64,000 nt of DNA from Eledone cirrhosa (taxonomy: Eukaryota). Below are positions 1-64,000 of the stretch, piece by piece. Both the position numbers and the translations under genes were made by a program. Every line of letters begins with the position of its first letter. Positions within the stretch are counted from its first letter, which is position 1. The stretch is taken from the NCBI GenBank assembly GCA_964016885.1, contig OZ024743.1, forward strand, positions 18,910,001 through 18,974,000, written 5' to 3'. The notes under the pieces were generated by a model. The model was not told the DNA's origin, searched no databases, and saw only the letters and a program-made list of their open reading frames with translations.

Positions 1-860
1 CCTTTCGATGTTGACAGCTAATATTTACCTCCGTTCTATCGTTAATCGGTAGAGGTCCTGATAGAGTTATGTAATATGCTTCGGTAAGACAGAATTCACA
101 AGCTGTTCTTCGTCCATTGAACGGTTGTGCACTAGACAAGATATCCCATGTTAATGAGTGTTCAATGTTGCTTAATTTAAGGTTTTTAATTATCCTAGCT
201 AGAGATGTCGAACATCTGTTGTTAGGGTTTCGGAAGGAAAAGGGGTGCGCGTTATAGCGTACCTTAAAAGGGTTAGAGGTAAACCCGATATATGAGCTGG
301 TCTGGGAAGCAGTTTTAACCATGCACCTATAGACTATGTTGGGTGTCAGGCAATGTCCATTTAGTGGACATGCGTTCGGGTAACGGCAGTTGCAGTTACT
401 CCTGCGGTTAGTGAGAGTAGGGTTGTTTAACCTAAGCGGTTGGTCAGTGCTAGAAGGATAAGATGGGGGGAGGTGTGCTACTAACGTAAGTATTGATGTA
501 GTGGGTTGTGTATTTGTTGGGAGTGGTGGTACCGCGGTGTGGGAGTTATACTGTCTTAGTTTATGATTGTTACTGAATGCGATGTGGCTAGTCAGGTTTG
601 GTGTTGTGGAGAATGAGCTTTCAATGTTAATGTTATTAAAGAGTTTGTAATACCTATGGTTGGGGGTGGGTGGGGGTAGATAGGATAGAGAAGAAGCGTT
701 TAGGGATATTAGTGGTAAGATTAGATGAGAATGAGGGGTTAAGCCAGGTGTTATTTCTGGGCCTATTCCTTCTAGGGGTTTTAGTGGAGTTGGTAGGGGC
801 CTTCATAGGGTTATTATTACCTGTGGATTTGTTATTTGTCATCCCATTTCTCATTCCTAT
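1..860 (-). mobile_element. Penelope-like element ORF remnant (post-RT linker + GIY-YIG endonuclease), Nematis-like (tentative)
   Basis: Minus strand translates RRNRPRNNTWLNPSF (WxNPPF motif) and CNCRYPNACPLNGHCLTPNIVYRC...SYIGFTSNPFKVRYNAHPFSFR...WDILSSAQPFNGRRTACEFCLTE. Collinear with the ORF at 57538-58572; frameshifted. Confidence 0.85.
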
Positions 861-994
861 TCTGATAACAGCAACAACACCGACAACACCGTTTTTGGCA
901 GTAGCAACAGCAACAGCAGCAATAACAAGATCAGTAGCCGCAGTAGCGGCAGCAATAAAGGTGCTGCTTAAAAAGGGGCCACTTCTTTCGCAGG

Positions 995-3350
995 TGTGAT
1001 CCGAAATATAGAGACAGTGCTAATCACGGAGGAGGAGATGGCAGTCGCAAGAGCCATTGTGTCGAGAACAATAGTGTTTCCCTGAAACCTCCACCGGATT
1101 TCTTCAAAGACCAGTAGCTGCGCACGGTTACTGACCGCACCGTAAGCAAGATGTCACATCAGGTGGAGAGAGACACGGAGGCTCAAATCCAAAAGCGCGC
1201 AAAACCCACATCACCCGAAGCAAAAAGTACGCTACAATAGATCGATTGTCGCCACCCCACAACAGGCGAAGTCTCACTCTTTAGAACCCTAAAGTGGGAG
1301 GAGATAGTCTTGGTGCCCTCCTACTGCGGGCAGAAAATTGTGAGGGTCAAAGTGACCCAGGTCCCTCCCAACGAGACCATACCTGGCTGGCCGCCTCTGT
1401 ACTGGCTGGAATCGAGGGGAAGACCACCATACTGCAAATACAGAGAATGGGAAAAGCGAACTGGTCATGAATAGGCATGCAAATGCTAATACAGACTGAC
1501 CAGGAGTGTATCGAGGCCATCCCAGACATCAGAAACCTAGAAGAAGGGCTCCAGCTCCCTATAAGCGTGGAAGGAAGGCGCCCAAACTTCTAACTTTGTA
1601 GGCAGAAGACAGCCAAGAAGAGGGCTCCCCTCCTTCCGACGCCTGATCCGCTGCTATCAAGAGCTGGGCAGGCAACAGAGGCAGAAAACCCTTCCATGGT
1701 GAGTAGAATGGCAATGTCCGTGGCACCCATACCAAGGCCACGGACAACTAAAGCAGCAGCAACGGTGGCGGTAACACCAACAGTCGCAGTAGCTACACCG
1801 GCGAACTGGGATGCTTCAGATCCGTGTCAGCTTACGTCGAAGACCTCACCGTGGTGTTGTCGAGCTCCAAACACGTCCAGATGTTCGGCACCGCTCTCAA
1901 GGAATACGAAGCGATGACAGCAGCAAAACCAGGAAAAGTCAGTGGTCTTGCAACTCGGCACCTGGAGAGGCAAGACCATTCAGTCCGACAGCCTCGTGTG
2001 GCGCTGGACGGAAGGACCGGTTAAATTGCTTGGGGTTTGGTTCGGTCCGGACCTCCAGATGGAGAAAAACTGCAGCGAGGTGTCGAGCAGGGTGGCCTCT
2101 TTCACCCAGAAATGGGGCGAGAGGAGGCTGTCTCAGAAACGTCGCTTTTTGTGGAAGGGACGTGCTCCCATGGTCAGACGATCCATTTGCTGTCAACATC
2201 CGATGCGTGGAGGACTAGGCATGCCGTGGCTGATGATGCGCAAACATACGCTGAGGATGCGACATCTCTGGTGCTTCCTTGGCGGTGAACAGGTTTGGTC
2301 GCCGTTTGCCCGGCGCGCTTTTCCCCAGCTCGTCTCCTTGACGGAGCTGCACTCCTGGATCCAGAAAAGACCGAGGGATAGCGCTTGGAAGTTGGAATGT
2401 CTCTATGCGCTCACCGCCCTATACCGACTGGGCACTAGTATCGGTCGAACCACCACCTCGGCGTTCTATATGTGGCTAGTGGAGGGAAAGAGCGACGACG
2501 TTCTAGGGGAGACCCTGGGCGTCGAAGACGATCAGCTGTTCGCTCTCTTCAAAAGAACTTTCAGACCGGTGCCTATGGACAACTTCCAGAAATCCCTAGC
2601 CTGCGAGTGCTACCGGAGGACGTTGCTGGTTTGGGATAAGTTCTAAAGGCACGGAGGTACTGTCATCCGAGCCTGTCCGAGATAGGCGCAGGGCGACGAA
2701 AATGTCCTGCACGCACTCGTTCAGTTCCCGAGGATTGCTGACTTGTGGAGCTATGTCGAACCTCTACTATCGCGTGTATGATGGATCCGGTTATCGACTG
2801 TGTCCATTGTGCAGATAGCCCCGCCATCATTCGTTATAGAGGAGGAATGGCAAGCAGTTTTCATCTGCCATTTCGAAAGAGATTGTGTGGTGGACAAGAT
2901 TGAAATGGTTGAAGACGGACACTTTCCTCTCCGGCCAATCCCTGCTTAACTTTTTCAAGTTTCACTTGAAGAGGAACACCGGGGTGGAGAGGCAAGTGCT
3001 GTCTTCTAGTATGTTTGTTGAAAAGTGGGTGAAAGTGGCGAGTCTGGTCCGAGTGAACGGGCCCGCTCTGAGTATACGCCTGTAGACTGAGGAGTGGGAA
3101 AAGTGAGAGAGGCCGCTTGACCTGGTGGTCAGGGTGGCTGTGGTCTTTTGTGTGGTTTTCACCACGGGTGACCCTCGGAGGTTTCCCTCTTCCTGGGGAA
3201 TTTTTGTTGTTTGAATTTTTTGGGATTTCTAGCCCGATTTTGTTATAACCTGTTTACACCACCAAAACCCACTTTGTATCGTCCTGTACTGTTCTGTGCC
3301 GTCTCTAATGTTTTTCTTCGTGTCAGCCCTTGTGGCCAATAAACGAACCA
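995..3350 (+). mobile_element. Decayed Tx1/L1-like non-LTR retrotransposon (ORF1 remnant, internally deleted ORF2 with late RT and C-terminal region, 3' tail)
   Basis: ORF1-like IVLVPSYCGQKIVRVKV...IPDIRNLEEGLQLPISVEGRRP; RT 'SAYVEDLTV' (YADD-like), 'VKLLGVWFG', 'RRFLWKG...GGLGMP'. Tail 'cccttgtggccaataaac' runs into (ATT)n. Confidence 0.75.
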
Positions 3351-3377
3351 TTATAATTATTATTATTATTATATTAT

Positions 3378-3445
3378 TCGATAAAATAAAGTACCAGTAA
3401 TGTACTGTGTAATTGCTGGCCTTGTGCCAATAGAAGAGACAATTA
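3378..3445 (+). mobile_element. Short SINE 3' fragment (cephalopod-SINE-like, tentative)
   Basis: gataaaataaagtaccagtaatgtactg...tggccttgtgccaatag; the same sequence occurs at 28090-28152 (+) and 32573-32630 (-). Confidence 0.65.
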
Positions 3446-5299
3446 TTATTATTATTGTTATTTTTATTATTATTGTTGTTGTTGTTTCTTTCGTTTACTA
3501 TTCTACGCAGGCTCCAGCAAACATCCTTCCAAATGATTTTAAAAAAAGCATGGCAAACATTCTTGGATAGAATTGTGTACTCTCGTTTAGCTGAAGCATA
3601 ATATATAGGCAAAAAAATAAGACCTTAGACATGGCCCTCAAGAAAGGTGACTCCTTAATAGTTGGGTCTTTGGCCGAAATATTGTTAATATATATCGTAT
3701 ATTGCGCCTCCGAAAAGTGATTATTTTTCATAATGGAGGAAACATTGCACTCTCCTTCATCGAGCCAGAGCAGCAAAAGTTCGCAGGAAAAAAACATCTA
3801 CATTTTAATACTTTAGTTTAAAGAATTGTAATACTGCAATCAACAACATAACCATTACAACCACCACCGGCAACTTTATTACCTCTAAAGACAAGAACAC
3901 CGTCACCAAAAATGGCAACAGAAGCAACAGAAACAGTAACAACCTCAACAGTAGCAGCAACAAACAAATATCAGTAGAAACATAAATGTGCATTTTCGAA
4001 ACATTTTTTAATACTTCAAACTTTAGTTTAAAGCGATCTGGGGATCTATTTTTATATTTCCTTTTCCAATTAATCATATTTGTTGGTTTATATGCCTACC
4101 TAGTGTTGCCGGGTTTCTATGTATATTGATTTGTTGATAGGGAATGCTCGGCCCTTGTGGCCGATAAATGAAACATTATTATCATTATTCTCCCTATCAT
4201 AAAGTCAATTGTGGTGCCGTTGGTAGTGGGGTTAAATATGTTGTAGCTCGGAGTTGTTACTTCTTCAAATGATTCAATGGTGATGTTTGGGGGGATGAAT
4301 GTGGTGTTGACGGTGTAGATGTTATTGAGGCTGTTAGGATTGGTGAATTTTTAATATTTGTTTTTGTTTGTTATTTGTTGTTGTTGTGGGTGCTGATGTT
4401 TATGTCATTAGCTTGTTTTGACAGAGTGAAAGTCAGCAACATCAATCTATAAAAAATATTGCTGTCGTCTCTTCTTTTGAAGTCGCTAGAGCTGCTGTCA
4501 AATCTTATCATGTTAATTTTAAGAGCAAGGGTAGTGATACTATTTATGGTGGAGTTAATTTGTTTTTTCTCCTCACCATTTTTAGAAAACGTGCAACTCG
4601 TGAAAACTTATTTGTAAATTGATTACTTTTAAAATTCGAAAGATGTCCTTTGCCTCATTTGTCTCTGAACATTTCTGGACATTTCGACAATTAAGATTAC
4701 CTAAACGATGAAACACAATGTGTAAATGAAGTCGTCGAAATGAGAAACTAAAATGATCATATGGTTCGTTTATCAAACGTGTTGCAGATTGCTCGCTTTG
4801 TTTTTTTCCAGTGCTATCCAACATAGTTTTATTGAATATTTGTTATTATTTTATAATTAAACCAGCCTTAATGAGCTGGGTAGTTTATTTCTACCTGTAT
4901 AAATAGAGGGGCTAAATATCTGTATGTTTCTAAACACGCTTTTCAATTTATTTTCCAAAATAAGGTGACGAGAGACAACAAGACCTCCCCTGTGTTGATC
5001 GTGGCATCATAATAATCAGAACAGCGGGATGTCCTCCAACGTCATCACTGTCTCCACTATAGACATTGACAGCAGTATCAACAACAACAACAATTATGAA
5101 CTGAAATCACGTCAAAGTATTAAGACCGCCTCCTAAAAAATAATTAAATGAAACACATTAAAGACAAACAAACAAAAACTACTACAACTTCATCAGCAAC
5201 AAAAACAAATAACCATAACACAGACAACACTTATGCCGTCAACAAAAAAAGGACAATAACCACAAAAACAATGCATTTGTAGTAAACGACTGCCAAAGG

Positions 5300-5850
5300 A
5301 TTTGAAGTTTTTGTCTTCAAAGTTATAGCAAAACAGACATGTCGACCAAAAGCTGCCAAAGTATTGAAAGTAGAAAAGCCATGGGCTGACGGAACTCCAC
5401 CATACCGGGGATGATTGGCAGAAACGCAGAAAGACTGTGATTTAATACTGTGTGCACACAAGGTAGAAACCAGCGGAACCAGCAATGCCACTGAAAGACC
5501 TAATGCATGAGATACAGTATATTGTGCACACCTAGTGTCAGATAGTATGCAGACATTTGAGTGTTCTTTAACTGCTCCGGCAGTTAAACACTCCGTGTTA
5601 CCCTGTCTGAAACCCATGTTAGGAAGAAGAAGGTTAAGGTACACAGAATGTCTGGTGGTTCCTGGCCTGCACCGGTGTGGAAGTACCATTCTACATCAAA
5701 TCAGATGACACACACCGGAGCCAAGACCTCATGCACCTTCCGGAGGGGTTGAATCTGAATGCTATATTTGGAGGAAGAAGGCTGATTCTTTGAATTCTCT
5801 TTGGCAGAATTGTCAACTGACAGATTTCTGCCCTTTACAAAAGATAGGGA
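5300..5850 (+). pseudogene. Possible LINE ORF1 remnant
   Basis: Translation HLPEGLNLNAIFGGRRL resembles the ORF1-like motif at about 1520-1600; heavily decayed. Confidence 0.3.
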
Positions 5851-8119
5851 ACCACAAGACTAATTTGATGTCAACAACAAAAATACCAAATGTACAACAA
5901 CAACAGGGACACCAACATCGGTAGCACGAGCAACATGAACATCAAAACCAAAAACTGCAGCAACACCAACATCACTACCACCAGTATCAGTAGATGTACC
6001 ACCAAAGCCACAAGAAGACAGCGTGAAAAACAACTAGGGTGTCTCCCAGCAAACCTCTCACTTACCTCCTCCCTCCGTCTCCTCTAAACACAAACACACA
6101 AATCGAACACATTCTCATCCATATCGAGAAACATTTCGCAGACATCATTTCCTCCGCATTTCAAAGTGAAGATGAGAGGAAGCCTCCAAAAATAAGAAAA
6201 AAACGGACCACACAAAGAGCACCTTGCCTTATACAAGCACACACAGAGAAGACATATATTGCATCCCTACGCCACCTCTAGCAACACCATCGCTACTACA
6301 ACCACAATTACAGATAGAAGTGGTAGGGAGTTCAAAAGCCTTGAATACCTATTCAGGCATTTCCATCTACCTGACAGATACCGATTTGATTTCCATATTA
6401 CGCAAGTGTGGGCCTGGACCAATCGTAGAGTCTTACTTAGATCGTATGTTTATAGGTTTGTGATTAAGTTAGCAGATGGGGATAGCATACCTTGTTCACA
6501 AGTTCAAACGGTCACCTTTTCAGACATCAAAATCGGGCATGGTTGACCGAGATGGAACACGTAGCCAGGGGCTACTAGATGCTTAACACTAACTTCACAT
6601 CACGTAAAGCCTAAGGCGAATTGAGTAGTACGTTAGTTGATCACCAGTTAACAGGAGCAGTCAACAACAACAGATACTGTGGTGATATTAGGTGAGACAT
6701 TAGAGAAGAATTAATAGTAAAGGTCGATGTGGTATTGACGTCTTTACTCTTTGAGGTCATATTGCTGATTTCAATGTGCTAATTTTCTCTGTGAAGACTA
6801 GGCTTTTAAGAGCCGGTCCTTACTCGGATTTTCTTAGATACATCACTGGGCTGTGACACTTTTCTTAGGAGATAAGTGTCAACATTGCTCCATTACCCCT
6901 ATTTTTTTAGCGCTGCTGGCCCAGTGCAGCTTATTCTTCTACAAACAGCCTGCTTATATCGTAATAAAACAGCATATATGGTGGCCGTATCTACCGAGAT
7001 TTCTTTAATATACAAGTTAGATGAATATTAGTCCGCCTATTATTGTATACATTCAAGCTGTTTTACTCGTCCCTCCATTATAGAAAACGCAATTATACTA
7101 TACACAGCCTAAACCTAGCATGTTTAGAGACATTAAATATGTTCATTATTAATAACATCATTCCTATTCTGGCGCTTTACCCAAGCAATTTCTGTCACCT
7201 ATTCAAACTTATACAGCAAGGGTGTTAATTATTCACTTATTCAAATTTCTCTCATGTTGTTTCGTTTCACATTTATTTCTTCTATAATGTTTTTATTTTT
7301 TGTTTGTGTAAGTTCTCCATTGATCGTCTGATATATTTCTAGCTATGTTCAGAAAAAAACAAGATTTATTTGTTTCAAGTCATATTTCTCAGAATTTGGA
7401 ATAAGTTTGTCATCATGTGTCTAGCTTAACTTGTTGGAGTTTTCGTATTAATAACTGCAGCTGAGTCTACTTAATTCTTGCAGCAATATTCTTGTAATTC
7501 TTATTTTAAAAGGAATATCTAGGTTAGAGTTGCTGAAAAAATTAAAATGAATTGGTGTGAATCAATTTACTTTTTACATTGTACTGTGACCGACTTGAGT
7601 GTTTGTATTGCGACTAAATAACATGGGAGGGAACGATGTCATAGTATGTTAGCGGTGTCAATGAAATTGGCTTTTGCTGCTAAGAATCCAAACGACAAAG
7701 TTGTCTAACAGAAAGAATAATAGATTAGACTGTTGATTTTTACTGATTACGTGCTAAGACTTGCGGGCCCCATGGAGATCTGAATTCAATAGTAAGTATC
7801 CTGATAAATTTAAACCGTTTTCGTGATTCGTAATACAGTGTTCAAATCTTTCAGATATCAACAACATTGATGTTCTATCTGATTGGGATTATAGTAGTAT
7901 TTTGGATATAGATATATCTCATTTGCATGAGAATGTCAGTGTATATTTTGTTTATATTTGAAATCATTGGTAATTCAAATGTATCTCCATTCTTTGTACC
8001 GTTAAAATCATTCTCTGTGCATTAGGCTTTACACTGCAAAATCAGAAGGTTCTCATTAGCATTATATAAAATAAGCACTTTACAAATCAGATCACCAAAG
8101 TGAGTTGAAACCTCGTTTC

Positions 8120-8475
8120 AAATTGATAGGGTCCCGCGTAGTGTAGTGCAGCACTCTCTGAAGTATAGGACACCGAGCACTACCACCTTCTCTTGCCAAC
8201 GGATAGAATGGATGAAAAAGTTGCCCTGAAGGATAGCGACGGAGACGTTTTGTGATAGACAATCCAGCTTGCAGGATACAGTCCTTCGCATGGCCAATTT
8301 GACTTCCATATGGGAGAGAAGGGACGTAGTGCGGAAACCAATAACACCAGAAGTTACCTGCGCTACAGGTTCGACGACAAACTTATCGGCGAGCGGTCAA
8401 TATCTTGACAGCTTGCGATATTCGGCTTGTCGTGTAACGAAGCCTTTGCAGACAACGAATGAACATGTTTGCCCC
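8120..8475 (-). mobile_element. C-terminal restriction-like endonuclease remnant of a CRE/R2-group non-LTR element
   Basis: RQAEYRKLSRY*PLADKFVVEPVAQVTSGVIG...LSQNVSVAILQGN matches the AE.RK..KY...F.P.AVET.G..G...QR.S.AI.RGN pattern. Confidence 0.65.
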
Positions 8476-11400
8476 TGAACAATTGTTACTGAGTGCTGTG
8501 ATAATCAGTCCTATACATTGACAAAATAATACGAAATGCAAAATATAATGTTGAAATAAATCAAACAATATTAAACAATCTACAAACGTAGAAAAGTACT
8601 AAATGTTTCCATCGATGCTAGAAAAAAGTATCGTGAAAGATTAACCTGGGATAATAATTTGTACGAATTGAAAAAGAAAACAATGACAGTGTTGTTTCAG
8701 ACAAAACAAATGCTGGACGATTTTTCTTTTTAATTACAAATGTTGCCTCCAGTGCCTTCATTTCAAAGATATTCCGTGGATAAACAAAAATTAGAGTGTG
8801 TTAAACGAAATAAAATCATCAATAAATCATCTAAAATCTTATAATGTCCAATGTTAAAAATGCCAGGGGCAGCTGATGTAATGCGTTAATAGAAATTATA
8901 GATTATAAGACATGATTATTCGTCAATATTAGTATGAGAGAGATTTATGTGCGATGTATAAGTGTGTATGTTATTCACAGCATATATATTTCAATAGAAA
9001 TGTTAATAACAACTGAACACCAGTCAGCACTACACGAAAGTATATTCTTTCATGGGCTCAGCATTTATTCATTCATAGGGGGGTGCGTTATTCAGATAGA
9101 TTTACATTTGTAAAGTGCATCGTTGCCTAATACCATTTATGTTTTATGTCCATAAACTACTCTTTAGTTTATACCTGACAGTCTATATAACAATGTATAT
9201 ATTACTACGTAGTTACTGTATTCTGAAATATGTGCACTAAAATACTCAGTATGAGGAAGCCAAACTACCATGTCCTTTGTGGGTAACGCCAATCGCCGAA
9301 TTGAAAACAACTCATAGGTGTCGGTGACATTTTAGAACTTCACCAGTCGCATTCACATCTAGGTGTACAAGGCCTACTATATATTTTAGCCATTATATTG
9401 GGCATTACATAATTACGTTTGCATATTTCTGAAACTGATGTTTTAAATGTGCTTTAAATTACAGTTATCCCAATCACATGGGAGTAAAATACAATCGATT
9501 TTATACATTGTACCCAGTATCATTAGGGAGTGAAACGGATGTCAAATTCTTATCATTCAATTTGCTACAATTTGCATCAAGTCAAAAATAGTATTATCAG
9601 GATTAGTACATTAATTTCAACTGATAATGGATTATTTCGTAAAACAAATTTACCTATTCGTAACGACCGTATAGTTTATGTAGTAAAGAGCCATGTGTAT
9701 AAGCAACTAAACTAGACAGAAATGCCAGACAATAATTGAAATTATGAACTGGCTTAGCTTCAGCGTGGGGTAATACTTGTGCAAACATATTATAAGAGGA
9801 ACAGCTACCTGTAGCAGGCAATGTTAATGATGTTTTGAGTATGACATAATTCACTATATAGCCTCAAGGGAAATATATATTATTTAGATGTTGTTTAGTC
9901 CCAGCTACAATTTCGTCATGTTGGTTTATATCTGGTGATGTATATGTCTGTGTGTGGGTATACATGATAACTGTATATATTTCCCCCTTTCCTAAGCTGA
10001 TACTTCCACTGTCTCCTAGCGTAATGAGGTCACTGATTCCGTGAGAATAACAGAAAGCCTTTTTTCCGGTCGACGACGGCATATATCTATCTATCTATCT
10101 ATATATATATATATTTATATATATATATATTTATCACAACAAAATGTGGTGCAGTTAGAAGTCAGCTAACGCAATTTGCAAATTGAATTAGAACCTTATT
10201 CTCAATGTTTGATTACAGGGAATAGTGTAAAAACAACATCATATAATCCCCTGAACCGAAAACGATGGTAAACAGCAAACGTGAAGTGCACTGCTTTCTA
10301 TTGAAGAGTACAGGCGCTGATATTAGACTATTTTCTGTAGTCAAAACGTCTATTTCAGTGTTAATGTATATATATATATATACAATATATAATTAAAGGT
10401 TAAACAATTAATATTTTGAAGTAATATACAATATATATATATATGTGAGTGTGTATGTGGGGGGGGGGGGGGTATGAGTGTGTATTCGGTGTGTGTGTAT
10501 GCATGTATTTAGGAATATAATGATGTTAAGTAGGACTTCTTTGACACGTGGAGAATATAAATCAAACATCTGTATCTATTAATTAGATCATGATTCATCT
10601 GCTATAGTCATTATGTGTGAAATGTCAGACTGCTCATGTCTTAATGATTTAATTAGCCAATGTATATCATCTTAAATAAATAAAAAATATATAGACATAT
10701 GCTGTTGTGAGCGAGTAGTTTTAACCCTATACAACAAAGATAACGGTAAACAGGTGTTTTATTGTGAGTGCGCAACATATAAACTATATTTGATTTTCAT
10801 AGTGACAATACAACCTTGAAAATAGAATTTCAATAAAGTAATTGCATTCGATACTAAACTGAGCAGTTATTGAGCAACAACATATTTATCGAAGAGCTAA
10901 TGTTCATCTGCAGCAGAGAGCTTATATTGAACCTTTAGAAAATAAAAATATAAGACATAATTATATCCAGAAACGAGTATCGCGTATGAGGAAGAAAGAA
11001 AGGGAATTCTTTGGAATTCATTAAAAGAAAAAAAAGCTGCGAAAAGGCAAAGTTTACTGAATGTTTACGCAATGTTTAAATGAAACACATTTTGTAAGCT
11101 TTTCTGCAGCATTGAACAGCAAATGAAATTGCTACTTAAATAATGTATATGTCTAAATACAGCGAACTATAAAATGACAAATATTCCCATTTGACATAAG
11201 TTATTGGGGAAGTTAAATACTTCGGAAAAAGGCCGTCCAATAACATAGGACATTTATACGACAATATCGTGTAATAACATGCACGAAATACTTTTAAAGA
11301 TAATCATTTATCCCACATGATACAGCAGGTAAAGAATAACGATATATATGTATTATTGCCGTCGAGCAAGTATGACAAACCTCTAGCTGACGCACACACA

Positions 11401-11799
11401 TGTAGTTTATATGAATGATCTATTATAAGATATTTGCAAATGAACCTTGCGATAGAATTCTGTTCCACAATTATTAACGCTAGATTTCTAATATATTTAT
11501 GTTCACTTTCTTCAATTCTGAAGAGGCTTGTGTGAGTAAAGTTATAAGCAGATGCCATAGGTGCAGCGGGTAGCAGCGAAGAGGATACACAGTCTCGAGA
11601 AGGAGCAACAGCCCCGAAACAATTTTCGCCTGTTATCCTTCAGCTACCGCAGGAACAAAATGATGACGTAGGCATCTAGAGGACATACATATTATGAATG
11701 AGGCTGTTTTACTTGAAAACAACCGAATATAAATAATATTATTATAACATTATTATTATTCACACACAAATACACACGTTGATGTCTTAAGATCTTCTA

Positions 11800-13730
11800 T
11801 GAGAAAACACCAGGAATGGTCTGATCAAAGCAATTCAATTATATGCCTAACCTATAGATACTTTTGATAGTAGATAAAACACAACTTGAACGAAAGCCTA
11901 TAATGTTTGGACGCAGCAGGCATAGTTCTCACTTTGAAAGACGAATGATGCTTGGTGAACAGCTACATCTGCTGACTCACAAGAAGTTGCTGATTAAAAG
12001 TGCATAGGGCCGCTTATTATAGCATGAAGTATGTATATGGTCGGATGAAGAACTGGCCCAAATCCAGTTCTATCATCCGATGCTAAAATCATATACACAG
12101 ACAAATCTGAGATACTCTCTCGATCAAAGAAGCAGCTTGAAACGTTCCTCTATGCTTTGTCAGACGTAGAAGTAAACGTAATATCATCTATTCCACAAAG
12201 TTCAGTGGCACCCGAATTAGCATGCAACCCAAATTTGAATGAATTATAAACCACTATCAATCAACTATCATGCAATAAGTTTCCCAATGAAGTGGGTATC
12301 CCAGATGAACCTTTCAAATACGGTGGTCAAAACCTTGTTCTTGGTCCAAAAGTTTGGAAATCAAAAAGGTTGAAATATCCGTCAAGACTTTAAAGAGGCA
12401 TCTATCATATATATATTCAAGAACATAGGTAACATATCTAGCTGTGACATTTCTTGTGGCAACGCTCTTCTTATTATCGATGTGAATTACAGAATTACAG
12501 CCAGTCTAGTTGCTGATATCTACTATACAATTCAAAGTAGTTTCTGCACAGTTTCAGGTATATTGTCATGATATTCTCCCTTGAGAAGGTAATGGAGAAG
12601 TTTTGTGAAAAGTTACAGGAACTTATTATGCTTTTTGTCGACTTGACGAAAGCCTTTATCACAGTCAATCGTAAACTTCTCATGAAAATCGTCAAAATGT
12701 ATGGTGTATCTGACAATATTCTGAATGTCGTCGTTTACTTTCCTGAATGCATGAATTATACCAAATAGTCGATTATTTCAACCCTTTCGTCACTAACGTT
12801 TAGTGCCACGAACAGTACGAAGCAGTCTTCTTCGTGCTTCCTTTCCTCTTTGCGTTGTTTTTCTCTACAATTCTTCAATATGCATTTAACGACTTAGGCA
12901 ATAGTATCGAATTAGAATTCTATATATCACATGGGATATTCAATCATAACGTCTTATGGACGAAAGACTTACACGAACACGTGTTATTCGTGGTTTACTG
13001 TTTGCTGATAGTGCTGCAACACCCATAGAAGAGGTAGAAACATTAATGAATCGCTTATCGCTTGTCTGGATGACGTTTGATTTAACAATCAGCATTATAA
13101 AGAGTGAACTGGTACATTAACCAAATAAACCTCTCCAAGCAAGTTGATGTTATGCAGAGACAGCTGGGGCATGGACATCTCCATATTACCATCATAGCTG
13201 ATTCAAATTATCTCCTTCGCTTTTCTTGGGTGCAAAGTCAAACCCTCTGCACGATTGAGAAACTGGTGCTTTTTGCAAAATACATAATTGTCTATGGGAT
13301 ATCAGAGGTATATGCCTGAAAGTGAAAGTTGCATCTGCTTGTCATGTTGTGGTACTGACAACACTTTTATACAGCACGGAATCAATTACAAGTTTTATGA
13401 CTTCCAAAAGCCTTGCCTTCGGTTTATCTGTGGTAAATCACTTTCTGACTGAGTTTTCAATGCCGATTTGTTTACGAAGTGCAGCATCGGTGGGATCGTG
13501 TCAGTTCTCCTTCAATCCCATCTTAGATGGTCTGTTCATGTCCTGCCGATGACTGAAAGACGCGCGCCTAACTCATTGTTATACAGTGAACCTCATAATG
13601 ATGTACGTAATGTCGGCAGACCATTAGTCGTATATAAAGACAAACTGAAGTACAAACTTAAATCTGTGAACATACCTCTTATTTCATTTGAACCCTAGTT
13701 GCTGTCTGCCATGATGATATCAAGACATTT
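11800..13730 (+). mobile_element. Old RTE-clade LINE remnant
   Basis: MLFVDLTKAFITVNRKLLMKIVKMYG; VVLTTLLYSTES; LRWSVHVLPMTERRAPNSLLYSEP...RNVGRP...YKDKLK. Many stops and frameshifts. Confidence 0.75.
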
Positions 13731-16247
13731 AGACATTCCCCACTCCTTTCATCTCCACTAAATGTTGCTTGATGTGTAAATCAGCAGCTCAGTCATAACC
13801 ATAAGAAATGAACTAGGAATACTCTTGGACCCTCAGAACTTGACATTTTGATGTAATGAATTTCGTATCATTTTGATGTTGGCATTGATAAATGAGATTT
13901 AGTTCATTCTGGTTTGCGACAGCTACTTCTGAAGTTCTTATAGCCATCAGTACTTTAGTGTAATCTGCGTAACTCATTAAGTTGGTCGAATGCACCTATT
14001 ACCTTATACCTGATAGAGTGATGATAAATAATAATGGTCCTATATCGTTACTCTTACTACAAGTATCTTGGCATAGAGAAAATTATTTGCAGCATATGCA
14101 CATGCAGACACATACCTATATCTACACATTCATCATTTCATCTATACAAATATTCATACATACATAAATAAATACATACATGCATGCATACATATTAACT
14201 CTAAAACTTAAAAGTTTTAGTAATATTCTTGTTACGTTGTAACATCGGAAAATTACCATGCGTGCAAACGTGGTTTATGGAATACTTAAGAACATACTAC
14301 TATATATTTGAAATCAGCTCCTTCGCATTTAAATCCCTGACTTTCACACGAAAACCATTCAGATATATTGGAAGAATCTAGATATGTGTTAGAGACTAAC
14401 ATACATTTGTTAAGATATAAATATCATATTAGTACTCTTTTAAACGACATCAAGTGCACCCCCTTTTGCTCGACATATAACTTAATTCTGCTTCACTGCA
14501 GTCTACATATACAGATAGTGTCATGTCCATTAGAATATAAATGCCACTTGAAATGTGACGGACCAGCATGTAGAGTTGCAGGATGATTTAATACTTATGA
14601 AGAATATAATAGTAAGCATTTAGCAATAATTTAATATTTGGTTTATAACTATTGTGATACTATGGTAATAATAAAATCACATAGTAAATATGTTCGATTA
14701 GTCTGTACCATTTGTTGTTCCCTTATCTCTGATTATCTACTATCCGCCTCCTGCATTTCACCGTCACTTTATAAAAAAGAAGAATCAATAGTGGGAGTTG
14801 AATAGAGTCAAGACTACTTAATTATACACTACACGTTGTTTTAGTTTAATGAATTACAAAATTAGAGAATTTACGATATTTCATTAACGTAGACAAGAAT
14901 AATCCACACACGGAATGGTCTTCTTACTTTGTGGTTCAAAGAAATGGGTGAGGTATTTGAGAACTGTGCTGCTGCTCATATTGACTCTCGTGTGCTTGAC
15001 ATCCTAAAATAATGCCAAGGGAATCCTAAAGTTACACGAGTAACGTAGCCTAATGTGTCCTGTCGTACAATTTAGTATGTTTTCTACAGCAACATTGTTA
15101 GATATCCACTATCTGAACATCCACACGTGATCCCTTAAGTCTGGGTCAATCACACTCTACAAGACATCCATGCTTCACATGCCTTTCCTATCTGAATCTG
15201 GTTGATCTTACCAGCTAATATTGGGTACATAAATGTGGTGAACTATAGCGAGGAGATATTTCATGACTCCTCGCGTGAGAGCTAGGTGCCAGCGGCAAAT
15301 GAACCGCCTTAAGAGGAAGTTGGCGTAATGTTTACAAAGGTAGTATCCCTCTCTGTTACACATTATGTCATACCACTATGTCGTACTAAGTAACATTTTC
15401 TGAATAATCTAACGTTAGATAAATATATACTCGTAATATAACCTTGGAATAATGAATACATTTAACGATTATCTTGTAAATGTAGCTAGACATTCGGATA
15501 TATCCTAGGTAGTTGTTATTCCTGTCGTTTTATCTATTTTCTCGTTGAGTATTATGTAGGGGTTTGATAATATATATTGTGCTTCAGTAAGTAATTAGAG
15601 TATTTCCTCATTTAGAGACTTTGATCACAAACCTCAATGATAAGACATTTCAATTAACCTTTTAAGCTGCATATTTACTACAAACGATGGTTTTGTTCAA
15701 AGCTATGATAAGATATATTTAACGTTTCTCGCAACAACTTTTGTAGTAATTTCATTTCCCATTTTATTTCGTTCCACACGGTAGTTTGTATTTGATGATT
15801 AGCTTTGATTTATTGTATCAGTGTTCTCGTAGTTTATGATGTATGTATGATTTGAAAATATATTGATATTCGGGTACTCGGTTTGTCTGTGGATAAAGTA
15901 ATTCAATCCCCTGCTGTAATTTTACTGTGATTGATTCGTCTGACGTAAATGTGTAGCACTTATATCAGTCTATTGTTCTACTGTATAATACATATAAAGG
16001 AACATTGAGAATTTGATACTATCTCCATAAAAGTCATGCGATGAAGTTTCTGACAGAACACAATTTTCCTTATCGTCTACAACGTATCCAATATTATTCA
16101 GCATATATTATCAACTAGATGTAAAGTAACCATATATGATTCAGACTTACGCGTGCGAACAAACACACAAACATATATATATACTGTATATCCGTGTGCG
16201 GTTGAGGAGTGAAAGAAATGACTACTCGGTACCGGATTAGAGTTTAA

Positions 16248-16879
<632 letters not shown>

Positions 16880-17754
16880 GTTATCTATCTCTCTCTCTTT
16901 ATATGTATATATATATATATATATATGAGAGAGAAAGAGAGAGGGAGAGAGTGATTGCTTAATAGATAGATCAGGATTATATCAGTTTTAAACTAGTAAG
17001 AGTATTTTGCTTGTGAGAATTGAGTGTCGGGTCGCGACGGCTGAACTCTTGCCGTTTAGATAGCAAATTATAGACTCTGGAATTTGATGTGTAAAGGACA
17101 AGAGCCCCACCGTTGGGTCCCGACTCTCTAATAAATATATATATATGTCTGTGCGTGTGTATGTGCGTAAATATATATATGTGTATATAAATATATATTA
17201 TATAATAATATGTGAGTTATTAGCGACTACGCTGGTCGGAACACTCAATGCTGTTACGGGGTCCGTCTCTCGTTGAGTTGTGCTCCAGTTTCAAGGCAGC
17301 TGTAGTTTTCAGAGTGTATATAGTGTTACAATAAACATTGTAGATTTTTGTAAAACTTTATATCATATTGGGCAGCCCCAAGCTTCCTACACTACAGAAG
17401 CTTTTTTTCTTTACAGGCTGTCCCCAAGTTAAATTTTCCTTTTTGAACTTTCTATTCTCTTTTCCCTAACATCCATGATAATTATGGATTGAACGTAACA
17501 CTGCTTTGTAATTGTGTCGAGGTTACCTGATGAGACCATCCTGTCTTCCATTGAAATATTTATAGTTATTACACAACATTAGAATTTACAGCATATTTTC
17601 CAGTCAGACATTCTGTTGCTGTTTTAAATACTTTACTCCACATCTATGAGGGATGAATTGCTTAACGTTCTGGGCTTCATTAATTCGTTGCATCATGATT
17701 TGCCTGCCAGAAACATCAGTTCTACCATTAGGTGAATCAATTGTATATTTATAC

Positions 17755-17764
17755 AGAGAGAGAG

Positions 17765-17814
<50 letters not shown>

Positions 17815-17905
17815 TGTTTGTGTGTGTATGTGTGTGCGTCTGTGTATGTGCCTATGTGTGTGTGTGTGTGCGTGCGTGTGTGTGTCTGTGTGTGTGTGTG
17901 TGTGA
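17755..17905. repeat. (GA)n/(GT)n microsatellite
   Basis: Direct inspection. Confidence 0.95.
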
Positions 17906-19915
17906 GGTCATTCAAAGTGTATGGTTATTTCGGTTCGTTCTATCACAATCAAGGTATTAGCAACACCGGTAAGAGTCACCTCAGGAATTGTGGCAATTGC
18001 ATAAGGTCAGTTTATATGGCATTGCCCTCAGAATAGTCAAGGATATATGGGTATATCATATCATTAGGTGAATAACTCCTAAATTATTAGTATGAGAACC
18101 ACCCAATTGACCCATCTGTAGTTGGACGAATTTATTTAATTCGAAATTCCGATAAGCCACACGCAAAATACCAATAGAGATTTATGCATGGTAACATATC
18201 CATTATAGGTAGAAGCTATACACAAACCCTTTAACGGATCAATATCCTCTACTCAACAAATGATAAATAAATCATTATCCAACTAGAATGCTGCGCCTTC
18301 GCTATTCAAGAAGGGTGAGAAATACTAAACATGAAATAGCTAAGAGCGATGTGGATGCCACAAAAGCGCCAGTCGAACACAGAGACTGATCTCTGGCAAT
18401 AAGGAAGTTAGCCACTGCCCTAATATGCATATGTAATGTATTTTTGCAGTATTTTCTTCAAAACCTGAAATGTATGTTTTATTTGTTACGTTCATTATAT
18501 TATTGAATGCATTTTATATACTGGATTAATTTTATTTAAAATCAAATATTCTTGATTTTATATTCTTAATATATCTGACATGTATTGCCTAGGACGTTTA
18601 CATAAAGTAACACGTGGCCAACAAGATAGCGAAATGTCCGTGGCTGAGCATGCTAAGGATTTCTTTCAGTTGTTTAATATTTCTTCTACGTCATTACTCG
18701 TTAAAATAACTGCATGTTTAGGTGACACAATTGATCCAATATTTCAAAACATATTATGATTCATAATACAAGCATCTAATCTGAGAAACATGATGTTCAT
18801 ATTAGAAAGTGGTATTGTTTATACTGGGTAATTATGAGACATTTATAGGGTACAGAAATTAGTCATAGTCACAGTCATTAAGTAAACAGGCTTTAAAATA
18901 GAGGAACAAATTGCAAAGTTTTACTGCCATTCCCTGTAGTAGTTCACAGTAATCAATCTTGAATTTGTCACCTCTAGAATGATGTAAGAGACTTGGAACA
19001 ATATTACAGCAATGTAATATATTTACTTATTGCGACGGTGATAAATCCCTTTTTGACTGCTAGTTCTCTCTTTCCAGTAAGTTGAACACATTCATCAACT
19101 GTCATATCATAGATCTCTTAAGCGTTTTCAGTTCAGAAATTATTTATTGTCGAATATCTATATGTTATATGGTGCAGCTTAAACAAACGATTTGTGTATA
19201 GCAAGATTCTGAAAATGTAGAATTTTATTGAAAAATACTTTATGATATTGACGGTCGATAATTATTACTGCTGAAATGACGATAAGGATAAGATATTTGA
19301 ATGTTTGGGATATACTAGCTAAAGATTAAGATTTGAATAATATTCTCATATCTTTCATTATATATTGGGGTCTCTAATTTGTGTTTACAAAGTACTAGAT
19401 CTTTCGTTACTAATGGCAAATGATTACAGGTACATACACATAGACACTCTCTCATACTCTCTCTCTCATATAACAACAATAACGCACACAAACAAATATG
19501 TAGGAAAAAAGACCGTTTCAGGGGATATAATTACCGATGTGGAGAACAATAGATTTCAGTAGGGGAGATTCACACCCTATTAGTCTAAAAAAAGCGAAGG
19601 TATACAGCTATCTATTCTCAGAAACACTGTATAGGTCCGATTGTTTTTATTGAAAAATTACATCACCTGGAAGGAACGGCGTATAGCTAAGTAAAGATTA
19701 AATAACTAGATAACGCATAAAAGTGTAACATATGTACATACTGATACACAAATAAAGAGGTAACATACATAGACATGTCATATATCAAGTTCTAGACGAG
19801 GACATTTCATTCTTGAGAAAGGCTTGCTCGACACAAATTCAAACCATATCTCATTTAGTTAGCAATTGTCAGCAAACGGGTTTACGGAGAATGCTTACTA
19901 TAATTTCCTCAACAT

Positions 19916-19983
<68 letters not shown>

Positions 19984-20368
19984 ATATTAAGTAAATGGAA
20001 ACTATATTTATAAAACCATATTGATTTTATTCTATATATTTCAAGGGTACCAAAAGACTTTGGTAGACTATCTTCAGATAAAATACAAAATTTGTTTTAT
20101 AAATAAAGACATACACAGGTAAATCATACCTTATCAGTTGGATATTCTCTGGATAGTGGAAATGTATTAGTGATTTTTCAAAATGATGGGTGAATATGCA
20201 AATGAATATGTAGATAATTGAAAAACAACTGTTTATTTAAACGACTATGGAGAGAAAGAAGAAAGACGTGAAGAAGGACAAAATAGTGAGAGAGAGAGAG
20301 AAGGAAAAAACCGAAGATGAATAAAAACTCATATAAATATACTTATATATATATATATATATATATAA

Positions 20369-22959
20369 ATTGTTATACTTGGGAAGGGTCATATTTGTGT
20401 AATATTGCCAGAATTAATAACAGAACACACTCACTGTTTGGTTGGTTTTCGCTTTTCGCTTCTGTGTCTTTTATATCGGTAATCTAATTTATTCGGTCCT
20501 CAATGTTGCCATTGACTGACCGACGGTCAAAAATAATACAGATACAATATAGACACAAACACATATATATAGTTTATCATAAATCTTTCGTTGCACATCT
20601 GCAACATCGTCAGTGGTGCTATTGTTTCCCCCCGTTGCATTGTATGTCTACGCCATTTTTATTTAGTCTGTCTATATATTTATTTATTTATTTGCTTGTT
20701 TGTTTATTTTATTTTGTCTTCTTTGCGCATGCGTTTGCGTGTGTGTATAGTGTTTTGTTTGATGTGTGTTCGGGATTGGGTTACTAGTGTGTGTTTATGT
20801 GTGTTTGTTGTTATTGTGCTTGTGTATGTATTTATTTATTTATTTATCTATTTATTTACTTATTTATACTTCTCTTAGGCCAGTGTTGTTTGTTTGGGTG
20901 TTGTTGTTATTCCATTCATTCTTTCTGTTTAGTCTTGGCCTTCTAAGTTCTATTTCACTGGCCTCTCTGATTTGCCTATCTGCTGGGTCATTTCTATGTT
21001 TAGATATTATTCTAATTTCTATGTTGTCTATGTTACCGTCGTGTTGTTGTCTGGCATGTTCGTATAGTACTGACCCGTTTTATCGTCCTTTTAGTTCCCC
21101 CAGTGTTGGTCTATCCTTTCACCTATGCTACGAGCTGTCTCACCTATGTATGTTGTTGTCATGTTTCTGCAGGTACCCTCTGTACATCTCATGCTATAGA
21201 CTACAGTTTATCCGGAGGGTTTACCTTACATATGATACATTTCCTATTAGTACAGTGGTTTTCTTAAAAGGGTAGGTTTTGCTGATCAGGGATTTGATGG
21301 TGGTTCCTGGCTTTTCTACCACCTTAATTTTTAAGTGGGTCTCTCTCAGGGCCTTTCTACACTGGTTAGCTAATTTCCCTTCAGGGGTAGCGTCCACAAA
21401 CATGACACTCTGGTATCTCTGGTTGTCGTACCATGAGGTGGCTTTCCCTATCTTATGTCTAGCCCTATCTAAGCTATTCCATGATTTGCTCCTGTATAAT
21501 GGGCACATTCCTTTCATTTCCAGATTCCTTTCATGGGTTTAGCATAGTGTGAGTGATGAATTTGGGCTCTCAAATACCTGATACTCAAAAACTCAGCAAT
21601 GTCCAGTAGTGCTAAGTTTAATATTCTGATCGCAGATTTGGTACGAGTGATGAGGAATGTGTCCCGCATGTGCCACCCAACAGAAATGGAATGACACATC
21701 CAACACTTCATCAACCACATGCAGTTCTCTGGCTACAACCAAAGAGACAGAGTCAGAGTATACGAAGGAGCCATGGAGAAGTATAAGGCCCTCGTAGAAC
21801 TGGACATGAAAGGAATGTGCCCATTATACAGGAGCAAATCATGGAATAGCTTAGATAGGGCTAGACATAAGATAGGGAAAGCCACCTCATGGTACGACAA
21901 CCAGAGATACCAGAGTGTCATGTTTGTGGACGCTACCCCTGAAGGGAAATTAGCTAACCAGTGTAGAAGGGCCCTGAGAAAGACCCACTTAAAAATTAAG
22001 GTGATAGAAAAGCCAGGAACCACCATCAAATCCCTGATCAGCAAAACCTACCCTTTTAAGAGAACCCACTGTACTAATAGGAAATGTATCATATGTAAGG
22101 TAAACCCCCGGATAAACTGTAAAACTAGAAACGTAGTCTATAGCATGAGATGTACAGAGGGTACCTGCAGAAACATGACAACAACATACATAGCTCGTAG
22201 CATAGGTGAAAGGATAGACCAACACTGGGGGAACTAAAAGGACGAAAAAACGGGTCAGTACTATACGAACATGCCAGACAACAACACGACGGTAACATAG
22301 ACAACATAGAAATTAGAATAATATCTAAACATAGAAATGACCCAGCAGATAGGCAAATCAGAGAGGCCAGTGAAATAGAACTTAGAAGGCCAAGACTAAA
22401 CAGAAAGAATGAATGGAATAACAACAACACCCAAACAAACAACACTGACCTAAGAGAAGTATAAATAAGTAAATAAATAGATAAATAAATAAATAAATAC
22501 ATACACAAGCACAATAACAACAAACACACATAAACACACACTAGTCACCCAATCACGAACACACATCAAACAAAACACTATACACACACGCAAACGCATG
22601 CGCAAAGAAGACAAAATAAAATAAACAAACAACCAAATAAATAAATAAATATATAGATTGACTAAATAAAAATGGCGTAGACATACAATGCAACGTGAGG
22701 AAACAATAGCACCACTGACGGTGTTGCAGATGGGCAACGAAAGATTTATGATAAACTATATATATGTGTTTGTGTCTATATTGTATCTGTATTATTTTTG
22801 ACCGTCGGTCAGTCAATGGCAAGATTGAGGACCGAATAAATTAGATTACCGATATAAAAGACACAGAAGCGAAAAGCGAAAACCAACCAAACAGTGAGTG
22901 TGTTCTGTTATTAATTCTGGCAATATTACACAAATATGACCCTCGCCAAGTATAACAAT
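20369..22959 (+). mobile_element. 5'-truncated PLE (Neptune-like, tentative) with an inverted ~1.15 kb copy of its 3' part at the 5' end
   Basis: Plus frame ILIADLVRVMRNVS...QFSGY...VMFVDATPEGKL...C.NRKCIIC...CKTRNVVYSMRC..GTC...YIARSIGERIDQH. 20369-21523 is the reverse complement of 21800-22959. Confidence 0.9.
20576..20617 (-). ncRNA. Partly decayed type I HHR in the PLE pseudo-LTR (mirror copy 22711-22752 +; remnant near 34930-34970 +)
   Basis: acca CTGACGA t gttgc-agatgt-gcaac GAAA gatt TA tgat; helices I and III are imperfect. Confidence 0.55.
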
Positions 22960-23551
22960 ATTTGTTTCGACACACGATTTCATATAAAAAACCTCGCAAA
23001 TCTAATTCATCGCCTATATATATATATAGAGGGAGAGAGAGAGAGGGATAAATAGATAGATAGATAGAGAGGGGGAGAGAGAAAGTGAGAGAGAGAGTGA
23101 GAAAGAATGTCGATAACTATTTAATATGTTCCAGTACATATAAACAAGTATACTTTAATAAATATAATAGTCTTGGGGGATGCCATTGAGGTGCAAAATA
23201 TCAAAGTAGTTTATACGGTGTTTGTCGTCTTGTGACACGTTGTAAAGTCTCATGTTCGTTACAATTTCACCGTACATATCTTCAACAAAATAATAGTGAA
23301 AAGAGGATGATGAGTTTATTTCGTTTTGAATGAAGAAAAGTTCCAACCTTCATTCCTGGGATGTTATCCCTACATGTTACTTTAAAATAATAATAGGTTT
23401 TACTTTCACTCAATGCATATTGGTTTGCCTGGCACATCTCATCAATTATCACCTTAGAGTAATTATATATATATATATATATATTTACATATATATATAT
23501 TTTATATATAAATATATATAAAAGAAAATTTCGCTCTTCATGGCTGAATAC

Positions 23552-23823
23552 AATAAATGTAATCTGAGTTCTTCGAATATGATTAATAACATTCGCTTCG
23601 TTTGCAATTTTGCAAACAAGCCTCAATTTTATAGCCATGTCAGTAGAATGAACACTTCATTCTTGCTCTTGTATTGGCATGCGAACACAACTGCATGCCA
23701 ACACAAGAGCAACAATGAAGTGTTCATTCTACTGACATGGCTATAAAATTGAGGCTTGTTTGCAAAATTGCAAACGAATCGAATCTTATTATTAATATTC
23801 GAATAATTCAGATCACATTTATT
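23552..23823. repeat. Palindrome, ~131-bp arms, 10-nt spacer
   Basis: Arms 23552-23682 and 23693-23823 are reverse complements with a few substitutions. Confidence 0.9.
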
Positions 23824-23830
23824 ATATATA

Positions 23831-24010
23831 CTAGCAGAAAAACCACCTTCGGGTGGTATTCTGCTAGCATGTGTAGTGTGTATATTGATATTATACATGT
23901 TGATATAATACCTCAAATAAAATCGCAATTGACAATATATAATACATATAAATTGAACGAAGACTGCGTTACACTGCCTTATGTAATCAGTAACGTAATA
24001 CATGATACAT
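23831..24010. repeat. Dispersed repeat beginning with a C(UUCG)G-capped hairpin; second copy at about 41690-41857 in reverse orientation
   Basis: ctagcagaa-aa-accacc-TTCG-ggtggt-a-ttctgctag; the body (gaacgaagactgcgttacact...) is shared with the 41.7-41.86 kb copy. Confidence 0.7.
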
Positions 24011-24950
24011 TGAATTCAATTGTGAAAACGGTCTCGGGGTACCTGAAGTCTTCGGGTGATTTAATGGAACTCCATTGAGATGAAGTGTTCAATATGCAGG
24101 TTACCCTGAGGGAACAAGTGTCTCAGGCTTCGTAGCACTGATTTTAATTCCAGCCATGCAACACTGGGTATTAATCATATCATGTGCATGTCGGAGATCA
24201 CCATCAAACCTGCACTTGATACGTTTCATACCGACAGTTCCTACACTATTAATTAGAGAGGTGATAGTATGCATTCTTGGCGTTTTTTAATTATATATGA
24301 TAATGAAACAAAAGTATAAAATTTGATCAAAGCCGGGCTGAATTTATCTCCCAAAAACCTTTGTGACATCGTTTGCAGTAATATGTTAAGTAATGTAAGA
24401 ATTGAGAATATGAATAAAATTTTAAAGTAGCATTATTTATCTCTGTCATGTTGCGTAAAAAAATATCTTTTTATGTAAATAGTTAAGGCAAATTTGCTGT
24501 AATGTAGAGATAAATAATGCTACTTTAAAGTGTTATTCATATTCTCAATTCTTAGATCACTTAACGTATTACTGCAGACGATGTCACAACATTTTTGGGA
24601 GATAAATTCAGCCCGGCGTTGATCAAATTGTATATGTTTGTTTCATTATCATATATATCATATATAATTGAAAAACACCAAAAATGCATACTGTCACCTC
24701 TCCAATTAATAGTGTAGGAACTGTCGGTATCAAACGTATCAAGTGCAGGTTTGATGGTGATCTCTGACATGCACATGATATGATTAATACCCAGTGTTGC
24801 ATGGCTGGAATTAAAATCAGTACTACGAAGCCTGAGACCTTTCTTCCCTCAGGTTAAACTGCGTATTGAACACTTCATCTCAATGGAGTTCTATTAAATC
24901 ACCTGAAGACTTTAAGTACCCCGAGACCGTTTTCACAGTTGAATTAAATG
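24008..24950. repeat. Inverted duplication, ~440-bp arms, ~60-bp spacer
   Basis: 24008-24444 is the reverse complement of 24506-24950 (diverged). Confidence 0.9.
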
Positions 24951-25330
24951 CAAAAATGCGGGGCAGATGTGGATGTAATATGCCAACTTCATCATTCAAT
25001 ATTCTGGTCAATACTTAACTGTGGCCAGGAATAAGATAATGACTGAAAGAATACAATCACGAATACAAGCAGCCGAAATGTAGTTCATCTGGAAAGTGTC
25101 TAGAGTAAAGTTACTCGATAGAGTGCGTACCTCGGGCATCAGATGATCGCTCCAGCTAGACACGCTACTTCTCCGAATTAAGAGATTTCAGCTCCGCTAT
25201 TAGGACCATGAGGTTAGAATGTGTCAGGACAAAATCTATGGGCAGATTTTCCGGGTAAACCCAAGCGAAAGGAGAACCGATGGAGACTCCGACCAAGATG
25301 GTTTTGTAAAATCCATGAGGTTTGCTGGGC
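24780..25330 (+). mobile_element. Old RTE-clade LINE remnant
   Basis: QCCMAGIKISTTKPET, EDFKYPETVFT, RIQAAEM*FIWKVSRVKLLDRVR...LQLDTLLLRIKRFQLRY. Same family as the 38080-38720 remnant. Confidence 0.7.
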
Positions 25331-26229
25331 CCGCTAGCAAATCCAACCGGATCAATTGGGGATGGTTGCTTTTGGTAGGACCTGTGGAAGGACTGTTTGA
25401 TGACCAACAGCCCGCACCCGCTCATATAGTGTGTTGTAGGCATAACGATATAAACTTCTGCTAATAGTCTGTTCTCCTACTCACGGCATTGTTGACGGTT
25501 TACATCCTTCCATACCGGACGAGCTGGAAAAGAAGAATTATTTAGAACATTTTACATGTGAATTTATTTCACTTTCTTATAAAATCTTAGAACATCCGCA
25601 AGTGTGTAATGTTGATATACTAAGAGAACATGTGCATTATTTACACAAACATTCTTTTAAACATATAGCACGTCAATATATTTGACATCAGTTGAGGAGA
25701 GGTAATACAGAATTTCGAGAAATTTCTTTAAGCAGGTGTTGCTTTTGTATACTAGAAATATTTGCATTCCGATGTTTATTCAAGTGTAATGGAAAAGCCA
25801 TCGAATACTGGAAAATATTTTCGATGTAAAACACGTATATGTATGGATTTCTGGATCATAGATTTTAACGAAATTTCTGATGCCGAAATACATCCATCAA
25901 ATCATTTTGAATATTCATATAAAATATAACATTACGAAATAATCACTTAAACTATTATAAAAATGTCAGGTATTTAGTTTTGCAAATTATGATTCATAAT
26001 ACAGTCATGTTTACAGTCATCTTTAACTGAATCTTTAACTGAATCTTCCACACGTTGTTTTGTTATAATAGATAAACACCTACTACCTCTATAATTAATT
26101 GTTTAACTAATATACTTGTCAAATAAAGTCATGATCTTCCCATTAATAATTTAAAGGAATCAATTTCAAAGGACAGATATAATGGTTATTCAACTTGTAA
26201 TTATCACACCATCAAATTTAGATTTATAG

Positions 26230-26249
26230 ATACATACACACATATACAT

Positions 26250-26323
<74 letters not shown>

Positions 26324-26410
26324 GGAAAGCGAGAGAGAGAGGGGGAAAGGGGGAGAAAGAGAAATATATATATATAAATATATATAAATATATATATATA
26401 TGTATGTATG

Positions 26411-26503
<93 letters not shown>

Positions 26504-26541
26504 GTATATATATATATCTGTATATATATATATGTATATAT

Positions 26542-26595
<54 letters not shown>

Positions 26596-26640
26596 CATTT
26601 AGAAACACACAGATACATGCCGACACACACATATATACAT
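26230..26640. repeat. (TA)n-rich microsatellite block
   Basis: Direct inspection. Confidence 0.95.
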
Positions 26641-26811
26641 GAATGCATCCGCACCCAACTGTGAGTTAAGGGTGCCAACTTCACCGATGTTGCTCAATGA
26701 ATGACTGGGACAGACCAATTCTGTTTGAACCAGACTGAACCAGTATCAGAGTTAAAAATACATTATGAAGAGAGAAGAAACATTTAGATATAATTAGTAA
26801 TAAAATGTATC

Positions 26812-26849
<38 letters not shown>

Positions 26850-26862
26850 ATGTGTGTTTATG

Positions 26863-26906
<44 letters not shown>

Positions 26907-28066
26907 CATTATTATTCTTATTTTATTTATTTATTTATTATCATGTTCGAAAAGCAATAAGGTCAGGTTTGATAGATAATGTAATTGAAAGATTATAAGG
27001 TTAAGCACGCGTGTAATCAGGTTGATGTCGTCCGATATTTCAATTAATGGTTTCGAAAAAATACGATATAAATATTTTATTCAAAATGCACAGTTATTTT
27101 GTAAATCATATTTCTTTGAATAAACTCTTCAAATATGGAAACAACTATTATAAAGATAAAAGAGATACAGATAAATTAATTACCAAAAATGGGACGATGT
27201 TACTAGTTTCAATTTCCATATATTTGAATGCGACTCTGCCAGGGCACATCTCGAAATGTGTTGTATTATACCTTCTGCAAAGGACGGAAAAAAGAAAACT
27301 AAGGCTGGGTAAGGGATTAGACTCGGAAATTGAAAGAAACTAGTATAATGAGACCGTAGATAATTAGCTTCCTATATGCTAATATATATAATAATAATAA
27401 TATTATTTATACTTATGTATACACTATATACAACTATAAATAGGAAAGGTTCGTAATTCATTACTACCTTATTACCTGTAAGAAAAATAGCTCAATTTAA
27501 ATACATCAGATGTTTTACAGAGCAGGAATATAAATTACACAATAATCAAAGCTATGTTCAAATCATTTTATCGCTGTTTATTATGGATGTAGTGTGATGA
27601 TTGTTTCTGTAATGTTCAAATGTGTATACGTTGAGAGTATCAATATTATTGCTATCTTTTCTATTACATTGGTTATAATTTTATTTTAGTGAATGTTTTT
27701 AATTGGTTACAGCTATGGATTGTATATTGGTCCTATTATATTGTTATCGGGGCCTCGAGTTGTTGTGGAGTGATTCTTCTAACGGTTTAATTTCCGGAAG
27801 TGAGTTTGAGATCTATATTAAGGGGAGCTAATGCGAAAGGGGAGGTAACTAGCGATTAAACTGTATATGATAAAAGAAATTACAAAAGAATGGGAAACAT
27901 GTATAGTTGTTTACACCTCCAAATAGTTAAATTGTTTGTGCTAATATACATTATATTATGTTACAAGTTAATCCCTTTTATATAATGCTATTTGTTTATA
28001 TTTAATTTTAAATACAATCTATTTTCTGATAATACATTAAAGGTCTCATTATATTGTTATCTATCC

Positions 28067-28152
28067 TGCAATTACACCAGCACATTACTGATAAAATAAA
28101 GTACCAGTAATGTACTGGGGTAATTGCTGGCCTTGTGCCAATAGTATAAACA
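28067..28152 (+). mobile_element. SINE 3' fragment with 5' inversion and 19-bp target-site duplication
   Basis: TSD attatattgttatctatcc at 28048-28066 and 28153-28171; 28068-28090 is an imperfect reverse complement of the SINE body. Confidence 0.8.
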
Positions 28153-28606
28153 ATTATATTGTTATCTATCCATTGCTGAATAAAGTATAAGTAAGTTATA
28201 GAAAAAATGATTAGTTTTTTACAGGTCCAATTACTTAAATCTCTTGTGTTATTAATATATATTATATTATGTTATAAGTCAATCACTTATATATAATGCT
28301 ATTAATTTATATATTTAATTTTAAATATAATTTATTTTCCTATAATACATTAAGTGTCTCATCATATTATCATCCATCCATTACTGAATATAATTTAAGC
28401 AAGCTATAGTGGTTATATTAAATGGTGTTAATTTTATGTTTATTCCTAATAGTTATTGTAGAGTATAAGGTTTGAGATAAATAGGAGTTAGGTAGAGGGG
28501 TGAGCTGATCATAGAGTGTGAAGCTGTGAGGGTACTAATATGCTGATAAGACCTAGAGGTGAATTGTTAAAGGTGGTGAGGAATTCAGATCTGACATTGT
28601 AATATA

Positions 28607-28865
28607 CTAGCAGCTAAGTTTAAAGCTATGGAAAGAGTGTCGGTGGTAGTGTTGGCTAATGGAAAAAACATCTGATTTTCTATTTAGGAGGTCTAGTTTA
28701 GAATAGATTATAGTGCGGGTCTCTAGAAGACAGAGGTTACATAAATTATTCGGTGGTTTATACGATGCGGGCCATCTACTACTTCCCATTGAAGTGTATA
28801 TGGTCTATTCCTAGTTTTCAGAACGTATGTAGCTAGATAAAGAAGTGGAGTTGGCTAGATTGCGA
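28607..28865 (-). mobile_element. PLE GIY-YIG C-terminal remnant
   Basis: PASYKPPNNLCNLCLLETRTIIYSKLDLLNRKSDVFSISQH matches the C.LC..E...I......LN...E....C.H end of the 57.5 kb ORF. Confidence 0.7.
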
Positions 28866-29180
28866 TTTTTGTATATTCTTAACGCATTTGCACTCTCTAT
28901 ACGCTTGCCTATGTTCTGCTAGTGTCCTGGTTTTACGAGTAACTTTCTATCTTAATGCCTCCTTATTTATTATACTATTCCCTTGTAATCTCTGTCACAT
29001 GCATTCCTCTATGTGCCTTTTTAATTTTTAATTTTTAATTTTAACTTGTGTACAATTCTCTTGTAATCTATGTCGCATCCATTCGTAAATACGAAACTGT
29101 TGTTGACAAAATTAATATCCATGTATCTCTATGATTGTTCAGTTGAATAGGAGGTTAATTATATGTACAAACATTGCTAG

Positions 29181-29228
29181 TGCTCCGATGAATCCAAACG
29201 AAAGTTTTTTATGAAACGATTGTCAGCA
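29181..29228 (+). ncRNA. Type I HHR (U4C core variant) overlapping a downstream AATAAA
   Basis: tgct CCGATGA at-cc-aaac-gaaa-gttt-ttt-at GAAAC gatt GTC agca ataaaa. Confidence 0.65.
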
Positions 29229-29621
29229 ATAAAATGTTTGAACATAGATTTGATTATTGTCTAATTTATATATATATATATGATGCTGCCCCCTCGTTAT
29301 CGAGTATTGCCATTGCACGATACACCATTATTAATAAGTATTAATGCTATCGTACAATGCCTGTGCGTAAAGATATTTTTTAAAGTGAGGAAAGACTGTG
29401 AACTGAGCCAATCCCACTCTCTGAGCGGCAGTAGCTATAACCTAAAGATAAGAAAAGATCAACAGTATCGGAGTTATTCCAGTTTCCTGAGTTGCCTTCT
29501 CCTAGAGGAATGCCCTGACAAAGGATTAACCGGGCAGAAGAATTCATAAAAGTCAATCGGCATCCAAAAGTCTGCAAATATGTATATACACATGTACCGC
29601 GCGGTTATATATATATATATA

Positions 29622-30544
29622 TATTAGAAAGTGAGTTTTTTTTTACAAATTGAACAATAATCGAGGTGTATAGTATAAGTGAAAGTATAAGGAAAAAAGA
29701 TGAAATCGAAAATGCAAGTGGAGTCTTTTTCTTTTAAAATATATATTTATTTGGTTCATTTACCGGTTTCGCAGTTCTTTTTCTTTTCAAAAGTAGAATT
29801 GAGATGGAGGCTTTGTCGTTTATCTCACATCTGGTTGGTCTTTCAATGTTACTTCTGTTTTATATTGAAAAAAGTGGCTCGAAATGCCAGGTTTCTAGAG
29901 AAGTAATTTGGTTGGTTGGTGAATAAGTATGATTCACGCCAATTCACATTACCAAGTTCTTATTATATTTGTCTTCAAAAATAGGGGGTGCTCAGGTTGT
30001 TTTTCATATATGAGTGAAGTTTGGTTGGGTGATGCAGTCACGTGAATAAGCACATCAGCTTTTGCGCCAGTTTGTGTTTGAATTTCATTTTACTTTAAAA
30101 AAAGTGGCACCCGAAGGCTTTTATTTTTCTATAATATAAGTTGATTGGTTATAAATTAAATTATGACTGTTACGCGAACAAGTAAATTAAATTTCGCACC
30201 CGTATTTTGGAATGTGTTTATAGCCATTTAGAGAATGTTGTGCCAAACAAAAGATAATGGTCAAGAAAAAGGGATGGAGAAAGTTGTCCTGAGTATGACT
30301 GATGTGCTGAAATGTAATTTGATTGGTTATAAATGAAATTATGATTGTTACGTGAACAAGTACATTAAATTTCGCGCCCGTATTTGGGAATTTATGTTGT
30401 AGCCTTTTAGAGAAGTTTGTGCCAAACAAAAGATAATGGTCAAGAAAAATGGGATGGGGAGAATTGTTCTGGTACGCTGGGGTGTCAGAATTCACACTTT
30501 CTATTGAAATAAGTAAGTAGAGATATGTACGTTTATGTGTGTGC

Positions 30545-30578
<34 letters not shown>

Positions 30579-30725
30579 GAAGATGTTTCTATTAGTATAA
30601 ATGGGGAGGGAGTTGTGTGTGTGTGTATGGGTGTGTGAGGGTATGGTTAGCATGTTAAGAAGGAGAGAATATATATATTTTGTGTGTGGGTGTGTGTGTA
30701 GAAAAATGATTCTATTAGTAGAATA
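29622..30725 (-). mobile_element. Diverged non-coding 3' region / pseudo-LTR of the PLE family at 47.3-49.4 kb
   Basis: ttagaaagtgag...gatgaaatcgaaaatgcaa... is shared with 49573-50020; the distal part mirrors 48400-49000. Confidence 0.75.
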
Positions 30726-31037
30726 TATAATACAATTTATCTTCGGCATAGCCATATACATTTCTTATATCTGAAGATATACGGTATGTTTAATAAATAA
30801 ACATTTTTGAAAGCCCAGCTGGCGGATTCCAGCTGATGCAGTGAAGGATAATGGTCCATGTGCATTTCTCGCTTCTGGATCTCACCAGGACAGTCCTTCC
30901 CCTACTCATTGATGGAACTGGAAACAGAGTAAATTATATAGATTTTTCGAGACTTAAATGTAGAATTAAAATTTAACTTTGGAATAGCTGTATACAAACA
31001 TATATATGAATTTCAATATATTATATTATACTATGTA

Positions 31038-31658
31038 CTAGCCGAATTAACTTGCTGCGTTTCACATATTTTTGGGGGGGAGAAGAACTCTGCATTTTAA
31101 TATTACTCAATGTAAAATGTAATGCATGAAAAATTGGAAAACATTATTGTTTGTAATATATCAAATCAAAATTACATTATCAAATCTTATTCTTATTTTG
31201 TTTCTTGTAAATAATTTTTTTCAAAATATTAATTCAAAACGTTTGTGAATAGACATCATATCTTGTCATTTACCTATGGTTTAAATTTCATATAAATCGA
31301 AGGGAAAACAATTTCAGTGGGGGGTTTGTACCTCCGGGGAACACTAATAGGGGGATTCACCCCCATTAGGGTGTCTTAATAATATTGCAATTCGCTGAAA
31401 TTTTGTGAATAGGCATCAAATCTTGTAGTTTACCTATGGTTTAAATTTCATATAAATTGAAGGGAAAAACGTTTCAGCGGGGGTTTGAGCCGCCGCGGAA
31501 CCCTTTGATTAAAATGAAATATACGTAAGAAATCAAATGGGCATGAGCCCCATACACGTGTCAAGTTTCATCAACATCGGTTTGGTAGTTTTTTAAGTTT
31601 TAGGTTCAGAAACAAACAAACTCACAAACAAACAAAAATTGCCTTTTATATATATAGA
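31038..31658 (-). mobile_element. Non-autonomous Helitron-like element
   Basis: Minus strand reads a|TCtatatatataaaa...(tttg)n...ggCTAG|t: 5' TC, 3' CTAG, A/T target, no TSD. Internal duplication at about 31242 and 31402. Confidence 0.65.
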
Positions 31659-32084
31659 TATATTTCCATACACGGATCAAAAGCTCTACCTAATGTTTCA
31701 AGCCACTAATTTGACAATACCTCCAAAATTCAAGAGGGTTCAATATAAAAATCATTCTCCAGGCATTTCTACGTCTGTAAGATATCGTTGAAAGTGTGTG
31801 TGTTTTATGTACGTATGTGATAGATGCAAATATATATATATAGTAATAATAATAAATGTGAAGACTAAAATCAAAAGAGGGCTCAATAGGGATAAATATA
31901 TCGTCTTCCTCACTTCTTTCGGTTGCAGCGTCTTTCGAAATATTTACTTTTGCGTTCACAAATTGACTTTTTTAGTTTCACAAGATCCCGTTAAGGGTGA
32001 AAGCAGCGATTCTTTGCTTAAACTTTATTCTGTTATTTTAATAAATATGTATATATATATATATAAAATTCACCAGGGAATATA

Positions 32085-33045
32085 ATAAAAAGGAACTACC
32101 GTTTATGGATATACTTATCATTAAGGAAGGGGAAAATATCAAAACGGACTTATTTTACAAACCAACAGACACACACCAATACTTGAATTTACGGTCAGCA
32201 CACCCATCACATACCGAAAGGAACATTCCTTTTAACATGGCAAGATTATATGAGTAAAAAAAGTTCCTTATGAGACAAGCATATCCGATGGACCTCATCA
32301 ACACAGCCATCTCCAAAGCCCAGAACATCCCAGTGGCAACACTGAGAAAAACAAACCAACAAAATAGAATGGAAAAGTCAGTTATCCCCTTTGTCATCAC
32401 TCACAATCCACGGAACTTCAACATTGTAAAAGCCGCCAAACAATATCTCCCGATTCTCCAGCAGTCCCCCAAAATGAATGCACTCATAAAAAACGCAAAA
32501 ATTATATATTGTATACGCCAAGCACCCAACCTAAAGAAACTGCTTACCAAGTCAAAATTTACGTCTAATAATTGTTTCTACTTTAGGCACAAGGCCAGCA
32601 AATACCTAGTATATTACTGGTACTTTTACTTCTAATAATGAAGCAATGCCAGTTAAGAAATGCGGGGACCCTCGATGCGGAACTTGCGAACTCATTGAAG
32701 AGGGTGGACAAATCTCCTTTAAAAACCAACCAGTCCTTCACAGTTAATGCAAACATGAATTGCAAGTCAAAAAACTTGATCTTCTGTGCAACCTGCCCAC
32801 AATGTAAAGAATACTACAATGGTGAAACCGGAACGGGTCTACATGACAGAGTTCGAGTACATAAACAACAAATTAGAGACCCCTCTGCCAGAAACACCAC
32901 ATGAAGTGAACACTTCGCAACATGCGGACAGGGAAATTTCACAATTTTCCCCTTCTTTAAGATATGGTCGGACAACGAACTCTTCCGAAAATATAAAGAA
33001 GAATTCTTTATTAGAAAATACAAACCATTACTGAACACAAAAAAG
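32085..33045 (+). mobile_element. PLE ORF remnant (late RT/thumb, Cys linker, GIY-YIG), Neptune-like (tentative)
   Basis: ELPFMDILI...TDLFYKPTDTHQYLNLRSAHP; VITHNPRN; KKCGDPRCGTC; CKSKNLIFCATCPQCKEYYNGETGTGLHDRVRVHKQQIR. Confidence 0.9.
32573..32630 (-). mobile_element. 58-bp SINE tail inserted in the PLE ORF, 9-bp TSD
   Basis: tctaataat at 32564-32572 and 32631-32639; removing the insert and one TSD copy restores KSKFTSNNEAMPVKKCGDPRC. Confidence 0.8.
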
Positions 33046-33453
33046 TGGTATTCCATTTTAAACCAACGGGATTCCACCTCTTCGTTCTTTTAAAAAAATC
33101 TGTTTGAAAAGGTAAAGTAGTTAATGACACCCGTACTTTCAAACATTCGATCGCTGAAGAGAAGAAAAACCTCACAGGTACAATACCATTTCATTAATTT
33201 CCCCTTCCGCACATCAACAATGTATATATGAACTTAAACACTTGAGTGGATGTGTGTATAGATATATGTATGTATAGATGTGTTATTTTTATATATGTGC
33301 CTGTAGGTATGCAGATATATGTGTACATGTTTATGTGTATGTGTGCATGTGTTGTATGTATATTTATATATGTACGTATGTGTGAGATAGATATGTGTAT
33401 GCGTATATATATGTGTATGAATATATGTATGTATGGATATGTGTATAATATAT

Positions 33454-33503
<50 letters not shown>

Positions 33504-33564
33504 GTATATATATGAGAGACGTAAAATAAGAAAATTATAAAATTAACTTACTTACTAAAAAATC

Positions 33565-33647
33565 ACTTCCAACTAATTAGTTTCTGGAATGGAGTAAATA
33601 TATTTTCCGAAGAAACATATAGAAAATCATTCCGTCATCAGGAAAGT
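33565..33647 (-). ncRNA. Type I HHR with extended helix II
   Basis: actttc CTGATGA c ggaatg..tatat-g-tttc-TTCG-gaaa-atata..cattcc a GAAA ctaattag TT ggaagt. Confidence 0.85.
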
Positions 33648-34090
33648 CTTTATCCGTGTAAGTCTCCAGGCATAGCGAGGACTCTGGAAACTTATTAAAA
33701 AAAATAATTCTATGGAAAGGAAATAGCGAAGCGTGGACTGGATTCCTAGCCATTGAGAAATTCGCTGCCTCTACGTCTGTGGCAAATTCAAAAAGAATCA
33801 AACACGTGACATCGAGGTCAATCAGTGGAAAGCGAGTGGTTAATAAGACAGCGGCCAGCCTACCACCATAGTAGCAGTCATGGCCAAATATTGCTCGACA
33901 AATGAATTGGAGATAATTATAAAGAATTTATGTCTAGTAACATTTATATACACACAGATGCATATCAATGCTAGCAAATATATAGGTTTTGTCTTATTAA
34001 CATTGTGGTTCAATGCATGGGGTTGCAGAACAATAATATGAGAGACGTAAAATAAGAAAATTATAAAATTAACTTACTTACTAAAAAATC

Positions 34091-34173
34091 ACTTCCAACT
34101 AATTAGTTTCTGGAATGGAGTAAATATATTTTCCGAAGAAACATATCGAAAATCATTCTGTCATCAGGAAAGT
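34091..34173 (-). ncRNA. Type I HHR, second tandem copy
   Basis: Same motif 526 bp away, with intact CTGATGA/GAAAC/GTT. Confidence 0.82.
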
Positions 34174-34479
34174 CTTTTTCAGTGTAAGTCTCCAGGCATA
34201 GCGAGGACTCTGGAAACTTATTAAAAAAATATAATTCAGTGGAAAGGAAATAGCGAAGCGTGGACTGGATTCCTAGCCATTGAGAAATTCGCTACCTCTA
34301 CGTCTGTGGCAAATTCAAAAAGAATCAATCACGTGACATAGAGGTCAATCAGTGGAAAGCGAGTGGTTAATAAGACAGCGGCCAGCCTACCACCATAGTA
34401 GCAGTCATGGCCAAATATTGCTCGACAAATGAATTGGCGATAAAGTCCTCGCTATGCCTGGAGACTTACACGGAAAAAG

Positions 34480-34562
34480 ACTTTCTTGATGACGGAATGA
34501 TTTTCTATATGTTTCTTCGGAATATATATTTACTCCATTCCAGAAACTAATTAGTTGGAAGT
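34480..34562 (+). ncRNA. Type I HHR, inverted copy with C3U
   Basis: actttc TTGATGA cggaatg...cattcca GAAAC taatta GTT ggaagt. Confidence 0.7.
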
Positions 34563-34632
34563 GATTTTTTAGTAAGTAATTTAATTATATAATTTTCTTA
34601 TTTTACGTCTCTCATATTTTTGTTCTGCAACC

Positions 34633-35155
34633 CAAACAAATAACACTGACCTAAGAGAAGTATAAATAAGTAAATAAAATAAAATAAAATAAGATAAATA
34701 AATACATACACAAGCACAATAACAACAAGCACATAAACACGCACTAGTCACCCAGCAGACACAACACTATACACACTAGTCACACAGCACACATAACACT
34801 ATACACACACGCAAACGCATGCGCGAAGGAGACAAAATAAAATAAGATAAACAAACAAGCAAATCAATAAATAAATATATAGACAGACTGAATAAAAAAT
34901 GGCGTAGTCATACAACACAACAGGAGGAACAATGACGATGTTGCAGATGTGCAACGAAAGATTTATGTAAATTATGTAAACTATATATATGTGTTTGTGT
35001 CTATATTGAATCTGTATTATTTGGCAACATTGGGGACCGAGTAAGTTAGATCGCAGATATAAAGAAAGCGAGAAGCGAAAACCAACCAAACAGTGAGTGT
35101 GTTCTGATATTAATTCTGGCAATATTACGCAAATATGACCCTCCCCAAATATAAC
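34633..35155 (+). mobile_element. Solo pseudo-LTR of the 20.4-23.0 kb PLE family (more diverged copy at 41155-41390, -)
   Basis: Collinear with about 22430-22955 and ends in (TA)n. Confidence 0.8.
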
Positions 35156-35164
35156 TATATATAT

Positions 35165-35262
<98 letters not shown>

Positions 35263-36045
35263 CGTATGTATATATATGTGTATATGTGTGTGTGTATATG
35301 TATGTGCGTATGTGTGTATTAAATATATATGTGTGTATATGGGAGATATATATGTATGCGTATATGTGTGTATATATGTAAGAGATATATATAATATGTA
35401 TGTAGGATATGTATAGTGTATATATAGGATGTATATGATATATGTGTGGGATAACTGTGTGGTATATATATAGGATATATAGGGTGTGTATATAACATGT
35501 GTGTATGGTATATGTGTACAAAATGTATGTGTGAGTATATGTGGTGTATATATATATATATGCATATATGTATGTGTTTGGAATATATGTGTATGTATGT
35601 ATGGGATGTATATATACGTATATATGTATTCGCATGTATGTGTGGGTGTATGTATATATGTATATGTATGTATATATATATATGTATATGTATATGCATA
35701 TATGTAAATATAAAACATATATGTGTATGTATATGAGTTACGTATATATATATGTGTGTGTATATGTGTATGTACAGTATATGTATAGTATAATATATAT
35801 ATATATGTTTAGGGTGTATGGGTATGTATGTATAGAGTATATATATATATGTGTGTGTGTGTATGTGTGTAATATGTCTATACATATATATCTGTGTATG
35901 TCTATATATCGGTGTATATGTATGTGTGTTTATATGTGTAGGTATCTGTACGTATATTTGTGTGTATATATAAGTATATGTATATTACCTTGATCACCTT
36001 CACCGACCAGTCTGTCGCACGCAAGCCCAATGCTCTAACCACTAA

Positions 36046-36094
<49 letters not shown>

Positions 36095-36167
36095 ATATAT
36101 ATGTGTATGTGTGTGTGTGTGTATGGGTGTGTATGCGTATGTATGTGTGTGTATATACATGTATATG
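35155..36167. repeat. (TA)n/(TG)n low-complexity block
   Basis: Direct inspection. Confidence 0.95.
36018..36049 (-). mobile_element. tRNA-derived SINE head remnant (Pol III A box)
   Basis: TGGCTTAGTGGTTAGAGCATTGGGCTT; no B box or cloverleaf. Confidence 0.4.
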
Positions 36168-36369
36168 TTAGAAAATATATAGCTTTCACTGTATTTTTAA
36201 ATAAAGGAATTTTAGCTTGATAACGGGGTTTACAACCCTCAGATAAATGGAAAAAGATGAGTATTGACGACAATACTCATCTTTTTCCATTTATCTGAGG
36301 GTTCTAAACCCCGTTATCAAGCTAAAATTCTTTTAGTTAAAAATACAGTAAAAGCTATATATTTTCTAA
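36168..36369. repeat. Palindrome, ~99-bp arms, 4-nt loop
   Basis: ...gatgagtattg-acga-caatactcatc...; near-perfect arms. Confidence 0.9.
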
Positions 36370-37318
36370 TTTCAAACTCGCTCACTGTTTCAAAACATAC
36401 TTACTTGATATATATATATGTATTTATATATATGTCTTGATGTGTGTTTGTATGGTGCATATATGGATTGTAGATACATTTACATATATGGATGTGTATA
36501 TGTGAGCCAGCATGCCCCCCCCCCCCGCACTTACTCTACCAGACCAATATCAACAACACATCTTATACAAATGTTCCCAAACTATCCCTCTTTTCTCTTT
36601 TTCCTGTCATCCCATTCCTATCAAAAGACATGTATCTTACACCTCATTAAAACCCAGAGAAGCCCCTAAATTCATCTTTGATATAGAAATCTGTAGAAGA
36701 TAGTCTTTATAGATTTGGAAGAGAAGAGATGATTCAGCTATACCAGTATAAACTCATCAAAGGTCAACTAATGAAATTAAACCAGCAGGAGACTACCTTC
36801 TCAAACACCCTTATCTTACAACCTCAACATGTTCTGAGTGTATATGTATGTGTGTGTGTATGTGTGTGTGTATGTATGTATACTTTAATTCCTCAGGACC
36901 TTCATCATCATCAACACTCATTGACACCGCACGCCACAACCCAGACACATCCACATCTCCCTTATATAGTCACACATTCGAACACAACCTAATCGCAGTT
37001 TGATAGTCTCCACAGACAGACGTTGCGAGAAAGTTCTCCAACCCTAGTTAAGCAGGAATCTCTAAAATTCTTCCCACCGAAGTTAACAAAGAACTTACTG
37101 GATCTACCAACTCATACTATTATAATATTATATTATAACATTAAATCATAACATTTTTTAACACTACAAGTGAAGCCCTTCATTTCCTTTTTTTCAAATA
37201 TACGTAACTGTACCAAGGATCTCACACATTTTCCAATATATATATATATATATAAATATTTGCATACATACACACACTAACACACACACACACACACACA
37301 CACACAGATATACATATA

Positions 37319-37355
<37 letters not shown>

Positions 37356-37769
37356 TGGCTGCCTGTGTACGCGGGTGTTGATTTTTTTTCTTAATTTGTT
37401 TCCGTTCCTTTCACATCTAATTTTATCTGTCTATTTCAACTTTACACTTAAAATAAGAAAAATGACGATAATAAAATACCTGCATAGTTGACAGATTTGA
37501 GGGAGTAAACAAATGAAATTATGTTAAACAAAATGTAGCAGACGAGATCAGCTGTACCATTAATGACTTGTTTTGTCACAGGCCGGTCGGTGTTACTAAA
37601 AATTAGTTCCGTAAGAATATATAAACCAAAATCGCTCTCAATAAATAAGCTGATATAGAATATTTATTTAAATACATACAGTAAGAGAGCGGTATAGTCA
37701 ATAGAAACATATGTATAAACAAATGACTGCCAATATTATCCAAAGGGAAAAGGCCGGGTGCAGCGGTCT

Positions 37770-38050
37770 TGGATCTGCACCCCGCGAACAAGGCCGCAAG
37801 AGCAATTTCGCGGACTTTGTCAAGCGTCACCCGCTGCAAAAGCCACCTCATCTCGTGGGGTTTCTTCATCAGACGAGAAGCTGACTTTCCGATCTACGGA
37901 AGACCGCGTTTGTAACGGCTCCGAGATGCCAGAGATCTTGACAGAGACAAGTGCAAAGAAGTGGCGGCCGGTCAATCTCCGGTATCTTTTTGTCTTCCTT
38001 TACTCTACATTACCGATGGTGGTAATGGGGTTTATGGCCGAAGTACTTAA
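37770..38050 (-). mobile_element. Second CRE/R2-group restriction-like endonuclease C-terminal remnant
   Basis: VE*RKTKRYRRLTGRHFFALVSVKISG...PHEMRWLLQRVTLDKVREIALAALFAG. Confidence 0.55.
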
Positions 38051-38079
38051 GCTGGAGGTGGAGAAATATGTCACTATAT

Positions 38080-38720
38080 GCGGTGAGCTTATATATGTTA
38101 TCCAACCATCTTGCACGGTGTATACCCTTAGGACTCCTTCCGGTTCCGTTTGGTCGTAAAATCTATCCTTCGATTCTTTCCTGAGACATTCTAAACCGTA
38201 TGCCCAATGTATCGGATATGTGATCTCTCAATTTATAAAAGTAGCGTTTCTAACTGTAGGGACTTTGGTCTCCGAGCTATGCAATCTGTCAAGTAACGTT
38301 ACTCTGACAACTTTCAGAGGAATCCATTTCAACCGCTTATATTTGCGATTGTATACTTTCGGTCATTATACAAGATTCATGACCATACCTAAGTGTTGGC
38401 ACGAATATTGAATTGAAGATAACGAGTGCATCTTTTACGCCTACCTCCATTCTTCTGATAAGTGAAAGCTAAACTACCGCATTACTGCACATGATTCTGG
38501 AATGTTTGCACTTTATTCAGTCTCCTGCATTCCATCACTTATGGACACGTTCCTAAGATACTAGAACCGCTCGGCTTGCTTCAGTGAACCACCATGTTCG
38601 TCTGGTCTGCATATAGCAGGATTCCTTAAAAGGGAGAGTGTTTCAGTTTTCGCAACGCTAATTTCCATCCAGCCATCAGACCATTGTATCAATCCTCCCG
38701 AGTGCAAATGGTTTTCAAGC
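38080..38720 (-). mobile_element. Old RTE-clade LINE remnant
   Basis: IFVPTLRYGHESCIMTE...VRVTLLDRLHSSE...LETLLL*IERSHIRYIGH...GRSPKG. Confidence 0.7.
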
Positions 38721-40401
38721 TGGGAGGCATGTTTTATTATTTTGTCAGGATGTTGAATGTAGTTTGGTTGATCGGGTAACTGCTTTTAAACTGTCTATCG
38801 GACATTGCGGCATAAGTCCAGGTTTCAGTTTGGTGGAAGTAACCATTTACTTTTCATGGGGTATATAAACCAATGGGAGTGTACCTGTTTCTGTCACTTT
38901 TCTAACTAATTATATGTGTATGTGTGCGCGTGCGAGTGTTTAAACACGCACATATACGCACACATACACACCCACCCACACAGGAACCGGCGTTGCAAGG
39001 AAACGTGAAATAGCAACTCGCATATGCAAACATTGAGGAATATAGTTGTGTATTTTTGGAATTCCCTTATTCTCAGGGAATAATTGTTCATCTACTGGAA
39101 ACATAGAACACCAGCAGGCTGAATATAGTAGTAGCAGTGTCAGTGGGCTGATTGAGGAAATACTGTATGCGAAAGAAGTAAGTGTTGTGGGTTGATGTAT
39201 GTCGTAAGTTTGTTCACGAATTACGTCACGGATGGGGAACACAAGTCAATCTGAAGGAGCAACGTAGTCAATTGTGTGAAAACCAAGTAGGGATGTACGT
39301 TTCAGTAGGGATATTGAGATGACGAAATCAGCGTGGCAACGCAGCTGCAGCAGAAGGAGGTCATAGTGCAATTAGAACAAACGCTGGGTGGCACTGGTTG
39401 CACTGCGTTTACACAGCAACAAAGGTGCAACAAAAGAGGTCAGCGCAGAATTAGGACAACCGCTGTTCGGCGTACTTGCGCAGGGCGTTCATACTGCGGT
39501 GTAGGTGCAACAAAAGGGGTCTTAGTAGACGTAGCACAGACGTGAGTTTCACGGTGTCAATAACACGCGAACGTACACAGGGCCCGGATTTGCGCGTGAT
39601 GAAAGCATGAAGCGTCCACAGGGCACCGACAAAAAATTAAGGTCCTCCTCATTTCCCAATCCCCCGAAAATGGTCCTGCTTAAAAATAAGTAAGTGTCGT
39701 GTCCTCTGTGTTATATAGAGAGAGATATATAATACATCTATGAAATAATTAGACTTGGATTATCATTACGACATTTAATAGATGTAATAGCATATAACTA
39801 GACTAACCAGGAGTGAAAGAAATTAACTATTGGCAGAATAGCTCTCCAAAGACCAATTAAATTCAAATAATTTACTATACATGTTTCAATATAACAGCTG
39901 CAGAAATGTTCCGATTTTACAAAAAGAATTTGTAAATAATGCATTTAAAAATGTATTAGAGAAAACGGTAAAATTATGGAAGCCTAAAATAGTAACTTAT
40001 ATTTATAAATTATACAATATTTACTTTCAGTAATTATAACTATTTCTCAAACTACAATATACTTTACAAAATAAATAGCATTCACTAACTATAGTATCAG
40101 TTTTATGAACGAGAATTAAACGGCATATTATCACTTCAAATGTGAAGTTGTAAAATAATTATTATTAAAATGTATCAAATAAAGTATAAGAGGTTAGTTT
40201 GCAAAGAAGAACAATTGAATATATCAATAATTAAATATAGATGTTCACTAACTTAAGAATTTGCATTTCTTAAATTATATATGTTGAAAGAAGTCAATCT
40301 ATTTTTTAATAGACAGCTGAAAATGTAACTTATTTGGGATATAATTACATGACAAATAAATACAGAAAAAATAATGTTAATGCACACACACACACAAACA
40401 G

Positions 40402-40433
<32 letters not shown>

Positions 40434-40600
40434 ACATACACACACACACAAACACAAACGCACAAACCCTCACATACATATTACTGGCAATCCGTCGTTT
40501 ACAAAGATTCGCGTTCACCTATCGTCGTTCTGGGAAAGATTCAGCGATTCACAGAATCCGACATGTCTTACCCTTCGAATTACAAGTATAATACATTTTA

Positions 40601-40641
40601 GAGACCTGAGTGAACTGGATCATGGTGAAATATATTGTCTC
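40601..40641 (+). ncRNA. HHR-like motif with a one-nucleotide core insertion
   Basis: gagac CTGAGTGA actg-gatca-tggt GAAA tata TT gtctc. Confidence 0.5.
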
Positions 40642-41120
40642 ACCCAAGGCCACAATTTCCGCCGAATATCGAAATTACGTCCTTACGATTTTGCGCCGAA
40701 TACCCTAACCGCAAAGTCTCGCACATTCATATATATATATATATATATATATATACATGCACATATGCTTACACCCCCACCGGCACACACAAACACATAC
40801 ATACACCCAATTCACAGTTACACACACTTATAACAACGTTTTTCTGTGTTAGTCTGGGATCTTGTTTAGCAAAATCACATGTAGTTTATTGAAAACATCT
40901 ACATTCACAACATGTACAACTGACAGATTTGTTTGCAGCTTAAATGCGGGGAATTTAACCCCAACTCCTCTATTTCTGTGAATGTGTCTTATTCTATTAG
41001 TGAAGGATTGAAAATTGAGCATGACTGATTGTGGCCCTGTTCGACGATTTGTCCCACTCTCAATGCCAATTTTAGTGTTAGGCCTACCAGGACTTTCCAT
41101 ATATGTCTTAATGCATATTT

Positions 41121-41159
<39 letters not shown>

Positions 41160-42039
41160 ATACTTGGGGAATTGTATTGTTAAAATATTGCCAGAAATAA
41201 TAACAGAATACACTCACTGTTTGGTTGGGTTGGTTTTCGCTTCTGCATATTTTATATCTCCATGGTTAATTAATCCGGCAATTAATGTGTATCATTGATT
41301 GCCCCACGGTTAAAAATACACATATAAATATATATATATATATGTAGTATTTCAAAGTTCTTTCGTCACCCATCTCCAACATCATCACAATATCGCTATC
41401 TAAACTATAATAAAGTAAGGAGTGAGGGACTGCGTACGATTTATAATTTTTTATCCCATTAGTAAAATAAGTTGGATTAATTTGAATAAATAATTAATGA
41501 ATATTACATAACTTATCTACTCAATTTCATAGCTGTTGATTATATATATTTTATTTTTTATTTAAAGATTCACTTCTTAATAATTTTCAAATGTCAACAC
41601 TTCCGGTTAGCGATCACTTAATAAACATTCATATATTTCCGTCACTATTATTCTCCTAATGCAGTTGATATATAATACCGTGTTTTTTAATGTATCACGG
41701 ATTACGTTACTAATTACATAACAAAGTGTAACGCAGTCTTCGTTCAATCCCTGTGGATATTGTCAATTACGACTTTATTTGATGTATCATATCTACATGC
41801 ATGTATAATTGCGTATAATATCAATATGCACACTACACATGCTAGCAGAAAACCATCCTTGCTCTCTCTTCCTCTCTCTTCCTCTCTCTTCCTCTCTCTC
41901 CCTCTCTCTATCTCCCTCCCTCTTCCTCTACCAACTCTCTCTATCTCTATCTCTCTCTCTCTATATATATATATATAATATATATCTAGGGCGGGCAAAA
42001 TTCCCGAGATGCATGGACGAGTTCTCTCCAGGGGTCTCT

Positions 42040-44115
42040 GTCCCTCATTATCGCTGCCATGTCCTGCGTCTCCAACAGACCTTGTCTGTCCTTAGGGCAT
42101 CAACATACGTTAACCTTGGTCTTCCTTTTCCAGTGTGTCCATGTAGGGGCTCCCACAAAAGAACTGAGTGCAATGTCAACTCTGGATGTCGGTGAGCATG
42201 TCCAGCTAACCTCAGTCTCCTCTGTGTCACTTTTGAGGTGACTTTTGGGAGGCTCCCATACAGCTCTGAGTTTTCCATCCTCAGTGTATACTGATTAATG
42301 TTCAGAGCCATCCTCAGCATTCTCGTGTAGCACCCATCCACCATCTGAGTGAGTTTCTTCTTCAGTGTCCAAGTCTCAGACCTGTACAGCAGCACAGACT
42401 CCACTACAGCAATGAAGAGGCGGATGTTCAGCTCTTTACAAAGGTCCGACTTGCACACCGATCTCAAGCTGTGGCACGCCACCCAGGCTTTGCTCGTCCT
42501 CTCAACCACATCATCTTCCGTATTACCAATCTTTGCTTCCAAATACAGGAAATCCTCAACCAATTCTGGCGGCTCCCGCCTCCATTTGTGATCCACTCTG
42601 GCTTCTCAACATTCTTTACAAGATAGTTTGTTTTAGTCTCATTCATTCTCAGCCCCACACTAATCGACACAGTCTCAACCTCCTGCATCAAGTCCTCTAC
42701 CCCCTTCACTGTATTTGTCACCAACACTATGTCATCGGTAAATTCAGCATCTGATACCTTTTTCGCCTTAACTCTCCTACTGTGAGCCGGTGCTACAGTA
42801 AAGCCAGAGTCCTGGTGTTTCTCCAGTGCAAGGCGCATACAATAGTCCACTATGATTATGAAAAGGTAGGGAGCCAATGTATCTCCCTGGAGCACTCCAG
42901 CCAGTATCTCAAAGAACTCTGTCATCCCATCAGGTGTAATGACTTGGGCTTTGGTGTTAGTGTAGAGCAGTGATATCAGGTCCACTATCCTCTTAGGCAT
43001 TCCATAAGCCTGTAAGATCTTTATCAGGCAGTGACGGTCCACAGAATCAAAGGCCTTCCTAAAGTCAATGAAAACCATGACCGCAGGAAGGCACTTTGCT
43101 CTAGCTCCCTCTAATATCCTCCTCAGCATCAGGATGTGACTGGTGGTTGATCTACCCTCTCTGAAGCCGTTCTGGTTGTCCCTGAGCTTTTCTCCATCTC
43201 AGGCTGAATCCTGTTAAGAATCATCACGTTGAGGGTCTTTGCCACAAGTGACGTCAGTGAGATCCCCCTGTAGTTGTTGGTGTTAGAGATATCTCCCTTC
43301 TTTGGCACCGGGACGATGTTACTGATCCTCACTGATTCGGGGCAACTCCTTTCTCCAGTGCCTTGTTACAGAACCCCAAGATGATATCATTAAAATCACA
43401 CCTCTTCATCACCTCTAATGCCACTCCATCTTCTCCATGAGCCTTGCCCTCCTTGATCTTCTTCTTGGCTCCCTGAAGCTCCTCTCTGGTGAAGGGCTCT
43501 GTCTCAATATCCAGTTCCTCAAACAGCCGCCTGATCTCCCCCGTGCTCTGGGCTGTGGATGGTAGCTCTACTAGTAGGGTCCTAAAATGATCTAGCCATT
43601 TCCTCTTCCCATCCTCGGGCCACGTTCCCTGGATCTGACTCGAACACGTTCTCTTCCTCGCTGTGATCTCGTTGATGATCATCCAGCTCTCCTTACATCC
43701 AGATCTGTCAACCGCTCTCTCGACACTTCTGATCGTCTCTATCAGTGCCTCCTCTCTGGCCTCAGTATAAGCGGTACAGAGTTCTTCCCTCATCACCTCT
43801 ACAGTCTACATCCTCTCCTCTGTAGAATCAGCATAAAATTGGTCCTTGGCAGCTTTCAGGTGTCTCTGGCTGCACGCACTTTTATGTTTGTAGAGCTGAC
43901 GTGCTTACTTTTGTTCTTTTTTTCCTCGGCACCATGGTTTCACTTGCTTCCGCCACTGCATTGATGAAGTGCGCGTACCTCCTCGTCACACTCTCCTCAG
44001 TTCATCCAATCTCTCTCTCCTCTCTCTCTCCACACATAGCACTGAACCAGTTCCTCACTTCCACTGTGAGCCTCTCCTGTAGCTTATCATCTTCTTTGAA
44101 AGCTCCCCAGTCATA
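42040..44115 (-). mobile_element. RTE-clade LINE, 5'-truncated, RT domain with frameshifts
   Basis: VPVPKKGD...NYRGISLTS; FIDFRKAFDSV; GVLQGDTLAPYLF; EFTDDIVL; RRLRLAGHAHRH...GRPRLTYVD. Confidence 0.92.
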
Positions 44116-44120
44116 GAATG

Positions 44121-44190
<70 letters not shown>

Positions 44191-45259
44191 GTTTCTTTGT
44201 TTGTCTGTATATATGTATTTATGTATATGTGGGTTTGTTTTTTTATGATTAGTTATATGAATTGTGGAAGTGGGAACAACTAGTTATTACATATGTTTTA
44301 AAGAGATGTTTTCTAATGTTCACCTAACATAAGAACTCTGGATACTACTATGTTTTGAGGATTTCAGCTATAAAATAAATTGAGTAAATGAAAAGCTTAT
44401 TTGACGGAGGTAATATTGGCCCCTATGCCATTGATCGATATCTCCCCCCAAGTGGGTTGTATATATTTCCTAATTAAAAGAACGCGTACCTGTATGGAAC
44501 TGAACTTCAGTAATATGACTAACGTTAGAGTGATAATCACAATGTTCTAATCTTCTTCAACATGTTAAGCTTATACATCTCATAGCATCAAGCTTATCTT
44601 TCTTCCCAATTATCAACACAAGGATCAATATGATTTTACGAATTTTGTTTTTTTAAATCATCGCTATCATCTACATACATTAGTTTATGATTACTGTACT
44701 TTGTTATAAGATTTCTAAATATATTGTTGCAGGTGTAAATATATTTCTCATTGTATCCTTAGAAATCAAGTATTTCATTTTATATATTTCATATATTCGT
44801 AAGTGACATAACAGCCAATATAGATAGTTTATTTTGCACTGAAGGATGAGTATTTCTCTATTCATACAAGACCGCATCTACCGTTTCTGTATGATTAGCG
44901 ACAGTATTGAATAATATAATACATGTTCGTTTGCAAGACGCTTCTCAAGGAGGGGATACTCGTCAGATATTTAACCCGGAATATATAGAATCCATATAGG
45001 TAATTGTTCATTTTGTTTACTTGCATATCGTTTACCTTTGTGTACCTTGTTTGTATGTAACTAGATCTACGAATAAATAAATATAGGTTTATACAAAACA
45101 TGCAACCTTCATGCAGATGCACTACTCGAACATTTGACAGAAAATGGCATTATGTTCTTTTTATAAATCTCGAGTTTGTGTTTCTTTAAACACCTAATCA
45201 ATATCCTTTCACTTCCACAACTTTAAAGGCTAGAAACTACGCTGGAGAAGAATAGATAT

Positions 45260-45580
45260 CTAAATTATTGATTGCCAAATATATTGACCACATGGTTCTG
45301 GTTAAATAATTTGAACAAATACAAAAAATTGGAAACGATATATTAACTTGCAACGAAAGAAAAGACAACCAAAAAGCAGAACGGCTCTATTAGCACAATT
45401 GTCCTTAATAATACCACGGTGTTAGATATTTTTCTTTCAAATAATATCTAGTGAAATCCGTCTTCCATTGTTAAGATCAACAATTCTTTTTATTAAATCA
45501 CGTAGAATTCAAAGGCCCATGCATTGGTTGAATGTGTTTAAACAAAGATCTGTGAAGTACAAAAGGAACTTCTAAGAAGT
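45260..45580 (+). pseudogene. Possible very old PLE RT fragment
   Basis: KYIDHMVLV (YxDD-like) and NNTTVLDIFLS (FLD-like) only. Confidence 0.25.
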
Positions 45581-45924
45581 AATATAAGTACACGGAAATC
45601 AGGCAGATATATGTCACTATGGTAACTGATATAGCATATCACTCAGTAAAATATTTACCCATAAACGACTTCCATTTGTTAAATGAAGGATTGATATTGG
45701 CCATTGAGGAATGTAGTTTACATTATATGAAAGGAAATAGATGGCAAACAAACTAAGAAACGAATAGGTATGAAGAAACAAAAGAGATAAATGAAAATGC
45801 AAAACTATGCGAGAAAAGATTAGGGAGAAATTTGAGATATAACGAATGGATAGGAAGAAAGAATACAGACAAGAGTCAGTCAGACAAACATATCAACCAA
45901 CATAATATTTTTCTTTAATTTAAT

Positions 45925-45996
<72 letters not shown>

Positions 45997-46344
45997 TATA
46001 TATATATATATATATATATAGATATATATATATATATATAGATATATAGATAGATAGATAGATACATAAACATATGTGTAGACCCTTACTTAATAGATGT
46101 AATTAGTCCAACACTTGTGCACATTCACCTAAAAGGTATGTCGTTTAGCTACATACCACATTCTGCCACTGCATCTAATCGTGATTGGTCTTCATGTCAA
46201 CATTATGACCCGCAATACGGAATGTTCAAATAAAAAGGAAAAACAATTAATCTCCAGTTGCATTTTCGATTTCATCTTTTTTCTTTATACTTTCACTCGT
46301 GTAGGACACCTCGGTTATTTTTCATTTTATAAAGAAAACCTCAC

Positions 46345-46434
<90 letters not shown>

Positions 46435-46490
46435 GTATGTATATATCTGTGTGTTTGCTTGTGTGTGTGAGTGTTTATATATATATATAT

Positions 46491-47180
46491 GTTTGTTATA
46501 GATCTGGTTCATCTGAATCATTGAGCACTTGCCACACATCTCGGAAGTTGTTTTTCGTTATTTCGTGGGACGAAATGCGAATCTCGATAATTTATGTTTG
46601 TATTTATCTCCAGACTCTAGCTATTGACCAGTTAATTTTCTTGATTTTTTTAGTTGATTCTATTGACTGATGAATAGCATATGTTAATTTTAACCCCTCT
46701 GTTGAGAACTCTATTCGATTTGTGATGTTTTTGCATTCTTGCAAAAATATACACAACTGAATTTATTCACCTGATATAGGGGCTGCCTCCCTTGCCGATC
46801 ACCACGTGGAGTCAGCAATAGCCAGTTCTTGTATTAACATTTAACTAAAACCTGTTGAGAAAGTGGCTTCCTTGTTCAATCATCTTATCAGAAGCCTGAC
46901 ATTATTTATGTAAGCGGACGGTACTTGATTTGGGAGCCGCAGAAACGCAAATACTGGATTTTACCAACCTTCCAGGGGTCCGAGTAAACTTTCAATACCC
47001 GAATTACTTGATCGTTTTTTTGGCTATGCGAATGATTGTTTAACCATCGTCTCAGTATGTTTGGCCTTTAACGTTTGTTATAGCTCTGGTTCATCTGAAT
47101 CATTGAGCACTTGACACATATCTCGGAGGTTGTTTTTCGTTATTTCGTGGGCCGAAATGCGAATCTCGTTAATTTATGTT

Positions 47181-47185
<5 letters not shown>
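46491..47185. repeat. Partial tandem repeat: 113-bp direct repeats, period 582, bounded by (TA)n
   Basis: 46491-46603 is repeated at 47073-47185. Confidence 0.85.
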
Positions 47186-47261
<76 letters not shown>

Positions 47262-47267
<6 letters not shown>

Positions 47268-48438
47268 AAAAAGGGATGAAATCGAAAATGCAACTGAAGT
47301 CTTATTTTTTTTTAAAATATATATATTTATTTGGTTCCTTTACCGGTTTCGCAGTTCTTCTGCTTTTCAAAAGGTGAGTTGAGATGGAGGGTCTGTGGTT
47401 TTTCTCACATCTGGTTGGTCTCTAAATGTTACTTGTTTTATATGGAAAATGTGGCTCGAAAACCAGGTTTTTCGAGAAGTAATTTGATTGGTTTGTCAAT
47501 AATTATAATAAATTTCGCGCCAGTTCGCGTTACAATAGTTCTTCAAATAAGAGAGGGGGGGGGTTGTCAATAGGCATTGATGAATTACGGAAACAGAAAC
47601 AAATTCAAGGTACGTCCAATATTCTATCATATATCTCAACACACAACCCAAGAAATGCGGAAGCTTACAACACTATTCACAATAACATCCCACTACTAAA
47701 ACAAAACCCAAAAATGAAAAAAGCCCTTGAAACACACAAAATAATCAAAAGCAAAAGACAACCAAAATCACTGAAAACATTACTCACCAATGCCAAATTA
47801 CCTACCACAAACCCACAACCAAGTATCAAAAAATGTGGTCGCTCTAATTGTGGAACCTGCACTCACCTCATTGAAGGCAACACGTATACATTTAAATCAG
47901 GACAAAATTTTACTGTAAAAAATCACTTCACTTGCTCATCAAAAAATCTACTTTATGCCATTAAATGTAAAGGATGCAATGAAGATTATATAGGACAAAC
48001 TAAACTCACACTCAGAAACAGAATGACAGTTCATCGCCAACAATTACGAGATCAAACCACGAGACAGATACCACTAAGTGCACATCTAGACATTTGCGCA
48101 AGTAATAAGACACCCAAATTCCAAGTCTTCCCATTTTACCTTTGCGCTAACAATACAACAGAACAAATGCGAATAAATAAGGAAAATATGTTTATTCAAA
48201 AATATAGACCAACATTAAATAAGGTTTAATATACATTATGTCAACACCACAATATGACATACACACACACACATAACACCTTCTACTTTAGAAAATAAAA
48301 ACCCGAACTAAATAAACCTTAAACATACGTTTGCACTGGCAATACAACAGCAAACACGAACAAGTCAGGAAAATATGTTCATTCAAAAATATTCCTACTA
48401 AAGGAATAATTTTCCTACACACACACATACACACACAC

Positions 48439-48469
<31 letters not shown>

Positions 48470-48723
48470 TCTCTTCATCTTAACATGCTAACCATACTCC
48501 CACACACATAACACCCATACACACACATAACAACCCCCACACCTACAACACCCTCCCCATTTCTACTAATAGAACCACTTTCCTACACACATATATATAT
48601 ACACACACAAAATATATATTCTCTCTATCTAACATACTCGCACACACACACATAACACCCATATACACACACACAACTCCCTCCCCCATCTCTACTAATA
48701 GAATCATCTTCCAATACACACAT

Positions 48724-48760
<37 letters not shown>

Positions 48761-49449
48761 AGCACACAAATAAACACATATCTTCAGTCTCAATAGAAAA
48801 TCTGAACTCTGACACCTGAACTCTGACAGCTGGCCATATTCACTGAACCAGAACATTTCTCCCAATCCCTTTTCCCTTGACCACTATCTCTCCATTGTCA
48901 TAACATTCACTATAAAGACTACAGAATAGTTTTCCAAATAAGGGCGCAAAAATGTAATGAAAACTTGTTCACGTGACAGCCAAATTTCATTTATAACCAA
49001 CCAAAAAAGAGCCTTCGTGAGCCTCATTTTTTCAAGTAAAAAGAAATTCAAACACTCATATATGAAAAAACAACCTGTGACAACCCCCCCCCTCTCTTAT
49101 TTGAAGAACTATTGTAACGCGTACTAGCGCGAAATTTATTATAATTATTGACAAACCAATCAAATTACTTCTCGAAAAACCTGGTTTTCGAGCCACTTTT
49201 TCCATAGAAAACAAGTAACATTTAGAGACCAACCAGATGTGAAAAAAACCACAGACCCTCCATTTCAACTCACCTTTTGAAAAGCAGAAGAACTGCGAAA
49301 CCGGTAAAGGAACCAAATAAATATATATATTTAAAAAAAAAAATAAGACTTCAGTTGCATTTTCGATTTCATCCCTTTTTCTTTATACTTCCACTCGTGT
49401 AGGACACCTCGGTTATTTTTCATTTTGTAAAAAAAACCTCACTTTCTAA
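47262..49449 (+). mobile_element. 5'-truncated PLE (GIY-YIG half, Neptune-like, tentative) with an inverted pseudo-LTR piece at the 5' end
   Basis: ORF 47570-48229: STHNPRN, KKCGRSNCGTC, SKNLLYAIKCKGCNEDYIGQT...RNRMTVH...ENMFIQKYRPTLN. 47262-47568 is the reverse complement of about 49079-49388. Confidence 0.9.
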
Positions 49450-49480
49450 TATATATATATATATATATATACATATATCC

Positions 49481-50378
<898 letters not shown>

Positions 50379-50400
50379 TATATATATATATATATATATA

Positions 50401-51533
50401 TTTAATACAATAACAGAGATAGTTTAAAGCTAAATTCTGACTGGTAACCATCTCACTCAACAAACATTAGGTTATATTAAAATATAGACCCAATTTAAGT
50501 GTTCGGGGTGCTAACAATATGTATAATGTGGAGAAACCAGTTGTATTATTTTATGAGATATAATTAAAGTTAAAGTATATCTCTCTTTCCAAACAATTGT
50601 TTCATTATAAGTTTTCTACAAGTTTGGGAGAATGTTTTCAGTTTATGTAGAAGCCTAATATATATTCATGTAAGAATATATTTAGGTGGGCACTTATAAA
50701 TCATCAGTGGAAGCCCATTAAACATTGATATAAGAAAACAATTTCTTACCGCTGTCAAAATCATGTCCGTAAAGTTGGTCTCTCTCACCTCGAATGACCG
50801 CCAAATTTGAAATTCCAGCAGTTTTTGACTGAGGAAGTATCATAGCGACACGAAGCGGGAAGGGGAGACAACCCACGAAATGAGGAAAAAAAAATAATAT
50901 ACACGCGGGTTAATTAGTTTTTTTGAAAACATTATCAATCCAACGTGTTTAAGAACTCAATTGAAAATAAAAAAATAAATATATGCTTGTATAAATTACA
51001 CACGCATATAGATATTTTCTTTGGCTAAATCAGAAGTTGTACCCGAATAAGAACCGCTTCTCATAACCGCAGTAAATGCAGAAATTCATGCTATAAAGGG
51101 CAAATGGGAATATAATTCTCCGGCCGAATTATTAAGAGTAAAATATAAAACACACGCGGGTTAATTAGTTATTTCAAAACCAATATTTATTCCTCGTGTA
51201 AAGAACTCAATTAATAAAAGAAAATAAATACATATATGCATGTAATTATATACGTAGGCATATATATATATTTTCCTAGGCTAAAAAACAGACAAGTTAC
51301 AACCAAAAAAAGCCACAATATTTCACAACAATAATAAATACGGAACGTCAAATTCATAAGGTACCTGGAAATAAACACCTCTGGCCATTCAAGAGTAAAT
51401 ATTTAATACAATAACAGAGATAGTTTAAAGCTAAACTCTGACTGGTAACCATCTCACTCAACAAACATTAGGTTATATTAAAATATAGACCCAATTTAAG
51501 TGTTCGTGGTGCTAACAATATGTATAATGTGGA
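50401..51533 (-). mobile_element. ORF-less ~1001-bp unit with a 132-bp terminal redundancy, carrying a large HHR
   Basis: 50401-50532 is repeated at 51402-51533; internal sub-repeat acacgcgggttaattagtt at about 50901 and 51152; (TA)n on both sides. Confidence 0.75.
50587..50712 (-). ncRNA. Type I HHR with a ~80-nt branched insertion capping helix II
   Basis: ttcca CTGATGA t ttataagt [two hairpins] acttataa t GAAA caattg TT tggaa. Confidence 0.8.
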
Positions 51534-52084
51534 AATATATATATATATTATCGAAATTAAATGGCGAGCTGTGTCATTGCAATTAAATATATTGAAAAAA
51601 AAAAGTTACGGGCGAAAGAGAAAAATATCCATCGTCAGTTGTCTGCTAGGAATCATAGGTATTTCTTCGCGTTAGAGACAAGATACCTCACCTAGGGAGA
51701 ACAATAACTAAAATAAGTTATTGGGATAAAAAAAAGGGTAGGGAGAAAAACATGTAAACAGGCACGAAGCAATGTAGAGAGAGGAAAATTAGGAAAAATA
51801 TCAGGTCAACAACTCATTTCGAACGTGAGAATTGGTGAGTTTGACGATAGAGAAAAAGACACGTCTTTACTGTAGCAGTGTTAACGAGAGAAGAAGCTGG
51901 GTACAGTGGCAGCTGAGGGAGAAAGTGAACTAGCGGATAGAGGATGACTAGCAGAGAGGGAGGGAGCTAAAGTAAGAGGAAGCGAGTATGAGATAGTGAT
52001 AATGGCAAGCTGGCCGAGAGAAGGTGACTAGCAGAGGGGGTGAGCGAAAGTTAAAGGGAGGAGGAGCGAGATGGGGAAGAGAGA

Positions 52085-52121
<37 letters not shown>

Positions 52122-52163
52122 TATATATATATATATATATATATTAGAATATATATATATATT

Positions 52164-52224
52164 TACATGTAAGTATGTATGTATACGTACATACATATAT
52201 GTATACAGACGTACAGTAGCATGC

Positions 52225-52255
<31 letters not shown>

Positions 52256-52681
52256 CAGGTACACATATACATATGTACGTATCAGTTTAGCGAACGTTTA
52301 TTATAACGCCCAATTTGTCCGTTTGTAAACAAGCGAACAGCCTGATTTATGCCATACGGTGTTAAGGCAACCACGTCACCTTTTTGTTCAACACTGACAC
52401 AGGAACGATGTACTAATTTCAAGCTTGTTACTATCATCAGCACCGTATACCCTTCTGCCGGATAGTTGAACGTTCGAAAGTATATACTTTCCTTATGAAA
52501 ATGAACGGCTGAGCAGCCTAATTTGCATATCGAGTGATTTCAGTCGGCCAGGCGTACCAAAAACGACAAATTGTAATATAATGAAACGAAATTTCATTTC
52601 TCGATCTTAGTACGGCACTTACTTAAATGTAAGTATGTATGTATACGTACATACATATATGTATACAGACGTACAGTAGCA

Positions 52682-52719
<38 letters not shown>

Positions 52720-52971
52720 TACAGGTACACATATACATATGTACGTATCAGTTTAGCGAACGTTTATTATAACGTCTGCTTTGTCCGTTTGTAAACAAGC
52801 GAACAGCCTGATTTATACCATACGGTGTTACAGTGTTGAACAAAAAGGTGACGTGGTTGCCTTAACACCGTATGGTATAAATCGGGCTGTTCGCTTGTTC
52901 ACAAACTGACAAAGCGGGCGTTATAATAAACGTTCGCTAAACTGATAAATACATATGTATATGTGTACCTG

Positions 52972-53035
<64 letters not shown>

Positions 53036-53143
53036 CTACTGTACGTCTGTATACATATATGTATGTACGTATACATACATATCTACATTTAAGTAAGTGC
53101 CGTACTAAGAGTAAGAAATGAAATTTCGTTTCATTATCTTACA
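52164..53143. mobile_element. ORF-less HHR repeat (~460-bp unit, partial tandem) plus an inverted copy
   Basis: 52164-52623 is partly repeated at 52624-52830; 52831-53143 is inverted. HHR at 52405-52446 (-): acggtg CTGATGA tagt-aacaa-gctt GAAA ttag TA catcgt. Confidence 0.8.
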
Positions 53144-53173
53144 ACTTATATATATGTATATATATATATATAA

Positions 53174-53241
<68 letters not shown>

Positions 53242-53244
53242 ATT

Positions 53245-53276
<32 letters not shown>

Positions 53277-53280
53277 CATA

Positions 53281-53412
<132 letters not shown>

Positions 53413-53424
53413 TATATATATATT

Positions 53425-53489
<65 letters not shown>

Positions 53490-53622
53490 ATATATACATA
53501 TATACATATGACTCCAGTTCCCCAGTGAATTAACAACCCAACAAGGAACTGGGCATATCAGAGTATTGACAATATCATACACCTAAACAACATATGTACT
53601 TGTCTATACCATACTAATTCAA

Positions 53623-53677
53623 ACTGCCTGAAGAGGTCACAGCCAAAGATGGCTGTCACTGAAATATATATAGCAGT
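53623..53677 (+). ncRNA. Intact type I HHR immediately followed by AATAAA
   Basis: actgc CTGAAGA ggtcacagcc-aaagat-ggctgtcact GAAA tatata TA gcagt AATAAA. Confidence 0.88.
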
Positions 53678-53721
53678 AATAAACGAAGCTAAATTTTAAT
53701 CATTTGACTTTTATTTAACTT

Positions 53722-53759
<38 letters not shown>

Positions 53760-53900
53760 ATAATTTAGGAGGTTCATGCCGCCAATAAAGACACACATAC
53801 CTGTTAGTTTTCAATTCAATTTATTATAACTCCAGTCCCTCCTTTGGTTCAATAATCGGAGGTAGGTGATTTATATTATTGTCAAACCTCTCTCTCTCTT

Positions 53901-54038
<138 letters not shown>

Positions 54039-54039
54039 A

Positions 54040-55263
<1,224 letters not shown>

Positions 55264-55355
55264 TATATACAATATATATATATATTATATATACAATATA
55301 TATATACAATATACATATATACAATATATATATATACAATCTATATATATATACA

Positions 55356-55410
<55 letters not shown>

Positions 55411-56524
55411 CATACATATAAGAGGAAATTAAAAGATGGTTAAAAAAGGTTCCATGTATTTTATTATGCGCATTCCAAAAACAAATATCATCCTGTGGCG
55501 ATATTTGCGTACTCATCAGGTATAATAGGGATACATGATATGCAGCTTAAAAAAAAACACTTGGAGCAAGTTAGTGTCTAATCAACATATATTGATTAGA
55601 CACTAATAAACATATATTGGTTCGACACTACCTTGCTCACTACCTGGATTAGACCCTACCATGCTCACCCCTAGCTCGCGAAGTAAGCAGCCGTCATAAG
55701 GCTTTTGGCGATATGTATCTACAAGTGGGTGTGACTGGGTCGCTGGAGGTGGGGGAGACAGTGTGTGTGTATATATACTATTATGTATGTATGTGGGTGT
55801 GGGGGTGTCTACGCATTGGGACGTACGTGTGTGTATGCATAAATATGTATGTATATATACTATTATGTATGTATGTGGGTGTGGGGGTGTCTGCGCATTG
55901 GGACGTACGTGTGTGTATGCATAAATATGTATGTGTCTGCATGTGTGTGTGTTTATGTGTTTATATTAGTATGTGTGGGTGCTTACTCTGAACTGTGAGC
56001 AGACATGTGAAATACTGAACCTAGCATGACTCCATCGAAATGTGTCGGACGGAAAATGGCTGATGACCCGTGTGGCAGCAGATAATGATCAGAACCTATA
56101 ATGACGTGGAGTAAAAAGAGCCAATGGCATGACAAGAGTGTAAGTAGGGTTTTTTTAGGATGTTTTTGATGATATCACTCCAGTGATAAAATTTGCAACA
56201 CCCATGTCTGAAAGAACACTCATAATTAGAATCAGCCAGATCCATACAAGGGTGATGTCTCGAGCTACCTGCCGGCGAAACAATTGTAACACGCAATGAA
56301 TTAAATCCAGATGCATCACTGTTTTTTCGTTTTCTTTATACTATATATATATATATATATATATTCAACGACTACTACCACCAAACCATCAAGGAGGAGT
56401 GAGAGAGAGAAAGAGGTAAAAAAAAATGTTAACTTTTTTATATACACGTAAATTATGTTCTCTAATACCCTTTTCTAATTATATGAACCTTAATTATATT
56501 ATATACTTTTTATCATATTTCCTA

Positions 56525-56556
56525 TAGTCTGAAGAATCTGAAATAATTATCGGCTG
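56525..56556 (+). ncRNA. Decayed ultra-minimal HHR
   Basis: tagt CTGAAGA atct GAAA taatta TC ggctg; helix I is out of register by one base. Confidence 0.4.
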
Positions 56557-56765
56557 CAACCGGTACGATAAGTAACTTTAAAAAAAGAGTTCTGCTGTTA
56601 TTTAATGAGAGAATCCCATTAACATTTTCTTCTTATTTTCCTAATATATATATCAACTCTGTGTTACTTCTCAGTGTTCTCAATATGGATATATATATAT
56701 ATATATATATCCACGGGGTGTAACTTGGAATTAGCAGGTATTTAATTTTTGTATAGCATGTTAAA

Positions 56766-56852
56766 GGGTCCGTCGAGCTGCCGATCAGTGAGTCGGGTAG
56801 GATCGATACAGATCGAACCTTGAGCTGATCAGTGGCGAAACTCACGTCACCT
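56766..56852 (+). ncRNA. HHR-like fold with long helix II and a mutated core, followed by AATAAA
   Basis: gggt CCGTCGA gctgccgatcagt...agg-a-tcgat-acag-atcga-a-cct...gctgatcagtggc GAAAC tcac GTC acct acc AATAAA. Confidence 0.55.
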
Positions 56853-56899
56853 ACCAATAAATGTAATGAAGGAGTAACAAATCGTTCTTGTTATCCTCT

Positions 56900-56933
<34 letters not shown>

Positions 56934-56934
56934 G

Positions 56935-56987
<53 letters not shown>

Positions 56988-56999
56988 TTAATATAGAAG

Positions 57000-57050
57000 A
57001 GATTCTACAGGACTAGAACTGTTTCATTCATTAGAAATCATCAGGAATCT
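57000..57050 (-). ncRNA. Type I HHR (inverted copy)
   Basis: Reverse complement of 61709-61759. Confidence 0.82.
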
Positions 57051-57501
57051 GGGTATCAAAAAATAAATATGGTATTTATAGGTCTCTACAAGTGGTAGGA
57101 GAGGGTGGGGAGTGGGATGGGTGCAGGTCATTGGTTGATAGAGAAGGGAATTCATTAAAGGCTAATTCTACATAGCTATAGTTAAATTATATTTATTTAT
57201 GTTTTTAGAGTAACAAAGGCAGACAGAAATCTATAAACAAGTTCCGGATGGCATACCATTCCTTGTCAATAAGTTTCTCTTAAGCTAGCAGATGTCTATA
57301 AAATCAGTGGGGGGTCATTCATGCTCGATAGAATTAAAGGAAAGGGAGATTCTTTAAAAGCTAAAGTCATTAAGTTCTGCTAAGTGACAAAGGTCTAGGG
57401 AATTCTGCAGACAGATTCAAAATACTGAGTGCATATCTTACTATTATCTTCGAACTTCTCTTAAACTAATCAACAATATGCCAAATCAACAGACACATTC
57501 A

Positions 57502-57537
<36 letters not shown>

Positions 57538-57539
<2 letters not shown>

Positions 57540-58572
57540 AAGCTCTTTCTTCTCTAATCTAGGATTTAGTATTACTATAGATTCTAATTTGACTAGGGCC
57601 AACTTCTTAGATGTCACTCTCGACCTAGATACTTCCCTCTATTACCCGTACCACAAACCTAACGAGTCCCTTAAATATATTAATGTTAATTCAAACCACC
57701 CCCAAAACATTACTGATAACCTAGTAAAAAGCGTCTCTATTAGAATATCTGGCCTCTCCGCCAACAAAGATATTTTTAATGCATCTGCCTCCTACTACAA
57801 TGACGCCCTAGCCCGTAGCGGATTTAAAGATAAGATAACTTACCTAGAAACCACCGCAAAATTGCAGAGGAGGAATAGACATAGGCAGATTAGCTGGTAC
57901 AACCCTCCCTTCAATAGAGAGGTATCTACTCCGATAGCTAGGATTTTCTTCACTTTACTGAAATTACACTTCCCCATACAACATAGGTACTACACCATCT
58001 TTAATAAGAATACTATAAGACTGTCTTACTCCACCACACCTAACCTAGCTAGGAATATAGCCAACCACAACTCTAAACTAAATACGCCAACCACCTCCGA
58101 AACCAATCCCCGGACTGGGGCTCTATGTAATTGCCTAAATAAGGAAACATGCCCACTAGAAAACAAATGCCTCACAAACGACATCGTATACAAATGCGAT
58201 GTCATCTCGGGCACCGAGGATTGCAAAAAAACTTACATCGGCATGACATCCAACACCTTTAAGACCCGCTGGTATGCCCATACCCACTCCTTCAGAAGAC
58301 CGGATAAATCAAACCAAACAACACTCGCCTCCTACGTTTGGGACCTCAAAAGGAACTCCACCCCCTTCACGCTTAATTGGAAAATACTCCAGAAAGCGCG
58401 CTCTTACGACGGAGGACACAAGGGCTGCGACCTTTGTATTTCAGAGAGTTACGAAATTTTATTCGCCAAGGGCCCGCTACTGAACAAACTCTCTGAACAC
58501 TGCCCGAACTGCATGCACAAGAACTTTGCAACATTCAAACACTTTAAGCCAGTGTTAAAGCCCGATGGCTAA
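57538..58572 (+). CDS. PLE ORF C-terminal half (late RT, thumb, Cys linker, GIY-YIG endonuclease); uninterrupted but 5'-truncated
   Basis: NFLDVTLDL...PYHKPN...SNHP; WYNPPF; [13 protein letters not shown]...VYKC...[16 protein letters not shown]...CDLCISE...LLN...CMH. The ATG at 57478 lies in the inverted repeat and is not the real start. Confidence 0.88.
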
Positions 58573-58739
58573 AAACGACCTCCCCCTATTGGCCCCTATA
58601 CCTCCTCCCCACCCTACCCCCACCCCTCCTCAACCTGAAATACGGCCACTATGGTCATGTGAGTACCTCTTTTGTATCTACTTTTTCTGCCTGTAGAGGT
58701 GTCTTTATGTGCCTGTGTATATGCGTATATTTACTGAGT

Positions 58740-61200
<2,461 letters not shown>

Positions 61201-61223
61201 TGGTTTTTTTTTTTTTTAGGTGT

Positions 61224-61257
<34 letters not shown>

Positions 61258-61708
61258 TGAATGTGTCTGTTGATTTGGCATATTGTTGATTAGTTTAAGA
61301 GAAGTTCGAGGATAATAGTAAGATATGCACTCAGTATTTTGAATCTGTCTGCAGAATTCCCTAGACCTTTGTCACTTAGCAGAACTTAATGACTTTAGCT
61401 TTTAAAGAATCTCCCTTTCCTTTAATTCTATCGAGCATGAATGACCCCCCACTGATTTTATAGACATCTGCTAGCTTAAGAGAAACTTATTGACAAGGAA
61501 TGGTATGCCATCCGGAACTTGTTTATAGATTTCTGTCTGCCTTTGTTACTCTAAAAACATAAATAAATATAATTTAACTATAGCTATGTAGAATTAGCCT
61601 TTAATGAATTCCCTTCTCTATCAACCAATGACCTGCACCCATCCCACTCCCCACCCTCTCCTACCACTTGTAGAGACCTATAAATACCATATTTATTTTT
61701 TGATACCC

Positions 61709-61759
61709 AGATTCCTGATGATTTCTAATGAATGAAACAGTTCTAGTCCTGTAGAATCT
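61709..61759 (+). ncRNA. Type I HHR near the PLE 3' end
   Basis: agattc CTGATGA t ttc-taat-gaa t GAAA cag-ttctagtc-ctg TA gaatct; ATTAAA just downstream. Confidence 0.85.
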
Positions 61760-61842
61760 CTTCTATATTAAAACTATTATACTCTGCTATGTATTGAGTA
61801 CCTTACTTACTGTGGTTACCTCCGATTCAACTCGGAATAACG

Positions 61843-61922
<80 letters not shown>

Positions 61923-62308
61923 TATATATATACATATATATTCATATGTATATACATATATATATATATACATAATAAAATATTTTTTCCTCGTACATAT
62001 TTTTCCCTTCGTTAATTTTCAAATTCTTTTAATTTATACATTATCTTCCAACGGTTTTCAACCTCTCTATGTAAAACAATATATCTTCTCTCAGTTATAA
62101 AAACTATCTCTTTCTCTCTATCACCCATCTCTCCCTCTCCACCTTCACTCTCATCTCCTCCCCTTTTTTCATCCTTTCCACCCCCACCCCCTCTCTAAAT
62201 AAAATATTTTTCCCAATATCACACATCAATCTAAAACTACTTTTCATATGTTGATTTAAAACTGTACTATCCACAAGTGTTTTTTAGCCTTCATATCATG
62301 TTCTCCTG

Positions 62309-62375
62309 TTTTATCTGATGAAAACAAAAATATTATTGCATGATGATGTTTGTTTTTGAAATGCGCATAATAAAA
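62309..62375 (+). ncRNA. Intact type I HHR (decayed relative at 55459-55525, -)
   Basis: ttttat CTGATGA aaac-aa-aaatattat-tgcatg-atgatgttt-gtttt-t GAAA tgcgca TA ataaaa. 62250-62400 is homologous to 55430-55565 in reverse orientation. Confidence 0.8.
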
Positions 62376-62405
62376 TACATGGAACTCCTTTAACCATCTT
62401 TTGAT

Positions 62406-62442
<37 letters not shown>

Positions 62443-63104
62443 GCGTTTCCATAGAGAAGCCTTACGTCATTAGGGAGTCTATTCTCAGCTAAGCTTCCAG
62501 GCAATGCGGGGACACTGGGAACTTATATAAAAATAATTCAGTGGATGGAAAAAAGCGAGCGGCGACTAGATTCCAAGACATTGAAAAATTCGCTGCCTAC
62601 TTGGTCAAGTGGTAAATTCAAAAGAATCAATGACGTGACACTGAGGTTAATCAGCTAGGAGTGGGGTGCTATTAAGACAGAGCCTAGCCACTACTATTAG
62701 TCACAGTAGTAATTTCGGCAAGTTTTGCTCAACAAATAATTTGGAGATAATTATAAAGAATTAGTATATTTACCAACATATGTATACAGATGCATACGTA
62801 TGCTAGCAAATATATATGTTTTGTCGTAGCAACTTTGTGGTTCTATGCAAGGGGATGCAGAACAATTATATGAAAGACGTAAATAAGAAAGTTATGAAAA
62901 TTGACTTACATACTAAAATTTCACTCCAACTAATTAGTTTCTTTAAGGGGATAAATATGTTTACGAAGCGTTTCCATAGAGAAGCCTTACGTCATCAGGG
63001 AGTCTATTCTCAGCTAAGCTTCCAGGCAATGCGGGGACACTGGGAACTTATATAAAACTATTTCAGTGGATGGAAAAAAGCGAGCGGGGACTAGATTCCA
63101 AGAC
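62443..63104 (-). mobile_element. Diverged subfamily of the 33.5-kb HHR tandem repeat (525-bp period)
   Basis: gcgtttccatagagaagcc at 62443 and 62968; collinear with 33511-34036; (TA)n on both sides. Confidence 0.85.
62923..63003 (-). ncRNA. Type I HHR with extended helix II
   Basis: actcc CTGATGA cg taagg...tatg..cttcg..cata...cctta aa GAAA ctaattag TT ggagt. Confidence 0.85.
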
Positions 63105-63136
63105 ATATGCATATATATAAACATATATATATATAC

Positions 63137-63202
<66 letters not shown>

Positions 63203-63204
63203 GC

Positions 63205-63300
<96 letters not shown>

Positions 63301-63309
63301 ATATATATA

Positions 63310-63374
<65 letters not shown>

Positions 63375-63485
63375 GCATATATATATATATATATATATGC
63401 ATATATATATATATGCATATATATATATATGCATATATATATATATGCATATATGTATATGCATATATGCATATATATATATATA

Positions 63486-63576
<91 letters not shown>

Positions 63577-63595
63577 ACACACATATATATATATT
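63105..63595. repeat. (TA)n-rich microsatellite
   Basis: Direct inspection. Confidence 0.95.
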
Positions 63596-64000
63596 GCCAA
63601 GACGTATTTGGATTTGGCACTTTTCCCATATAGGAAATCAATATTTTCTATATGTGTTGTATGAGTTGACTGAGTCAAACATCCTGAATATCTCCAGACG
63701 TATCCAATATACACACAGTAAAATTAGCTTTGCGGTCGCCCCTCAGAATGTATACTCATTAAAGGATACTATTACTGCAGAAGTAACCCGGTACAAGCTC
63801 ATCAAATATTTATTTTGGAAGGAAACAATCCCCTAATTAGAGATATTGATGGATCATAAAATGTGTTAGAACTTCAAATATTCAGTGAAATTCATTTATC
63901 ATATATATTCATGTGTTTCTTTCTATATGAAAGAAATACATGAGAGATTGAAAGAGAGATTGCGTTAGAGACAGACATAATTAGGTTTTAGATTTTTACG

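Follow-up and report, generated by a model that had tools for sequence, protein, structure and literature searches.

A type I hammerhead motif of 126 nt whose helix II opens into a branched domain of two hairpins lies on the minus strand of the 64,000-nucleotide stretch of Eledone cirrhosa DNA analysed here (the window), at positions 50587..50712. Comparison of the units places it in a partly tandem non-coding repeat with one type I hammerhead per unit, which probably descends from Hydra-clade Penelope-like elements (PLEs) as a non-autonomous, retrozyme-like form. The branched domain is folded across the subfamilies of the repeat, and many unrelated families of the same genome also have hammerheads with a long helix II. 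Many copies of the repeat have their 5' end just 3' of the predicted cleavage site, a pile-up that may be the footprint of cleavage in vivo.

Anatomy of the hammerhead and of its host repeat

The motif consists of the following parts.

50587..50712, minus strand: type I hammerhead motif, 126 nt (sequence, folding, copy comparison)
50708..50712, minus strand: 5' strand of helix I, partner 50587-50591
50700..50707, minus strand: core C3-A9 and U10.1 (sequence; CUGAUGA at 50707-50701)
50692..50699, minus strand: 5' strand of the 8-bp helix II, partner 50605-50612; 97.6% of cells paired
50687..50691, minus strand: junction of 5 conserved nt with complementarity to GGGC in the flank (50713-50716), predicted to act as a brace or as a folding trap
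50654..50686, minus strand: hairpin IIa, variable in sequence, fold retained
50614..50652, minus strand: hairpin IIb, with a conserved 7-bp stem, an internal loop and an inner GGA/UCC helix
50603-50601, minus strand: GAA of the core (sequence)
50593..50600, minus strand: 8-nt palindrome of helix III, predicted dimer interface (sequence and copy comparison)
50591..50592, minus strand: predicted cut, 3' of U17 in the GUU triplet (consensus of hammerheads; pile-up of copy 5' ends at -2..+11)
50713..50732, minus strand: 5' flank with GGGC and TATATC, the latter a possible extension of stem I with 50576-50581

The original prediction, made without naming a strand, described an intact core, an 8-bp helix II, a palindromic helix III and a GUU site, and all of these are present on the minus strand. 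By sequence comparison the core is complete (C3-U4-G5-A6-N7-G8-A9 and G12-A13-A14), and U17 of the predicted cleavage site is nucleotide 50592. The cleavage triplet (NUH), with its A15.1-U16.1 pair, is GUU in 134 of 138 copies, GUC in 2 and altered in 2, whereas 137 of 138 distinct copies have a U·U mismatch in place of the consensus G-C pair (G10.1-C11.1) at the base of helix II. The two-hairpin domain of ~80 nt that had been proposed within helix II was recovered as 79 nt, in which hairpins IIa (50686-50654) and IIb (50652-50614) are joined by 5, 1 and 1 nt into a three-way junction. The minus-strand fold has a z-score of -3.63, with 0 of 200 shuffles equally stable; that of the plus strand has z = -1.65. 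Pair probabilities in the monomer are 0.83 for helix I, 0.92 for helix II, 0.98 for IIa, 0.96 for IIb and 0.05 for helix III. According to the predicted folds and the copies, three helices surround the core, helix I is open and helix III is formed only in the dimer. The window copy carries a private G-to-A change at 50638, which disrupts the inner 3-bp helix of IIb, kept in 69-72 of 73 copies. An Rfam search of the locus returned no hammerhead at the gathering score or at E<=10, in line with the original suggestion that standard descriptors could overlook such a motif. Since Rfam misses the whole ribozyme set and descriptors with a short loop 2 would do the same, counts of animal hammerheads and of retrozyme-like elements are likely too low.

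The host repeat and its insertion site are composed as follows.

50395..51395, minus strand: full non-coding unit of 1001 nt, with a fixed 3' end near 50400 against (TA)n
51396..51533, minus strand: second unit, a 5'-truncated partial tandem of 138 nt without the hammerhead, 98% identical to 50395-50532
50889..51285, minus strand: internal duplication with a spacing of ~251 nt, which converts a unit of 0.72-0.74 kb into one of 1.0 kb
50361..50400, no strand: (TA)n target microsatellite at the 3' end (sequence)

A family-specific pattern gave 1,734 exact matches (862+872) in the 3.0-Gb genome and 0+0 in its reversed control, and the motif is thus not a product of chance. Sequence identity between the subfamilies and the unit in the window is 70-98%. 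A constant 3' end, which abuts a TA run 197 nt beyond the predicted cut, was seen in 30 of 30 loci, together with variable 5' ends; this polarity identifies the ribozyme strand as the sense strand. At least two ribozymes were present in 28 of 190 locus-strands, spaced by 719-743 or 995-1009 nt in 27 of the 28. A sense hammerhead close to the 3' end, a partial tandem and 5' truncation together make up a PLE-like arrangement.

No ORF was found within the unit, and none of the loci examined, including the 190 locus-strands, joins the unit to an ORF of an autonomous partner. A single locus-strand of the 190 has a PLE ORF upstream, which is not of the Hydra type and is separated from the unit by ~565 unrelated nt. 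The assignment to the Hydra clade draws on the long-armed families found behind Hydra-type ORFs (see below) and on the U·U mismatches in the published Hydra table; the link is indirect, because no autonomous element with a matching pLTR was found. Hydra ORFs near loci L139 and L149 were rejected as partners, as they lie at least 1.7 kb away. A scan of metagenomes yielded 3 matches, none of them with helices I and II or a PLE ORF, and these were taken as chance.

The surroundings of the insertion hold several other mobile-element remains. One of them, the 3' remnant of a PLE ORF that encodes a GIY-YIG domain (47483-48229, plus strand; Pfam E 5e-7), belongs to a separate element on the other strand and was rejected as a partner as well. 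Hydra-type ORF fragments were detected by tblastn at 57445-58557 (plus strand), 5-667 (minus) and 28619-28882 (minus), with reverse transcriptase (RT) and endonuclease unrecognised by Pfam. A reverse transcriptase fragment at 42467-43198 (minus strand; RVT_1, E 1.5e-22) is unlinked to the hammerhead repeat. A MITE-like element with inverted repeats (49636-49931 and 50083-50378) directly adjoins the insertion site and has relatives in the window at 46239-46446, 47261-47569 and 48985-49450. At ~50477-50500 the plus strand reads 'KYRPNL', resembling the end of a PLE ORF, but this candidate was dropped: it runs opposite to the ribozyme and to the direction of truncation, and no tblastn hit falls there.

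Conservation and covariation of the fold

The homologues expected of a Penelope-type hammerhead, keeping the core and the helix pairings, were found among the genomic matches. Across 73 distinct copies, the 39 named pairs were paired in 93% of cells, compared with 38-46% in slid controls; the letters of the core and of helix II were partly fixed by the selection pattern used to collect the copies. The 12 core columns were all invariant between seven subfamily majorities, the core letters being also in that pattern. Helix I, predicted to be perfect, has five pairs in the window copy but only 4 bp in most subfamilies: its inner four pairs are kept in 72-73 of the 73 copies and the outer one in 20.

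Helix III gives the clearest signal of selection on structure. Two variants of its palindrome occur, in 100 versus 34 of 138 copies, and a double change separates subfamilies (AU in 54, GC in 18 and GU in 1 of the 73 copies); the computed energy of the palindrome as an 8-bp duplex is -6.4 or -10.0 kcal/mol. That the palindrome has been altered on both sides in one subfamily agrees with the expectation for dimer cleavage (PMC4209133) and supports cleavage as dimers.

The two hairpins of the insert differ in how they are maintained. In IIa, 89% of cells are paired, one pair is AU in 36, GU in 19 and GC in 11 copies, and four more vary by wobble; the distal pairs, near the loop, are broken in 16-25 of the 73 copies, and 18 of 29 columns are invariant. 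For the subfamily majorities, IIa is more stable than random mutants with an equal number of changes (median fraction 0.047, from 36 non-independent comparisons, with 7 of the 73 copies left out). IIb is 98% paired with almost no covariation: between the seven subfamilies, 12 of 14 columns of its stem and 6 of 6 of its inner helix are invariant, as are 5 of 5 columns of the junction at 50687..50691. Outside the ribozyme, 58% of the unit is invariant (four units compared). The near invariability of IIb, the inner helix and the junction thus represents conservation, not covariation. Pairs with double changes within the insert numbered 5 versus 3.8 after shuffling, and 127 of 500 shuffles reached 5. 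Hence, of the covariation sought within the insert, a conserved fold and the single AU/GU/GC pair of IIa held up, whereas the overall excess of double changes did not: the insert is folded across subfamilies with one clean compensatory pair, and covariation within it is thin. In older subfamilies, IIa and IIb have the same few terminal letters, which points to an origin by hairpin duplication and might allow a rod as an alternative fold, an option lost in the subfamily of the window copy.

The flanks offer further pairings. Three G-C pairs between the GGGC flank and the GCCC of the junction are possible in 128-132 of 138 copies, without covariation, and both halves of the stem I extension (the TATATC flank and 50576-50581) are present in 112 of 138. 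With the flanks added, the fold of lowest energy has UGGGC paired to GCCCA and leaves the core buried.

Long-armed hammerheads in the genome and the closest known systems

In a scan that covered spacers of 14-75 and 85-146 nt, matches to a generic pattern of core, spacer and palindrome numbered 246 for spacers of 14-44 nt, 368 for 45-75 nt, 2,004 for 85-115 nt and 98 for 116-146 nt, with 0-1 in each control. Helix II regions of 20, 58, 72-82, 90 and 93-97 nt, unrelated in sequence, are spread over several families. Several of the long-armed families are preceded by Hydra-type ORFs at a distance of 385-540 nt (908 in one case), and a 760-aa ORF, one such example, contains the RWK, DKT and CxCX5C motifs; the Hydra clade is defined by these motifs and by the lack of CCHH (Craig et al. 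2021, PMC8557442). Forms with a 20-nt helix II likewise follow Hydra-type ORFs. An AGU/UAG loop is found in 14 of 17 rod-type inserts of other families versus 0 of 117 inserts of the branched family.

Some of these loci deserve separate description. In L080, L099, L124, L240 and L056, AGU/UAG forms a 3x3 internal loop, which is found repeatedly, in several families, where the helix II insert is rod-shaped. A Hydra-type element at L088:3250-5529 (minus strand), L033 and L035 combines the 760-aa open frame with a rod-like helix II of 90 nt; its copies end ~50 and ~165 nt past the cut, resembling the two RT starts of the Poseidon element PAc of Anolis. Within the window, ~56150-56300 (plus strand) holds the 3' half of another hammerhead, with an identical palindrome and no intact CUGAUGA upstream, which is probably a decayed copy of another long-armed family.

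Hammerheads in PLEs, their cleavage as dimers, U·U bases and PLE-derived retrozymes are already known. The closest match is to the Hydra-clade hammerheads, which, in the table of Craig et al. (PMC8557442), are also of type I, with a stem II that starts from U·U in 14 of 26 rows, a short near-palindromic helix III, a position near the 3' end and (TA)n targets. By contrast, loop 2 is of 3-10 nt on a stem of 3-7 bp in those 26 Hydra rows, the longest in the table (35 nt, PLE-X1_sMoe) being flagged as deviating, whereas the window motif has 79 branched nt in a repeat without an RT-endonuclease ORF. Minimal PLE hammerheads, described as active as dimers (Cervera and de la Pena 2014, PMC4209133), share the helix II of 7-8 bp, the helix I of 4-5 bp and the palindromic helix III, but have a conserved G10.1-C11.1 pair, and the available text describes no loop 2 domain. 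Among natural variants, U·U at the base of stem II (U10.1-U11.1) is a tolerated form, and base-paired braces (pseudoknots) between stems I and II occur (Perreault et al. 2011, PMC3088659); unlike here, no branched helix II domain is described in the accessible part of that paper.

Non-LTR retrozymes, too, are head-to-tail arrays of non-coding units, each with a single type I hammerhead; they are derived from PLE pLTRs and include axolotl Amex2, with U·U (Cervera and de la Pena 2020, PMC7229834; Li et al. 2026, bioRxiv 10.64898/2026.07.22.740005). They differ in having units of ~220-400 nt and loop 1-loop 2 contacts, whereas the repeat studied here has units of 0.72-1.0 kb, mostly one or two of them, with PLE-like 5' truncation. 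PAc (Frangieh et al. 2024, PMC11167929) shares a fixed RT start downstream of the ribozyme, AT-rich targets and a mostly uncut template, but is autonomous, of another clade, and has no branched domain described. Our literature search listed no report of a long or branched helix II in PLE hammerheads, although papers beyond its reach may describe long stem II variants; the main text of a repeat annotation of a large invertebrate genome leaves hammerheads unmentioned.

5' ends of the copies and the possible role of the branched domain

Copies for the analysis of 5' ends were picked only by sequence 3' of the cut, giving 117 distinct insertions after 6 duplicates had been dropped; 9 positions were corrected by hand, and the width of the counting interval was set once the first 30 loci had been seen. 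Among the 113 copies at risk, 22 end at -2..+11, where 2.4 were expected from the rate at -500..-3. Nine of the 22 lie at +11, which is TA-rich, so that junctions are ambiguous there and later insertions could land; the 13 ends at -2..+10 compare with 2.2 expected (Poisson p 7e-7). Five first-site ends fall at -2..+2, the adjacent upstream interval -16..-3 has a single end, and in the set that allows measurement +12..+70 has 4 ends in 2,134 nt, the background rate. At the second cut site, 4 of the 12 copies that reach the next unit's site end there. The first site is read through by 91 of 113 copies. The densest other 14-nt windows have 6.8-6.9 ends per 1000 nt at risk versus 16 at the cut, indicating that hot spots exist elsewhere, and a further cluster of 5' ends lies near -204..-189. 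The autonomous family B has 0 of 40 ends at -2..+2, ends beyond +2 being invisible there, and this comparison has low power, since only ~2 ends (a hand estimate) were expected at the rate of the branched family.

The account that we consider slightly more likely than not is that a non-coding tandem repeat, likely a non-autonomous parasite of Hydra-clade PLEs, carries a ribozyme predicted to cleave slowly as a dimer through its palindrome. The branch would probably fold by itself, close helix II and gate folding, and would not serve as a docking site for the RT. A transcript of several units would be bound in trans by a Hydra-type RT-endonuclease, which would nick (TA)n and start cDNA ~197 nt 3' of the ribozyme, priming inside the RNA as in PAc. 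Joined by the palindrome, two ribozymes would cleave a minor share of the templates, on which cDNA would run off at the cut; most templates (91 of 113) would be uncut or re-joined at the site. The monomer probability of helix III is low, but the 8-bp palindrome duplex was counted for the dimer model. Less firmly, the junction GCCCA may pair with the flanking UGGGC, which could either trap the core while the long insert is transcribed or brace stems I and II in the active fold; cleavage might then wait for a partner ribozyme or the protein of the element. We regard as doubtful the bolder form of this account, namely a natural hammerhead subtype whose branched helix II is a built-in switch, the pairing of junction and 5' flank keeping the core inactive until a partner ribozyme or a retroelement protein refolds it, and in which the 5'-end step at GUU is a genomic record of PLE hammerheads cutting a minority of templates in vivo.

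Three other explanations were weighed, each of which we consider improbable. The ribozyme could be little active or inactive in vivo, with the pile-up due to TA microhomology and to an RT that stalls where it meets the folded domain on its 3' side, the explanation of the three that fares best. Many ends indeed lie at +9..+11, where the predicted extension of stem I starts, another cluster of ends sits near -204..-189, family B has no pile-up (at low power), and U·U together with a weak helix III would lower activity. Against this explanation stand five first-site ends at -2..+2 with only one in the next 14 nt upstream, and a core and palindrome maintained across subfamilies that are ~25% diverged. 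For PAc, whose hammerhead needed the element's protein to cut in vitro, cleavage was dispensable in the in vitro study, and no Anolis RNA-seq reads began or ended at the cut site (PMC11167929).

A somewhat poorer case can be made for the branch as the binding site of the mobilising RT-endonuclease, kept because a parasite must retain what the protein grips; the original prediction had proposed such a recognition module, a proposal so far unsupported. The invariance of the IIb stem, the inner GGA/UCC and the junction (12/14, 6/6, 5/5) exceeds that outside the ribozyme, the PAc ribozyme is assisted by protein, and rod-type inserts have the AGU/UAG loop in common. That loop, however, is missing from all 117 inserts of the branched family, which has no motif common with other long inserts, and Hydra-type ORFs also precede the 20-nt forms of helix II. 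Copies that end at the cut imply templates without the upstream insert, and PAc needed no RNA 5' of +20: RNA 5'-truncated to +20 of the ORF, the start of which coincides with that of stem II, was still used (PMC11167929). Given its position 5' of the cut, its differences between families and its absence from the 20-nt forms, the branch is likelier to serve in folding or gating than in RT docking, and a regulatory or folding function of the insert seems plausible.

We give a similarly low probability to the idea that the branch is a passenger which the ribozyme tolerates, perhaps arisen by duplication of a hairpin, and that its fold persists only because helix II has to be closed: unrelated inserts of 20 to 93-97 nt across families, the alike terminal letters of IIa and IIb in older subfamilies and the drift of the IIa sequence (18/29 columns invariant) agree with it, but shortened versions are few among the matches listed, compared with 1,734 full-length ones, and the unpaired junction letters and the inner helix are invariant.

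The role of hammerheads in PLEs has been called unclear by Craig et al. (PMC8557442). More than 1,700 copies, natural variants of the palindrome and the 5'-end step make this role testable, with genome data and at the bench. If the 5'-end step is a record of cleavage, ribozyme activity could be read from genome assemblies alone. A segment at 50795-50821 (minus strand), which lies upstream of the cut by ~205-230 nt and adjoins the second cluster of 5' ends, is near-invariant between subfamilies and may be a structured or a promoter element.
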